Assembly: GCF_009914755.1 (NCBI RefSeq)
Contig: NC_060946.1
Reading direction: 5' to 3' (one strand)
DNA: 64,000 nucleotides
Source of the DNA: the human T2T-CHM13v2.0 reference genome, Homo sapiens
Part shown: piece by piece, positions 1 through 64,000 of the stretch
How the letters are laid out: each line of letters opens with the position of its first letter
Position numbering within the stretch: position 1 is the first letter of the stretch
Notes under the pieces: generated by a model
The model's input: the letters and a program-made list of their open reading frames with translations, nothing else
Database searches by the model: none
Told to the model about the DNA's origin: nothing
Made by a program: the position numbers and the translations under genes

Positions 1-2280
<2,280 letters not shown>

Positions 2281-2317
2281 TATGTGATGCATACACAGAT
2301 ACACAAAAACTTATTGT

Positions 2318-4620
<2,303 letters not shown>

Positions 4621-4791
4621 CGGAAGAGCCAAGGTGTTCTCAGGAGCCACCGTGTGCCACGGCAGCTTCGGGATAACTTGAGGCTGCATCCTGGGGAAGA
4701 AACACCTCCTGTCCGTGGCGCTGACGGCTGAGGACAGAGCTTTGGTGTGGCTTCTCTGCGGCTGGCTTCTTCGGGGAGTTCTTCCATCATG
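4621..4791 (+). other. Candidate distal first (5' UTR) exon of POTE transcripts
   Basis: Non-repetitive CpG-containing block starting at CCGGAAG (ETS-like) and ending at a consensus donor ATG|GTGAGT (4792-4797). Confidence 0.55.
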
Positions 4792-5124
4792 GTGAGTACA
4801 GAAGCTTTCGTTTTCTGGAATGTTCTATGTATTCCTGATGGGTCTTCCTTTTTTCTTTCTTTCCATCTTAGTATGAATTTTATAGTAGTACTCAGTCCCT
4901 GAGGGCTTTTGAGGTTGGAAAGAGTAGGAGGCTTTAGGGCTGTTTCTGAGGGAGACTCCCCATGTAGATGGAGAGAGAGGAAAGCTCTGGCTGTGGGAGG
5001 AAGAGGAAGCCCGGCCTAGGTGGGGTTTTGGGACCAGGCCCCAGTTTGGCTGCCTTGCATCCAAGCCTCAGGTGGAAGGAAAGGATCCCAGCCACCTCCA
5101 GGGTTTGCTGATTTTTTAATTGGT

Positions 5125-5567
5125 TTTATTTTTTTGGAGATAGGGTCTGGCCCTGTTGTGCATCCTGGAGTGCAGTGGCAGATCTCAGCTCACTGCAGCC
5201 TCCACTTTCTGGGCTCAAGGGATTCTCCAGCCTCAGTCTCCCCATTAGCTGGGCTTGTGCCACCATGCCCAGCTATTTTTTTTTTTTTCATATTTTTGCT
5301 GGCCACGGGGTTTCGCCATGTTACCCAGGCTTATCTTGAACTTCTGAACTCAAAGCAATCCTTCCACTTCGGCTTCCCTAAGTGCTGGGATTACAGGTGT
5401 GAACTACTGTGCCTGGTCTGCTGAATTTTGTTTTTCTTGTATTTTTGGTAGAGGCAGGGTTTCGCCATGTTGCCCAGGCTGGTCTCAAACTTCTGAGCTC
5501 AAAGAAATCCTCTCGCCTCAGCTTCCCAAAGTGCCGGGATTACAGGCATGAACTACTGCAGGTGGTC
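5125..5567 (-). mobile_element. AluJ-like element plus an additional partial Alu arm
   Basis: Antisense Alu consensus; second left-arm copy at ~5437-5567. Confidence 0.85.
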
Positions 5568-5935
5568 TACTGAACTTTTACATTTGTTTCCCAGCCGTCG
5601 GGACATAGGGGTCACTTTTCTCAACACCCCCCGCCCCCCACAGCGTCTGCCTAACTCTGTCCATCTAGTCACGGCCACCTGACTGTGGAGGAAGCGCCCT
5701 TCCATGTGGTTTAATGTCTTCTTTGCAGAAATGCCTATTCAGGTTCCCTGCTCAGTTTTGGATGGATCATTTGTTTGTTGTTGCTACTTAGTACTATTAA
5801 TGTGTTGCATATTTTCCATAACAACCCCCATTAGCCGATATGTGATTTGTTCTCCCAGCCTTCCTCTTTGGGCTCATTGTTTCCTTTTCCTTGCAAAAAG
5901 TTTTCACTTTGATGTAGCCATGCATGTTTTTTTAT

Positions 5936-6223
5936 GGCCAGGCGTGATGGTTCATGCCTGTAATCCAAGCACTTTGGGAGGCCAAGGTGGGCAGATCACT
6001 TGAGCCAAACAATTTGAGACCAGCCTGGGCAACGTGGCAAAACTTCATTTCTACAAAAAAATACAAAAAAATTAGCCAGGCGTGGTGGTGTGTGCCTGTA
6101 GTTCCAGCTATTCAGGAGGCAGAGGTGGGAGGATCACTTGTGCCGGAGAGGTCAAGGCTGCAGTGAGCCATGATCATGCCACTGCACTCCAGCCTGAGTG
6201 ACAGAGTCCCTGTCTCAAAAAAA
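5936..6223 (+). mobile_element. AluJ-like
   Basis: Alu consensus with ggaggatcacttg/aggctgcagtgagccatgatc features. Confidence 0.9.
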
Positions 6224-7087
6224 TTTTTTTGATCTTTTTAGTAACATTCATTTCAATAAGAGTGAAATGACATCTGAGTGTTGTTTTGAAGTACTTTTTT
6301 TTGATGAACAGTGATGTTGAGGACCTTTTCTCTTACCTGTTAGTTTTATGTCATCTTTGCAGATAACTCTATTCAAGTTTTTTGCTCAATATGAGTTCAG
6401 ATATGTATTTTTATGCTACTTAGTATTGCTTTTTTCTGTGTACATGTTTGGTAACAACAATTTATCACTTCTATGATTCCCTCAAATTTTCTAACAATTT
6501 TTTTTTGACACAGAGTCTCATTCTCTTACCCAGGCTGGAGCACTGCGGCATATCAGGGATTGTGAGTCCTCCAACTTAGTTTCTATTTCTCAGGATTCCT
6601 TAGACATTCAGGGCCATTTCCATGTGATCATTAGCATTGCGTATTCACATTTCTTAAATTTCTGTGCGTAATAAAGTATATAATTAGAGAGTATGCTGGG
6701 ACTGTTTTTCCTCTGGGACATTTTGGTACATGTATATTTTTAGTAATGATCAAATCAGGGTACTTGCTGTATCTGTTCTCATACAGGTATTATTTCTCTG
6801 TTGTGATAACACTCAAATTGCTCCCTTCTAGCTTTATTGAAAAATGTACTATTTTGTTAACCAGAGTCACCCAGCTGTGGTATAGAATGCAAGAATGTGT
6901 TTGTCCCAACTAACTGCAACTTTGTTTCCATAACCAATCCTTCCATCTCCTCCTTCCCCTGTCTTCGGAAAACCACTACTGTACCTTGTACTTATTGAAG
7001 GCAAAGTTTTTTGGATTCCATATAAGTGAGATGAATTTGCTTGTTTTTCTATGCCAGGCTTATTTTATTTAACAATATATTTTCCAG

Positions 7088-7201
7088 GTTCATCCATATG
7101 GCTCCAAATGAAAATTACATTATTTTGTTAAGGATGAAGAGTATTATTGCATTGTGCAGATACACTGCAGTGTCTTCATCTCTTGATGTGTGGTTGGATA
7201 G
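7088..7201 (+). other. Candidate L1-derived 5' exon B (114 nt)
   Basis: tttccAG|gtt...gatag|GTAGGT; paralogous to 9618..9730 and 11728..11839. Confidence 0.5.
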
Positions 7202-7836
7202 GTAGGTTCATTCCATATCTTCTATATTGTGAATAGCGCTTCATAAAACATGGGAAGGCAGATAATTTTTTATGGTACCAGTTGCCTTTGCTTTAAATGC
7301 ATACCCAGTATGAGAAGCTCCCAAGTTTTTTTCACAGTATGTTCACCAATTTACATCGACATCAATAGCATATATGAGTTTCCCTTTCTGTAAGCCTACA
7401 CTGGTTGCTGCCGTCCAAAATTTTTATTGCTGTTTGGGTAATATTCATTCTCAGTGGAGTTTGATGGTATCTGATATCGGAGTGTGATTCTGACTTACAT
7501 GTTTGGAGTGATTAGTGATGTGGAGAAACTTCTGTTTCACCTGTGAATCAGTTTCATGTCCTTTGCAGAGGTGGTTGTGTATATCCTTTGCATATTTTTA
7601 GCTCGTGTATTTTTTTTTTAATCTTTTCCCCACTTAGTAGCTTTAGTGCTTGAATATGTTAGATAACAACCCCTTCCAAAATTATGATTTTCCACAGTTT
7701 TCCCCCAATCATCCTTTCCGCCAAGGTAGGATGCTTTCTCTTTGGGGTCATTGTTTTCTCCCACATGCGGAAGCTCTAAAGTGTTGGTCTCACAGGTTTA
7801 TATTTGCTTTTGTCAGCATGGATTTCTGTGTCTCAT

Positions 7837-7878
7837 GAGAGAGAGAGAGAGAGAGAGAGAAAGTGAGAGAGAAAGAGA
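7837..7878. repeat. (GA)n microsatellite
   Basis: Direct reading. Confidence 0.95.
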
Positions 7879-9617
7879 TGGCAAAGTCATTGTATTTTCT
7901 ATGGGTATTTTCCCCCTAAGTGAGAACATGTGGTATTTGGTTTTCTGTTCTTTCCTTAGTTTGCTTAGCATAGTGGCCTGCAGGTTCATCCTTCTTGCTG
8001 CCGAGAGCACGAATTTGTTTAAGCTGTGTAGGATTTTGCAGTATCTATATACAACACTTTAAAACATCGAATCAACTGTTAAAGGGAACATAGGTCAATT
8101 TTATTTTATTTTTTCTTGTGAATAGCACTACCAAGAACATACCCATGTCTGTGTCATTTTGAAAGAAGGGTTTATGATTTAGTTTCCTCTGTCTAGATAC
8201 CCAGTTATGCGATTGCTCATTTGGATGGTAGTTGTTAAGTTTTTTGAGGAACCTCCAAACCGCTTCTCATAGTGTGAGCACTAGTTTTTATTCCCTCCAG
8301 GAGTGTAGCAGTGTTTGCTTTCCTCCGCTGCCTTGTCAGCATGTAAATGTTGGACTTTGGACAAATGGCCATTCTGACCGACGGGAGATGGTATCTCAGT
8401 GTGTGTGTGAGTTGCATTTCTCTGATGATGAGTGATGTTGAGGGTTTTTTTTGTCTATTGGTCACTTGTACATCTTATTTTTACAAGAACGTCTTCATGT
8501 CTTGTACCCATTGTTTGATTGGGTTATTTGTTTTTCTGCCTCTTGATTTTTTTAAGGTCACGTTAGAGTCTGGCTATTAGGTCTTGGTCAGAAGCATAGT
8601 TTGGGAACATTTTCTCCCATCCTGTAGGCTATGTTTTTACTGTGCTGGTGATTTATTTTGCTGTCTGGCAGTGTTTTAGTTTCTTAGGCCCAACTTGTCC
8701 ATTTTGGTTTTTCTTGCCGTTGCTCTTAGGGACTAAGTTATTTAAATTCTTTACAAAAGCCCGTGTTGAGAAAGGTCTTTCCTAGTTTTTCTTGTAGGAC
8801 TTGTATAGTTTGTAGTCTTCTGCTGAAATCTTTCATTCACCTTGAGTTAGTTTTTGCATCTTGTGAGAGGTAAGGCTGTAGTGCTGTTCATCTGCAAGTG
8901 GCTAGACACTATCCCAGTGCCATTCATTGCACAGTGAGCCCTTTCCACATCTGAATTTTGGTGTTTCAAAGGTCAGATGGTTGTGGGTATGTGGGGTTGC
9001 TTCTGGGTTTCCTATTCTGTCTAGGTGGAGGTGGGTCTGTAGCTTTTCTGTGAAATTTGAAATTGGAGAGTGTGGTCCATCTGACATCGTCTGAATCTCC
9101 CAGCCTGGCTTTGGAGTTTCAGAGCATTTTGTGGTCCCATGGGAATTTTAGCATTCATTGTTTCTTCACATTGCTTTCAAAAAACAAAATCGACCCCATC
9201 CTAAAGGTGTACAGGTAGGGGGTAGAGTGGAATATTTGGATCCATGCATGCATCACATAGTGATGAAATCAGGGTATATAGTGTCGTTTTTTGCCTTGTA
9301 GAGTGTTCCTGTCTTTGAGTTGAGGAGAGCCAGAACCCTTCTTTCTGGCTGTCTTGAAAACTATCCTCTGGTAAAGTTTTCTCTAGTCACCCTGCTGAGG
9401 AATAGAACAGCAGGTTTCATTTCTCTTATGCAATGTGTCACTTTGTACCTGTTTCCTGTCCCCACCCATGCCCAGCCTTCTGTTCCAACCCTGGCAAGCA
9501 CTATGGTGCTTTGTAGGTCTATGTGAGATTAAAGGGTCTTAGATTCCCCATGACTGAGGTAATGTGAGGTTTGTCTTTCTCTGCCTAGTGACAGACATTT
9601 AACATAATGTCCTCCAG

Positions 9618-9730
9618 GTTCCACAGTGTTGCCACAGATGACGTGATTTCAGTACCTGTGTATGGCTGAAAAGTGTTTGTTTGTGAATGGATATTGCGGT
9701 TTCTGGATCTCATCCTCTGCAGGTGGACAG
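9618..9730 (+). other. Candidate L1-derived 5' exon C (113 nt)
   Basis: cctccAG|gtt...ggacag|GTAGGT. Confidence 0.55.
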
Positions 9731-10854
9731 GTAGGTTGATTCCTTATCTTGGCTATTGCGACTGGTTCCAGAGTCAGCATGGGAAGGCAGATGTGTCTTC
9801 TGTGTACTGGTGACATATGATTCCAGTGCACACCCTGCAGTAGCGTGGCTCGGTGAAATGGTCGTTGTATTTTTAGTTTTCAGAGGAGCCTCCAGGTGGC
9901 CTCTGTAGTGAGCGTACTAATTTACCTTGCCAACAGTTGTGGATAAGAGAGCTCCCCTCTCTGGAAATTCACAGCAGCATTTGTGGTTTCCCTTCTTTTA
10001 ATATATATGAAGTTCTTTGTAATACTCTTTCCTTTGAGAGGGACACGATATCTGAGTCTTGTTCTGATTTTCATTTTTCTTATGATTAGTGATACTAACT
10101 AGGTGTTAACAAGTACATTTGTTTTCAGTGTTGTGTGTTCTTTGCAGAAAAGACTCTTTGGTTTCTTTGCCCAATTTTGGTTTGCTAATTACCTTCTCTT
10201 TTCTGCTGTTTTCTGCTAGTTAGTAGTGTTAGTTACTTACACCTTTTCCAAAAGTCTCCTTAGCTGTGTTTTCCCTGATATCTTTCTTATCATCCTTTGG
10301 ATGTTTGTTTCTTTTCATTCATTGTTTTCGTTCTTTCTTGCCCCCAAGCCATATAGTCTGATGAGTCTGATGCGTATTCAGGGGTGTGCAGTGTTGTGGT
10401 TTTCCACTACGTTGGTTACTGATGAAATAAAGGAAATTCACTAGCATACGAATCTGTTGTGAGTTTTGCTTGTTTGTTGTTTGTATTCTTTTCTTTCCCC
10501 CATATTTTTTCGTTTTCGTTTTTGCAAACTGTAAGCATAGATCCAGGTTGACCCAGGTATCTGCACACCATATACTTTCTTCTCAGAGAGTGATAGTTTC
10601 AAGTTTTGGGTATAGGTCTTTCATTCATGTTGAATAGATGGTTGTGAATTTCACACAATAAGGACCCTATGTTGTTATTTTGCCTAGGGATATCCAGTTC
10701 TCAGAACGCTGTATTGGACAGACTCTCCATTCCTGTGGTGACTTTTGCGGTTCTTTCTAAACATGTGCTTACGCTATATCAATTTGAATTTACTCCTGGG
10801 CATCCTCATTGTGTCCGTTGGCCTGTGTTTCTCTGCTAATGCCTATCACAAATC

Positions 10855-11241
10855 ATCTGGGTAACTAAAGTTTTGGGAAGTAGTTTAAAGTGGAAGAGTG
10901 TGATGGCTCCACCGACTTTGTGTGTGTAGGAATCTGGGTAACTAAAGCTTTGGGAAGTAGGTTAAAGTGGAAGAGTGTGATGGTCCACTGACTTTGTATG
11001 TGTAGGAATCTGGGTAACTAAAGCTTTGGGAAGTAGTTTAAAGTGGAAGAGTGTGATGGCGCTCCACTGACTTTATGTGTGTAGGAATCTGGGTAACTAA
11101 AGCTTTGGGAAGTAGTTTAAAGTGGAAGAGTGTGATGGTCCACTGACTTTGTGTGTGTAGGAATCTGGGTAACTAAAGCTTTGGGAAGTAGTTTAAAGTG
11201 GAAGAGTGTAATGGCGCTCCACCGACTTTATGTGTGTAGGA
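10855..11241. repeat. Minisatellite, 5 copies of a 76-79 bp unit
   Basis: atctgggtaactaaag recurs at 10855, 10932, 11008, 11087, 11163. Confidence 0.95.
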
Positions 11242-11727
11242 GCTGCTTTGGGAGTGCGGGGCACTTCGTTGTCCCACAGGACTTTCAGAAATGTGATGTG
11301 ATCCTATTTGAAAACAAAAATTTCACATGGTCTATGCTTTTACTTTAAGGGTGCAAGGGACCGTTTGACATATGGATCAGTGCTGTTGTGATCAGATTAC
11401 AGGAACTCGCGTCTTTGTTTCAGGCTACAGTGAGGATTTCTTGGTGGAGAGCGTACCCCGATCACCCCTTCACGCTATATCGAATATCATGCTAGGGTAT
11501 TGTTAAGCCTAGTCACCCTGCTAAGCCGTAGAACACCAGAATTCTTGCCATTCATCTGAGTGTCACTTTGTAGCTGTTTCCAAGCCTCCCCTCAGCCTCT
11601 GGTACGCACTGCTGACGTTGCTCCTCTATGAGATTCACTTCGTTAGATTCCACGTGCGTGAGATTGTGCTGTGTTTGTGTTTGTCCTCCTGTGCCTGGCT
11701 CATTTCCTTTAACTTAATGTCCTTCAG

Positions 11728-11839
11728 GTTTCTCCACCTTGCTGGAAGTGACCTGATATCCAGAAGTTTGATGGCTGAGGAGTATACCATTGTGCTTGCG
11801 TCCTTCATTTCCTGCATTTCTTCCTCCATGGATGGACAG
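11728..11839 (+). other. Candidate L1-derived 5' exon D (112 nt) carrying ATGs at 11828 and 11832
   Basis: ccttcAG|gtt...ATGGATGGACAG|GTAGAT; ATG 11832 is in frame with POTE after splicing to 20112, 20223 or 20334. Confidence 0.55.
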
Positions 11840-14800
11840 GTAGATTACCTCTATACCCTGGTTATTGTCCAGAGTACTTCATCAAACATGGGAAGGCAAA
11901 TATCTCCTTAAGTTTCAAGTTTCCTTGGCTTTGCCGGTATACCCAATGTTGGGATGGCTAGAGGAACTGGTAGTTGTATTGTCGTTTCAGAAACCTCCTG
12001 CTGTCTCTCCCAGTGGATATACAAATTTGCATTCCTACCAATAGTGTGTGAGAGTTTCTCTGTCTGCAAATCTACACTGCCCTTATCTTCAAAAAGTTTT
12101 ATTGCTGTTCCTGGTCATACTCGTTCTCTGGGGAGTTTGGCAGTATCTGAGTGTGGTTGGGATTTACATTTAGGGGATGATTACTGATGTGGAGAAACTT
12201 CTGTTACCTGCAAGTCTGTTTCAGGTCTTTTCAGAAATGCCTATGCCAGTCCTTTGGGCATTTTTAGTGTATGTATTGTTTTTTATGATTTTTTCCACTT
12301 AGGACCATTAGTTTCTTGAATATGTTAGATAAGAAGCCCTTCCAGATCCACAGTTTTCCATAATTTTCTCCCAGTCTGTGGGATGTCTTCTGTTGGGTTC
12401 ACTGTTTTCTCTCCAGTGTTGAAGCTGTGTGAAGCTCTGAAGTTGTCCTTAGTCTCACGTGGTCACATGAGCTTTTGTTAGCGGTGATTTCTGTGTCCCT
12501 TTGAGAAGTAAAGCGAGATGGCAAAGCCATTGTATGGTCTACGGGTAGTTGATTCCTATGTATTTTCTGTTTGTAGCTTAGGTTCACAGGTTCAAGTTTC
12601 CCCACAGTAGACACACACCCTATGCGTTTTCCTTGGAGGTTTTGGTTTCACAATTGCTCTTTGGTGTTCAGTGGATTTTGTGTCATTTTTTGTGTCTTGT
12701 GTAAGAGAAGGGTTTATTTCAGTCCTTTGCACATGAACCCCCCAGTTTGTTCAACCATTGTGCCTTTGGTGTGCTTTTGGGGGAAAAGCAAGAATCCCAT
12801 GGGTTCAGTGTTTATAATTGTGGGTTGATTATTTGGCTCCTTTGTTGTGTCCATTCGGTTATCTTTCTGTGTTCATGCCACTAATGGATGGATTGGGCCA
12901 CTGTAGGCTTTTTCTTTTGTTTTGTGTGTTTTCTTGTATTTTTTTCCTTTTTTTCCATTTCCATTTCCAAAGCTGGGTTTTCTAAAATGATAGCTACTTT
13001 TATTGTGATGGAGGGGTGTATGCCTGCAGGTTCATTTCACTACATGGCTATACAGCAGACTTTTGATGCTTGAGGTCCCAACTTACCCGTCACCCAGACA
13101 GTGAACACAGCACCAGTTGGATCATTCTTCCTCCAAGGCTTCCTGTCTCCCTCCTTTTTCTGTCTGGTAGTACCCAACGTCTGTTGATTTCATCTTTATG
13201 TTCGTGTGTGTTCAGTGTTGAGTTTCTGCCTGTAAGTGAAAATCTGTGGTGTTTGGTCTTTTGTTCTTGCCTGAGTTCGCTTAGCAGAGTGGCCTGCAGT
13301 TCTATCTATGTTGCTGCTGAGGGCATGATTTTGTTTCTGTGTTTGATTTTCCTTGGTGGCTTCTTAGTATTCTGTGGTGTATAGGTATCACATTTAAAAA
13401 CACCTGATTTTCTGTTGGTGGGCATCTAGGTCAGGTCCACGTCTTTATTCCTGTGAGTAGCACTCCCATGAACATGCAAATGTGTGTGTCTTTTTGATAG
13501 ACACATGTATTTTTCCCTGGGGTAGATACACAGGGTTGGATTGCTGGGTAGAAGGGTAGCTCTGCTTCCTTTCCCTCTTTGTTGTTGTTGTTGAGGAATC
13601 TTGAAACTGCTCTCCGCAGTGTGAGACCTAGTTTGCATTACCCCAAGAGTGTAGCTGTTTTCGCTTTTATGTACTGCTACACAAATATGTTTTGTGTTTG
13701 GACAAATGGCCATTCTGACTGGTGTGTGATGGCACTGGTACCTCATCTCTGATGATTAGTGATGTTGAGCATTTTCTCGTGTCTGTTGGTCTTTTTTAGG
13801 TCTTGTTTTGACTAGTGTGTTTGTATCATTTGCCCATTTTTTACTTGTGTTATTTTTCTGCTTCTTGATTTAGGTAAGGTCCTCTAGATTCTGGCTGTTA
13901 GAACTTGGTCAGATGCTTGGTTTGGGAACATTTTCTCCCATCATGTAGTCTATGTGTTTACTGTGTTGGCAATTGCTTTGCTGTGCAGCAGGTCCGTAGT
14001 TTCTTAGGCCAGACTTGTACTTTTTGTTTTTTCTTGCATTTCTTTTGGGTACTAAATTGTCTTAAGTGGTTTGCAAAAGCCTATGTTGAGAAAGGTGTTT
14101 AATAGGTTGTCTGTTAGGACTTTTATATTTGAAGTCTTCTATTTCAGTCTTTGGTTCATCTTGAGTTAATTTTCCATATGATGACAAGCAGGGCTGCAGT
14201 GTTAATTGTCCTGCACATGGCTAGTCATGTATCCCAGTGCCATTCATCGCATAGTGAGCCTTTTCTTTCTTATTTCTGTGGTTTTGTCAAAGGTCAGATG
14301 GTTGTACTTCTGCCAGGCTACTTCTGCATTTTCTAACTTGTCTAGGTGAAAGCTAGGTCATTTTTTTTCTGTTACGATCTATTCTGATTTCTTGGATTCA
14401 AGAACAGATAAATAAATTTTAGAAACTGAAGAACCCACTTAGACATTCTCAAGGTTAGAAACCATCACCATCATCCTATTCTGTGATGCTATGGACTTTA
14501 TTGAGTTACATCTTTGCCCTTTTCCCTCAAGTCTCTCCTCTGGATTTATTTTGTGAAATTAGATTCTGAATCACATTTTGTTGCATAAACTGTGCTTGAG
14601 CAAAAAAAAAATTTTTTTTTCTAAAAACATCCTTAGTATACATGGGGTGAAGAACAACAAACGTGTCTCCTCTTTCCACTAGTCACACCATTACACTCCT
14701 TTCCAGCCTCTTTGCTGCTGCATATGGCCATTCAAATGAGCCCTGGCTAAGTACATGTCGATAGAAGTTAATGTTTGCTTCTTGCAAGCCTGGCCCGTGA

Positions 14801-15886
14801 TTCTATGTTCTGATTTAGAACATTCTGATTTAGAACATAAAAAGGAAGTGAGACTTGCTGAATGAGACAGAGAAAGCACTCTTGAACGCTTCCTCTGACA
14901 AGCTCCAAGGCACACTAGTTGTTTTGCAGTGCTTTGGACAGCTACTCATTTGTTGGACAATAATTTCCCAACATGGGGACAACCCAGAACATTTTCCACG
15001 TTCATATTCTGCTTCAGTTGCTCATGGTTTTGGTCAAAGCTAGACAGTGACTAATGCAGGAGACTCAGACCCCAGGCCAGCGTGGAGTCCTGTGGTTGAA
15101 GACAGGCTGGACCGTCAGAGGAAGAAAACAGCCATTTTTTCTGGATTTTCACTTTCTCTGTTTTCAGGAAACCTGAAGCCGGTTATGTTATTCAGGCATG
15201 ACTGAAAAGAGATTATTTTGAGTTGTTTTGGTGGCACCAAGAAATGTGCCAATGTGACGGCCAAAAAAGCAGAAAGACCAAGGCATTGAGTGTGGGAGAG
15301 CCACTGATGATGCTGGGTTTGGTAGGCTTTTCGAGATCTCCCAGCCCCAAAACAGCCAAGCAACTTTGTCCTGGGTTGTGAGTGGGCTCAGCCCCTGTGT
15401 ACACCCATGCTTGGATTCTGGCACACATGGCACCCACAGGAGGCAACGCCCCCTCCAGGAGACCGGTTGGCAGGACCCTGTCTCCACACGTGAAGACAGC
15501 AGGCAGAACCCACACGTCCTCTACTTCTCCCAGTGCCAGTCACCCATGGGGGTTCACGATGAGACCCACAGGTCCAACCTGCAGGCAGAGTTACCACCCC
15601 AGCCTGAGTCAAAGTGGACCTTTTTCTGCCAGAGGGGTCTGCTTTCCCATTGGCCAAAATGGCCTCAAATGACAGGGACAGAACAAGGCACAAGTGCCCA
15701 TTAGAGTGTCTGAGCCCACCTGCTGTCTGCTCCCACACATCTCCTGGGAGGTCCCAGCAGGCACCCAGGCCTGGGCCACAGCTTACCCCACATTCAGAAG
15801 TGGATAGCACAGCTGCCCTGTGCAGGCCTCAGGGAGGAAAGGGAGAAAGAGAGATGACAAAAGCAAGACAGAGGAAATGCAGCAAA

Positions 15887-15888
<2 letters not shown>

Positions 15889-15936
<48 letters not shown>
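15889..15936. repeat. (CA)n microsatellite
   Basis: Direct reading. Confidence 0.95.
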
Positions 15937-15937
<1 letters not shown>

Positions 15938-16309
15938 TGACACTCATCTGGGGCAGGCCATCCTGTCACCATGACGAGCAGTGCAGGCAGCCGAGAGCCG
16001 GGCAGGAGGCGGTGCCGCTGTCCCCTGAGTTAGGGTCTGGATCCAGGGAAGAACATAGAGTCCATAGAGTCAAGGGCCACTGACCTCAGGACCTGCAGTT
16101 TGCAGGGAGGGGATGCTGTGAGAAGAACTGTTCCACGTCACAGCTAAATATGTCTGACTTCAAGAAAATATTTCAAACCAAAGTACATTTATGGAAGATT
16201 CTCGATGATATAAAAAAAGCACAGTTTAGAAAATGGGAAAGCAATCACTGGACAGATTCATATATTTTCATCTAAATTTAGTTACAGAGTTTTTCTAAAA
16301 CTGGGATCA

Positions 16310-16600
16310 GGCCAGGTATGGTGGCTCAGGCCTGTAATCCTAGTACTTTGGGAGCCTGAGGCAGGAGGATCACTTGAGACTGGGAGTGGGAGACCAGCCT
16401 GGGCAACATGGTGAGACCCCTTATCTCTACCAAAAATACAGAACTTGGCCAGTCATGGTAGCACGCCCCTGTAGTCCCAGCTACTCAGAAGGCTGAGGTG
16501 GGAGGATTGCTTGAACCTGGGAGGTTGAGGCTGCAGTTAGACAAGATTGCACCACTGCATTCCAGCCTGGGTGACAGCCCGTCTCAAAAAATAATAACAA
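16310..16600 (+). mobile_element. AluJ-like
   Basis: Alu consensus. Confidence 0.9.
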
Positions 16601-18646
16601 TAATTCCTGATTTTAATAACGATTCTGGAGTTGTGTAGGTTCTCACTCACGTGGGAGCTAAAGAAACTTGAACCCATGGACAAAGAGAATACAATGGCAG
16701 TACCAGAGGCTGGGAAGACTGGGTATGTGGAAGGGAGAATGAAGAGAAGTTGGCTATTGGGTACAAACCTACATTTAGAAGAAATAGGCTGTAATGTTTG
16801 ACAGCAGGCTGTGGTGGCTAAGTAATATTATTATGTGTAAATATTCAAAGTAACCAGAATACACATTTTATGCATGTAACAAGTATTTGTATGTACCCTA
16901 CAAAGAGGTAAAATATTATGTGTCAGTAAGATGGAGAGGTTATGCCCAAGCCTCCAGAGAGGGGCTCCTTGGATCCACACAGCACATCTTGCCCACCTGC
17001 ATCCATTGCTGCACTATGCTCGTCATATCTGGGCCTTCATGTTCTGGTCCCCAAGGCAGGTGATGCTGAGTCAGGTGGCCACACTGTGGACCTGGGTGTT
17101 GGTGGCCCAGAGGGTGGGTGCTAGAGGCTTCCTGCCCTTCTTGTTCCACTGGGACCAGATGGAGCCAGGCAGTGACAGGCTACCACCTTCTTGACCAGAT
17201 CCTGGAACACAGGAGTGTCTCACCTGGCCCCTCATCATCCCAACTTAGCACCCAAAGTACCTTCGGGCCTGGACCATGGCTGGGCCGGAACTCAGGATGG
17301 TTAGGATGCAGCTCAAGCCTTGTGGCATCTCTGGGTTCTCTGTCCACTGAGGGTGCCCTGGGACACAAAGCTGGTGGGAAGAGGTTGGCATTTCCCCAGC
17401 CTATCCTTACTCATGCCAAGCACCCCAGACTGTCCTTCCTGGTGCATTGCCCTGGTCACATTCCCCAGGGCAGCTCAGGGCTTTGATTAGGGATTTCCCA
17501 TAGTCAGGTGCCTGATAAGTGTTGAGATGTGCAAGGCCACGTGGGCAGATGGGTAGGTACTCTTTGGTGAGCACCCCCAGCAGGGCAGTCCCCCACCCAG
17601 GTGTCTACCTGCTCCTGCTTGTGTTTGACTGTTACAGCACCTCATGCCAGGGCCACCAGCTCCCATCCCTCCTGTCAGGAAGGACACAGACAGCAAGCGT
17701 CTGGGGGTAAGGCATTTGCCAGGTGACACAGGTGGCGAGTGCCGGAGCTGGGATTTGAACCCGGATCATGGTACTCTGTATGGGGCAATGGAAGGTTTGA
17801 GGATGCCCATGTAGGAAGGAAGGGCAACGTGGCCCCACTGAGCCCAGCTGCTCCCTGTGAGCCTGGAGGAAATTGCTCAGCCCCCCAGCTGGGGAGAGAG
17901 TCCAGGAGGCCAGGCTTTCTCTTGCTTCCTGGCTCAGGGGATCACAGAGGAACAAGGAAATTTAGTGTGTGTGTCTTCTTTTTGTTTCATTCAAAATTTA
18001 ATTTAGTATCAAGCAAGAGGAGCTTTAGCTTAACCCTGCATATCAGGCAAGATTTCAGTTACAAAATAGTACCTTTTTTTTTTTTTTGCACTTGTGATTG
18101 GCTTTTCCTCTACTTCTTTTGGTAAGAGCAGGTTGGTGTCCAGGCTCAGAATCCATTTTTCCTCCCACACCAAAGCACCTGTGGTGTGGGTGAAGCAGAC
18201 TGGAGCCTGGCTGCATAAAGCTTTGCAGCAGGAGAGTCCTGGCAGGAGCATTGAGGTGCCACTGCCCTGGTCCAGCTCAGAGGCCAGCACCAGGGAGGCT
18301 CAGTGTCTTGTTCTCAGGATCTGCACGTGGGGTTGCCTTTCTGCATCTCCCCATCAGTGGTAGGTGCTCCTCCAAGCCCCCTCTTGCTGGCCTGGACACA
18401 GCGGCCTGCACCTTGACCCTATTGCATGCCAGTGGAGCAGAGCCCCCCAGGCCAGAAGCCCCACAGATGTTGGCCCTGGCTTGGACAGGCAGGGGGCACC
18501 GGGGCAGGAGCTGGCTGCGATCCTGTGGCCCCAAATGCCCCCTCGCTGATGGCCTCGTGTTCTGGGTGTGGAGCAAAGAGGAGCAGGTATCGAAGGCACC
18601 TCAGGCAGGTGCTGGGCTCAGTGGGCGTCTTGTGCTCCATGATTTT

Positions 18647-18891
18647 TTTTTTCAAATTTTATTATTATTATACTTTAAGTTTTAGGGTACATGTGCGTAA
18701 CGTGCAGGTTTGTTACATATGTATACATGTGCCATGTTGGTGTGCTGCACCCATTAACTCGTCATTTAGCATTAGGTATATCTCCTAATGCTATCCCTCC
18801 CCCCTCCCCCCACACAACAGTCCCCGGTGTGTGATGTTCCCCTTCCTGTGTCCGTGTGTTCTCGTTCCATTCCCACCTGTGAGTGAGAACA
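18647..18891 (-). mobile_element. Young 5'-truncated L1PA 3' end with TSD
   Basis: Antisense L1PA 3' UTR; TSD tgctcc(a/g)tgatttt at 18633-18646 and 18892-18905. Confidence 0.92.
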
Positions 18892-19225
18892 TGCTCCGTG
18901 ATTTTGAGGCCATTTGCAGCCAGCTCCGCCAGCCGGTGCTCTGAGCTGCAGCAGCGGCCATGCACAACAGCACCACCAGGAGTGTCCTGGGGGCTTTCTT
19001 CAGAGGAGGCTGTCAGCATCCTCAAGTTCCAGCCACTTAGCCCCAGTCCTGCTTCAAGAAGCTTTTTCTTTCACCAGAGGCTTCTCAATGGCCTGAAAGC
19101 TCGGCTGACTCCCAGGAAGTTTGCCGGGAAACACCAGGCTGTCAGTGACATTCGTGGTTCCAAGGCTTATGCAGGTTGCACGCATCGGCCACTGTCTGTG
19201 CCACGTGTACTGACACCACCAGAGA

Positions 19226-19600
19226 TGCGCACGCCGCACGCCGCACGCGCACGCCGCACGCGCACACGCACGCCGCACGCGCACGCCGCACGCGCAGCAG
19301 TGGCTTGGCTGGCTTGTAACGGCTTGCACGTGCATGCCGCGCGCGCACGCCGCACGCGTGGCAGTGGCTTGGCTGGCTTGTAAGGGCTTGCACGTGCATG
19401 CCGTGCGCGCACGCCGGACGCGTATAACGGTTTGGCTGGCCTGTAACTGCTTGCACGCGCATGCCGCACGTGCGTAATGGCTTGGCTGGCCTGTAATGGC
19501 TTGCACGCGCATGCTGCACGCGCGTTAACGGCTTGGCTGGTCTGTAACAGTCGGCATGCGCACACTGCACGTGCGTAACGGCTTGGCTGGCCTGTAGCGC
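19226..19600. promoter_or_regulatory. CpG-rich promoter-proximal minisatellite (6 units of 50-64 bp) with alternating purine-pyrimidine tracts
   Basis: ggcttggctgg anchor at 19302, 19366, 19429, 19479, 19530, 19580; CACGTG and GCGCATGC motifs; ~400 bp upstream of the POTE ATG. Confidence 0.7.
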
Positions 19601-19729
19601 TTGGCTTGGCTTTGCGTTCTTTGCTTGGCTTGGCGTTTGTCGCTTGGATTGACATTTCTTCCTTGGACTGACGTTTTTTCTGTCACGTTACTTTGCTGGA
19701 CTTGACCTTTTCTCTTCTGGGTTTGGCAT

Positions 19730-19880
19730 TCCCTTGGGTGGGCCGGGTGTTTTCTTGGGGGGTGGGGTTGGCCCTTCCTGGGGTGGGCGTGGGGTCGCCC
19801 AGCGTGGGTGTGGGCTTTCCCCAGGTGGGTGTGGGTTTTCCCTGGGTGGGGTGGGCTGGGCTCCCCTGCTGGGGTTGGCA
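19730..19880 (+). promoter_or_regulatory. G-rich promoter segment (GGGTGGGG/GGGTGTGGG boxes, G-quadruplex potential)
   Basis: More than 10 G3+ runs within 150 nt. Confidence 0.55.
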
Positions 19881-20004
19881 GGTTTTGGTCGGGACTTTTC
19901 TCTTCAAACAGATTAGAAACCCGGAGTTATCTGCTAGTTGGTGAAACTGGTTGGTAGACGCGATCTGCTGGCTACTACCGGCCTCCCCTGGCTGTTAAAA
20001 GCAG

Positions 20005-20525
20005 ATGGTGGCTGAGGCTGGTTTAATGCCAGCTGCCTCCTCTGTGAAGAAGCCATTTGGTCTCAGAAGCAAGATGGGCAAGTGGTGCCGCCACTGCTTC
20101 CCCTGGTGCAGGGGGAGCGGCAAGAGCAACGTGGGCACTTCTGGAGACCACGACGATTCTGCTATGAAGACACTCAGGAGCAAGATGGGCAAGTGGTGCC
20201 GCCACTGCTTCCCCTGGTGCAGGGGGAGCGGCAAGAGCAACGTGGGCACTTCTGGAGACCACGACGACTCTGCTATGAAGACACTCAGGAGCAAGATGGG
20301 CAAGTGGTGCTGCCACTGCTTCCCCTGCTGCAGGGGGAGCGGCAAGAGCAAGGTGGGCCCTTGGGGAGACTACGACGACAGCGCTTTCATGGAGCCGAGG
20401 TACCACGTCCGTCGAGAAGATCTGGACAAGCTCCACAGAGCTGCCTGGTGGGGTAAAGTCCCCAGAAAGGATCTCATCGTCATGCTCAAGGACACTGACA
20501 TGAACAAGAAGGACAAGCAAAAGAG
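20005..20525 (+). CDS. POTEG/POTEM/POTEH: POTE ankyrin domain family (group 3, 508-aa type) coding exon 1: Cys-rich repeats and start of ankyrin region
   Basis: MVAEAG...[24 protein letters not shown] x3...KDKQKR; donor AG|GTAACC at 20526; paralog cannot be fixed from sequence alone. Confidence 0.95.
20062..20394 (+). repeat. Three coding 111-bp (37-aa) Cys-rich repeats
   Basis: ctcag(a/g)agcaagatgggcaagtggtgc at 20062, 20173, 20284. Confidence 0.95.
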
Positions 20526-21057
20526 GTAACCAGGCCTGGGCTGGGAGGAGGTGGGATGTGGGAGGATGATGGGGACATACCCTCCTGGCGGGGGAGGAGG
20601 GGAGCCTGGTTTTCTCGCCTCCGCAGGCCTCACACCACCCTGGATGTGGAAACCTCAGAGAGTTCAGGGCACAGGCCCCTTTATGAGCAGCAACACAAAA
20701 ACAAAACTTTAGCTGATTTCCAATCAAATTATAATTTCCCTCCTAGAACACTGATAGACTGTTTTGAAGTGATTTAACTCGCAACATTGTCGATGCAGCA
20801 GATTATTTTTAATGTACAGATTTTAAAACAATGTTCTATACGTTAAAAAAGTGTATATTGAGAACTAAGAATGAAGCCCCATAACACATCAACTTCAGGG
20901 CTAAATATTCTTCAAATAAAATCCAGTATGGATTTTATATCAATGTACACTATGTAAATATGTTCTTTACTGAGTAATCTTAGAAGGAAACTGAAATGGG
21001 AAGATGGTTCTTGTGCTTGAATAGGAAGATTGGATTTTCTGAAGATGTGAGCTTTTT

Positions 21058-21358
21058 GGCTGGGCGTGGTGGCTCACACCTGTAATCCCAGCACTTTGGG
21101 AGGCTGAGGAGGGCAGATCATGGGGTCAGGAGATCGAGACCATCCTGGCTAACACGGTGAAACCCCGTCTCTACTAAAAAATATAAAAAAAATTAGCTGG
21201 ACGCGGTGACAGGCACCTGTAGTCCCAGCTACTCAGGAGGCTGAGGCAGGAGAATGGCGTGAACCCGGGAGGCGGAGCTTGCAGTGAGCCGAGATCACGC
21301 CACTGTACTCCAGCCTGGGAGACAGAGCAAGACTCCGTCTCAAAAAAAAAAAAAAAAA
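21058..21358 (+). mobile_element. AluY-like with TSD gtgagcttttt
   Basis: gagatcgagaccatcctggctaacacggtg diagnostic; TSD on both sides. Confidence 0.95.
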
Positions 21359-21784
21359 GTGAGCTTTTTCTATTTATCACTTTTACTTAAGCCAAATAAA
21401 AATAGCAGTTTTAGAGTTTTTAAATTACACATGCTGTCTTTTATTATTGTGCTAAGTTAATTTTTTTGTAGCAGAATGGACAAAGGCTTGCTTTTCCAGA
21501 TGTCAAAATGTGCATGTTATTTATTTCCACAAATTGTTTACTAACAGCTGAAAAGACATCAATGAATAAAACAGAACAGGAAATTTAGAAATACCGAAAT
21601 ATATGTAGGAATTTAGCGCTTGATAATGGTGACGTTTTGTATTATTTAAAAAAGATGGATTGTTCATAATTCATTTTTGGAGAAAACTAGCTAGATGTTT
21701 ATATCACAAAAATCAGAGTATAGATTAAAAATTTTAAATATACAAAAAGAGAAACATACCAGAAGAAAACACAAGTGCCTATTT

Positions 21785-21900
21785 ACATATGCAGATATAT
21801 ATACACATGTATATATATGTATATACGTATATATATATGTATATATATATACGTATATACATATATATACATGTGTATATATATATATATATATATACAC
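21785..21900. repeat. (TA/TG)n low-complexity tract
   Basis: Direct reading. Confidence 0.9.
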
Positions 21901-21902
21901 AA

Positions 21903-22199
21903 AATTTCTTTTTTTTTTTTGATGGAGTCTCACTCTGTTGCCCAGGCTGGAGTGCAGTGGTGCGATCTCGGCTCACTGCAACCTCTGCCTCATAGGTTCA
22001 AGCAATTCTCTGCTTCAGCCTACTGAGTAGCTGGGATTACAGGCGCCTGCCACCACGCCTGGCTAATTGTTTTGTATTTTTAGTAGAGATGGGGTTTCAC
22101 CATCTTGGCCAGGCTGGTCTTGAACTCCTGTCCTCGTGATCCACCCACCTTGGCCTCCCAAAATGCTGTGGTTACAGGCGTGAGCCACCATGCCTGGCC
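21903..22199 (-). mobile_element. AluS-like
   Basis: Antisense Alu consensus. Confidence 0.92.
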
Positions 22200-22368
22200 T
22201 ATATATGCAATAAAATAAGCACATTTTAAAATTGGGCAAAGTACTTTTTTGCATATCTACCAGTGACCTATGTGCATAGGAAAAGATAGCATTCCTGGTA
22301 GAAGAAGGAATTTAAATTAGAAGAGGAATGAAATACTGTTTTCTATTTAAGTTAGAGGAGGAATGAAA

Positions 22369-22667
22369 GGCCAGGTGCAGTGGCTTACGCCTGTTACCCC
22401 AGCACTTTAGGAGGCTGAGGCAGGTGGATCATGAAGTCAGGAGTTTGAGACCAGCCTGGCCAGTGTGGTGAAATCCTATCTCTACTGAAAATACAAAGAA
22501 TTAGCTGGGCATGGTAGCATGCACCTGTAATCCCAGCTACTCAGGAGGCTGAAGCAAGAGAATTGCTTGAACCAGGGAGGTGGAGGTTGCAGTGAGCCGA
22601 GATCGTGCCACTACATTCCGGCATGGGTGACAGAGTGAGACCCCATCTAAAAAACAAACAAACAAAA
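22369..22667 (+). mobile_element. AluS-like with TSD aggaatgaaa
   Basis: Alu consensus; inverted relative to the neighbouring Alu at 21903-22199. Confidence 0.92.
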
Positions 22668-23861
22668 GGAATGAAATACTGTTTTCTATCCACAAAGTTT
22701 GTGAGGATGAATAACAGTGGTACTTATATAGTTGTTTAAAGTTTAAGTTGCTGCAGCTTTTCAAACAGGCACTTTAGTGGTAAGAACCACATTTTAAAAA
22801 TGTTATGCTTTTTCCTCATCAGTTCCATTATACTGAAATATCTTCACCAAATAGATGTCTGTTTTTCTTAGTATTGCTTAAAATAGCAGTGTATTTAGAA
22901 AAGCCCATATAAAGATTTCATGAACAAATTTCAGTGCATCCATAGGACGGAATAATATGTAACTATTGAGGGTGTCAGTACATAGAGATATGTCGACATG
23001 CAAAGATGTACTTTGCTATAGCAAGTGAGAAAAAAATCAGTTTGTTACACATATACACGAACAGAATCTGCTCTTGTGTTAGCTGAAAATATGTAGAAAA
23101 TATAATCAAACTTGTTTCTGGGGATTTGTAAATGAAGTTTTTCCTTTTATCTGTGATTTCTGCAATGAACATCTGAACTTTTAGTTTAGGTTCATTAGTA
23201 ATGACATAATCCTTGGGAAGAGAAGGAATATGCTTCTTGCATAGATGCAAATAATTTCTCACATTCTATTATTTATTTTTATTTCTGTGGTTGGCTATCT
23301 ACTGTGAACTTTTACCCTCTTCAGAAGTAGAGGGATTGTGTTTACCTGTTCCTGTAGATTTTATTGTATATAGATTTTATTACATAATTACCTTTTCATT
23401 ATATATAGATTAACATGTAAAAAGTATGAATTAATCATTTTAGTTGAGTTATATATTTATGAAAATTAAAATAGCAAATATAAATGATATTACTATTGCA
23501 AATGTATTGCCCTACTCTACAGGAGTTTTCTTTAAAAATATTGAACTCCCAAGCTGTGTTCATCCATTGTTTTCAATCCGTTTAGTCATCAGACGTAAGC
23601 CAGACACCTATTATGGGGCAGGCATATTCTACTATCTCTCAGGATCCTTCCATCTTTGAAAACATTTATGTTTGCCTGCTGGGCTTGAGCAAGCTGAGAG
23701 ATTTAAAATTGGGGCATTAGGACTTAATCTCAATTGAAGCTTCTCCTCCCTCCTTTCAAACAGAAGCATTTCTGAAGGTAGAAAATAGTAAAAGACAACC
23801 CTTAACTGCCCTTTTGAAAATGTATAAGTCTTGGATAAAGACTGTTTTAGTTGTTTTAAGA

Positions 23862-24258
23862 ACTAAAATGTGGTACATAAACAGCATGGAATACTATGCA
23901 GCCATAAAAGAAGGAACGAGAGCCTGTCCTTTGCAGGAACATGGATGGTGTTGAAAGCCATTATCCTTAGCAAACTAACATAGGAAGAGAAAACCAAATA
24001 CTGTATGTTCTCACTTATAGGTGGGAGCTAAATGATGTCAACACACAGATACCTAGAGGGAAGCAACACACACTGGGGCCTATCAGAGGGTGGAGGGTGG
24101 GAGGAGGGAAAGAAGCAGGAAATAGAATGAACGGGTACTGGGCTTAACACCTGGGTAATGAAATAATCTGTACAGCCAACCCCGTTGGTGCACGTTTACC
24201 TATGTAACAAACCTGCACATCCCGCACATGTACCCCTGAATGTAAAAGTTGAAAAAAG
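23862..24258 (+). mobile_element. L1PA 3' end fragment
   Basis: ggaatactatgcagccataaaa...acctgcacatcccgcacatgtacccctgaa. Confidence 0.85.
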
Positions 24259-25276
24259 CTCCACAAATAGTTTCATAAATCCATTTTAAAAAGAGAAAAT
24301 TTATAACAGTCTTAAATCCTAATATGAATGATTGGAAATATCTGATGTACATACATTGTATAAATCTAAGTATTGAAAAAAATGAGCCCATGCTATTCAT
24401 TTCAATTCCAAGTTTTGTTTGGCTTAAAGTTTATTGAAAACCAAAGTAAGAATTGGTTTATTTTAGAAATTTGTTTTTGTTTTCACTTCAGCTCTCTTAT
24501 TCCATAGTACTTTTAAGAACTAAAATTTAAATGCTGGTCATCTGACTGGAACCGCCCCAGACCTGTTACATTATAACATATTCTACTTAATGTAAGGCAC
24601 CAGAGATTGTACGATGCCCCATTATTTTATGTCTCAATAAGAGAATTATTTAAATGCCGCCAATTATAGTAAATCATGAATTGTAAGTGGTATTTCAGTG
24701 GAGACAACATGGAGACAATGATCATCTCAGAATCACTAAAATACAATGTTAGCTGTAATATTTAAAACACACCTGAAAGTGTAGGTATAATTGTATCATC
24801 TCACTTAATTCAAATGTTGTCTTTAGTGGTATTAGTAAAAATCATAATATCTAACAATTATTGAGCTGTTATTTGTGTTAGGAACTATTCTGTATCTTTT
24901 GTGCCGAGTCTCATTTAAGCATTACAGTGGTTTCCTGTGAGAAAGCTACTATTTTCATTCCTATTTTATTGATGAGGAAACTGAGACCCCAAAAGGCTAA
25001 GCAACAGCCAGAAAGTGACAGAGCTTCAAGTAGGATTCCAGCCCAAGTTGAATGTCATCCAAGGGCTATGCTCTTTGTATTCATATAGGCTGCTCTTTCA
25101 TTAATACAGCGAGTAATGAGAGATAATAAATCGTGTGCTTTTTTCATGGGAAAGTTAAATGTTTGTTTTGAAGGCACAGTAATAGCAGGCTATTCAGTGT
25201 TTGCGATTATGTGTATCATTGATATGGCTGTAGCTAGTGCACTACAATTTCCTAAAAAGTCTTCTCACCCTCATAG

Positions 25277-25391
25277 GACTGCTCTACATCTGGCCTCTGC
25301 CAATGGAAATTCAGAAGTAGTAAAACTCCTGCTGGACAGACGATGTCAACTTAATATCCTTGACAACAAAAAGAGGACAGCTCTGACAAAG
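25277..25391 (+). CDS. POTEG/POTEM/POTEH: POTE coding exon 2 (ankyrin; [15 protein letters not shown]...TALTK)
   Basis: catAG|g...aag|GTATGC; 115 nt, phase 2 to 0. Confidence 0.95.
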
Positions 25392-25547
25392 GTATGCAGT
25401 AGCCAACTATGTCAGCGTGAAGTGGGTTTGATTTCAATACATAGCATAAAAATGAGTTTTCTCCTTTAAATATAACTAGTTGGTGAAAGCTGTGGAATGT
25501 TATTTTGAAATCCTAGGATTTGTAATTTGTTTATGGTGTAATACTGA

Positions 25548-25727
<180 letters not shown>

Positions 25728-26949
25728 TAGATCTACCAATTTTATCTTCAAAATACTGAAATGCATTCGTGTTAACATTGACCTGTGTAAGGGCCAGTTT
25801 TCCATATTTGGAAGCTCAAGCATAACCTGAATGAAAATATTTTGAAATGACCTAATTATCTAAGATTTTATTTTAAATATTGTTACTTTCAAAGAAGCAT
25901 TAGAGGGTACAGTTTTTTTTTTTTAATGCACTTGCGGTAAATACTTTTTTTTGAAAACACTGAATTTGTAAAAGGTAATACTTACTATTTTTCAGTTTTT
26001 CCCTCCTAGGATTCTTTTCCCCTAATGAATGTAAAATGGCAAAATTTGCCCTGAAATAGGTTTTACATGAAAACTCCAAGAAAACTTAAACATGTCTCAG
26101 TGAATAGAGATCCTGCTTCTTTGGCAAGTTCCTAAAAAACAGTAATAGATACGAGGTGATGCACCTCTCAGTGGCAAGGCTTAAGATATTTCTGATTGCT
26201 CATGAGGCAGAAGTGGAAAGGGAAAAAGAGAGCAGTCAGAAATATCAGGGCCAATTTGGAAATTAGGCAATAGAGGGAAGAGACCATGAAGAGGTTGTGT
26301 GTGTGTGGTGTTGTTGTTGTTGTTCATTTATTTATTTCCTTTGTATGGTGAGACAAAGTTCTCTTTGATTTTAGAGAATGACAGTTTTCAGTTTGGGAGA
26401 GGGAGTTAGTGGGTTGTAAACTGCCTAGAGATGAATTTTAGGAGGCCTCTGAGGAACCAGATTGGCAGTGAATAGGTGGGTAATGTAAGGGGAAACCCTT
26501 GAGCAGGGGGAATATCAAGTAATTAACTGACTTAGTATCCTCTTCTGGTAGAAGTGGCCAATTAGAGCCTCAGCTCTGCTTTCAAATCTAGAGTGTCTGG
26601 ATGGGAAGGTGGAAGATAAATGAGTAACAAGATCAAGTTGGATTTTGAGTTGACTAGATCCTGTTGTGTTACCGGGAAAAATTATGTGGTGTTTTCAGCA
26701 AATGGGTCTCTCTCCTACTCTTTACTCTTTTTGGCCAAATCTTCAAATAAGAAAGGGAATTGGTTATCTGGGTGGTGAGAAATGAGACTGAAGTAATTGT
26801 CTATTGTACTAGCTTTCAGCTAGAATTGTGCATCCCAGTAACCTGAGGAAAATTTTTAAATAATCAACAAGTCTAGGCTTATTCCTGAAGATTTTGATAC
26901 AGTAAGTCTAATAAAGCTTGGATATGTATATTTAAAAATGTTTCCTTGA

Positions 26950-27070
26950 AGCCAGGCATGTTGGTGCATGGCTGTAGTCCCAACTGTTAGGGAGGCTGAG
27001 GTGGGAGGATTGCTTGAGCTCAGGAGTTCGAGTCTAGCCTTGTCAACATAATGAGCCCCTGTCTCTAAAA
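26950..27070 (+). mobile_element. Alu monomer (FLAM-like)
   Basis: Single-arm Alu followed by (CAA)-rich tail. Confidence 0.8.
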
Positions 27071-27260
27071 ACGACAGCAACAATAACAACAGCAACAATT
27101 TTCTCAAAATCTGGATACACTCCTGCTTAAGAACCACTGAATACATAAATGTAATATATAAATTCTTATATCTCAGAAACTTAAGGTATCTCTAGAAGAG
27201 TTGGAGTTGGATATGTGCTGATTTCTTTAAATCTTTCCTTTCCAATAACATTAATCTGAC

Positions 27261-27555
27261 TTTTTTTTTTTTTTTAGATTGAGTCTCACTCTGTTTCCCA
27301 GGCTGGAGTGCAGTGGTGTGATCACAGCTCACTGCAACCTCGACCTCCCGAAGCTCAGATGGTCCTCCAACCTCAACCTCAGTTGTTTTTTTCTTTCTTT
27401 CTTTTTATTTTTATTTTTATTTTTATTTTTTTTTAGTAGAGATGAGGTTTTTGCCATGTTTCTCAGGCTGGTCTTGAACTCCTGGGCTCAAGCAATTCAT
27501 CCCCCTCAGCCTCCCAAAGTGCTAGGATTACAGGTGTGAGCCACCATTCCTGGCC
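27261..27555 (-). mobile_element. AluJ-like
   Basis: Antisense Alu consensus. Confidence 0.88.
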
Positions 27556-28565
27556 TAGTCTGACTTTTATCTCTGTGGTTGAGACATTAAAATGAATATT
27601 ATTGGTAGTATCTATCAGGTTACATATCAGGTTACAGAATAATATATTTTCCTTTCTACCATCAGTTATTCACTGCCATTCAGAAGGTCTTTAGTAGTTT
27701 GCTGTGAGCAGTCTTTCAATAAGTAGAGGATGGCCCTCTCAGGATTTTGTGTCTCTTTGTTCAGTCATTCAAGTGCTTAGGTCAGTAAGTCATTAAGAGC
27801 AGAGTTTTCTCAATTGGAATTAAGCAAATTCTAAACTGTTTTTTATCAATTGAAGCTGTATTGTGGACTGTCCAGTGTGTCTCTTTAAGTATGTAGAGCT
27901 TTGGCATAATCAGCATGGCAGTTTTACACACTTAAAACCATGGAGTTATTAAGAATGCAGATAGGAATTCTGTTAATTTAGTTTCAGTAGTCCTATGAAC
28001 TGATTATTTAGTAACAATCTGGGAAAATTAAATATAAATAGATTTTAAATAAATAAATGTTGGAAAATTTTTTCAGATGGGCAGTGTGAGTTTTAATAGC
28101 AATTTTTGTTGCATGTTGGAGGTTGAACTTTCAGTAAAACATGAAACTAAAGAAATATTTTACATGCAAATTCTTGCTTTATACGCAATTTATCTTAGGG
28201 TTGAGGATATAGAAACAAAAGATACAGCCCCTGCCCTCAAGGAGCTCTTTGTTTAGATGGGAAAAATATTACCATCCAATAATACCATATCAAATGCTGG
28301 GTTAGAAGCAAAGAGCCTTGGAAGCAGTAAATGTTTAAAGTGAGTTTTTGAGATGAGTAGAGTTACTGTGGTGAGGCAGAGAAGGGGTGTTTCCAAGGGA
28401 AGGAGCAGCGTGTGGGAAAGCACAGAAGAGTGAGAAGGAAGCGACTAAATTTTATTTACTTTCTATGCATGTAAGTCCATAAGATCTTATATAAAGTTTC
28501 CACTTCGGTTGAGGAATATGTACTTTTTTGAATTACATACGTTTTTGCTTTATATTGTTTTACAG

Positions 28566-28672
28566 CATGGCCTCACACCACTGTTACTTGGTGTACATGA
28601 GCAAAAACAGCAAGTGGTGAAATTTTTAATCAAGAAAAAAGCAAATTTAAATGCACTGGATAGATATGGAAG
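28566..28672 (+). CDS. POTEG/POTEM/POTEH: POTE coding exon 4 (HGLTPLLLG...LDRYG)
   Basis: tacAG|cat...ag|GTATAG; 107 nt. Confidence 0.95.
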
Positions 28673-29949
28673 GTATAGTTCTTTCTTTTAATCTGTGTGT
28701 TCTAGATGGATAGCAGTCACTCAAGTCATAAATATTAAATTAATAAGATTAATGTATACTTATTGGGATATAGTGATCAGTATGAACACAAATCAGTTCG
28801 GTAGAAAAACAATTATTTGGACTGGGCAACATAAAAGTTTTAGTAGGATTCATCTTTTATTATATTGACTGATGTTATTTGCTATGTAATGTTTTTGGTT
28901 ACATGATCTTATGTTAGCTAAAGGGATTTCATATTTTATGAAGTTTGAACTTTAATTTTAGTTTACTTTATGACTCAGTATTGAACTTCTTAACCCTTTC
29001 TAATAGTTTTTAACCTGTGTCTTACATGCTTTTCCACTAAATACGATGTATTAACCATAAATAGGGGTTGAAAATCCTTTTGTCTTTTCAATGATTCTGC
29101 CTTAAGTTGCTTTCTTTGAAGAATATTAATGTTAGCTTATCCCTGCATGACAATTAATTGCTGTTCCCACGTACTGTGGGTTCAACAGCTTTTTTCCTTT
29201 TTTATTTCCAGTGTATTTTGATGTTTTTATTTTTAATTGGTATGGAGAGAGGGAGTGAAGATAGTTTTAAGTGGATACACTTTTCCTTTAATGAAGACAA
29301 GCCGTAGGTGGGTGATAAAGAGAAAAAAGTTAGGCTTTAGATTCACACAATACTGGTTTTAATTCCTAACTTTCTTACTTGCTAGGTGTGTGACCTTGGG
29401 AACGTTATTTACCACCAAATATGTTGTCATATATGAAAAGTAGGAGAATATATCCTTCAAAGTTTGCTGTGCATAAGAAAGATATATGTGGCATTTAATT
29501 CAGTGCCTAGCACATGCTTATTGGCATCATTAACTGAAACTCCTGTGACTACTATTCTTACCATTATTATTAATCTTACTTGCTTTCAGCATGCAGAGAG
29601 CTCTTAGTTATTTTACCCCCTAGCTGATTTTCTATTACAGCATATCAGTCTAGGGAAGCTGTGATGAAATCTTCACTTAAATCTTTGTTCATTTCAGATA
29701 AGTGGCCCTAATATTGTTTCTTGTCCATCAAAGGACTTTAAATTAGTAGCTTCTGCTATGCAATACCCCACTGAGATAAGAGGGTTTTTTTTTTTTTGTC
29801 CCTTCCTTTCAACCTTGGTGGTATTTTACAAAGATGAACACTTGAGCACTGAAGATGCTTATGTCTTTTAGTGCATGTAAATGTTTGATTCTGCACGGAC
29901 AGGCAAGATGTTAAATTGGTAAAGTATATCAAATTAGCTTTTAAAATAA

Positions 29950-30120
<171 letters not shown>

Positions 30121-31362
30121 TAAGTGTTTACATTAAAAGGCTAGTTAATGCTAAATTGAGGTTTAAAATAATTATAACAGTTACATCTTACATATCAGGT
30201 GAGATGTCATAGTTCAGTTCAGGTAGTTTTCGTGTGGCAGTGAGTTAGTCCCCTGCATCAGCCAGAAATCAGACAAAAAACAAGACAAGTTAGAAGTACC
30301 AGTGGGTGCAGGATTCTTTATCTCAGGACTTTTAAGACCTTTATCCATAGAGATCCCAACATTGTTCATTTGATCCAAGTGTAGCACCTATGCATGGGAT
30401 AAAAAATAGTATCACATCTTTGATTTTTCTGATTAGTTATTTGGGTCTTGAAATGTCCAGTTTATCAGAAAGTCTTGTACTGTCTTCTGGGGACTATGTC
30501 CTAGATACTCCTTGAATTTTTCAGGAACCAAAGGGGTTCACTAAATCCAAGGAAGACGGTCCCTTTTATCAAGTCAGAAGGAGGAGAAAAAAAAGGACAT
30601 TGCAATCATTCTGTTGTTTCCATTGATTCTGCTGCTGCATTGTTGCCACTCAGACTGGTCCTGCTGCCTTAAGATGAATCGGTAGATTCAGGTCCCTCAA
30701 GTCTTCATGGCAATTGATACAGTGACTTTGATGTTTTTTGTTCCCATACCTATGGTTATATGCTCAGCCATTGTTCCCAAAGCAGCAGCCCCCTGCTCTG
30801 GCCCCTGGGCATCCTGACTTTATCCACACACAAAATGAACAAATTGACCCTTCCCCCCATATTCAGAACCTAATGTGGAACCCACATCTTAGCCAAGAAT
30901 TAGCTGAGACCTTCATGGTAAGAGATCCTTTGAGGCCGTTGTTGGTCTTTTCTCTAGCAGATATTAGGTAGGCTTGTTCTAAAGGGTCAGAGGAGTTCCA
31001 AAGGGTCAGAGGGGTGGCAGAAAGAGATCAGTGTTTGTTTCTTCTTCTTTGCTACCAGATCTATACTGTGAGGCACCTTTATATCCTGTATAGAACCTTG
31101 GGCAGTAGAAAGTCCCATATGAACCTTCCCCTGAGCAGTGGCTCCCAGCTGTGGTTGGCCCCTTGAGTGACCCGATTTACATGATAATGAAAATCGTCCA
31201 AGCTACTTCCATCTCTAGCTCAAGATTTTAAGATATTTTCAAACTCTAGCTCACAGGAAGCCATTGAAGAGAAATCTCAGAATCTCAGGTAGGTTAGTTG
31301 GACTCAACAGAGCCAAGCCTTGTCCATGAAGCATCACTAGGCATGTGTAAAAGTAGGGCTTT

Positions 31363-31468
31363 GTGCTTGCTTCGGCGGCACATATCCTAAAATTAGAACA
31401 ATACGGAGAAAGTTAGCGTGGCTTCTGCATAAGGAGGCAGCACAGATCTTTGAAGCATTCCATATTTT
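31363..31468 (+). pseudogene. RNU6 pseudogene: U6 snRNA retro-pseudogene (degenerate)
   Basis: gtgcttgcttcggcggcacatat...gaagcattccatatttt; ACAGAGA box altered to ACGGAGA. Confidence 0.9.
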
Positions 31469-32589
31469 GTGCAGTCACTGGAAGGTCATTTGACTATTTG
31501 CTGACTAGCTCTAAGGAAACAGTGTGAATCAAAGCGAAATGGGTGCCACCCAAATATTGAAATTGTGATTTGCGCTGCAAAAATAGTCATGTAAGATGGT
31601 CTATGAGATGACTTAGAGCTGAATAACATGTTTGGTGCAAAATATATTGTTAGTATGTATGTCGAAAATGACAGAATGTCAGCTTGCTACTTCTTCATGG
31701 AAACTAAAAAAAATAAAAGTAGACTTTTGGTCTCCCATGTCAGCCGGAATTGAACATCAATATAAAGCATCATTGTAACCAACATCTGCGGGCTCAGAGT
31801 TTGAGTCTGTAGAGAAGGCTCATTGGTCCAAACCAGGTCTTAACATCCATTGGTTTTTCTGCCCTTGGTGTGATTGATCAACTCCGTAATAGTGGACAAT
31901 CACATTATCTACTTTAATGAGATATTTAGGAATACATTTAGTTACAAACTATGACATAGTTGAGATGCCCTGAAATATAAGCCATAAAGAGTAGGACAAC
32001 TAAGAGGCAAAATTCGGACTTAATAACATTTTCTGAAAACTACAACATTTGCATATTAGAACCTATGAACAAAATACGCATTGGGTTTTATTTGTGATTC
32101 CAAGATAATTTTAGTCATAAAGTTTAGGAAGAGATTATTCCATTGCTTTACTATTTCTCTCAGCATTTAAAAAATGTGATCTCATTAAATTTTTATCGGA
32201 ACCTAGGGAAATAAGGCAGCAAAGTCCTCACTTTGTTGAAGAAGACATTGAGCCTAAGAGAAGCAAGTTGTCCAAGAACAAATAGCTGTTCATTATGGAG
32301 CTAGGACTTATGCAGAGTTGGGACACTTTCTATTATGTCAGGTTAATGCAACCTAATTTACTGGGTCACATGCCCTCGATTTATGAGTATTTCACCCTAC
32401 ATTTTTTTCTTCTTTAATTAGAAGCTTAAAGAGAAGTTTGCAGAATGTACTCATAAGTGGATGGGATAATACTGTTAAGTTCTGTTATTCTGATATTGTT
32501 TGAAATACTGTTAAGAATTTCACATTTGGTAAGTATTTTTTATATCAGTATTAAAATAGTAATTTGGTTTATTACAATTTTATACATAG

Positions 32590-32660
32590 AATTTGCCAGT
32601 TACTTTCTGACTACAAAGAAAAACAGATACTAAAAGTCTCTTCTGAAAACAGCAATCCAG
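32590..32660 (+). CDS. POTEG/POTEM/POTEH: POTE coding exon 6 ([23 protein letters not shown])
   Basis: catAG|a...cag|GTAAGA; 71 nt. Confidence 0.95.
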
Positions 32661-32691
32661 GTAAGACTTATAACAGTGAATTACTTTAGGT

Positions 32692-33218
32692 TAGTTTTCC
32701 CCAACCTTTTTGGCACCAGGGACCGGTTTTGTGGAAGACAATCTTTCCATGGGCTGGGGAAAGGTGGGGATGGTTTCAGAATTATTCAATCATGTTACAT
32801 TTATTGTGCTATTTTATATTATTATTACATTGTAATATATAATGAAATAATTATACAACTTACCATAATGTAGAATCAGTGGAAGCTCTGAGCTTATTTT
32901 TCTGCAACTAGATGGTCTTATCTGGGGGCAAAGTGAGACAATGATAGATCATCTGGCATTAGATTCTCATACGAAGCACACAACCTAGATCCTTCGGATA
33001 GGCAGTTCACAACAGGGTTCGTGCTCCAATGAGTTTCTAATGTTATCACTGATCTGAGTGGAGGCAGAGTTCAGGCTGTAATATGAGCCATGGGGTGTGG
33101 CTGTAAGTACAGGTGAAGCTTCCTTGGCTTGCCTAGTGCTCACCTCCTCCTGTGTGGTGTGGTTCATAATAGTCTGTGGACTGGTATGAGTCTGTGGCCT
33201 GGGAGTTGAGGACCCCTG
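32692..33218 (+). mobile_element. MER1A-like hAT/Charlie DNA transposon
   Basis: ccccaacctttttggcaccagggacc...gttgaggacccctg termini, ~525 bp. Confidence 0.85.
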
Positions 33219-34859
33219 CTCTGGGTGGTTCTACCATAGATAAAAAACTAAAAGTAAGGAATTTTTGATCACAAAAGAACACTGAAGCACAGGTCATGTT
33301 ACATATGCTTGTCCCAATAAGGTCTCACTATTACTGACTTCATTCCTCCTCATTTGAAGTTGGAAAGAGATATATTGACTTTTTTGGAACAAGATGTGTT
33401 CTTCTACCTGCTGGTTAATTGTCATGATAACAGTAATTTTGTTAGAACAAGATGCTCTGCTACCATTTGCCAAAAGAGTGTCATAATAAATATGCAAATT
33501 GCCCAACTCTAGGCTCAGCAGATTATCATAAAAGTAGAAAAATGTTTCACACTCACAAAAATGCTAGTATGCTACCTGATTGTAGACACCTAATACACTG
33601 TATAGTCCAAACTGTATGAGGACACCTTTAATTTAGCCATCTATTTATCAAAGAGCTTCTGTAAGTTAGGTTTTATAAGTTGCAGGAGACAAAAATGGAA
33701 TAGATGTAGTTTTCATCTTTAAGGTGCTCATAATAGAGCTGTCTCCATTTCATTTCTGTGCTTTTTCAACAGAATTTACAAAGAAAACATTTCTATTTTC
33801 ACTTGTCCACTTAACAGATAACTATCAAATGTCTTTTAGATACTAGCCATTTTTTCTAATGCTACAGAGCACAAACAATTAAAAGTAGAGACAGGAGCTT
33901 GTTATTATCATTGTCATTTTCATTATTTGACTACTTTATTCAGTGCTTACTGTGTGCTAGATGCCCACTGGAAGCTTATAATTATGATTTATTATATATT
34001 GATTATGTGCCAGACATATGTGATGAGGAATGAAAATTTTGGAAAAAAGTAGGTATGATTTAAGGTAAGCATGCAGAGAGAGAAGAATTTTTCTAGGTAA
34101 AGAAGCAGAAGAATAATGTTTGGCAGAAGGAACATGCAACGAGGTTGTGTGTTTGCCAGAAGGAACATCTAATGAGATTGCCTGTTTGGCAGAAAGAGCA
34201 GCAAGTGCAAAAGACAAGATGCTTGAGTGAACTTTGCAGGGATTCTGAGCAATTCACTTTTGCTAATACCAAAAGTGTGAGATACGAGAGGTTGGGAATG
34301 AGGTGAATACTTAGCTAAGGCAAGTTCATGATAGACTTTTTAATACTACAGAAATGAGTAGGTTTTACCCCATGGGCCATGGGAAGTTTACCAGGTAGAA
34401 TGCTTTGGACTGCAAATACTAGATGAGCAGTGGCTAAAACAGTAGGAACCAGAGTTGTTTTGTTTGTTCATTGATATCCTAGGATCCCACTTGTCCCTCT
34501 TTCAGCTGTGCTGTTGGCAGTGTTTTATTCACGTAACTGGGAGAAAACTTAGAAGCATGCAAGGGCTTCCTGTAATATTTCATTGGCTAGGTCAGAGTAC
34601 CTGCTCATTCCCAAACCAGGCACTGGGAAGGAAAATACATGATTAGCTTAGAATAAACATTTCTCTTTCTGAGGCTGAGGAGGGGGATTGGGATAATAAA
34701 TATCCCAATAGACTTGTGTTTCTTCTGCAAGAAAGAATAAGGAATGGCTATTGATAGGGAGCCAACAATGTGTGCTGCAGGGGCTCATTGGAGAAATTTG
34801 AGCAGGGGAGTCACAAGATTAAATTTGAGTATTAAGGCTTCTGGTTATGGTGTAAAATG

Positions 34860-35072
34860 GGTTAGAAAGCTTTTTCTGTAAAGGACTAGGTGGGAAATAT
34901 TTTAGACTATGTGGTCTCTGTCATGTCTTCTTAACCCTGCTGTTGTCTGCTGTTGTAGTGTGAAAGCCACCAGAATTATATGTAAGCAAACAGGCATGAC
35001 TGAGCTCCTATAAAACTTTACTCACAATGCCATAATGCAGATTGGATTTAGTCTGTAGCCTATAGTTTGCTG
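34860..35072. mobile_element. MER58-like DNA transposon
   Basis: tttttctgtaaagg...aaatattttagact...tagtttgctg pattern. Confidence 0.6.
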
Positions 35073-35682
35073 GGATTGATGGAAGGTTCTTTACTATGTA
35101 AAGAAACCAGGAGACAAAGGAAGCTTTTGCAGTAGTCAGCTATGGTTTCCTTGTCATACATCCTTGGAGTAGCATCAATGTATTACAAGGTTTTCACCTG
35201 TCCATAGTGAAATAAATAAAGTTAGGAATCTCAATTACTCGTTTTAATATGTTGGCCTTTGTTTTTTTTTTTTTTTGGTGTTATGCTTTTTTCATTTGTT
35301 TAGCTTAATTTTTTTCCCGTAAGAAATAACATTAATTGTTGGCAGTTTTTTTTTTCATAAAAGCCATTTTGTAAATGTTCATGTTCCCAGTGGCAGTGGG
35401 AATACAAAATGGAGGCAGAAGAGAGGTATCGTCAATATGATTTAGTGATAATTGAATGAGAAAGGCTTGGGGGACAGAGAGAAATCTCAGATGATGTACA
35501 GGTTTCCAGGTTGTACACTAGTATTTAACCTAGACGTGAGGAAGGAGTAGGAAATTTTCTGGTGAATACAGAAGAGCAAAGAACAGCAGGTCAGCAGGAA
35601 TGACTAATGTTTTTCTATGCATGTTTAATGGAATATTCGTGTAGGATATTTTGAGTAGGTAATTGGATAATCAGCATTTGTA

Positions 35683-35925
35683 ACTTGCATCCTAGTAGTC
35701 TGACTCTCACTAATAAGACTTGTCAAAGTTCCAAGAATCTGAAAGTGGATGATAAATGTCCATGTGTATCACCATCCATGACCGAAAGTCAGCATCCACA
35801 GAACACAGAATTGGGACAGATGAACTTAATATATAAAGATGAATATCGGAGTTGTTCCTCTTAGGGAATGATACTCTCCATGAGCTGTGTGAGTCACAGC
35901 TGCCAGAAAAGAAAGAGCAAGGAGC
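35683..35925 (+). pseudogene. Fossil CCDC144/ANKRD26-family exon in POTE intron 6
   Basis: Translates [32 protein letters not shown]...ELGQMNL / [19 protein letters not shown], matching my recollection of CCDC144A; frameshifted and acceptor lost. Confidence 0.75.
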
Positions 35926-37183
35926 GTATGAAGGCAGCACAGCAAATTCAGTCCTAGAGTGCCCTGCTTGGCTTCGTGTCATAGTTCTGACTTCTAATAA
36001 ATCATTTTCTGCAAAATATGCTCTGTGTTTTTCCCTCTTGCTGCCTGCAGCCAAACAGAATCCCTTTAGCAGGGCATTTTTGTGTTCTTCCTTTAAACAA
36101 GGCAACATATAAATAATGAAAACAAGAGAAAGAGTGGTTTTTGTATGGGATAGTATTTAACGTAAACTTGAGAGTGAGTACCAGGATTATACTTAGAATT
36201 TATGGACTGGATGGGAAGACTGGATAGAAATCTAAAGATTGCTGACTCAAACACAATGTAATTTCTTTGCTTTATTGTCACAGCTCTGAATTCACGACTC
36301 TTAGTTGTATTCATATGCACTATAACTTTACAAAGCATCTTCCCAAACCAAATCTTTACTGATTTATTATAATTTGTATGACTTTATTATAGAATTGACT
36401 TTCCAAGTGTTCATGAGAATTATTGAGAATTCGCTACATAGTATCATTTCAGTTGTGTCCACATGAATTATCAGTCACCTTGTCTTAATGAATAATGGTT
36501 CACTACAAATATTGGTTTTGGCATTTAAAGTGATCTATATCTAAATGCAGATAGGACCAGGGACCACTCTTGAACATTAATGTCCAAGCATCTTAAAATT
36601 ACACATGAGGCTTTCATAATCTGACTTCTGCCCCACTCTCCATCTTTAGCCCTTTTCCCTGTGTGCCCTTTCTCTGGCATTACTGAGCTGCTGGTAGTGC
36701 CCTACTCACTCATCCTTCTATTGTAGGCAAATACTTTCATTCTTTCAGGCCTCGCTCCCGCTCTTGCTGCTGCCGGGCATGCTGTCACCCTTTCCTGCCC
36801 TCTACCCCTTTTAATCTGGCCAGCCTCAATATTTAAGTCTCTGCTTGGGCATGTGTTCTAGAAAAGCCATCCCTGAGATGCTTTATTTTCATTCTTTTTA
36901 GACCCTAATGCCTAGCATGTATGTAGCAGGACTCAATACAAATTTTCTGAGTAAAACAAAGACTGTTTTTACAAAGATGATGTGCAAGACTCTCCCCTGC
37001 AGTTTTGGAGCAGAGGGGACAGACATATGGAGAAATAATGTACAGCTTAGGGGGTAAAGATGCCATAGAAAAATCAGTAAAATACTAAGGCAGCCTCAAG
37101 GAAGGAGATACCTGTTTATTTGGGGAAAGACATGCAGAATCAAGGAAGACTTCACATAGAATTGTTTCAAAAGATGAAAATAA

Positions 37184-37477
37184 GGCTGGGTGTGGTGGCT
37201 CATGCCTGTAATCCCAGCACTTTGGAGGCTGAGGTGGGCGGATAATGAGGTCAGGAGATTGAGACCATCCTGTCCAATGGTGAAACCCCATCTCTACTAA
37301 AAATACAAAAATTAGCTGGGTGTGGTGGTGCTTGCCTGTAATCACAGCTACTCAGGAGACTGAGGCAGGAGAATCGCTTGAACCAGGGAGTCAGAGGTTG
37401 CAGTGAGCTGATCGCACCACTTCATTCCAGCCTGGTGACAGAGCAAGACCCTGGCTCATTAAAAAAAAAAAAAAAAA
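37184..37477 (+). mobile_element. AluS-like
   Basis: Alu consensus with poly(A). Confidence 0.92.
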
Positions 37478-37920
37478 TTAAAATAAATTTGTCAGAATTA
37501 TGGAGGGAAACATTTTAGATATTAGGAAAATGTTGTACAGTAATAAAGGTGTCAGCAGTGATTTTGGAAATCATTTATAAGGTACTATTAGGAAGTGGAG
37601 AACAATATACTGTGTCACTTTATTGTTTCTACTGTATTTTAAAGCTGTGTTTATGGTGGTTTTGTTCATTTATGTTGGGTGGATGAATTTATGAGGGAAT
37701 TTTTAACATGTGTGTATGTCTTCAATCTGGTGACATCTGATGTCTCCCCAAGTGGTTTTTTGAAGTTTTTGAGAATTATTTCATAAATGACAATTTCATG
37801 AAAGATTAAACACTCAATTTATGAAATAAAATGAAATGTCTTAAATCTGTTTTTAAAAGGCAATAGTTTTTAACTGTTGTAAGTGGTTGATTTTAACTGA
37901 ATATATGGATTTTTCAACAG

Positions 37921-37991
37921 AACAAGACTTAAAGCTGACATCAGAGGAAGAGTCACAAAGGCTTAAAGGAAGTGAAAATAGCCAGCCAGAG
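37921..37991 (+). CDS. POTEG/POTEM/POTEH: POTE coding exon 7 (QDLKLTSEEESQRLKGSENSQPE), GC donor
   Basis: aacAG|aa...gag|GCATGG; 71 nt; frame continuity with exon 8 requires this GC donor. Confidence 0.88.
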
Positions 37992-38134
37992 GCATGGAAA
38001 CTCTTAAATTTAAACTTTTGGTTTAACGTTTTTTTTTTTTTTTTTTTTGCTTTAATAATATTAGATAGTCCAAATGAAATTACCTTTGAGACTAGGCTTT
38101 GAGAATCAATAGATTCTTTTTTTAAGAATCTTTT

Positions 38135-38413
38135 GGCTGGGGGGGTGGCTCATGCCTGTAATCTCAGCACTTTGAGAGGCTGAGGTGGGCGGATCATGAG
38201 GTCAGGAGATCGAGACCATCCTGGCTAAGATGATGAAACCCCGTCTCTACTAAAAATACAAAAACTTAGCCGGGTGTGGTGGTGGGCACCTGTAGTCTCA
38301 GCTACTCAGGAGGCTGAGGCAGGAGAATGCCATGAACCTGGGGGGTGGAGCTTGCAGTGAGCCGAGATCTGCCACTACGCTCCAGCCTGGGTGACAGAGC
38401 AAGACTCTGTGTC

Positions 38414-38442
<29 letters not shown>
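38135..38442 (+). mobile_element. AluY-like
   Basis: Alu consensus with long poly(A). Confidence 0.93.
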
Positions 38443-38445
<3 letters not shown>

Positions 38446-39681
38446 TTTAATAGATTCTTAAAATTTATTGTAATAAATTCAGCAACCTTATTAAAAGAAT
38501 CAATAGATTCTAATTTAATATTTGATATTTAACTTCAACATAACCCACTATGAAATTTAAAATACTCTTATTTTAAAATATTCTTATCTGCCTTCTTGAT
38601 TAGCTTATAGCTAATCTTTCCTTTTGGAATAGAGGCAAAAACAAATTTCAGAACTTTGTTCTTTTATTTTTACAACACCCTAACATGATGAAGAATGTAA
38701 CATCAATTATTGGATTATATTATTAAGCAATAGAATTATGAACAATGTAACACTGATGGTCCCTGAGCTGGATTCATGGTTAAAGAGTAATCATGGCCAG
38801 TGATTGAAAATCTGCAGTTTTATATTGTCAGTCACTGATACTAAGGTTAAAGATATATTCTGCCTTGTGGTCTCTCATTGACCTCAGTGTTTCTGTTTAG
38901 GGAGGGAACCAGGTCAAAAAAGCAACCCAACTGCCTATTAAAGGAATCATATCTTGCAGAATGGGACCTTTGGTGTTAGTGCACAAACACAATAACATTC
39001 TAATTTATTTCAGTTGCAGAAAATCAGGACAGATTAAAATTTTTATCTACTGTCATTAGTACATATTAGAATATATTAGAACTGGACTTAAGCAGATAAT
39101 CTAGATACATAACACTATCATATTACAGTATATAATTTCAATTAAAATGTAAGAATTTGCATCTCTTTCTGTTTGGTGTTGATTTCGGCTCCTAATAATT
39201 TAAAGTGTGCCTACAATCCAGTTAGGAATCTTTTGAAAAAGCACTTCAGTGCACTGTAGGGGCTCACTAGTTAGGGTTTCATGAGGTAAACTCTTTTCAA
39301 GTGAGGAAGGTTTTGCAACACTACAAATGATCTGCTGATTCATTTTTGGTAGATTTAACACATAACAAATTAAGTTTAGTCTGAACAAATAGTGACCAAG
39401 TTAAGTTTGCTGGTTCATGTTTTTCTTCTCCCTTTGGCTAAGGTGAATTATTTTTCACATGTTAGAAGCCAGTGATGTGGCGGTAGCTAAACATAGATTA
39501 AAAAGTTAATCTTAATTTTAATTATTATTTATTTTTTAAGTTTAATTTTAATTATTTTCTAATTTTTGTTGTCCATACTTGATTACTTAAGAATAAAATT
39601 ATTTTAAAAACATGTGCTCCAAAAGAGGAGACATCACAGAAATACAACAAGCAAATTAACCTTCTGTTTTTGCATCTGCAG

Positions 39682-39726
39682 GAAATGTCTCAAGAACCAG
39701 AAATAAATAAGGGTGGTGATAGAAAG
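39682..39726 (+). CDS. POTEG/POTEM/POTEH: POTE coding exon 8 (EMSQEPEINKGGDRK)
   Basis: tgcAG|gaa...aag|GTATAC; 45 nt. Confidence 0.92.
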
Positions 39727-40767
39727 GTATACTTTTATATTCAAATGTTTGCGTTGAATTAGATTTTTACATTATGTTGTTTAACAAAGTGTAGTAAGTG
39801 TAGGCATACGTGATCCTATCATGTAAGTAGCATAAATCATCAGTGAAAAATTTAATACTTAACTCAGAATTCTATACATTGAATTTTAAAGAGATGCAAA
39901 CCCTAGAGATATTCTTTCATTATTATGGAATAGTCCCAAATGGTGCCGTAAAATGCTAAGTAATGCCACTTTAGGAGCTTTGGATCAATAATTTTATCTT
40001 TCTTGGTTTTAGTCTGATTATCAATAGAAAATGTGGCTAAAGTAGATAATTTTTTATTCTGTGTATTTTCCAGCTAGAAAATTTTATGGCTATCGAATGT
40101 GAAATTTGGGGAGCAACTCATTTTCTGGAATTCCATGATTGTACCTCAGCAGTTTCACTCTGCTCCTTATGTTGTGGGAAACTTTGGTTCCCATGTTTCA
40201 GTGAGCACCTTCGTGTTTTTGATATCCTAGGAACCTAATGAAAAAAGAATGCTCAAAGGCAGTGGGGGAGAAGAATATCTTAGTGCAGAAAAGGGCCATC
40301 TTCCGTTCTATTCCTGAAGCCCCATGGTGTCTCATCCTCTAAAATGACTGTTTAATGTAAAATCTAGGTGGTAAAGAGGGATGAAGACACATTTTGCATC
40401 TTTGTCTTTTTATTTATGTGTTCCCACCAGTCAAATGGGGGTAAATACATATATAAGATTCTGAAGAGTGATTGAGAATAAAAGCACAAAATAAAGGAGG
40501 GCCCTTTTTGAATTTTGGAAAATTCTGTTTTACTCATTGAAACAGAAATGAAGCAAACTTTACAAAAATTTCTGTGATATATTAGTGATATGATAAGTAC
40601 ATCTTAAAATTATATGGTAATAGTTCTGTGTATATGATCCAATTTAAGAGTGAAATGTTTTTAATGACTAAAATAATGATAAACTGGTCAAGTGATAAAA
40701 TCAATTAAAAATATTCTTTCTATTCAGTAAAGGGATAACTATCCTTAATATCAAACTTTCATTCAAG

Positions 40768-40934
40768 GTTGAAGAAGAAATGAAGAAGCACGGAAGTACT
40801 CATATGGGATTCCCAGAAAACCTGACTAACGGTGCCACTGCTGACAATGGTGATGATGGATTAATTCCACCAAGGAAAAGCAGAACACCTGAAAGCCAGC
40901 AATTTCCTGACACTGAGAATGAACAGTATCACAG
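40768..40934 (+). CDS. POTEG/POTEM/POTEH: POTE coding exon 9 ([10 protein letters not shown]...ENEQYH)
   Basis: tcaAG|gtt...ag|GTAAGT; 167 nt. Confidence 0.93.
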
Positions 40935-41151
40935 GTAAGTCTGTGGCAACATTGAACAGGAGATAACTCTATGCTGTGAATCTAATTCATGATGAACAAA
41001 TTTTATACTTTTACTAGGATATTCAGCCTTGCCTGTTAATCAGAAAAATGAAAATCAGTAAACAATGAGTTACCATTTTTTCCAGTCATTAATTTATTTG
41101 AAAAATAGCCAGTATTGGCAAATGTGAGGGAAAAGGCATTTTCTTTTCTTT

Positions 41152-41485
41152 TCAGTGACCTTTTATTTTAGCTTCAGGGTACATGTGCAGGTTTATTATA
41201 TAGGTAAACTGTATCATGGAGGTTTGGGTACAGATTATTTCATCAGCCACATAATAAGCAAAATACTCGAATGGTAGTTTTTTGGTCGTCTCCCTCCTGC
41301 CACTCTCCACCCTCAAGTAGGCCCCAGTGTCTGTTATTCTCCTCTTTGTGTCCATGAGTTCTCATGTTTAGTTCCCACTAATGAGTAAGAATATGTGGCA
41401 TTTGATTTTCTGTTCCTGCATTAGTTTGCTTAGGATAATGGCCTCCAGCTCCATCTGTGTTGCTGCAAGGGAAATGGTTTCACTG
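41152..41485 (-). mobile_element. L1PA 3' end fragment, antisense
   Basis: gggtacatgtgcagg...ggataatggcctccagctccatc. Confidence 0.82.
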
Positions 41486-42089
41486 AAAAAGACATTTCAT
41501 ACACTGTTGGTAAATACATTTTGAACATTAATTTAGTAGCATATTCACACACACACAGATATATAACGGAGTAAGGATGTATAATACATGTAAAGGATAT
41601 TTGTGTAGATATGTTACATACATACTTACATATAAGTACATTTATTATAGCATTATTATACTAAAAATTTGGAGCTAGTCTACTCCCTTATCAATAGGAA
41701 ATAGCTCAATGTCCATACCCCCAAAATAATGTATTATGCAACCGTTTTTGAAAAATGAGGTTAGATCTAGGGTATACTGATTATTTCACAATTAAAATGT
41801 ATTTAAAGCATTTAGTTTAATGACACATCTTAGGAGTTCTTGTTAAAATTCTTGTAATATCTGCTGTGTTGGAAATGGAAGCTACATGCTACATTGACAC
41901 TGTACCTTGTTAGCAACAAGATTGCTAATTATTAAATTTTTGTTGTCAGTGCCTGAGTGCTGAAATATTGGACCCTCAGTCTGAATATTGCCAAGGGATT
42001 GTACATGGGGATCTATATTTAATATAAACATTTCAGTGTATTGGGTAAAACTTTTATTAAAATACATCAAAGATCTTTGATCTACTAAA

Positions 42090-42440
42090 CCAAGAGTTGG
42101 CCAGCTTTTTCTGCAAAGAACCAATTAGTAAATATTTTAGGCTTTGTGGACTACATATATTTATTTTCTTGAGACAGGGTCTGGCTCTGTTTCCCAGGCT
42201 GGAGTGCAGTTGTGTGATCATGGTTGTGTGATCACTGCAGCCTCGACTTTCTGGGCTCTAGTGATCCTCCCACCTCAGCCTCTCTACTAGCTGGGACCAC
42301 AGGTGTGCAACATCACACCCAGCTAATTGTCACTATGGACTGTAAAGTGAATAAGCATGGCTGTGTTCCAGGATACTTGACTTACAAAAACAGTCAGTGG
42401 GCTGGATTTGGCCCACAGGTGCTTATTTGCTGACCTTTGT
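42090..42440. mobile_element. MER58-like element interrupted by a partial antisense AluJ (~42160-42328)
   Basis: MER58-like ends flanking an Alu arm. Confidence 0.6.
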
Positions 42441-43404
42441 GCTAAAAGGAAGGTGCTGCTAATGCATTGACTCTTATATGTAAAAGTGTCCTGCATGGGT
42501 GACATTATCTTTCCTTTGAGAAAAGGATATATTTGAGTATTCACCTCACCATATTTTTCCACAGTGACTTCATATAATTTTAAAAACTTCATTTATAAAA
42601 TAAGATTATTTTCTGCATTTCTCTCTCTTTATTCCTGTTAATAGAACTCAGTATTTTACTGTGATCAATTACTTTGTATATTTGATGAGTGTCAACTGTC
42701 CTAGAATTGGCTGATTTTTATCAAGCAAGAAATATTCTCGTTGAGACCTTTAGTATTTCTTGGTCTTTATGTATAAGCATGAATGAACAAAATGATAATC
42801 AGCTTATGTAATCTAGAAATGTTCTAGGGGCCTTTAAAACCTTGGTCTGGCATTTAATGCCACATGTGTATAATTTTTATAACCTTTGAAATATATAATT
42901 GTTACATAGCATTTGAAACCTCCACCTGTTATGTAAAATTTGGAAACTATTTCTTGTCTATCACTTTTCCATGACTGTGGATGAAAATTACATCATTCTC
43001 AGTCGTGAGTGTTAAGTATGTTGTCCTTTAAGTAACTGTCTACACTCACGAACTCAAATTTTCTTTCCATTCACTCTTGATCTCAATGCCAGTAAGTCTT
43101 CAATTTCAGCACTCCTCCAGAGTTGTTTTTCTCAAGGTTATCACTACTTTTTTCTGTAAATAAATCTATGCATTTTTTCTTACACCTCATTTTATTTAAT
43201 CTGTCAGCAATATTTGAGCCAATGGAGGGCATCTTCTCCCTAACGGCGTCTTCACTTGGCTTTCAGGACCTCACTCCCTCAGGCTTTTACTCCTGCCTTT
43301 CTAGTCCATTCATCACGGTCTGTTTTGCTTGCTCCTCCTCATCTTTCTCCTTTTGGACATTGCTGTTTCTCATGGCTCAGTCCTCAATCTTCTTTCTCAT
43401 GACA

Positions 43405-43699
43405 TTTTTTTTTTTTTAAGATGAAGTCTGGCTTTGTCCCCTAGGCTGGTGTTCATTGGCACGATCTTGGCTCATTGCAACCTCTGCCTCCTGGCTTCCA
43501 GCGCTTCTCCTGCCTCAGCCTCCTGAGTAGCTGGGATTACAGGTGTGTGACACCATACCTGGCTAATTTTTGTATTTTTAGTAGTGACAGGGTTTCCCCA
43601 TGTTGGCCAGGCTGGTCTCAAACTCCTGATGTCAGGTGATCTGCCCGCCTTGGCCTCACGAAGTGTTGGGATTACAGGCATGAGCCACAGTGCCTGGCC
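43405..43699 (-). mobile_element. AluS-like inserted in an L2-like remnant (~43050-45160)
   Basis: Antisense Alu; flanks show L2-like motifs ending aataaata...aatgaatgaatg. Confidence 0.88.
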
Positions 43700-44543
43700 C
43701 TTCATGACTTTTTCTACTGTATATATGCTAGTGATTTCCAAATGCATGTCTCCAACTCAGATCTCACTCCTTAATTCCAGATCTCTGTATCAGCCTGGCT
43801 ACTTGACAGGCCTAGCCTATCAGACGTAGCTACCTAATAAATAGTTATTTGATTAGCTGTTGAGTATCACACACTTGTCAGATCCAAAATTGGGCTACTG
43901 ATGGCCTTCCTGAAATCTACACCTCATGTAGTCTTTCCTACTTTGGTTAATGGCAACTCTTCCAGTTGCTCTGCCAAAAACCTCGGTGTCATTCTAGACT
44001 CATCTTTCTCTCTCTCTTGACACTTCACATCTAATCTCTCAGTAAATCTCGTCAGGTCTACCTGAAGAATATGTCCAGAAGCCAGTCATATCTTGTACAT
44101 GTGAGCCACCATCATCTGCCATCTAGATGAGTGTCATAGACTGGGAATTGATAGTCCTGGTTTTTAAAAACTTCCCCTTTCATCAATTCTTAACTCAGTG
44201 GATGTATTTAAAACATAAGTCAAATTGTGTCATTCCCCTGCCCCAGCCCTTCTGATTGCCTCCCATTTCACGCTAAGTATGTGTCAGAGTTCCTCCTAAT
44301 AACTAAAAGGCAGTCAACCATCTGGCATGTTATCTCTCCTGCTTAAACTTCTGTTTCTTATCTCTTTTGCTCTGTTTCAGCCACACTGAACTTCTTGCTA
44401 TTCCTTACCTATCTCTAGTGCTTAAAAACTCCAGTCACACCTCTGCACTTAGCAGTTCCCCATGTCTGGAATGCTTTTTCCCCAGATATTCTTCTAGCTT
44501 ACTGTTTCCATTACTTCAGTTTTTTACTTAAAATCCCCTTTCT

Positions 44544-44890
44544 AAGAAGAAGAAAAAGGGTAAAAAGAAACACATTAAGGAATAACCACTTTCGGAGGAA
44601 GAACCATGTACCAGCACAATTCCTAGTCCAGAGAAAAATGAAGAAAAAGAAAAAGAGATAACGAGGACTAACAGAAAGGAATTACGATTGTATCACCAGG
44701 ACGCATCAGGCTTAAGATTCAATTGGGAGCATACCAGGGATTCTCTCTAACGTAATTGAGGGAAGGTTCAATGAAACAGTGATTTATCATCTCTAACTTC
44801 AAACCTATTTGTGTCTTGACATCAACTCTGTTAACATCATCATTTTTTAGAGTCTTTGATGTACAAATAAAAGTTTCTTTGTGTTAAAGA
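44544..44890 (+). pseudogene. NOP58 pseudogene: 5'-truncated NOP58 processed pseudogene (C-terminal tail and 3' UTR)
   Basis: KKKKKGKKKHIKE*PLSEEEPCTST...NED* resembles the NOP58 C-terminus; AATAAA 44866-44871; TSD aaaatcc(c/t)ctttct at 44530-44543 and 44891-44904. Confidence 0.8.
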
Positions 44891-45415
44891 AAAATCCTCT
44901 TTCTCATCAGGGACTTTTCTGGCCATCCCAACTTTCCCACGACCCTTCCCATCAAACAGGTAAACATTTCATTTTCCTGCTTTAGTTTTTCTCCTCTAAT
45001 GTACTGTATATTTTGCCTTATCTGTCTGTTGTTATTGTGTGTTTATCTCACTCTCATGAATAGGGTTTTTATTGTTCATTACCATATCCTTACTTCTTAG
45101 AAAAAGGCCTAGCCTATCAGACGTAGCTACCTAATAAATAAGTATTAAATGAATGAATGGAGTTTATCCTGGCTATATTGTTTGATTGATTCTCACTTAA
45201 AAAGTGTTTGACAGAGTTCATTTTAACAATTTTGCCTGGTAATTATATGTATTTTTAAAATTCTTTTGGCTTTTTATAATCTACATTCTTTATGTTAATA
45301 TTTTTTCACTTAGGGAGAAAAGTCCAATATTGTGGTTATTCACTATTCTTTTACTGGTAATCATGATAATTGCAATTATGGTAAAATGAGTCAGAGGAAT
45401 TGCAAACTTTACTGG

Positions 45416-45715
45416 TATTTTATTTATTTAGAGATAGAGTCTCGCTCTGTCACCCAGGCTGCAGTGCAGTGGCGTGACCTCGGCTCACTGCAACCTCCGC
45501 CTCCTGGGTTCAAGTGATTCTCCTGCCTCAGCCACCTGAGGAGATGGGATTACAGGCGCGTGCCATGATGCCCGGCTAATTTTCGTATTTTTAGTAGAGA
45601 CGGGGTTTCACCCTGTTGGTCAGGCTGGTCTCGAACTCCTGACCTCAGGCAATCCACCCGCCTTATCCTCACAAAGTGCTGGGTGGATTACAGGCGTAAG
45701 CCACCATGTCCGGCC
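45416..45715 (-). mobile_element. AluS-like with TSD act(g/a)gtattttattt
   Basis: Antisense Alu; TSD on both sides. Confidence 0.92.
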
Positions 45716-46621
45716 ACTAGTATTTTATTTAAAAAAATATTAGGGTGGTAAATGTAATGGACTCACAAATTGTTTCCAAGGGATTATAGACCTTTGGTAT
45801 TTGAAATAAAAAGACAGTTGGAATCTTTTGCTTCGGATAGTAAGACTATACTGGTCAGGCACTGTCTATTCTGATGAAGCAGCTGTTGCTGCTTGGCTGT
45901 CTTTCAGAAGCAAGCTGCTCACATTGATATTGGTTGGTGAGCAAAGCCAGTGGTCATTGATCGATTGACTAGATTTTGAACTGGCTCTGGGTGGCTTCTT
46001 GTTACCATGGCTACAGGTCAATTCTTTCCTAAGTTTGAGTCAACTTTAAACAGAAATTTTCTGTTCAAAAGTTGCCTTCCATTAACTATGTTCAAAATGA
46101 AACTTTTTAATATTTCAGAATTGTGGATTTAAAGTTTTGGTTATGATGACTTGGTTAATAATAGCTCTCACGGAGATTTTTTTTTGATACATCGTCTTAA
46201 CCAGAAGAGTTCTCTGTATAATTTATTTCTTAAAAATAATTGTTTTGTGTTTGTTTTGGGTATTTTTAGAAGCTTTTGCTCAAGTCCTAACATAATCTCC
46301 AGTAGGAGATTTTAGTCTGTCAGTTCATGTATGTATATGATAGTCATATTGTCATATTGTCTTTTTAAATTCCTTTTTATGTTCACTTTTTTCTCTGTAC
46401 AATAATAGTGATGTTGTTATACATTTTTATCTCATTAAAAAGTAGTTACAATATTCTGCTGGCAAATCTAGCTTTTTATATATTTTGACTGAATAGGTTA
46501 AAAGTGAAAAAAATTTATCAGATCATTCTATTTTCAAACAAAATCATCACTAATAAAAATTATTATTTTGAATTATAAATAATGACATTTAGATATTTTA
46601 AAAATAAGGATACCCCCCCAC

Positions 46622-46978
46622 AATAGTTTGGCTTTGTGTTTCTATGCAAATCTCATGTCAAATTGTAATTCCCAGGTGTTGAGGAAAGACCAGCTGGGAG
46701 GTGATTGGCTCATGGGGTCGGTTTCCTCCGTGCTGTTCTTGTGATAGTGAGTGAGTTCTCACAAGAGCTGACGGTTTCATAAGGGGCTCTTTCCCCTTCC
46801 ATTCTCTCTCTCCTGCCGCCTTATGAAGAAGGTTCCTGGTTCCCCTTCACGTTCTACCATGGTTGTTAAGTTTCCTGAGGCCTCCCCAGCCATGCATAAC
46901 TGTGAATCAATTAATCCTCTTTCCTTTATGAATTATCCAGTCTCAGGTATGTATGTGTATGAATTACCCAGTCTCGGG
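46622..46978. mobile_element. MaLR solo LTR (THE1/MST-like)
   Basis: gtttggctttgtg...aaatctcatg...gtgatagtgagtgagttctc...aattacccagtctc. Confidence 0.85.
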
Positions 46979-47049
46979 TATGTACATACGTATATGTGTG
47001 AGTGTATATACACACATACGTATATGTGATATATATATGTGATGTGAGA

Positions 47050-48668
47050 TATATATATTTTTATATATCTCCATTTTCTTTATTCCATTCATCAGTTCAT
47101 GGACACTGGCTGATTCCATATCTTTGCATATTGTGAATTGTGCTGCAGTAAACATATGTGTGCGGGTGTCTTTGTGAGAGTACGATTTCTTTTATTTTGT
47201 GTAGCTATCCAGAAATGAGAATGCTGGATAAAATGGTAGGATCTATTTTTAGTTCTTTGAGAACTCTCCATACTGTTGTCCATAGATTTGTATGAATTTG
47301 CATTCCCACCAGCAGTGTATCACTGTTCTCCTTTCACCACATCCACACCAACATCTGTTGTTTTTTGTTTTCTAATAGTGGCCATTCTGGCTGCAGCGAG
47401 GTGATATCTCACTGTCATTTTATTGTGCATTTTCCTGATGATTCGAGATATTTCGCATGTTTTTATATGCTTGTTTACCGTTTGTACATCTTCTTTTGAG
47501 AAATGGCTATTCATGTAATTTGGCCACATTCTAATGGAAATATTTGTGTTTTTCCTGTTGATTTGTTTGAGTTTCTTGTAGGTTATAGATACTAGTCCTT
47601 TGTTAGATTCATAATTTTCAAATTTTCTTCCCATTGTATAGGTTGTTGGTTTACTCTGATGATTATTTCTTTTGCTGTGCTGAAGGTTTTTAGTTTAATT
47701 AGGTCTTATTTATTTTCATTTTTGTTGCATTGGCTTTAAGGTCTTCATCATAAATTCTTTGCCTAGGCCAATGTTTTCAGGTCTTAGGTTTGGGCCTTTC
47801 ATCCATCTTGAATTAATTTTTGTATATGTTGAGAGATAGAGATCCAGTTTCATTCCTCCACATGTGGCTCTCTTTTTTTCCCAGCACTATTTACTGAATA
47901 ACCTGTACTTTCTCCAGTGTATGTTTTTGTATGCTTGCTCAGAGATCACTTGGTTGTAGCGGCTTTATTTCTGAGTTGTCTGTTCTGTTCCGTTGATCTA
48001 TGTATCTGTTTTTATACCAGTACCACGCTGTTTCTGTTACTGTGGCCTTAGAGTATAATTTGAAGTCAGGTAACGTGATGCCAACATATTTGTTCCTTTT
48101 GCTTGGTATGTCTGTTGCTATTCAGGCTCTTTTGTGGTCCTACATGAATGTCAGCATTTTAAAATAATTCTGTGAAGAATGACATTGGTACTTTGGTAGG
48201 AATTGTATCGACTATGTAGACTGCTTTGGGCACTGTGGTCATTTTCACTATATCAGTTCTTTCAGTCCATGAACATAGGATGTATTTTCATTTGTTTGTG
48301 TCATCTGTTATTTTCTTTGGTGGTGTTTTCCAGTTATCTTTATATAGATCACTCACCTTTTTCATTGAGCATATTCCTAGGTATTTCACACTTTTTTGCA
48401 GCCACTGTAAAAGGGATTGGATTGTTGATATGAACTCTCAGCTTGGTCGTAGTTGGTGTGTAGTGGTGCTACTGATTGGTATTCATTCATTTTGTAACCT
48501 CTGAGACTTTACTGAATTCATTTATCAAATCTAGGAGTGTTTTGTAGGAATCTTCAGGGTTTTCTAGGTATAAGGTAATATCATTGGTGAAGAGATAGTT
48601 TGACTTCCTCTTTTCCAATTTGGATGCCCTTTATTTCTCTTGCCCAATTGCTTTGCCTAGGACTTCCC
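47050..48668 (-). mobile_element. L1 (L1PB/L1MA-type) ORF2 3' part, antisense
   Basis: Minus-strand ORF 47320..47634 is degenerate L1 ORF2 C-terminus. Confidence 0.88.
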
Positions 48669-48911
48669 AGTTTTATTCTTAATATGCATGAAATAAAAGT
48701 AAAATGGAAAATGCTTAATGATGAGTTTATTTCACATCTCTCTCTCATACACAGATAAAATTAATTCAAAGTCCTATGTTAAAAACATAATATTAGACCC
48801 TGTCTTGTTCTAAAAGGAATTTCTAAGTTGTTTATAAAATACATAGGAATCAAGAATATAAGTGGAAAATGTTTCCAAAAAATAAACACAAAAAGTATGA
48901 GTTATAGGCCA

Positions 48912-49410
48912 TAGACCAGTACCAGTCCCTGGCCTGTTAGGACCTGGGCCACACAGCAGGAAGTTAGAGGCAGGTGAGCAAGCAAAGCTTCATCTGTTTG
49001 CAGCCACTCTCTGTCGCTCGCATTACCACCCGAGCTGCTCCTCCTGTCAGATCAGCGGTGGCATTAGATCGTCCTAAGAGTGTGACCTGAACCCTGTTGT
49101 AAGTTGCTCATGCAGGGGATATAGGTTGTTCACTCCTTATGTGAATCAAATGCCTTTATGATCTGTCACCATCTCCCATCACCCCCAGATGGGACCATCT
49201 AGTCGCAGGAAAGCAAGCTCAGGGCTCCCACTGATTCTACATTTTGGTGAGTTATATAATTATTTCATTATATATTAATAATAATAGAAATAAAGTGCAC
49301 AATGAATGTAATGTACTTGAATCATCCTGGAACCATCCCAAACCTCAGGTTCCTGGAAAAATTATCTTCCGCAAAACCAGTCCCTGGTGCCAGCATGGTT
49401 GGGGATACTC
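48912..49410 (-). mobile_element. MER1A-like DNA transposon
   Basis: Reverse-complement similarity to 32692-33218. Confidence 0.8.
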
Positions 49411-49556
49411 GGTTAACAGATGTGAGACCCCTTTGCCTTGTATTGGAATAATGTGCAGATATACATTGTGTGAATGACATCTGATGGCGCCATCTTGCCC
49501 TGTAGATCATTTTGGGGACACCTCCAGTATTTCATGAAAATTAATTTTTTTTCTAG

Positions 49557-49674
49557 TGATGAACAAAATGATACTCAGAAGCAACTTTCTGAAGAACAGA
49601 ACACTGGAATATTACAAGATGAGATTCTGATTCATGAAGAAAAGCAGATAGAAGTGGCTGAAAATGAATTCTGA
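49557..49674 (+). CDS. POTEG/POTEM/POTEH: POTE coding exon 10 ending at premature TGA (DEQNDTQKQ...IEVAENEF*)
   Basis: tctAG|t...TGA g|GTATTT; exons 1-10 sum to 1527 nt = 508 aa + stop. Confidence 0.93.
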
Positions 49675-51182
49675 GGTATTTAGTTATTTTCAAATGTTTT
49701 TATATGTGTATATATTTTTTAAAAACTATGTATTTTGGATATACAAAGGATTTTTAAGTCATATATATGTGTGTATATATTCTATATATCCTTTGTCATG
49801 TATCTATATCTGTACATATAGGAGAAAGCCATGTTCTTAATTCAACTCCATTTGCCTGCAACAGTCGAGTAGTGACCTTCACAATGGCCTCAATCCAAAG
49901 GAGAAGCATTTGATATTTTTCATAAGAATTGATGATCTTTCCATATCAAAACTAAGTTTTGCTACTAAAAACAAATTTTCTAGTTTTTGGACATTAGTTT
50001 TGTTAAAAAATGTTAATAGAGAAGTCAATTGATGGTTTTCACTGATAGGAAAGTAGGAAATGTATAGTTGGGTCAGAGGCCACATTGTGGATGTCATCAT
50101 CCTTACTTTTGTGGAGAGGAACACTTTGCTCCAAGTAATTTCTCATTTCAATATAAAGAGGTTTGAAAACAATGACATGCCATGATATACATTTAGTGAT
50201 AATTTATTGATATGTATTTTGTTCCTAGAGAAATAGTTGAGTATATTTCCCCTATTTCACAGTTACTACTGTTTCAAACATTATAAAGAGGAAATAAAAG
50301 TTATCACAATGACAAATAATCTCATGATTTCTAAGAAAATCTCTATAAGTTGCATCTTACTTACCATTCATATTTTGAAACAAAAGGCTTCTTTTGTATT
50401 TATATATTTACACCACAGAAGTAACTGTGGTTTTGTGGAGGATCACTAGAAGTAGCATCAGCAGACCTGGGGAAAATCCTGCATCTTGTATATATTTTTT
50501 GACTTCTCCTTTTAAGAATCACGATCTTAAATGAGTTCAGTGTTGTATGTAGGAGTGCAATGCTTAGATACAGATGTGTACAGTGTAGAAGGGTACAGTG
50601 CTTAGATTTAAGTTATGAATAAATATAATTCTTATAACTGAGTATAAAAATATTAGAAATGTAGAATATTGGTAAAACGTTCTTCAGTAAAAGAAACTTA
50701 AAGAACTTTGAGAAATTGCTTCTGTCCAAATATATGCATAGCTAAGGCTCTTAGGATGGTGTGGTTGATAGGTTAGATATCAGAGTATAAACCTAATCTT
50801 AAAAATATAGTCAAATGTATTAATCTTATATTTTATGCCTCTGGGTTTTTTGTAACTCAGAGAAAGGCTTTTTTAATTCTGAGATTCTTAAAAATCCTCT
50901 AGTGATTTATTTTTCATAGTCTTTAAATAAATATTTAAACTTTTAGGAATTCAGGAGCAGATTCCTAAAAGTTTAAATCTTTATTTAAAGACTATGAAAA
51001 ATAAATCACTAGAGGAATTTACACTCTGCTAGGTTTGGAGTTTTGTCCAGTTTTTTCCAGTTAAATATCCACTATGGGGATTCTTTCATTATACAAATAC
51101 AGATGTTATTTTTTAATTTCAGAAGAAATCATGATATATCAATCTATTGAGTGCTAACTAAAAGTTCCCTTTGTTTACTTAG

Positions 51183-52508
51183 CTTTCTCTTAGTTATAAG
51201 AAAGAAAAAGACCTCTTGCATGAAAATAGTACGTTGCAGGAAGAAATTGTCATGCTAAGACTGGAACTAGACATAATGAAACATCAGAGCCAGCTAAGAG
51301 AAAAGAAATATTTGGAGGAAATTGAAAGTGTGGAAAAAAAGAATGATAATCTTTTAAAGGGTCTACAACTGAATGAGCTCACCATGGATGATGATACTGC
51401 CGTGCTCGTCATTGACAACGGCTCTGGCATGTGCAAGGCCGGCTTTGCAGGTGACGATGCCCCCCGGGCTGTCTTCCCTTCCATCGTGGGGTGCCCCAGG
51501 CACCAGAACATGATGGGGGGCATGCGTCAGATGGAGTCCTATGTGGGCAATGAGGCCCAGAGCAAGAGAGGCATCCTGACCCTGAAGTACCCCATGGAGC
51601 ACGGCATCATCACCAACTGGGAAGACATGGAGAAGATCTGGCACCACACCTTCTACAATGAGCTGCGTGTGGCTCCCGAGGAGCACCCCATCCTGCTGAC
51701 CGAGGCACCCCTGAACCCCAAGGCCAACCGTGAGAAGATGACCCAGATCATGTTTGAGACCTTCAACACCCCAGCCATGTACGTGGCCATCCAAGCCGTG
51801 CTGTCCTTGTACACCTCTGGCCGTACTACTGGCATTGTGATGGACTCTGGTGACGGGGTCACCCACACTGTGCCCATCTATGAGGGGAATGCCCTCCCCC
51901 ATGCCACCCTGCGCCTAGACCTGGCTGGCCGGGAACTGACTGACTACCTCATGAAGATCCTCACCGAGCGTGGCTATAGGTTCACCACCATGGCCGAGCA
52001 GGAAATCGTGCGTGACATCACAGAGAAGCTGTGCTATGTTGCCCTGGACTTCGAGCAGGAGATGGCCACAGCGGCCTCCAGCTCCTCCCTAGAGAACAGC
52101 TATGAGCTGCCCAACGGCCAGGTCATCACCATTAGCAACGAGCGGTTCCACTGCCCCGAGGTGCTCTTCCAGCCTTGCTTCCTGGGCATGGAATCCTGTG
52201 GCATCCACGAAACTGCCTTCAACTCTATCATGAAGTCTGATGTGGACATCCACAAAGACCTGTACACCAACACAGTGCTATCTGGTGGCACCACCATGTA
52301 CCCTGGCATTGCCCACAGGATGCAGAAGGAGATCGCTGCCCTGGCGCCTAGCACGATGAAGATCAAGATTGTTGCTCCTCCCAAGCGCAAGTACTCCGTG
52401 TGGGTCGGTGGCTCCATCCTGGCCTCGCTGTCCACCTTCCAGCAGATGTGGATCAGCAAGCAGGAGTATGAGTCAGGCCCCTCCATTGTCCACCGCAAAT
52501 GCTTCTAG
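51183..52508 (+). CDS. Terminal POTE exon with open ANKRD26-like (67 codons) + beta-actin-like (374 aa, ATG 51384) frame; out of frame with the canonical CDS, translation unproven
   Basis: cttAG|ctt tct ctt agt ([15 protein letters not shown]...[11 protein letters not shown]...HRKCF*); no stop for 441 codons. Confidence 0.7.
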
Positions 52509-53103
52509 GTGGACGCTGACTTAGTTGCATTACACCCTTTCTTGACAAAACCAAACTTCGCAGAAAGCCACATGAGATTGGTATGGCTTTAATTGTTTTC
52601 TTATTTCATTTTTTGTTTTGTTTTTTATTGGCTTGACTCAGGATTTAAAAACTGGAATGGTGAAGGCGAGAGCAGTTGGTTGGAGTGAGCTTCCCCCAAA
52701 GTTCTACAATGTGGCTGAGGACTTTGATCGTACATTGTTTTTCTTTTCAATAGTCATTCCAAATATTGTGAGATGCATTGTTTCAGGAAGCCCCTTGCCC
52801 TTCTAAAAGCCACCCCACTTCTCTCTAAGGAGAATGGCCCAGTCCTCTCCCTAATTCACACAGGGGAGGTGATGGCATTGCTTTCATGCAAATTACGTAA
52901 TGCAAAATTTTTTGAATCTTTGCCTAAATACTTTTTAATTTTGTTTTATTTAGAATGATCAGCCTTCGCGGCCCCCCTTTTTTGTACCCCAACTTGGGGT
53001 GTATGAAGGCTTTTGGTCTCCCTGAGAGTGGCTGGAGGCAGCCAGGGCTTACCTGTACTCTGACTTAAGGAGAGTTGGAAAAAAGTGCACACCTTAAAAA
53101 AAA
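51378..53103 (+). pseudogene. ACTB retrocopy: ACTB retrocopy (end of 5' UTR, CDS, 3' UTR, short poly(A)) inserted in the POTE terminal exon
   Basis: ctcaccATGGATGATGAT start; intronless actin; ACTB-like 3' UTR ending agtgcacaccttaaaaaaaa; AATGAG on both flanks (51372-51377, 53107-53112). Confidence 0.95.
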
Positions 53104-53106
53104 TTC

Positions 53107-53479
53107 AATGAGGAAGCATTAACAAAAACAGTATTTCTGTACAGTGGACAGCTTAGCATGTTGACAACTGAGAATAAAATGCTCAGTTCTGAACTGGACA
53201 ATGTAAGACACAACGACGAAACACTGGAAATGGAAATTCAATTACATCATTGTAGACTGGCTACTGCTCTACATGATTGTGACCAAAGTCAGAGAGCTGA
53301 AAGAGACTTCTTTCCAGAGAACAAGACATGAACAGGTTTATTTACAGAAGACAATGAATTCTCATTTGTCTAACCTAAAAGATTACAGAATCTTTCTCAA
53401 CAAATCTAATGTAGACAGTAAAATCAACAGGCTAAAAATTAAGTTCCATGAAACAAGATAAAACTCTGAGAGAAAAGAT
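53107..53479 (+). pseudogene. Orphaned remainder of the ancestral ANKRD26-like coiled-coil exon
   Basis: [30 protein letters not shown]...[13 protein letters not shown] / SFQRTRHE...MNSHLSNLKD...KFHETR; frameshifted, with stops. Confidence 0.85.
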
Positions 53480-55990
53480 GGGGCAGGCCGCCATCTTTCC
53501 CATTCGGGCAACTTAGTCATTCCAGCCTGAGGGCTTTGGAGAGTACAAACTGACCAGGGAAAGAAGAGATCCCAGAGCACAGCATAGCTGCTTTACCAAA
53601 TCATGGCCAGACTGCTTCTGTAAGCAGGCCCCTGATCCTGTTCCACCTCACTGGACAGGACCTCCCAACTGGGGCCTCCAGCTACCCCCACCAGCATCCC
53701 TTGGCCAATGGAAATTTGAAATGTTCCTGGGACAGAGCTCCTGGAGAGAGGGGCAGGCCACCACCTTTGCTGTTTGGGTGACTAGCCGTTCTGGCCTGCA
53801 GGCTTTGGAGAGCCCAAGCTGACAAGGGGTAGAAGAGGTGCCTCAGCACAGCACAGCCACGCTACGAAAACATGGCCAGACTCTTGTTTAAGTCAGTCCC
53901 CGAACACATTTCTAGTCAGTGGGTGAAGTCTTTCAACCAGGGTCTCTGGCTACCTTGACTGCTGTTCTCTGGCCGACAGAGGTCTCAGGCCTCCCTGAGT
54001 CAGAGCTCCCGGGGGGAGGACCAGATTGTCATCTTTGCTGTTTGGGTGACCCAGCCATTTCAGCCTTAGGGCTTCAGAGTGTCTGAGGTAGCCAGGGGCT
54101 GAAGTGAACCCCCAGCACAGCACAGCTGCTCTATAAAAACGTGGCCAGACTTTTTCTTTAAGCAAGTCCCTGTTCTTATTCCTCCTGACTAGGTAAGACT
54201 TCTCAACTTGCCTCCAGCCACATCTTATTGGTGTGTTCAGATTGGCAACAGGTTCGTACCTCAGTGGTACAGAGCTCCCAGAGGAAGGGGTAGGCTATCA
54301 TCTTCCCTGGAAAATACGAGTCAATTAGGGACTTGAGGGGACCCCCAGCATTCCACAGCAGCCCTTCAGAAAAGTGGCCAGACTCTGTACTTGATGGGCA
54401 GATCCTCCTGGCCTGTGTCTCTAGCCAGCCCACCACTGGAGCTATCAAGCCAGTAGCAACTCAGCAGTTCCTTGGACAGAGCTTCCAGGAGCAAATGAAA
54501 TCCTTTCTGCCACTGCCTTTGCAGTGAACTGCCCTTGCTATCCTCAGAAGATATATCACGGGAGCAAAGACCCTAAGTGCCATATCAACACCTCCAATAA
54601 GCTGCAGTTGACCCAAAGAACAAGCCAATCCATCTCCCACAGGTACCACACACACTCCACTACTCATCACCAGACAGGGAACCCTGGCTTGGGCCCACAG
54701 CACAGACCCTCCATCCTGGGCCGATTACACTGAGTGATTGCTAACTCACATGTCTCTGGGATGGAGCACCCAGGAGACAAGCAAAGTGGTGGAGCAGCAA
54801 GTCAGGTGATGTGGAGCCCAGAGGGCAGGGACAGCTATCTCTCTAGGCTCCACTTGCCCTTGTGAGACACTTTGTCCCAGCACTTTAGGAATGCTGAGGT
54901 CAGACCAGCCACATCTCATGTGCAAGATTGCCCAGCAGACATCAGGTCTGAGAGTTCCCCTTTTAAAAAAGGGGACTTGCTTAAAAAAGAAGTCTAGCCA
55001 CGATTGTGTAGAGCAGCTGTGCTGTGCTGGAGATTCACTTTTGAGAGAGTTCTCCTCTGAGACCTGATCTTTAGAGGCTGGGCAGTCTTGCACATGAGAT
55101 GGGGCTGGTCTGATCTCAGCACTCCTTAGTCTGCTTGCCTCTCCCAGGGCCCCAGCCTGGCCACACCTGCTTACAGGGCACTCTCAGATGCCCATACCAT
55201 AGTTTCTGTGCTAGTGGACCGTACCATATCAGTGGAGAGCTGCAGCAAGGTGGCACCTACGGCCACGCACCAGCCTGCACATTACCTCTCCATACTGCAG
55301 CCCTTTATATGGAAACTTCCTACATCACTTTGCTGTGTGTGTTTACACAGGTGGATTTTGCTTTACTTGCACTGACAGCACACAGGAGGGCAGCACACAC
55401 CCCAACCCACATCAACTGCCATTAAAGAAAAGAAATTTCAGCCCATAATTTCATGTCCAGCAAAATTAGGCATCATAAGTGAAGGAGAAATGAGATCCTT
55501 TTCAGACAAGCAAATGCTGAGGGAATTCAATATCACCAGATCTACCTTACAAGAGCTCCTGAAGGAAGCACTAAATATAGAAAGAAAAAACCATCACCAG
55601 CCACTACAAAAATGCAGTGAAGAACGCAGTGAATTACGCAGTCCAGTGATGCTAAAAACCAAACACATACGTTAAGTCTGCAAAATAACCAGCTGACAGC
55701 ATGACGACAGGATAAAATCCACACATACCATTACTAACCTTAAATGAAAATGGGCTAAATGCTCCCATTGAAAGACACGGGGCAAGCTGGATAAAGAACC
55801 AAGACCCACTGGAGTATGCTGTCTTCAAGAAACCCATCTCACATGCGGTGGCATACATAGGCTCAAAATAAAGGAATGGAGAAAAATATTTCAAGCAAAT
55901 GGAAAACAGAAAAAAGCAGGTGTTGCACTCCTACTTTCTGACAAAACAGACTATGCGAATAAAGATAAAAAAGAGAAGGACATTACAAAG
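53480..55990 (+). mobile_element. Older L1PA-type 5' UTR (~270-bp internal repeats), ORF1 C-terminus and ORF2 start; rearranged and deleted
   Basis: gggcaggcc...ctttgctgtttggg units near 53480, 53750, 54020; ORF1 motif SFSDKQMLREF...LQELLKEAL at 55490; ORF2 start near 55701. Confidence 0.8.
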
Positions 55991-57100
55991 GTGGTCCTGA
56001 CCTTTGATAAATCTCATTGCTTGATACCAACCTGGGCTGTTTTAATTGCCCAAACCAATAGGATAATTTGCTGAGGTTGTGGAGCTTCTCCCCTGCAGAG
56101 AGTCCCTGATCTCCCAAAATTTGGTTGAGATGTAAGGTTGATTTTGCTGTACAACTCCTTTTCTGAAGTTTTACTCATTTCCAAAAAGGAAGGCAAGTTT
56201 TCCTGCTTCCATGACGATGGAGAGCAGGCATCTCCTTTCCTGAGTTTCAGCTTGCTTCTGACAGGGAAGGTGAGTGTAAGTTTTTTCCAGCTTCTAAGAT
56301 GGCAGAGAACGATCACCAGCCTGAGCCTTATTTCCAGGTAAGTAGCTGAATTAGAGTTTTGTCTTAAAATTTTTCCTTAATGAATAAAATGTAAGATTAC
56401 CCACCAGCTGCTTTTAATTTCTCCTTAGCATTAGAACACTCAGTAATCATATGAATTGTGCATTTGTTTGTTTTGCTTAACTCTTTCTGTTTGTTTATGT
56501 TTGGGGTTTTATTGTTGTTGTTTCACTTTTCTCCCATCTCTTCCTGACTTGGTCAAATCCAAAGGAATGTTCCAAATTATGGGGAGCAAGGCATCTGAAA
56601 TGGCTAAAACTCCTGTGGCTGCAAAAAATAAAAATAAAAATAAATATAAAAAAATAAACACACACAAAAAATGAAAAACAAAAACAAAAAACACAAAAAA
56701 GCCAAAAGAAAAAACCCCAAAAAAAACAAAAAAAGGCAAAACAACAACAACAACAACAACAAAAAAAAACCCAAAAAACAAACAAACAAAAAAAAACACA
56801 CAGAAAATCCAGTTGGAAATTTTTTAAAACTTTTTTTTTATATAAGTGGTCTCATCTACATAACAAGGCCATCTTTTGCTAGCAAAGGCCAAACTGAAGG
56901 AGTAATGGTGGGGACCGAATGTTAAGATTCTGCCCTGTTCACTACAGAAACCTGAGTTTGGTTCCTAAGTCTAGTTCTTTCTGTTTGATATTTGTATTGC
57001 TTTTAAAATATCAGCAGTTTGTCCCAGCTATGATGTGGTAGTAAGAGACTCAAAACGATTTTCTTTACAAGTTCTATGATAAAAGCTTAATTAAAAGAAA
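55990..57100. mobile_element. Probable ERV internal fragment containing an A-rich low-complexity tract (56622-56800)
   Basis: Composition and motifs resemble ERV1-class internal leader; family not recognised with certainty. Confidence 0.35.
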
Positions 57101-57104
57101 ATTT

Positions 57105-58719
57105 GTTTTTTTAAAATTATACTTTAAGTTCTGGGGTACATGTGCAGAACATACAGGTTTGTTACGTAGGTATAATATACACATGCCATGGTGGCTTGCT
57201 GCATCCATCAACCCATGATCTGCATTAGGTATTTCTCCTAATGCCATCCCTCTCCTAGCCCCCCACGCTGACAGGCCCTGGTGTGTGATATTCCCCTTCC
57301 TGTGTCCATGTGTTCTCATTTTTCAACTCCCACTTATGAGTGAGAACATGTGTTTCTGTTCTTGTGTTAGTTTGCTGAGAATGATGGTTTCCAGCTTCAT
57401 CCATGTCCCTGCAAAGGACATGAACTCATCCTTTTTTATAGCTTCATAGTATTCCGTAGTGTATATATACCACATTATCCAGTCTGTCACTGATGGGCAT
57501 TTGGGTTGGTTCCAAGTCTTTGCTGTTGTGAACTGTGCCGCAGTAAACATACGTGTGCATGTGTCTTTATATTAGAATGATTTATTATTTTTTCAGTATA
57601 TACCCAGTAATGGGATTGCTGGGTCAAATGTATTTCTAGTTGTAGATCCTTGAGGAATCATCACACTGTCTTCCACAATGGTTGAAATAATTTATACTCC
57701 CAGCAAGAGTGTAAAAGCATTCTTATTTCTCCACGTCCTCTCCAGCATGTGTTGTTTCCTGATCTTTTAATGATGGCCATTCTAAGTGGTGTGAGATTGT
57801 ATTTCATTGTGGTTTTGATTTCCATTTCTCTAATGACCAGTGATGATGTGCTTTGCTTCACGTGTTCTTTGGCTGCATAAATGTCTTCTTTGGGAAGTGT
57901 CTGTTCATATCATTTGCCCGCTTTTTCATGGGGTTGTTTATTTTCTTGTAAATTTGTTTAAGTGCTTTGTAGATTCTGCATATTAGCCCTTTGTCAGATG
58001 GATAGATTGCAAAAATTTTCTCCCATTCTGTGTGTTGCCTGTTCACTCTGATGATAGTTTGTTTTGCTCTGCAGACACTCTTTAGCTTAATTAGATCCCA
58101 TTTGTCAATTTTGGCTTTTGTTGCCATTGCTTTTGGTGTTCTAGTGATGAGGTCTCTGCCCATGCCTGTGTCCTGAATGGTATTGCCTAACACAAGGACA
58201 TTTCTGTGCCTGAATGCCATACCACCCAAAGTCATTTATAGATTCAGTGCTATCCCCATCAAGATACCACTGACTTTTTTCAAAAAATTAGAAAAACTAC
58301 CTTAAATTTCATATGGAATCAAAAAAGAGTCCGCATAGCCAAGACAATCCTAAGCAAAAAGAACAAAGCTGGAGGCATCACAGTACCTGACTTCAAACTA
58401 CTCTACAAGGCCACAGTAACGTAAACAGCATGGTACTGGTACAAAACCAAGTATATAGACCAATGGAACAGAACAGAGGCCTCAGAAATGACACCACACT
58501 TGTAAAACCACAAGATCTTTGACAAAACTGACAAAAGTAAGCACTGGGGAAAGGATTCCCCATTTTATAAATAAATGGTGTTAGAAAAACTGGCTAGCCA
58601 TATGCAGAAAACCGAAACTGGGCCACTTCCTTACACTTTATATACAAAAATTAACTTAAGAAGGATAAAAGAGTTAAATGTAAGACCTAAAAGCAAAAAA
58701 CCTAGAAGAAAACATAGGC
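57105..58719 (-). mobile_element. L1PA with 5' inversion (twin-priming structure)
   Basis: Antisense 3' part 57105-58189; sense ORF2 part 58213-58719; the two are contiguous in L1 coordinates at ...gaagaaaac-taggc-aatacc. Confidence 0.85.
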
Positions 58720-58769
58720 CACCAACCTCAGGGGAAATATACTTGTAATGAAATGCATGGTACAAACGC

Positions 58770-61700
58770 GCATTCCCTGCTTCCTTGAGTGGGTGAGGTT
58801 GGTGGCTGGTCCATCTGCTCCAAGCGTACCCTTACAGAGGTGGCTGGTTGCTCTTTGAGGCAGCTTGGCCTTGCCTGGCATGCACAAGCTTCAGTGCAAC
58901 AACTGTGCTATAAATGGAGCCACATAGGGGAAATGAGCAGCAGGCTTAGGACCAGGGTGTACACTGCCTTTGGGGCTCCAGTCCGTGCCTCAGGGATGGT
59001 ATGGCACTGAGAGCTTCTTGGTTGCCAAGAGGCAGATCACAGGCCGTTTTGAGAAGGACTTCATGTTCAACTGCAGAAAGCAGCCAGGATTACCATCTAG
59101 GGTACTTGTCCTTCTGTGGCCCTGGCCAGACTTAGAATTTGGGCCAATGCAGGACAAGATCACTCGGAGCTGTGTGGCAGTCGCTCGGGCGTGTGCATGC
59201 CAGGCAAGGGCAAGCTGGCTCAAAAAGCAACAAGCCACCTATTCGAGGGTGGACCTGCAGCAGGTAGACCAACCACAAACCTCACTTAACCAAGGAAATA
59301 CATGGCCTGGTTCCCACAGCCCGAGTGGCTGCCACGTGATGGCTGATAGAGCAGAGGACTTCAGAAAAGCAGATGGCCCTTTGGTCCTACCTTTAGGGTA
59401 GAAGAACTGATGTGCCATTTGCGGGAGCGAGTGAGGTTGGTGGCTGGAGAACCGGTGCCTGGCACACCGTGGCAGAGTTGACTGGTTGCTCTTTGAGCTA
59501 GCTTGGCCTTGCTCGGCCTGCACAAGCCTCAGTGCAACAACTGTGCTATGAATGGAGCCACAGAGAGGAAACAAGCAGCAAGATCAGGACAGGGTGTACA
59601 CTGCCTTTCAGGCTCCAGTCCATGACTCGGGTCATATGGCACTGCAGGCTTCTTGGTTGCCAAGAGGCAGACCACAGGCCGTCTTGAGGAGGACTTTACA
59701 TTCAAGTGCAGAAAGCAGCCAAGATTACCGTCCGGGGGACTCGGCCTTCTGTGGCCCTGGCCAGACTGAGAATTTGTGCCAAGGCAGGACAAGCTCACTC
59801 GGAGCAGCGTGCCAGTCGCTGGGGCCTATGCATGCTAGGCAAGGCCAAGCTGGCTCAAAGAGCAACCAGCCACCTGTTCAAGGGTGCGCCTAGAGCAGGC
59901 AGAGCATCCACCACCTCACCCACTGAAGGAAGTGGGGATGGCCAGCTTCCCACAGCTTGATTGGCTGCCACCTAATTGCTGATGGAGCAGAGGCCTTAGG
60001 AAAAGCAGATGGCACTGTGGCCCTACCTTTAGGGTAGAAGAAGTGAAGCACATGTCTGGCTGCTAGTTGGTGACTGGTGCACCTGCTCAAGGCACACCCT
60101 TGCAGAGGCGGCTGGTTGCTCTTTGAGGCAGCTTGGCCTTGGCCGGCATGCCCAAGCTTCAGTGCAACAACTGTGCTACAAATGGCGCCATATAAAAACG
60201 AGCAGCAGGCTCAGGAGCAGGGTGTGCACTGCCTTTGGGGCTCCAGTCCATGCCTCAGGCGTCATATGGCACTGTGGGCTTCTTGGTTGCCAAGAGGCAG
60301 ACCACAGGCTGTCTAGAGGAGGACTTTATGTTCAAGTGTAGAAAGCAGCCAGGATTGCCACCCAGGGCACTCGGCCTTCTGTGGCCCTGTCCAGACTTAG
60401 AATTTGTTCCAAGGCAGGACAAACTCACTTGGACCAGCGTGTTAGTACCTGGGGCCTGTGCATGGCAGGCAAGGCCAAGCTGGCTCAAAGAGCCACCAGC
60501 CACCTGTGCAAGGGTGTGCCTGGACCAGTTGGACCAGCCACCAAGCTCACCCACTCAAGGAAGCAGGGATGGCGAGATTACAACAGCCTGAGTGGCTGCC
60601 ACCTGATGGCTGATGGAGCAGAGGCCTGAGGTAAATCAGATGGCACGTTTAACTCTTTAATGGATCTTAAGTTAATTTTTTTATAAAGCACATGGCACCA
60701 GTCCATGCCTCAGAGTTCGTACGGCACTGCGGACCACAGCAGGCCGAGTCCCCTGGGTGGCAATCCTGCCTGCTTTCTGCACTTGAACATAAAGTCCTCC
60801 TCAAGACGGCCTGTGGTCTGCCTCTTGGCCCTACATTTAGGGTAGAGGAAAGGATGTACCATGTCTGGCAGGGAGTGAGGTTGGTGGCTGGTCCGCCTGC
60901 TCCTGGCCCAGCCTTGCAGAGGTGGCTGGTTGCTCTTTGAGCCAGCCTGGCTTTGCCTGGCGTGCACACAGCTCAGTGCAACTACTCTGCTACAAATGTA
61001 GCCACAGAGAGGAAACGAGCAGCAGGCTCAGGAGCAGGTTGTGCATTGCCTTTGGGGCTCTAGTCCATGCCTCAGGGGTCGTGTAGCACTGCGGGCTTCT
61101 TGGTTGCCTAGAGGCAGACCACAGGCCATCTTGAGGAGGACTTTATGTTCAGGTGCAGAACGCAGCCAGGATTACCATCCAGGGGGGCCTTCTGTAGCCC
61201 TGGCCAGACCTTGCAGAGGTGGCTGGTTGCTCTTTGAGCGAGCTCGGCCTCCCTGGCATGCACAGGCCCCAGGTACTAACACGCTGCTCTGAGTGAGCTT
61301 GTCCTGCCTTGGCTGCCACCTAACTGCTGATGGAGCAGTGGCCTTAGGAAAAGCAGATGGTGCTGTAGCCCACCTTTAGGGTAGAAGAAGTGATGTACCA
61401 TGTCCGGCCGCTAGATGGTGACTGGTGCACCTGCTCCAGGCATACCCTTGCAGAGGTGGGTGGTTGCTGTTTGAGCCAGCTTGGCCTTGCCCGGCATGCA
61501 CAAGCTTCAGTGCAACAACTGTCCTACAAATGGAGCCACAGAGAGGAAACAAGCAGCAAGCTCAGGAGCAGGGTGTGCACTGCCTTTGGGGCTCCAGTCC
61601 ATGCCTCGGATCGTATGGTACTGCAGGCTTCTTGGTTGCCAAGAGGCGGACCACAGGCCTTCTTGAGGAGGACTTTACGTTCAAGTGCAGAAAGCAGCCA

Positions 61701-64000
61701 AAATTACCATCCATGGGACTGAGCCTTCTGTGGCCCTGGCGAGACTTAAAATTTGTGCCAAGGCAGGACAAGCTCACTCGGAGCAGCGTGTCAGTAGCTG
61801 GGGCCTATGCATGCCAGGCAAGGCCAAGCTGGCTCAAAGAGCAACCAGCCACCTCTGCAAGGGTGCGCCTAGTGCAGGCGGAGCATCCACCACCTCACCC
61901 GCTCGAGGAAGTGGGGATGGCCAGGTTCCCACAGCCTGAGTGTCTGCCACCTTATTGCTGATGGAGCAGAGGCCTTAAGAAAAGCAGATGGCACTGTGGC
62001 CCTACCTTTAGGGTGGAAGAAGTGATGTACATGTCCGGACGCTAATTGGTGACTGGTACACCGGCTCCTGGTACACCTTTGCAGAGGTGGCTGGTTGCTC
62101 TTTGAGCCAGCTTGTCCTTGCCCGGCATGCACAAGTTTCAGTGCAACAACTTTGCCACAAATGGAGCCATATAGAGGAAAGAAAAAGCAGGTTCAGGAGA
62201 AGGGTGTACCCTGCCTTTGGGGCTCCAGTCCATGCCTCAGGTGTCACATGGCACTGCAGGCTTCTTGGTTGCCAAGAGGCAGACCACAGGCCATCTTGGG
62301 GAGGACTTTATATTCAAGTGCAGAAAGCAGCCAGGATTACCATCCAGGGGGACCTTCTATAGCCCTGGCCAGACCTTGCAGAGGTGTCTGGTTGCTCTTT
62401 GAGCCAGCTTGGCCTCCCTGGCATGCACAGGCCCCAGGTACTAACACACTGCTCCGAGTGTGCTTGTCCTGCCTTGGCTGCCACCTAATTCCTGATGGAG
62501 CAGTGGCCTTAGGAAAAGCAGATGGCACTGTGGCCCACCTTTAGGGTAGAAGTGATGTACCATGTCTGGCCGTTAGTTGGTGACTGGTACACCTGCTCCT
62601 GGCACACCCTTGCAGAGGTGGCTGGTTGCTCTTTGAGCCAGCTTGGCCTTGCCCAGCATGCACAAGCTTCAGTGCAACAACTGTGCTACAAATGGAGCCA
62701 CAGAGAGGAAACAAGCAGCAGGCTCAGAAACCAGGTGTGCGCTGCCTTTGGGGCTCCAGTCCATGCCTCAGGGGTCGTATGGCACTGCAGGCTTCTTGGT
62801 TGCCAAGAGGAAGACCACAGGCCGTCTTGATGAGGACTTTACGTTCAAGTACAGAAAGCAGCCAGGATTACCATCCAGGGGACTCGGCCTTCTGTGGCCC
62901 TGGCCAGACATAGAATTTGTGCCAAGGCAGGACAAGCTCACTCGGAGCAGCGTGTCAGTCGCTGGGGCCTATGCATGCCAGGCAAGGCCGAGCTGGCTCA
63001 AAGAGCAACCAGCCACCTCTGCAAGGGTGCGCCTAGAGCAGGCAGAGCATCCAGCACCTCAGCCACACAAGGAAGTGGGGATGGCCAGCTTCCCACAGCT
63101 TGATTGGCTGCCACCTAATTGCTGATGGAACAGAGGCTTTAGGAAAAGCAGATGGCACTGTGGCCCTACCTTTAGGGTAGAAGAAGTGATGTACATGTCC
63201 GGCTGCTAGTTGGTAGCTCGTGCCCTTGCTCCTGGCACACCCTTGCAGAGGTGACTGGTTGCTTTTTGAGCCAGCTTGGCCTTGGCCAGCATGCCCAAGC
63301 TTCAGTGCAACAACTGTGCTACAAATGGAGCCATATAGAAACGAGCAGCAGGCTCAGGAGCAGGGTGTGCACTGCCTTTGGGGCTCCAGTCCATGCCTCG
63401 GGTCGTACGGTACTGCAGGCTTCTTGGTTGCCAAGAGGCAGACCACAGGCCTTCTTGAGGAGGACTTTACATTCAAGTGCAGAAAGCAGCCAAAATTACC
63501 ATCCATGGGACTGAGCCTTCTGTGGCCCTGGCGAGACTTAAAATTTGTGCCAAGGCAGGACAAGCTCACTCGGAGCAGCGTGTCAGTAGCTGGGGCCTGT
63601 GCATGCCAGGCAAGGCCAAGCTGGCTCAAAGAGCAACCAGCCACCTCTGCAAGGGTGCGCCTAGTGCAGGCGGAGCATCCACCACCTCACCCGCTCGAGG
63701 AAGTGGGGATGGCCAGGTTCCCACAGCCTGAGTGTCTGCCACCTTATTGCTGATGGAGCAGAGGCCTTAAGAAAAGCAGATGGCACTGTGGCCCTACCTT
63801 TAGGGTAGGACGCTAATTGGTGACTGGTACACCGGCTCCTGCTACACCTTTGCAGAGGTGGCTGGTTGCTGTTTGAGCCAGCTTGTCCTTGCCCGGCATG
63901 CACAAGTTTCAGTGCAACAACTTTGCCACAAATGGAGCCATATAGAGGAAACAAGAAGCAGGTTCAGGAGAAGGGTGTACCCTGCCTTTGGGGCTCCAGT
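58770..64000. repeat. Tandem array of ~630-bp GC-rich monomers, each with an internal long inverted repeat; continues beyond the window
   Basis: aagcagatgg anchor at 59367, 60003, 61351, 61982, 62516, 63146, 63774 (degenerate copy near 60634). Confidence 0.92.

What the first reader, a model, noticed from the sequence alone, without database searches (positions are those of the whole stretch)
4621..20334. Distal promoter and three L1-derived exons can splice into acceptors built into each Cys-rich repeat, possibly setting the number of membrane-targeting motifs
Seen: a non-repetitive exon with donor GTGAGT (4621-4791) and three paralogous 112-114 nt exons (7088, 9618, 11728), all from the same position of duplicated antisense L1, each with yAG|gtt and ag|GTAG ends. 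Seen: every 111-bp repeat in exon 1 has ccactgcttcccctg(g/c)tgcAG directly after its Cys cluster (AG at 20110-11, 20221-22, 20332-33). Joining 11839 to these sites gives ATG GAC AG|G GGG AGC (MDRGSGKS...), in frame with POTE and retaining 2, 1 or 0 Cys clusters. The ATG 4 nt earlier (11828) opens the overlapping frame ([15 protein letters not shown]..., stop at 20456). Established: the POTE Cys-rich repeats are linked to palmitoylation and membrane targeting. I recall POTE/B305D isoform cDNAs with such leaders but cannot verify this. Inference: promoter and acceptor choice tunes localisation.
Basis: partly seen in the sequence, partly recalled or inferred. Interest (0 to 1): 0.8.

Follow-up and report, generated by a model that had tools for sequence, protein, structure and literature searches.

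The report
L1-derived alternative 5' exon of POTEH
Upstream of human POTEH, one old LINE-1 fragment matches the first coding exon of an orangutan POTE gene model that splices into the cysteine-rich repeats, but the rest of the proposed four-exon leader, its promoter and any effect on membrane targeting remain unproven.

Summary
By sequence alone the idea looked weak. The AG acceptor is common to L1 copies at this place (18 of 19 dispersed copies), while the GT donor is in only 3 of 13. A crude weight matrix finds 7-24 equally good AG..GT pairs in the same 15 kb. The putative exons are no better conserved than their flanks in paralogs. One chr14 copy has lost the E2 donor. Ten ATGs precede the proposed start. 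RefSeq annotates E1 on the opposite strand.

One result supports the central junction. An NCBI orangutan model (P0035, POTE member B-like isoform X2) begins with 14 residues that match the 3' end of E4 (11796-11837; 11 of 14, and 12 of 14 in the human chr2 copy that I take to be POTEKP). It then continues at the residue after a Cys cluster. That is the proposed E4-to-repeat-acceptor splice, in frame.

In the POTEH/chr14 lineage that start codon reads TTG, a new out-of-frame ATG lies 4 nt before the remaining in-frame ATG, and the donor has lost its +5 G. No human transcript of this form was found.

Verdict: partly supported. E4 and the repeat acceptors are plausible. E1-E3, the distal promoter and the tuning of localisation are unsupported.

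The parts
4621..4791 (+). E1 candidate: a 171-nt low-copy segment ending ATG|GTGAGT. Unverified as a + strand exon.
   Evidence: Searches give the sequence. The donor is in the top 0.4% of GT sites. It has 11 genomic matches. There is no CpG island, and AT-rich L1 lies directly upstream. A 67%-identical chr5 copy keeps GTGAGTA.
4610..4790 (-). RefSeq-annotated first exon of LOC124905152 (MED15 pseudogene 7) on the opposite strand, overlapping E1.
   Evidence: Hub gene table. Read on the minus strand it starts ATGATGG at 4790 and ends CAG|GCAAGT at 4610|4609, a consensus-type GC donor.
7088..7201 (+). E2 candidate, from antisense L1. Probably a cryptic pseudo-exon.
   Evidence: Acceptor score 1.58, donor 4.33, with 24 equally good pairs nearby. 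The donor is GT->CT in one chr14 copy.
9618..9730 (+). E3 candidate, from antisense L1. Probably a cryptic pseudo-exon.
   Evidence: Acceptor score 1.85, donor 6.42, with 7 equally good pairs nearby. Not more conserved than its flanks.
11728..11839 (+). E4: an antisense-L1 exon whose 3' end matches the N-terminal leader of an orangutan POTE model. Likely a real alternative 5' coding exon in this POTE lineage.
   Evidence: match of the 14-residue leader; P0035. By my arithmetic it lies antisense to about residues 1211-1248 of L1 ORF2p.
11796..11834 (+). Start-codon region of E4. TTG 11796-98 stands where the chr2 copy has ATG and where the orangutan model starts with M. ATG 11828 is out of frame and derived. 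ATG 11832 is in frame.
11840..11845 (+). E4 donor GTAGAT. The +5 G seen in the other paralogs has been lost here.
   Evidence: The score is 2.39, against 6.42 for the GTAGGT form.
6900..14348 (-). Three old L1 3'-end fragments, sense on the minus strand: about 6900-9027, about 9383-11241 (including a 76-bp x5 tandem repeat at 10855-11241) and about 11509-14348. The ends are approximate.
   Evidence: Self-BLAST. T over A skew. TRF. ORF2p match through L040.
19227..19603 (.). CpG-rich tandem repeats just upstream of the annotated POTEH start. This is the canonical promoter region.
   Evidence: TRF. 32 and 25 CpGs per 200 bp, observed/expected 1.25-1.29.
19953..20525 (+). Annotated POTEH exon 1, with the coding sequence starting at 20005.
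   Evidence: Hub gene table. The translation gives 508 aa.
20062..20379 (+). Array of 111-bp (37-aa) cysteine-rich repeats, 2.9 copies.
20091..20111 (+). Acceptor-like motif after Cys cluster 1. An exon would start at 20112 and keep 2 clusters.
   Evidence: Score 6.24. In frame.
20202..20222 (+). Acceptor-like motif after Cys cluster 2. An exon would start at 20223 and keep 1 cluster.
   Evidence: Score 6.24. In frame.
20313..20333 (+). Acceptor-like motif after Cys cluster 3. An exon would start at 20334 and keep no cluster.
   Evidence: Score 7.73. In frame.

Best explanation
About 15 kb upstream of POTEH is an old duplicon containing antisense L1 3'-end fragments. It is found next to POTE only at chr22, at two chr14 sites and at chr2:132.0 Mb.

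The L1 fragment nearest the gene, E4 (11728-11839), is most likely a real exonised L1 piece in this POTE lineage. It would serve as an alternative 5' coding exon whose donor joins the AG that follows a Cys cluster inside the first coding exon. That splice bypasses the canonical promoter, the canonical ATG and at least one cysteine-rich repeat.

The acceptor exists because the codons for H-C-F-P-W/C-C-R read as a pyrimidine tract followed by CAG. It therefore recurs in every 111-bp repeat of every POTE paralog examined.

In human POTEH and the two chr14 copies this isoform looks degraded. The start codon seen in orangutan and in the chr2 copy is TTG. A new out-of-frame ATG sits 4 nt before the remaining in-frame ATG. 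The donor has lost its +5 G. If the junction is used in human POTEH at all, it probably yields a rare, poorly translated or non-coding transcript.

E1-E3 are most likely not part of it. E2 and E3 carry the same L1-derived sites as E4. E1 is annotated as an exon on the opposite strand.

Shown here: the sequence features, the frames, the L1 origin, the match of the leader to the orangutan model and the states in the paralogs.
Inferred: that the orangutan model rests on RNA evidence, and that the same splice occurs in human.
For: - P0035 (894 aa, 8 cluster members, named by NCBI as POTE member B-like isoform X2, Pongo pygmaeus) begins with a 14-residue leader and then RGSGKS.
- That leader matches the window only at 11796-11837 (+), at 11 of 14. 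The chr2:132.0 Mb copy matches at 12 of 14, including the M.
- Of 30 proteins of 491-1565 aa, only P0035 covers residues 1-60 in full; the other 29 cover 75-83%.
- The acceptors are in frame and rank in the top 0.2-0.6% of 4436 AG sites.
- The acceptor motif is present in 13 of 13 POTE loci examined, 1-4 copies each.
- Derived changes in POTEH: the donor is GTAGAT, against GTAGGT in 4 of 4 other copies. The start position reads TTG CGT, against ATG CAT in the chr2 copy and ATA TAT in 3 outgroup copies. ATG 11828 is found only in the POTEH sequence among the five aligned, and also in both chr14 copies.
- Against E1-E3 as exons: identity to the chr2 copy is 473/510 in the four putative exons and 2250/2400 in their flanks. 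Identity to the older chr22 copy is 414/494 and 1768/2100. The E2 donor is CT in one chr14 copy.
- Ten ATGs precede 11832 in the four-exon leader.
- E1 overlaps a RefSeq minus-strand exon with a CAG|GCAAGT donor (hub table).
- Published background: consensus L1 carries strong putative splice sites, exonisation is rare, and it is commoner in old elements (PMC6108849, passages read).
Against: - The orangutan support is a predicted protein model. I could see neither its transcript nor its evidence statement nor its genomic locus. An ab initio extension cannot be excluded.
- RefSeq on this assembly lists a single POTEH transcript and nothing on the + strand between 4791 and 19953 (hub table).
- No human protein starting in this way appeared among the 20 and 8 sequences I read. 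Isoforms hidden inside 90%-identity clusters could not be listed.
- Each repeat acceptor has only one A in its 27-nt AG-free zone, in a poor branch-point context.
- E4 as a splice-site pair has 24 equally good decoys within 15 kb.
- The splice-site matrix uses frequencies recalled from memory and discriminates poorly. Real POTEH acceptors score from -2.6 to 6.0.
Confidence: 0.5

Rival explanations
1. All of it is cryptic in human. E1-E4 are pseudo-exons of the kind that antisense L1 and any 15 kb of intergenic DNA supply in numbers. The repeat acceptor is a by-product of codon sequence and is never used. The orangutan model is a prediction artefact or a species-specific event.
For: - There are 24, 7 and 24 equally good AG..GT pairs in 4792-19952.
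- The acceptor AG is present in 18 of 19 dispersed L1 copies.
- There is no conservation excess.
- RefSeq has no such human transcript (hub table).
- Attig et al. state that exonisation of L1 splice sites is rare and is repressed.
- The start codon is lost and the donor is weakened in POTEH.
Against: A gene model in another ape uses this exon and this acceptor, in frame. The 14-residue leader matches nowhere else in the window. The human chr2 copy keeps the ATG and the strong donor.
Confidence: 0.32
2. A distal promoter at about 4621 drives E1-E2-E3-E4. The choice among the three repeat acceptors sets the number of Cys clusters (2, 1 or 0) and so tunes palmitoylation and membrane targeting of POTEH.
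For: - All the splice-like sites are present and in frame.
- The E1 donor is in the top 0.4% and the E3 donor in the top 0.3% of GT sites.
- The sites of E1-E4 are kept in the chr2 copy and, except for the unaligned E1 start, in the older chr22 copy.
- The orangutan model shows that one such junction exists and keeps one cluster.
- A 2007 paper title links POTE palmitoylation to plasma-membrane targeting. I saw it only in a reference list.
Against: - No promoter features lie upstream of 4621: 0-1 CpG per 200 bp, in L1 sequence.
- E1 is annotated on the opposite strand.
- The E2 donor is destroyed in one 99%-identical chr14 copy.
- Ten upstream ATGs, one in a strong context, precede 11832. Three of them (9687, 11771, 11828) open the overlapping frame that ends at 20454.
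- Repeat number already varies from 1 to 4 at the DNA level among the loci examined.
- There is no evidence for use of more than one acceptor.
Confidence: 0.06
3. E4 is a first exon with its own start site inside or just upstream of the L1 fragment, not an internal exon fed from E1-E3. It gives a short-leader transcript, in which translation would start at a downstream Met if the E4 ATGs are bypassed.
For: - The orangutan coding sequence starts inside E4, and in the human sequence an in-frame stop lies upstream within the exon, so no upstream coding exon is required.
- A bonobo isoform X2 (P0053, 829 aa) starts at the Met after all the repeats. Other ape POTE models therefore also have 5' ends that drop the repeats.
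Against: No start-site data are available. No promoter-like composition is seen at 11241-11727. E4 has a good acceptor (top 3.6% of AG sites) with a TTTAAC-type branch-point motif about 20 nt upstream.
Confidence: 0.12

Closest known systems
Exonisation of antisense L1 fragments (Attig et al. 2018, PMC6108849, passages read; Kaer et al. 2011, PMC3192792, search listing only)
   Same: An old L1 fragment lying antisense to the transcript supplies both a 3' and a 5' splice site. The AG is part of the L1 sequence at this place. Older elements are the ones that escape repression.
   Different: Here the exon would be a 5' coding or leader exon upstream of the canonical promoter, not a cassette exon within an intron. 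It would join an acceptor inside a coding exon. Use in human is not shown.
L1 antisense-promoter chimeric transcripts (PMC4908685, search listing only)
   Same: L1 sequence provides an alternative 5' end to a neighbouring gene.
   Different: Those transcripts start at the antisense promoter in the L1 5' UTR (recalled). The fragments here are the 3' end of ORF2 (residues 1139-1273) and have no known promoter.
NCBI model 'POTE ankyrin domain family member B-like isoform X2' of Pongo pygmaeus (P0035)
   Same: It has the same leader peptide as the 3' end of E4 and the same junction at the residue after a Cys cluster.
   Different: The orangutan sequence (and the human chr2 copy) has an ATG where POTEH has TTG. 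The model carries an actin fusion (894 aa) that POTEH lacks. Its untranslated exons could not be seen.
POTE cysteine-rich repeats of 37 aa (PMC6001627 and PMC9483601, passages read; Das et al. 2007, title only)
   Same: The 111-bp units at 20062-20379 encode these repeats.
   Different: The literature I could read describes differences in repeat number between paralogs (three in POTED, four in POTE-22), not variation by splicing. This assembly's POTEH has three repeats and 508 aa.

Membership tests
L1-derived (antisense) exon | The sequence derives from L1 | tested here: met
   The E4 region gives 653 first-look candidates genome-wide, with 66-74% identity to dispersed copies. The opposite strand of copy L040 encodes L1 ORF2p residues 1139-1273, E 5.9e-52. 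Pfam scans of the degenerate window ORFs found nothing (0 of 14).
L1-derived (antisense) exon | The L1 lies antisense to the proposed transcript | tested here: met
   The window + strand matches L040 in reverse orientation relative to its ORF2 reading frame. T over A skew runs through 3000-14400.
L1-derived (antisense) exon | Flanked by AG and GT splice signals | tested here: met
   Scores are given.
L1-derived (antisense) exon | Included in a spliced transcript | tested here: inconclusive
   E4: the orangutan protein model P0035 begins in its counterpart, but no human transcript was seen. E2 and E3: no evidence of any kind.
Alternative promoter or first exon of POTEH | A transcription start with promoter features | tested here: not met
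   0-1 CpG per 200 bp in 4000-4599 and L1 sequence up to 4620. The only CpG-rich region is 19200-19599. Start-site data such as CAGE are not available here.
Alternative promoter or first exon of POTEH | An annotated or published transcript | tested here: not met
   The hub table lists one POTEH transcript, and the only feature at E1 is on the minus strand. Paper searches found none. The early POTE papers are not held.
Functional 3' splice site inside the cysteine-rich repeat | Pyrimidine tract plus CAG, followed by G | tested here: met
   Scores of 6.24, 6.24 and 7.73, in the top 0.2-0.6% of AG sites. The matrix is built from recalled frequencies.
Functional 3' splice site inside the cysteine-rich repeat | A usable branch point | tested here: inconclusive
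   There is a single A in the 27-nt AG-free zone, about 18 nt upstream, in a weak context.
Functional 3' splice site inside the cysteine-rich repeat | Observed use | tested here: inconclusive
   The P0035 junction lies at the homologous residue. P0051, a colobine hypothetical protein, also starts just before the corresponding R (by eye). There are no human data.
POTE cysteine-rich repeat | 37-aa (111-bp) tandem unit with a Cys cluster | tested here: met
POTE cysteine-rich repeat | Palmitoylated and needed for membrane targeting | not testable with these tools
   I saw only the title of Das et al. 2007, in a reference list. The paper is not held.

The most novel reading that the evidence does not exclude
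An L1-derived 5' exon shared by orangutan and human is a working alternative start for the POTE genes on chr22, chr14 and chr2:132 Mb. Because every 111-bp coding repeat carries a strong in-frame acceptor, the choice of promoter, together with the copy number of the repeat array, sets how many Cys clusters (putative palmitoylation motifs) the protein carries. In human POTEH this would give an MDRGSGKS-initiated protein with two, one or no clusters and an altered location in the cell.
Probability: 0.1. Interest if true: 0.6.

Novelty: new member of a known kind. Interest (0 to 1): 0.4.

Why it matters
POTE proteins are primate-specific cancer-testis antigens under study as tumour markers and vaccine targets. 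An alternative L1-derived 5' exon that removes the N-terminus and one or more cysteine-rich repeats would change which peptides and epitopes are made. It might also change where the protein sits in the cell. It would further be a clear example of a coding tandem repeat that doubles as a series of splice acceptors. At present only one junction has indirect support, from an orangutan gene model, and the human POTEH copy looks degraded. The practical value is therefore a specific, cheap test on existing long-read RNA data.

Tried and rejected
- Literature. The B305D search gave one irrelevant paper. POTE searches gave nothing on upstream exons. In PMC7073761 the words 'promoter' and 'upstream' each occur 0 times. 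Das 2007, Bera 2002 and a recalled identifier for the POTE-actin paper are not held, so the palmitoylation claim and any early cDNA 5' ends could not be read. I opened no supplements.
- Pfam on stop-to-stop ORFs of the minus strand gave 0 of 14 with a family. On ORFs of five dispersed L1 loci it gave 0 of 5. L1 identity was then shown through the PDB sequence search.
- The conservation test, exons against flanks, gave no signal in either direction. At 6-16% divergence it has little power.
- Origin of E1. The chr5 copy (67% over about 500 bp) keeps the GTGAGTA donor but has no CpG island. I could not name a source gene.
Only 6 kb could be read.
- I looked for human isoforms with the E4 leader among proteins of 30-490 and 491-1565 aa and found none. 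Members of 90%-identity clusters cannot be listed, so this is weak evidence of absence.
- I considered splicing within exon 1 between repeat units. The donors in the repeats are weak (AAC|GTGGGC, score 0.94). The only good donor there, 20352 (5.26), lies after the last acceptor. I did not pursue this.
- MaxEntScan and SpliceAI are not available. The weight matrix uses frequencies recalled from memory and separates real POTEH sites poorly.

Full report
WHAT WAS CLAIMED AND WHAT IS THERE

The window is T2T-CHM13 chr22:16244001-16308000 (hub note; confirmed). All the stated sequence features are present.
- The 171-nt segment 4621-4791 ends ATG|GTGAGT.
- Three segments of 114, 113 and 112 nt (7088-7201, 9618-9730, 11728-11839) each start after yAG with GTT and each end AG|GTAG.
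- The 21-nt motif ending in CAG occurs exactly three times, ending at 20111, 20222 and 20333. That is once per unit of a 111-bp tandem repeat (2.9 copies, 95% match, 20062-20379).

Joining 11839 to 20112, 20223 or 20334 puts ATG 11832 in frame with POTEH. The ORFs are 475, 438 and 401 codons and end at the POTEH stop. ATG 11828 opens the overlapping frame, which stops at 20454-20456. The canonical protein in this assembly has 508 aa and three repeats.

L1 ORIGIN

The E4 region matches dispersed copies all over the genome: 653 first-look candidates, of which 40 were scored, mostly at 66-74% identity. In one of them, L040, the strand opposite to the window's + strand carries a 152-aa open frame. 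That frame matches L1 ORF2p residues 1139-1273 of the solved structures at E 5.9e-52. So E4 lies antisense to the C-terminal end of ORF2. By my arithmetic from those alignments it is opposite about residues 1211-1248.

The three window copies are only about 69-70% identical to each other. All three are already present in an 82-87% identical older copy of the region 5-18 kb upstream of the window. They are old L1 3' ends lying head to tail. As I recall, L1 insertions are truncated at the 5' end, so each copy would carry the same 3' segment.

Among 21 dispersed loci (L039-L059), one gave no hit. Of the 19 that cover the acceptor, 18 have AG there. Of the 13 that cover the donor, only 3 have GT there. 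The acceptor is therefore an L1 family trait. The donor form CAG|GTAGGT is a minority form, shared by the three window copies and their paralogs.

IS IT MORE THAN CHANCE?

I used a simple weight matrix built from frequencies that I recalled, not from a tool. In 4792-19952 (+) there are 24, 7 and 24 other AG..GT pairs 50-250 nt apart that score at least as well on both ends as E2, E3 and E4. The matrix is weak. The 10 annotated POTEH acceptors score from -2.6 to 6.0 and the 8 GT donors from 0.1 to 8.5; one further annotated donor is GC.

Two things stand out all the same. The repeat acceptors (6.24, 6.24, 7.73) are in the top 0.2-0.6% of the 4436 AG sites on the + strand and beat every annotated POTEH acceptor. 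The E1 and E3 donors are in the top 0.3-0.4% of 3872 GT sites.

Each repeat acceptor has only one A in its 27-nt AG-free zone. Other acceptor-like sites lie just upstream of the coding start, at 19078 (6.57), 19825 (5.16) and 19912 (3.46). These would keep the whole protein.

GENOMIC CONTEXT

E1 has 11 matches in the genome.
- Two on chr14 are 100% identical.
- One at chr2:132.01 Mb is 95% identical.
- An older set is 83-84% identical: on chr22 22 kb upstream, on chr14 (two), on chr13 and on chr2.
- chr8 and chr5 each have a copy at 78%.

E4 shows the same pattern. POTE exon 1 is found at 13 POTE loci. Only those on chr22, on chr14 (two) and at chr2:132.026 Mb have the E1-E4 region next to them. 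From a recalled gene map I take the chr2 locus to be POTEKP.

Homology with the chr15, chr18 and chr21 POTE loci starts only at about window 18080. Homology with the other chr2 loci starts at about 18370-18500.

A chr8:47.51-47.56 Mb region is collinear with window 4.6-19.86 kb at 69-82% identity. It then jumps to 24314-24435, so it lacks the stretch that holds POTE exon 1.

The acceptor motif is present in all 13 POTE loci examined, 1-4 copies each. This includes loci without the upstream region. It follows from the coding sequence and is not tied to the upstream exons.

TESTS THAT SPEAK AGAINST THE FULL MODEL

1. No extra conservation. Against the chr2 copy the four putative exons are 473/510 identical and their 300-nt flanks 2250/2400. 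Against the older chr22 copy the figures are 414/494 and 1768/2100.
2. In one of the two 99%-identical chr14 copies the E2 donor is CT instead of GT.
3. The four-exon leader has 10 ATGs before 11832. The first, at 4789, is in a strong context. Three (9687, 11771, 11828) open the overlapping frame that ends at 20454.
4. Upstream of 4621 lies AT-rich L1 sequence with 0-1 CpG per 200 bp. The only CpG-rich stretch is 19200-19599, at the annotated promoter.
5. RefSeq places the first exon of a MED15 pseudogene transcript on the minus strand at 4610-4790. Read on that strand it ends in CAG|GCAAGT, a consensus-type GC donor (hub table). Its start at 4790 lies 1 nt from the + strand donor boundary at 4791|4792, which I cannot explain.
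6. RefSeq lists a single POTEH transcript and nothing on the + strand between 4791 and 19953.

THE RESULT THAT SUPPORTS THE CENTRAL JUNCTION

I searched the protein database with the translation of POTEH exon 1, restricted to longer proteins (55 hits among 2962 candidates). I read 20 of the hits.

One hit, P0035, is named by NCBI 'POTE ankyrin domain family member B-like isoform X2 [Pongo pygmaeus]'. It has 894 aa and 8 cluster members. It starts MHPSFPAFLPPWME and continues RGSGKS. It therefore resumes at the residue after a Cys cluster, and it keeps one cluster.

The 3' end of E4 translates as LRPSFPAFLPPWMD, and AG|G gives the R. In a six-frame scan of the whole window, the only place matching 8 or more of the 14 residues is 11796 (+), at 11 of 14. 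Both chr14 copies also give 11 of 14. The chr2 copy gives 12 of 14, including the initial M. The older chr22 copy gives none.

Only P0035 covers residues 1-60 in full. Among 30 proteins of 491-1565 aa, the other 29 cover 75-83%. Among 21 proteins of 30-490 aa none carries the leader; of the 8 I read, seven have the canonical start and P0056 begins at an internal Met of the canonical N-terminus.

As I understand the NCBI pipeline (my own knowledge, not checked here), alternative isoforms are built from transcript or RNA-seq alignments. On that basis the model probably reflects a real intron. I could not see the record.

Two further ape or monkey models drop the repeats at the 5' end.
- P0053, a bonobo isoform X2, starts at the Met after all the repeats.
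- P0051, a colobine hypothetical protein, starts four residues before the R that follows a cluster. This is by eye, and the record is of unknown quality.

STATE OF THE HUMAN COPIES

- At the orangutan start codon the chr2 copy reads ATG CAT, POTEH and both chr14 copies read TTG CGT, and three older copies (chr22, chr2, chr8) read ATA TAT.
- The out-of-frame ATG at 11828 exists only in POTEH and the chr14 copies.
- The donor is GTAGAT in POTEH and the chr14 copies, and GTAGGT in the chr2 copy and the three older copies. The scores are 2.39 and 6.42.

Relative to the form used in the orangutan model, the POTEH lineage has lost the start codon, gained a competing ATG and weakened the donor. The chr2 copy keeps all three features.

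INTERPRETATION

The most likely reading (about 0.5) is as follows.
- E4 together with the repeat acceptor is a genuine alternative 5' end in this POTE lineage.
- It is of the known kind 'exonised old antisense L1'.
- In human POTEH it is at best rare and poorly translated.
- E1-E3 and the distal promoter are not part of it.

Rival readings:
- Everything is cryptic in human and the orangutan model is an artefact or species-specific (about 0.3).
- E4 is a first exon with its own start site (about 0.1).

The link to palmitoylation and membrane targeting rests on a paper I could see only as a title. Papers I could read state that the repeats are 37 aa and that their number differs between paralogs. 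That agrees with the 1-4 copies I counted at the DNA level.

NOVELTY

My six searches and the passages read found no description of an upstream L1-derived POTE exon or of splicing into the repeats. The early POTE papers and all supplements were out of reach. The kind of event is well known: exonisation of antisense L1, with old elements escaping repression (PMC6108849). The orangutan model already sits in a public database. I therefore rate this as a new member of a known kind, of moderate interest. Its main value is that it can be tested directly on existing long-read data.

Noticed in passing
window 4610-4791, both strands: The RefSeq minus-strand exon starts at 4790, 1 nt from the + strand ATG|GTGAGT boundary (4791|4792). 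It ends in a consensus-type GC donor, CAG|GCAAGT, at 4610|4609. The near-coincidence of the two boundaries is unexplained.
   Followed up: partly
window 20062-20379; loci L009-L023: The number of 111-bp cysteine-rich units differs among the POTE loci examined, from 1 to 4 motif copies per locus. POTEH has 3 here (508 aa). A review states four for the original POTE-22 cDNA. One chr14 copy has 4.
   Followed up: partly
G000:C8:47508512-47555945 (L038, L069): A chr8 region near 47.5 Mb is collinear with window 4.6-19.86 kb at 69-82% identity. It then continues at window 24314-24435, so it lacks the 4.5 kb that contains POTE exon 1. It is either an old copy with a deletion or the donor of the POTE upstream region.
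   Followed up: partly
G000:C22:16226048-16239054 (L063, L066), i.e. window -17950 to -4950: An older direct copy (82-87% identity) of the E1-to-L1 block lies just upstream of the window, inside the span of the MED15 pseudogene. It keeps the splice-like sites of E2-E4 but lacks both E4 ATGs.
   Followed up: partly
L062/L065 (chr14:13.26-13.28 Mb), position homologous to window 7202: One of the two 99%-identical chr14 copies has CT instead of GT at the E2 donor.
   Followed up: yes
window 10855-11241: A 76-bp unit is repeated 5 times (93% match). It appears to derive from the antisense L1 sequence of the middle fragment; that judgement is from recall.
   Followed up: no
window 19227-19603: CpG-rich tandem repeats of 64 and 50 bp periods, with 57 CpGs in 400 bp, lie directly upstream of the annotated POTEH start.
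   Followed up: no
L060 (chr5:179369000-179374000): A chr5 stretch of about 500 bp aligns at 67% with window 4639-5100 and keeps the GTGAGTA donor on the same strand as E1. No CpG island lies nearby and I did not identify a source gene.
   Followed up: partly
P0053 and P0051: A bonobo POTE isoform X2 starts at the Met after all the repeats. A colobine hypothetical protein starts four residues before the R that follows a Cys cluster. Both are further gene models with 5' ends that drop the repeats.
   Followed up: no

What the first reader, a model, noticed from the sequence alone, without database searches (positions are those of the whole stretch)
49557..52508. Latent POTE-actin fusion: intact 441-codon terminal frame behind a 2-nt deletion, restorable by splicing
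Seen: exon 10 reads gct gaa aat gaa ttc TGA g|gt. Adding 2 A gives gaa aaa atg aat tct gag (EKMNSE, as recalled for POTEE) in frame with exon 11, a 951-aa fusion. The TGA ends 1 nt before the last junction, so EJC-dependent NMD should not trigger if exon 11 is terminal. The downstream frame has no stop or frameshift despite ~38 actin substitutions, and its one deletion is in frame. Rescue routes: (a) skip exon 10 and use the second acceptor ctttctcttAG (51192-93), giving cac ag|t tat aag in frame, 907 aa; (b) exon 8 or 7 (phase 0) to 51183; (c) initiation at ctcaccATGG 51384 or in-frame ATGs 51252/51276. Established: chr14/22-type POTEs are considered actin-less proteins. Inference: this copy may still yield an actin product.
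Basis: partly seen in the sequence, partly recalled or inferred. Interest (0 to 1): 0.8.

Follow-up and report, generated by a model that had tools for sequence, protein, structure and literature searches.

The report
POTEH's stranded, still-open actin frame
The last exon of human POTEH carries an old beta-actin retrocopy whose reading frame is still open but was cut off from the gene by a small slippage deletion; this is already in print, and the frame looks intact only because the break is young.

Summary
Exon 10 ends ...AENEF-TGA one base before the donor. Exon 11 opens a 441-codon frame, 51183-52508. It has 67 coiled-coil codons and then 374 codons of beta-actin, with 38 replacements and one in-frame deletion.

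The "2-nt deletion" is real against the chr2 POTE-actin genes. Against the ancestral state, kept by POTEKP and the actin-less POTEs, it is the loss of one GAAAA unit of a two-unit repeat.

The interpretation gains little:
- The frameshift and the out-of-CDS actin retrogene of POTEG/H/M are published (PMC7073761).
- Both chr14 copies share the identical exon 10 and also keep the frame.
- Changes on the branch leading to the three copies look constrained, 6 non-synonymous to 10 synonymous (p=0.009). Changes among the copies look neutral, 12 to 4.
- A stop-free frame after 16 such changes has probability 0.75.
- 25 of the 38 replacements are shared with chr2 copies.

So the open frame fits a young break, not selection. 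Whether it is translated is untested. One precedent exists: a 419-aa POTEKP ORF from the equivalent ATG (PMC13272525).

The parts
49557..49675 (+). POTEH exon 10. The frame ends ...AENEF, with TGA at 49672-49674 one base before the donor.
   Evidence: The exon and its flanks (281 nt) are 100% identical in both chr14 copies.
49659..49663 (+). The single remaining GAAAA unit. POTEKP and the actin-less POTEs have GAAAAGAAAA here. The four in-frame chr2 POTE-actin genes have lost 3 nt instead. This 5-nt loss is the frameshift.
   Evidence: Alignment of 16 paralogous exon 10 copies. Gap placed at 49660.
49676..51182 (+). Intron 10, with a 60-nt-arm hairpin at 50891-51020.
   Evidence: PMC7073761 lists a long inverted repeat in this intron.
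51183..51375 (+). First part of exon 11: ANKRD26/CCDC144-type coiled coil, in frame with the actin part. It holds the tandem acceptor AGs at 51181-82 and 51192-93, in-frame ATGs at 51252 and 51276, and an out-of-frame ATG at 51220.
51369..51377 (+). 5' copy of the target-site duplication (cTGAATGAG).
   Evidence: the empty sites in the chr21 and chr15 POTE copies carry this sequence once.
51376..53103 (+). 5'-truncated, intronless beta-actin (ACTB) retrocopy. It keeps 6-8 nt of 5'UTR, the CDS and the 3'UTR, and ends in an 8-A run at 53096-53103.
   Evidence: five ACTB exons match contiguously at 88-93% identity..
51384..52508 (+). Actin reading frame: 374 codons plus TAG, with the native ctcaccATGg start context.
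   Evidence: Pfam Actin 459 bits.
52464..52469 (+). Site of the POTEH-only 3-nt deletion (actin D363). The chr14 copies read tatgatgag and POTEH reads tatgag.
53104..53112 (+). 3' copy of the target-site duplication (TTCAATGAG), followed by the rest of the ancestral POTE coiled-coil exon.

Best explanation
This is the known group IV state of the POTE-actin locus.

1. An ACTB mRNA was retroposed into the coiled-coil terminal exon of an ancestral POTE gene. It is intronless, 5'-truncated, and has an A-run and a roughly 9-nt target-site duplication. The result was an in-frame POTE-actin fusion.
2. In the lineage leading to POTEH, POTEG and POTEM, one unit of a GAAAAGAAAA tandem repeat at the 3' end of exon 10 was lost, most simply by replication slippage. 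The shifted frame runs into TGA one base before the junction, which leaves the actin frame in the 3'UTR.
3. The actin frame was under purifying selection for most of the branch leading to the three copies, so the break came late on that branch. Since then it has drifted neutrally.
4. It is still open because too few mutations have fallen on it. The only indel is a triplet-repeat slip.

Shown here: the anatomy, the shared frameshift, and the pattern of constraint followed by neutrality. Inferred: slippage as the mechanism, the late date of the break, and the absence of a functional actin product.
For: Anatomy of the retrocopy:
- Five ACTB exons match contiguously from 51376 to about 53100.
- The chr21 and chr15 POTE copies show the empty site, and the window shows a duplicated TGAATGAG/TCAATGAG and an A-run.

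The frameshift:
- 3 of 16 aligned paralogous exon 10 copies (chr22 and both chr14) have GCTGAAAATG. Five copies, POTEKP among them, keep GAAAAGAAAATG exactly, and seven further actin-less copies keep the full length with one or two base changes. Four chr2 copies have an in-frame 3-nt loss.
- The 281-nt exon 10 region is 100% identical in the three group IV copies.

The terminal frame is open in 8 of 8 POTE-actin loci of the genome.

Selection, from site patterns polarised with ACTB and tested:
- Group IV stem: 6 non-synonymous to 10 synonymous, against 69% non-synonymous expected from the realised mutation spectrum. One-sided p=0.009, omega about 0.27.
- Within group IV: 12 to 4 against 68% expected, p=0.79, omega about 1.39.
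- P(12 or more of 16 non-synonymous under stem-level constraint) = 0.002.
- P(no stop in 16 substitutions) = 0.75.

Rates:
- Within-IV variable sites per site are 0.0124 in the actin frame and 0.0073-0.0083 in the introns.
- Fixed IV-versus-III differences are 0.028 in the actin frame and 0.041-0.055 in the introns and the ACTB 3'UTR.

Other points:
- 25 of the 38 replacements against ACTB are shared with chr2 copies, so they predate the group IV history.
- The POTEH-only deletion removes one ATG/TGA unit of tatgatgag.
- PMC7073761 (passages read) states that the retrogene is in 8 of 14 POTEs, in frame in four and 'out of the CDS' in POTEG/H/M/KP. It states that a frameshift created the stop, and dates the G/H/M duplications to about 1.06 and 0.44 Mya.
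Against: - The contrast between stem and within-group counts is only marginal on its own (Fisher two-sided p=0.073). With 16 changes, weak constraint (omega about 0.7-1) cannot be excluded.
- The constrained stem could also mean that selection on the actin frame continued after an early frameshift and lapsed only recently. Without ape orthologues the break cannot be dated.
- Neutral drift does not exclude translation. The equivalent frame of POTEKP, whose upstream exons are also disconnected, is reported as a translated 419-aa ORF. That report has weak ribosome tracks and four tier-3 peptides (PMC13272525, passages read).
- Only one haplotype (this assembly) was examined.
Confidence: 0.8

Rival explanations
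1. The actin frame is still translated at a low level, without being under selection. It would start at ATG 51252 (418 aa), 51276 or 51384 (374 aa). The template would be the POTEH mRNA, read as a downstream ORF, or a shorter transcript starting in intron 10 or exon 11. This is compatible with the best explanation on the evolutionary side.
For: - The frame is open and the native ACTB start context ctcaccATGg is kept.
- A stop 1 nt before the last annotated junction should spare the mRNA from EJC-dependent NMD (textbook rule).
- PMC13272525 reports a 419-aa POTEKP ORF from Ribo-seq and mass spectrometry. Its length equals the POTEKP terminal frame (442 codons) counted from the ATG equivalent to 51252. 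This matching is my inference from lengths.
Against: - Reinitiation after a 508-codon main ORF is inefficient in eukaryotes (established knowledge).
- An out-of-frame ATG at 51220 comes first and opens a 12-codon ORF that runs past the ATG at 51252.
- The authors of PMC13272525 themselves note weak footprint tracks and mapping ambiguity.
- Neither copy-specific peptide string occurs in the full text of any paper in the library (0 occurrences each). No paper in the library pairs POTEG, POTEH or POTEM with 'downstream ORF' or 'Ribo-seq'.
- POTEH is expressed significantly only in testis and prostate (PMC6244393).
Confidence: 0.15
2. This is the reader's reading: a latent fusion. Alternative splicing restores a POTE-actin fusion protein from POTEH, and this use keeps the frame open. 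The routes are exon 9 to the second acceptor at 51194, exon 8 or 7 to 51183, or a cryptic donor in exon 10.
For: - All routes are in frame: 907, 855 and 840 aa, plus a route I found, donor GAA|GTGGCT after 49653 joined to 51183, giving 943 aa.
- The second AG at 51192-93 follows a pyrimidine run.
- The stem branch shows constraint.
Against: - The three copies have evolved neutrally since they diverged (12 non-synonymous to 4 synonymous; stem-level constraint rejected at 0.002).
- Route (a) needs two non-canonical events at once. With the canonical acceptor, skipping exon 10 stops after 494 aa.
- The cryptic donor lacks both G at -1 and G at +5 of the donor consensus. I judged this by eye and did not score it.
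- POTEH has the lowest Pfam Actin score of the eight copies.
- No junction data could be examined.
Confidence: 0.04

Closest known systems
POTE-actin fusion genes POTEE, POTEF, POTEI and POTEJ (chr2, group III)
   Same: Same exon 10/11 layout, same ACTB retrocopy at the same insertion site, and a terminal frame of 441-442 codons that is 92-93% identical in protein.
   Different: In those genes exon 10 reads ...GAA AAA ATG AAT TCT GAG and runs into exon 11 in frame. POTEH is 2 nt shorter there and stops. Group III also carries a duplication of exons 6-9 (PMC7073761).
POTEG and POTEM (chr14, group IV)
   Same: Identical exon 10 with the same GAAAA loss and TGA. The actin frame is open and 98-99% identical. 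PMC7073761 Table 2 lists the retrogene as 'out of the CDS'.
   Different: They keep actin D363 (1329 nt against 1326 nt) and score 469-472 bits against Pfam Actin, where POTEH scores 459.
POTEKP (chr2, annotated pseudogene; 'putative beta-actin-like protein 3', a name I recall from UniProt)
   Same: An open actin frame behind a broken upstream gene. A 419-aa ORF from the ATG equivalent to 51252 has been reported from Ribo-seq and mass spectrometry (PMC13272525).
   Different: It keeps the ancestral GAAAAGAAAA. Its exon 10 is disrupted instead by an Alu-like insertion at the donor. Its lineage shows 14 non-synonymous to 10 synonymous private changes.
Ordinary ACTB processed pseudogenes and the retrogene ACTBL2
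   Same: Intronless ACTB copies made by retroposition. Many are found in this genome.
   Different: Most carry stops. This copy was exapted as the C-terminal module of a host gene before being cut off from it. The chr5 copy (83% identity, open frame) is probably ACTBL2, a stand-alone gene. That name is recalled, not tested.

Membership tests
POTE-actin chimeric gene (group III type) | ACTB retrocopy inside the terminal coiled-coil exon of a POTE gene | tested here: met
POTE-actin chimeric gene (group III type) | Reading frame continuous from exon 10 into the actin module | tested here: not met
   TGA at 49672-74. The canonical splice product stops at codon 509.
POTE-actin chimeric gene (group III type) | A fusion protein of about 120 kDa is expressed (Lee et al. 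2006; abstract recalled, paper not held) | not testable with these tools
   No expression data are available here.
Group IV POTE (POTEG/H/M) | Actin retrogene present but outside the CDS because of a frameshift before it | tested here: met
   The definition comes from PMC7073761.
Group IV POTE (POTEG/H/M) | Clusters with the chr14 copies apart from the chr2 copies | tested here: met
   The ML tree of the terminal frame gives group IV 100% bootstrap support.
L1-mediated processed retrocopy | No introns, 3' A-run, target-site duplication, empty site in paralogues | tested here: met
   The two duplicated copies differ at the first base and at one internal base (cTGAATGAG and tTCAATGAG).
Functional actin | Purifying selection on the protein sequence | tested here: not met
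   Within group IV: 12 non-synonymous to 4 synonymous, omega about 1.39.

The most novel reading that the evidence does not exclude
The stranded frame of POTEH (and of POTEG and POTEM) is translated in testis, prostate or tumours. The product would be an N-terminally extended, divergent actin of 418-419 aa starting at the ATG at 51252, as reported for POTEKP. Alternatively, rare splice forms rebuild a POTE-actin fusion. Either way, human cells would make a lineage-restricted actin-like protein, and possible tumour antigen, from what is annotated as 3'UTR.
Probability: 0.12. Interest if true: 0.5.

Novelty: already known. Interest (0 to 1): 0.2.

Why it matters
If the actin frame were used, three more human genes would join the POTE-actin class. 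Proteomics hits on 'actin-like' peptides would then need re-assignment, and a cancer-testis locus would gain a new product.

As it stands, the locus is a tidy example of a recently decapitated domain. The data separate a constrained phase from a neutral phase and identify the break as a one-step tandem-repeat slip. This refines the published account but does not change it.

Tried and rejected
I built no ancestor. I used a plain ML tree and site-pattern counts among the living copies, with ACTB giving the direction of change.
- Lee et al. 2006 (PNAS 103:17885), the primary paper on the frameshift, is not held. I rely on how PMC7073761 cites it and on my recollection of its abstract. Searches failed on search-term format.
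- Supplements of PMC7073761 (Table S1, Figure S6) and of PMC13272525 were not opened. They may hold transcript structures and the POTEKP peptides.
- Literature searches turned up no report of translation for this frame (details under the rival explanations).
- Considered and rejected: protection of the frame by gene conversion from chr2. The group IV copies keep their own fixed differences (31 in the actin frame).
- Considered and rejected: the absence of indels in the frame as evidence of current constraint. Over the whole IV-III divergence the frame has 1 indel where the intron rate predicts 7.35 (P=0.005), or 3.58 at the rate of the 3'UTR and remaining exon (P=0.13). That deficit belongs to the constrained stem and to the in-frame group III lineage. 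Within group IV there are only two indels in 6 kb, one of them in the frame.
- Not attempted: scoring of splice sites (no tool), and any RNA-seq, Ribo-seq or mass-spectrometry search (no data).

Full report
**What is there.** Exon 10 of POTEH (49557-49675) is read in the phase set by exons 1-9. It ends ...IEVAENEF, followed by TGA at 49672-74, one more base, and the GT donor. About 1.5 kb downstream, exon 11 begins at 51183 behind the acceptor AG at 51181-82. A second AG lies at 51192-93. From 51183 a frame of 441 codons runs to TAG at 52506-08, and it is the only long frame there.

Residues 4-69 match the CCDC144C/ANKRD26-type coiled coil, and residues 70-441 match Pfam Actin at 458 bits. The best solved relatives are human cytoplasmic beta-actin chains (E about 1e-229). 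Against beta-actin there are 38 replacements and one missing residue, D363.

**Origin of the actin part.** Five ACTB coding exons and the 3'UTR match the window contiguously from 51376 to about 53100 at 88-93% identity. The copy keeps only 6-8 nt of 5'UTR and ends in an 8-A run at 53096-53103. The actin-less POTE copies on chr21 and chr15 show the empty site ...TGAATGAAGAAGCATTAAC... The window has that sequence on both sides of the insert, cTGAATGAG at 51369-77 and TTCAATGAG at 53104-12. This is a textbook L1-type processed retrocopy inserted into the coiled-coil terminal exon. The remainder of that exon continues after 53112.

**The break.** I aligned 16 paralogous exon 10 copies from the same genome.
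- Five copies keep GAAAAGAAAATGAATTCTGAG exactly: POTEKP and the chr18, chr8 (47.4 Mb), chr7 and chr17 copies. Seven further actin-less copies on chr21, chr15, chr8, chr7 and chr17 keep the full length with one or two base changes.
- The four in-frame chr2 POTE-actin genes read GAAAAAATGAATTCTGAG.
- chr22 and both chr14 copies read GAAAATGAATTCTGAG.

POTEKP carries the actin insert yet keeps the full repeat. The simplest history is therefore a single 5-nt loss of one GAAAA unit from a two-unit tandem repeat, independent of the 3-nt loss in group III. This is an inference. The tree places POTEKP with group III at only 77% support. The 281 bases around exon 10 are 100% identical in the three group IV copies, so the break predates their duplication.

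**Is the open frame remarkable?** All 8 of 8 POTE-actin terminal frames in the genome are open. That includes POTEKP and both chr14 copies.

I polarised changes in the actin part with ACTB.
- The branch leading to the three group IV copies carries 16 changes, 6 non-synonymous and 10 synonymous.
- The changes among the three copies number 16 (plus one complex site), 12 non-synonymous and 4 synonymous.

I took the neutral expectation from all possible changes of the same mutation classes in this very frame. The classes were CpG transitions, other transitions and transversions. The expectation is 68-69% non-synonymous.
- The stem departs from it (one-sided p=0.009, omega about 0.27).
- The within-group set does not (p=0.79, omega about 1.39).
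- If the stem's constraint still held, 12 or more of 16 non-synonymous changes would have probability 0.002.
- The direct stem-versus-within contrast is marginal (Fisher p=0.073).

Rates agree with this.
- Fixed differences between groups IV and III are 0.028 per site in the actin frame, against 0.041-0.047 in the introns and 0.055 in the ACTB 3'UTR.
- Variation within group IV is 0.0124 in the frame, against 0.0073-0.0083 in the introns.

The probability that 16 substitutions of the observed spectrum create no stop is 0.75. The one indel in the frame, private to POTEH, removes one unit of tatgatgag. It is a triplet slip and in frame by construction.

Of the 38 replacements against ACTB, 18 are shared with all five chr2 copies and 7 with some of them. 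Only 13 belong to the group IV lineage. "Intact despite 38 substitutions" therefore overstates the time spent unprotected. POTEH has the lowest Pfam Actin score of the eight copies, 459 against 468-473.5 bits.

**Reading.** The actin module was a selected part of a fusion protein for most of the group IV stem. The GAAAA slip came late, and the frame has drifted since. It survives because little time has passed. PMC7073761 dates the G/H/M duplications to about 1.06 and 0.44 Mya.

The alternative cannot be excluded without ape orthologues. In it the break was early, selection on the frame continued, and it lapsed only recently. That history is less economical.

**Rescue routes.** The arithmetic is right.
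- Exon 9 joined to 51194 gives 907 aa.
- Exon 8 or exon 7 joined to 51183 gives 855 or 840 aa.
- Skipping exon 10 with the canonical acceptor stops after 494 aa.
- I found one more in-frame route: donor GAA|GTGGCT after 49653 joined to 51183, giving 943 aa. By eye the donor is poor.

None of these routes could be tested here.

For internal initiation, the ATGs at 51252, 51276 and 51384 are in frame, and the last keeps the ACTB context. An out-of-frame ATG at 51220 comes first.

There is one relevant precedent. PMC13272525 (passages read) reports 'POTEKP lncORF2', 419 aa, from Ribo-seq ORF calling and four unique tier-3 peptides, and concedes weak footprint tracks. The length of 419 aa equals the 442-codon POTEKP frame counted from the ATG equivalent to 51252. 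This matching is my inference. Translation of the POTEH frame is therefore conceivable but unshown.

**What is in print.**
- PMC7073761 (passages and tables read) lists the beta-actin retrogene in 8 of 14 POTE genes. It is in frame in four and 'out of the CDS' in POTEG, POTEH, POTEM and POTEKP. The paper states, citing Lee et al. 2006, that a frameshift created a stop before the actin module.
- PMC6244393 (passages read) tabulates POTEG/H/M as lacking the actin fusion and notes POTEH expression in testis and prostate only.
- Lee et al. 2006 itself is not held.
- Two full-text searches found no paper on translation of the group IV actin frame and none containing either copy-specific peptide string.

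**Verdict.** The new details are the one-step GAAAA loss, the constrained-then-neutral pattern and the triplet slip. They favour an ordinary young relic over a latent gene. Interest is low. A modest residual chance remains that the frame is translated, as reported for POTEKP.

Noticed in passing
window 20062-20379: Exon 1 holds 2.9 copies of a 111-nt (37-aa) tandem repeat. With these the annotated CDS gives 508 aa in this assembly. I recall 545 aa for the reference POTEH protein, which would be one repeat more. PMC7073761 Table 2 lists '3-4' cysteine repeats for POTEH.
   Followed up: partly
window 51528: The RefSeq model ends exon 11 at 51528, which is 145 nt into the actin frame in G+C-rich sequence with no A-run or AATAAA nearby. 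The model's 3' end is probably incomplete. An AATAAA lies at 53174-79 in the resumed POTE exon.
   Followed up: no
L032 (G000:C2:132057061-132060258), exon 10 of the POTEKP copy: The exon 10 donor is replaced by Alu-like sequence (...aattctgg|gccgggcacggtggctcacgcctgt), and the match resumes about 350 nt later. This copy keeps the ancestral GAAAAGAAAA and is a mosaic of group III-like and group IV-like sites by region.
   Followed up: partly
window 47980-54005 versus the two chr14 copies: In this 6-kb stretch the chr22 copy groups with one chr14 copy (13.31 Mb) against the other (13.71 Mb). The evidence is 98% bootstrap support, six shared derived sites in the frame, and a shared 2-nt intron 10 indel. 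PMC7073761 has POTEH splitting first. Gene conversion or a different duplication order could explain the difference.
   Followed up: no
window 50891-51020: A near-perfect hairpin with 60-nt arms, 97% complementary and 10 nt apart, sits in intron 10 just upstream of exon 11. It is probably part of the published POTE long inverted repeat.
   Followed up: no
window 37991: Exon 7 uses a GC donor rather than GT.
   Followed up: no
chr2 POTE-actin copies, L004-L008: The in-frame group III actin modules also evolve loosely. The group III stem has 8 non-synonymous to 6 synonymous changes, and among the chr2 copies the count is 21 to 10. Variation in the frame (0.023 per site) exceeds that in the introns (0.012-0.016). 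Constraint on the actin part of the expressed fusions looks weak too.
   Followed up: partly

What the first reader, a model, noticed from the sequence alone, without database searches (positions are those of the whole stretch)
58770..64000. Tandem array of ~630-bp monomers that each encode a long hairpin, downstream of a germline/tumour gene
Seen: each monomer has two inverted arms, e.g. 62592-62664 versus 62970-63042 (73 nt, 7 mismatches, 39-nt perfect core cacccttgcagaggtggctggttgctctttgagccagct), separated by ~305 nt. At the array edge the arm extends to ~115 nt (58775-58885 versus 60458-60570). Arms therefore alternate orientation along the whole array. I do not recognise it as a named satellite. 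Inference: transcription from either strand gives serial dsRNA stems (ADAR, Dicer or dsRNA-sensor substrates), and the DNA is prone to fold-back and inversion. Read-through from POTE (mutated poly(A) signal) or the upstream L1 5' UTR could supply transcripts.
Basis: partly seen in the sequence, partly recalled or inferred. Interest (0 to 1): 0.75.

Follow-up and report, generated by a model that had tools for sequence, protein, structure and literature searches.

The report
Palindromic satellite array downstream of POTEH
This is a real tandem array of about 630-base units carrying inverted arms, but it looks like a catalogued human repeat (most likely REP522) copied along with the POTE gene duplications, and nothing in its sequence suggests the hairpins were kept by selection.

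Summary
The array is real. It runs from window 58764 past the window end to about 69344 (10.6 kb, 17 units).

Full units (about 608-633 bp) carry two arms of about 98 nt in inverted orientation, 289 nt apart, and fold strongly as RNA (z -7.8). Three of the 9 units in the window (5 of 17 overall) are a 531-bp type. In these the second arm has been flipped, so the unit has no hairpin of its own (z -0.9).

The family has at least 371 arm cores genome-wide. It sits about 7 kb downstream of the last exon at 12 POTE paralogue loci. It also occurs in about 24 copies of 1.9-2.8 kb on chr1, 4, 9, 20, Y and the acrocentric short arms. Sixteen of 18 other loci examined share the same L1/array junction, so the family spread by segmental duplication from one locus.

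Across 105 monomers there is no covariation between arms, the arms are no better conserved than the loop, and CpG o/e is 0.21.

It is not SATR1. It fits the printed description of REP522 (about 1.8 kb, largely palindromic). That name was not confirmed with Dfam.

The parts
58764..64000 (+). Tandem array, cut by the window end. It continues to about window 69344: 10.6 kb and 17 units in all.
58764..59435 (+). Unit 1, full type. Its first arm is extended outward (58764-58894).
   Evidence: (pairs I1, I5)
59436..60056 (+). Unit 2, full type (monomer positions 9-632).
60058..60646 (+). Unit 3, full type, truncated at monomer position 591.
60647..60879 (+). Rearranged block. It holds 47 bp of AT-rich unrelated DNA (60647-60693), monomer 185-221 (60694-60730), monomer 235-333 inverted (60731-60829) and monomer 594-632 (60826-60865). 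The block recurs at window 65606-65778.
60289..60829 (+). Strongest hairpin in the window: arms 60289-60387 and 60731-60829, 99 nt, 93% complementary. It was created by the rearrangement.
   Evidence: pair I2; z -14.7
60880..61405 (+). Unit 4, short type. It reads monomer 9-342, then 459-354 inverted (61209-61313), then 537-633. Both arm copies are direct.
   Evidence: (family D6)
61406..62036 (+). Unit 5, full type.
62037..62567 (+). Unit 6, short type (inverted segment 62374-62478). It has no hairpin of its own.
62568..63200 (+). Unit 7, full type, used as the reference monomer. Arms are 62575-62672 and 62962-63059.
   Evidence: (pair I21)
63201..63808 (+). Unit 8, full type (monomer positions 1-613).
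63808..64000 (+). Unit 9, short type, cut by the window end (continues to about 64338).
57764..58763 (+). L1-derived flank abutting the array. This junction is shared by 16 of 18 other loci examined. The L1 extends upstream: the ORF1 dsRBD-like domain is at 55376-55675, and its upstream limit was not mapped.

Best explanation
The stretch is one copy of a catalogued, non-coding, satellite-like repeat family, most likely the one that Repbase and RepeatMasker call REP522. It is carried as a fixed part of the POTE segmental duplication.

Inferred history:
- An ancestral monomer of about 630 bp acquired an internal inverted duplication, giving arms of about 100-130 nt around a spacer of about 289 nt.
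- The monomer was amplified in tandem beside a truncated L1.
- The whole block was then copied by segmental duplication with the POTE genes and into pericentromeric and acrocentric regions.
- In the chr2/14/22 lineage, two inversion-type rearrangements made new unit types. Unequal exchange then amplified these as blocks of about 1.8 and 4.9 kb.

The hairpin potential is a passive inheritance of the inverted duplication, decaying at the neutral rate. It is not a selected RNA structure. Strong CpG depletion indicates that the array is normally methylated and silent in the germ line. Any dsRNA would arise only as a by-product when the region is derepressed. If the name REP522 is right, the literature reports such derepression in cancers and 8-cell embryos.

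Shown here: the anatomy, the copy distribution, the shared junction, the absence of covariation and the CpG depletion. Inferred: the order of events, the methylation, and the name REP522.
For: Anatomy:
- 17 units from 58764 to about 69344.
- An internal 4.85-kb duplication at 90.7% identity and a 2.48-kb one at 94.6%.

Family:
- 677 matches to one monomer, with only 37 of 86 candidates scored.
- 371 arm cores with up to 3 mismatches, against 0 for the reversed control.
- Arrays start 6.7-7.4 kb downstream of the POTE last-exon homologue at 12 loci: chr22, chr14 (two), chr2 (five), chr15 (two), chr18 and chr21. Eleven follow with 5 and 41. For chr14:13.31 Mb only arm cores 10.7 kb or more downstream were listed.
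- Unit counts are 6 (chr18, chr21), 8 (chr15), 6-13 (chr2) and 17 (chr14, chr22). Short-type units occur only on chr2, 14 and 22.
- The chr14 array is 98.2-98.5% identical to this one.

Single origin: the 1-kb L1 flank plus the first 100 bp of the array aligns as one piece in 16 of 18 other loci, at 87-99.6%.

Neutral hairpin:
- Arm complementarity within a monomer is 0.859, against 0.866 for the arm of one monomer paired with the arm of another at the same locus. The paired difference is -0.001 +/- 0.038, and 50 of 105 are positive.
- There is no covariation beyond shuffles.
- Column identity is 0.93 and 0.92 for the arms, 0.92 for the loop and 0.92 for the linker.
- The consensus arms are 94.8% complementary over 97 nt. 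Observed Watson-Crick pairing is 78.8 of 98, which equals the value expected from independent decay (0.948 x 0.931 x 0.923 = 0.81).

Silencing: CpG o/e 0.21 at 56% GC, and TG+CA o/e 1.52.

Non-coding:
- The longest stop-to-stop frame is 179 aa, and 5 of 35 frames scanned gave no Pfam hit.
- No Rfam match at E up to 1.

Name:
- The dispersed copies here are 1.9-2.8 kb, with 43-57% of bases in inverted self-matches.
Against: - The name was not tested against Dfam or RepeatMasker.
- One paper places 'a large REP522 satellite' at the BAGE locus on chr21 (PMC3560060). No family copy lies within 20 kb either side of the BAGE exon match at chr21:7883433, and the nearest listed copy is 247 kb away. 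Other BAGE copies were not examined.
[quoted passage not shown] This family is mainly pericentromeric.
- Absence of covariation among recently duplicated copies has limited power. The copies are related, and most variation is one-sided.
- Four pairs show a sizeable number of double changes (7 to 16 sequences each).
- Methylation and transcription were not measured.
Confidence: 0.7

Rival explanations
1. The hairpins are functional. The array would be a selected source of structured RNA (dsRNA, endo-siRNA or piRNA precursors, or ADAR substrates), transcribed with the cancer-testis POTE genes, and the arms would be kept complementary by selection.
For: - Full units fold far better than shuffles (z -7.78; z -14.7 for the rearranged hairpin).
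- Perfect runs reach 56 nt in some monomers.
- The array has kept its place beside 12 POTE paralogues.
- If it is REP522, transcripts are reported in cancers and 8-cell embryos, and the family is enriched in lncRNA exons.
Against: - No covariation.
- Arms are no better conserved than the loop or linker.
- Pairing equals the neutral expectation.
- 5 of 17 units lost the inverted arrangement and were still amplified.
- CpG o/e is 0.21.
- No RefSeq transcript lies on the array (hub table), and there is no Rfam match.
Confidence: 0.08
2. The monomer derives from a non-autonomous DNA transposon (MITE-like) whose long terminal inverted repeats are the two arms, later amplified in tandem.
For: - Two arms of about 100-130 nt bracket a 289-nt core.
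- The consensus arms are 94.8% complementary.
- The loop itself is not palindromic (0.496 against 0.509 in shuffles). This is as expected for an element with terminal repeats only.
Against: - No solitary arm-core-arm elements with their own flanks were seen.
- 16 of 18 other loci share one and the same L1 junction, so copies spread by segmental duplication and not by transposition.
- Isolated fragments are of the form second arm, linker, first arm (core pairs about 254 bp apart). This is the wrong way round for a transposon.
- No transposase-like frame was found.
- Target-site duplications were not looked for systematically.
Confidence: 0.07
3. It is a catalogued or T2T-era repeat under a name other than REP522, or a still unnamed duplicon-specific satellite.
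For: - The BAGE-locus test was not met at the one copy examined.
- The 'telomeric' label does not fit the distribution.
- No Rfam or literature sequence tied the name to these letters.
Against: - Size and palindromy fit REP522.
- SATR1 is excluded by its primers (0 matches with up to 3 mismatches).
- SATR1 and SATR2 are described at Xiao/DA loci; the passage seen names 4p at 4 and 9 Mb and 8p at 7-8 and 11-12 Mb, where no copy of this family was listed.
- A family with more than 35 loci in regions assembled for two decades is unlikely to be absent from Repbase (inference).
Confidence: 0.15

Closest known systems
REP522 (Repbase/RepeatMasker, class 'Satellite/telo')
   Same: - Size class and palindromy match. 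It is printed as '~1.8Kb, largely palindromic, unclassified interspersed repeat'. The dispersed copies here are 1.9-2.8 kb with 43-57% of bases in inverted self-matches, and this array has a repeat period of about 1.77-1.8 kb.
- It belongs to heterochromatic pericentromeric and acrocentric surroundings.
   Different: - Identity of sequence was not tested, because no Dfam or Repbase copy is available here.
- No copy was found within 20 kb of one BAGE exon match.
- The 'telomeric' label is not reflected in the loci seen.
Inverted-repeat Alu pairs, the main endogenous dsRNA and ADAR substrates (recalled)
   Same: Both are imperfect intramolecular duplexes formed by two diverged copies in opposite orientation within one transcript. 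Identity is about 80-86% here.
   Different: - The arms here are about 98 nt against about 300 nt.
- They are built into a satellite monomer and did not arise by independent insertions.
- No evidence of transcription or editing was obtained.
Pericentromeric duplicon families such as chAB4 (recalled: Woehr, Fink and Assum 1996)
   Same: - Copies lie on chr1, 4, 9, Y and the acrocentric short arms.
- Spread was by segmental duplication with a shared junction.
   Different: Whether the dispersed copies lie inside chAB4 units was not tested. The resemblance in distribution is recalled, not shown.
SATR1 / SATR2 satellites
   Same: Both are GC-rich primate satellites with long monomers, found in duplication-rich regions.
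   Different: - The SATR1 consensus primers have no match in the window.
- The SATR loci described (4p, 8p Xiao/DA; macaque subtelomeres) do not coincide with this family.
- SATR2 was not tested directly.

Membership tests
REP522 | Significant match to the Repbase/Dfam REP522 consensus | not testable with these tools
   No Dfam or RepeatMasker library is on hand. No paper read printed REP522 sequence or primers.
REP522 | About 1.8 kb unit, largely palindromic (PMC4896275) | tested here: met
   - Sixteen dispersed copies match over 1.92 kb and eight over 2.8 kb.
- 43-57% of bases lie in inverted self-matches in the 4 copies tested, and 32.5% in the 1771-bp period of this array.
- The fit is approximate.
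REP522 | Large block at the BAGE locus on chr21 (PMC3560060) | tested here: inconclusive
   - 0 hits within 20 kb either side of the PF08180 match at chr21:7883433.
- The nearest listed copy is 247 kb away.
REP522 | Overlaps hsa-mir-5701 (bioRxiv 2021.12.09.471935) | not testable with these tools
   - Rfam gave no match in the array or at the chr15 array with its flanks.
- No miR-5701 sequence was available from a call.
SATR1 | Contains the SATR1 consensus primer sites (PMC3606032, supplementary file 3) | tested here: not met
   0 matches for either primer with up to 3 mismatches in 64 kb.
Structured RNA gene (selected hairpin) | Compensatory changes that keep the pairs, and arms more conserved than loops | tested here: not met
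   - 105 monomers and 98 pairs: 86.8% paired against 86.7% in shuffles.
- 12 pairs with double changes against 19.1 expected.
- Identity 0.93 for the arms against 0.92 for the loop.
MITE-like DNA transposon | Solitary copies bounded by the inverted repeats, at unrelated insertion sites | tested here: not met
   - 16 of 18 other loci share one flank junction.
- Isolated fragments have the arms in the order second then first.
- Target-site duplications were not searched for.
Tandem satellite with higher-order structure | Head-to-tail units with multi-unit blocks more alike than neighbouring units | tested here: met
   - Neighbouring units are 84-92% identical to the reference, while unit 7 is 98.6% identical to the unit 1771 bp away.
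- A 2.48-kb block repeats at 94.6% and a 4.85-kb block at 90.7%.

The most novel reading that the evidence does not exclude
When the POTE neighbourhood loses its silencing (testis, 8-cell embryo, tumours), these arrays would be transcribed together with the cancer-testis POTE genes. Their stems of 98-99 nt would then form a distinct, locus-clustered class of endogenous dsRNA beside inverted Alus. That dsRNA would be edited by ADAR, cut into small RNAs able to act on all POTE-linked arrays in trans, or sensed by PKR or MDA5 as part of 'viral mimicry'. This would be a by-product with consequences, not a selected structure, so the absence of covariation does not exclude it.
Probability: 0.12. Interest if true: 0.5.

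Novelty: already known. Interest (0 to 1): 0.2.

Why it matters
The result mainly closes a lead. The 'unnamed hairpin satellite' is most likely REP522, a repeat already printed as largely palindromic and as a source of cancer-activated promoters. Its hairpins decay as neutral sequence would.

Three points have modest descriptive value:
- The family traces to one L1-flanked locus and is a fixed 3' companion of 12 POTE paralogues.
- Its unit count grows from 6 to 17 along the POTE lineage.
- Its variant units arose by inversion-type rearrangements.

If REP522 transcripts seen in tumours include these arrays, their built-in stems are worth remembering when dsRNA sources in cancer are listed.

Tried and rejected
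- Tandem Repeats Finder reported nothing in the array, because its longest period is 500. The repeat finder and BLAST were used instead.
- SATR1/SATR2 was my first guess. I rejected it on the SATR1 primers and on the Xiao/DA loci described in PMC2700803. My early link to Xiao/DA was wrong.
- Rfam gave no family in the array at E up to 1. At gathering score it gave only U6 at 31363-31469 in the window and mir-3118 near the chr15 and chr4 copies.
- BAGE adjacency as a test of the name was inconclusive.
- Kaczkowski et al. 2016 is not held, so only its meeting abstract was read.
- One literature search was useless because 'pote' matches 'potential'.
- The coding reading was rejected. No frame exceeds 179 aa, and there was no Pfam hit for the 5 of 35 frames scanned.
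- A palindrome running through the loop was rejected.
- POTEA on chr8 has no monomer and no L1 junction in the 10 kb fetched, 2.7-12.9 kb downstream of its last-exon homologue.
Full report
**The observation**

The array is real.
- The repeat finder gives nine direct-repeat families filling 58764-64000, with spacings of 628-638 and 531-534 bp, and 82 inverted pairs.
- GC rises from 0.32-0.45 upstream to 0.54-0.59 inside the array.
- Tandem Repeats Finder missed the array only because its longest period is 500.
- BLAST of one unit (62568-63200) against the window plus the next 20 kb of the chromosome shows that the array runs from 58764 to about window 69344, in 17 units.

The quoted arms, their 39-nt perfect core and the long edge arm are all present. 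The core has 13 matches with up to 3 mismatches in the window and none in 100 shuffles.

**Anatomy**

Full units (608-633 bp) carry a first arm at monomer positions 8-105 and a second arm at 395-492. The second arm is the reverse complement of the first. A 289-nt loop separates them and a linker of about 140 nt follows. The loop itself is not palindromic: its identity to its own reverse complement is 0.496, against 0.509 +/- 0.02 in shuffles.

Three of the 9 units in the window (5 of 17 in the array) are a 531-bp type.
- In these, monomer positions 354-459 are inverted and the neighbouring stretches are lost.
- Both arm copies therefore point the same way (family D6, 20).
- Such a unit folds no better than shuffles (z -0.91, 16 of 100 shuffles as good).
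- A full unit gives -315.8 kcal/mol and z -7.78 (0 of 20). With DNA parameters z is -12.7.

A second rearrangement lies at 60647-60879. It contains 47 bp of unrelated AT-rich DNA and an inverted copy of monomer 235-333. It creates the strongest inverted repeat in the window: 60289-60387 against 60731-60829, 99 nt, 93% (pair I2; z -14.7).

So the arms do not alternate along the whole array, and not every unit is a hairpin. The 39-nt perfect run is the window's best case. Among the 11 full units of this array in the alignment the longest perfect run is 10-40 nt. Over 105 monomers genome-wide the median is 22 and the range 10-56.

The array has higher-order structure:
- Unit 7 is 98.6% identical to the unit 1771 bp further on, while its neighbours are 84-92% identical.
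- A 2.48-kb block repeats at 94.6% identity and a 4.85-kb block at 90.7%.

**The family in the genome**

One monomer finds 677 matches in the window's own genome, with only 37 of 86 candidates scored. The 39-mer finds 371 sites with up to 3 mismatches (196 forward, 175 reverse). The reversed control finds none.

Homologues of the POTEH last exon, set against the array positions, show an array downstream of the last exon, in the gene's orientation, at 12 loci.
- The loci are chr22, chr14 (two), chr2 (five), chr15 (two), chr18 and chr21.
- At 11 of them the array starts 6.7-7.4 kb downstream. For chr14:13.31 Mb only arm cores 10.7 kb or more downstream were listed.
- Unit counts are 6 on chr18 and chr21, 8 on chr15, 6-13 on chr2 and 17 on chr14 and chr22.
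- The short, rearranged units occur only on chr2, 14 and 22.
- The chr14 array is 98.2-98.5% identical to this one.
- The 10 kb fetched downstream of the POTEA homologue on chr8 holds no monomer.

About 24 further copies of 1.9-2.8 kb lie on chr1 (127.8 Mb), chr4 (49.2-49.4 Mb), chr9, chr20 (30.09 Mb), chrY (11.40 Mb) and the acrocentric short arms. They fall into three identity classes of eight. These copies contain partial monomers in reverse orientation, and 43-57% of their bases lie in inverted self-matches.

The 1 kb of L1-derived flank plus the first 100 bp of the array aligns as a single piece in 16 of 18 other loci, at 87-99.6% identity. The exceptions are the chrY and chr21p copies. 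The downstream flank is shared by 6 of 18. The family therefore spread from one L1-flanked locus by segmental duplication, not by transposition.

**Is the hairpin selected?**

I aligned 105 full monomers from 19 loci (alignment A1). Units that BLAST did not cover from monomer position 34 or earlier to 588 or later were left out. This excludes all short-type units.

- Watson-Crick pairing over the 71 core pairs is 0.859 within a monomer.
- It is 0.866 between the first arm of one monomer and the second arm of another at the same locus, and 0.858 across loci.
- The paired difference is -0.001 +/- 0.038, and 50 of 105 are positive.
- On the 98-pair helix, 86.8% of cells pair, against 86.7 +/- 0.1% when partners are shuffled (77 of 500 shuffles reach it).
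- Pairs with changes on both sides number 12 against 19.1 expected (500 of 500 reach it).
- The covariation score is 0.053 against 0.051 (55 of 500 reach it).
- Sliding the partner by 1-3 columns drops pairing to 31-47%, so the helix is real but inherited.
- Column identity is 0.931 and 0.923 for the arms, 0.924 for the loop and 0.921 for the linker.
- The majority consensus has arms 94.8% complementary over 97 nt.
- Multiplying that by the two arm identities predicts 0.81 pairing. Observed pairing is 78.8 of 98, or 0.80.

This is what independent neutral decay of an old inverted duplication gives. The test has limits. The copies are related, most changes are one-sided, and four pairs do carry 7-16 double changes each.

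**Other properties**

- CpG o/e is 0.21 at 56% GC, with TG+CA at 1.52 of expectation. This is the signature of long-term germ-line methylation and not of a CpG-island promoter (inference from established knowledge).
- No stop-to-stop frame exceeds 179 aa, and 5 of 35 frames scanned have no Pfam match.
- Rfam has no match at E up to 1.
- RefSeq places no transcript on the array. POTEH ends at 51528 and PSLNR starts at 70791, about 1.45 kb beyond the array's end (hub table).
- A + strand L1 lies upstream, with an ORF1 dsRBD-like domain at 55376-55675.

**What it is called**

It is not SATR1. The two SATR1 consensus primers of PMC3606032 (supplementary file 3) have no match with up to 3 mismatches. 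The passage of PMC2700803 read here names Xiao/DA loci on 4p and 8p, where no copy of this family was listed.

The best fit is REP522.
- Passages in other papers give its RepeatMasker class as Satellite/telo (PMC4240582).
- They describe H3K9me3 over a large REP522 block at the BAGE locus in human liver (PMC3560060).
- They report up-regulation at the 8-cell stage (PMC6545021), expression in lung cancers (PMC6925957 and PMC11353194) and enrichment in lncRNA exons (bioRxiv 189753).
- They report overlap with hsa-miR-5701 (bioRxiv 2021.12.09.471935).

Against the name, or at least not for it:
- No family copy lies within 20 kb of the BAGE exon match at chr21:7883433, and the nearest listed copy is 247 kb away.
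- The other BAGE copies could not be fetched.
- The 'telomeric' label does not match the loci seen.

I could not run Dfam or RepeatMasker. I put the name at about 0.7. It is close to certain that the family is catalogued under some name, since it has more than 35 loci in regions assembled long ago (inference).

**Mechanism**

The best-supported reading is a non-coding satellite-like repeat that hitch-hikes in the POTE and pericentromeric duplications. It changes by unequal exchange and occasional inversion-type rearrangements, and it is normally methylated.

Its hairpins are inherited and decaying. dsRNA from them is possible whenever a full unit or the rearranged block is transcribed. That would be a by-product of derepression and not a selected function.

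From recalled knowledge, not from any call: inverted repeats with spacers near 300 bp and about 14% divergence are weak inducers of DNA fold-back. The two fixed rearrangements show that such events happened, but do not show ongoing instability.

**Verdict**

The thing is already known in kind. Interest is low, at 0.2.

Noticed in passing
window 51183-52508 (+): The frame entering POTEH's last annotated exon stays open for 441 aa. It reads a CCDC144C-type coiled-coil piece followed by a complete actin domain (Pfam Actin, profile positions 2-410 of 410, E 2.9e-137). RefSeq ends the coding part at 49674. This is presumably the known POTE-actin retrogene insertion (recalled). Here it is intact on chr22. 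The exon's second half also matches the ACTB locus at chr7:5.647 Mb.
   Followed up: partly
L016:9371-9445 (chr15:18749371-18749445) and L017:4947-5021 (chr4): Rfam mir-3118 matches (104 and 97 bits, gathering score 89) lie 770 bp beyond the chr15 array's end and 3.9 kb before the chr4 copy. No such match occurs in this window or in the 10 kb after it.
   Followed up: no
window 60647-60693: A 47-bp AT-rich stretch unrelated to the monomer sits at the junction of the rearranged block. It recurs with the block about 4.9 kb further on, so it was amplified as part of the larger repeat.
   Followed up: partly
G000 chr13, 15, 18, 21, 22, 9 and 5: Eleven matches to the Pfam BAGE model. Where both were listed (chr21, chr13, chr22), a copy of this repeat family lies 250-430 kb from a BAGE match. 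This suggests shared large pericentromeric duplication blocks.
   Followed up: partly
G000 chr9:33.59, 38.59, 76.84 and 109.32 Mb; chr18:14.416 Mb; chr1:127.865 Mb: Solitary pairs of arm cores about 254 bp apart, in the order minus then plus (second arm, linker, first arm), away from the arrays. These are fragments of the family in other duplicons. One, at chr9:109.3 Mb, lies far from any centromere.
   Followed up: no
window 31363-31469 (+): Rfam U6 match (66.3 bits). It agrees with the annotated pseudogene RNU6-816P.
   Followed up: no
window 61309-61313 and 62474-62478: At the distal junction of the inverted segment in short-type units, the two joined sequences share a few bases (about 5, read by eye). 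This is the pattern expected from a template switch. The proximal junction shares 1-2 bases.
   Followed up: partly
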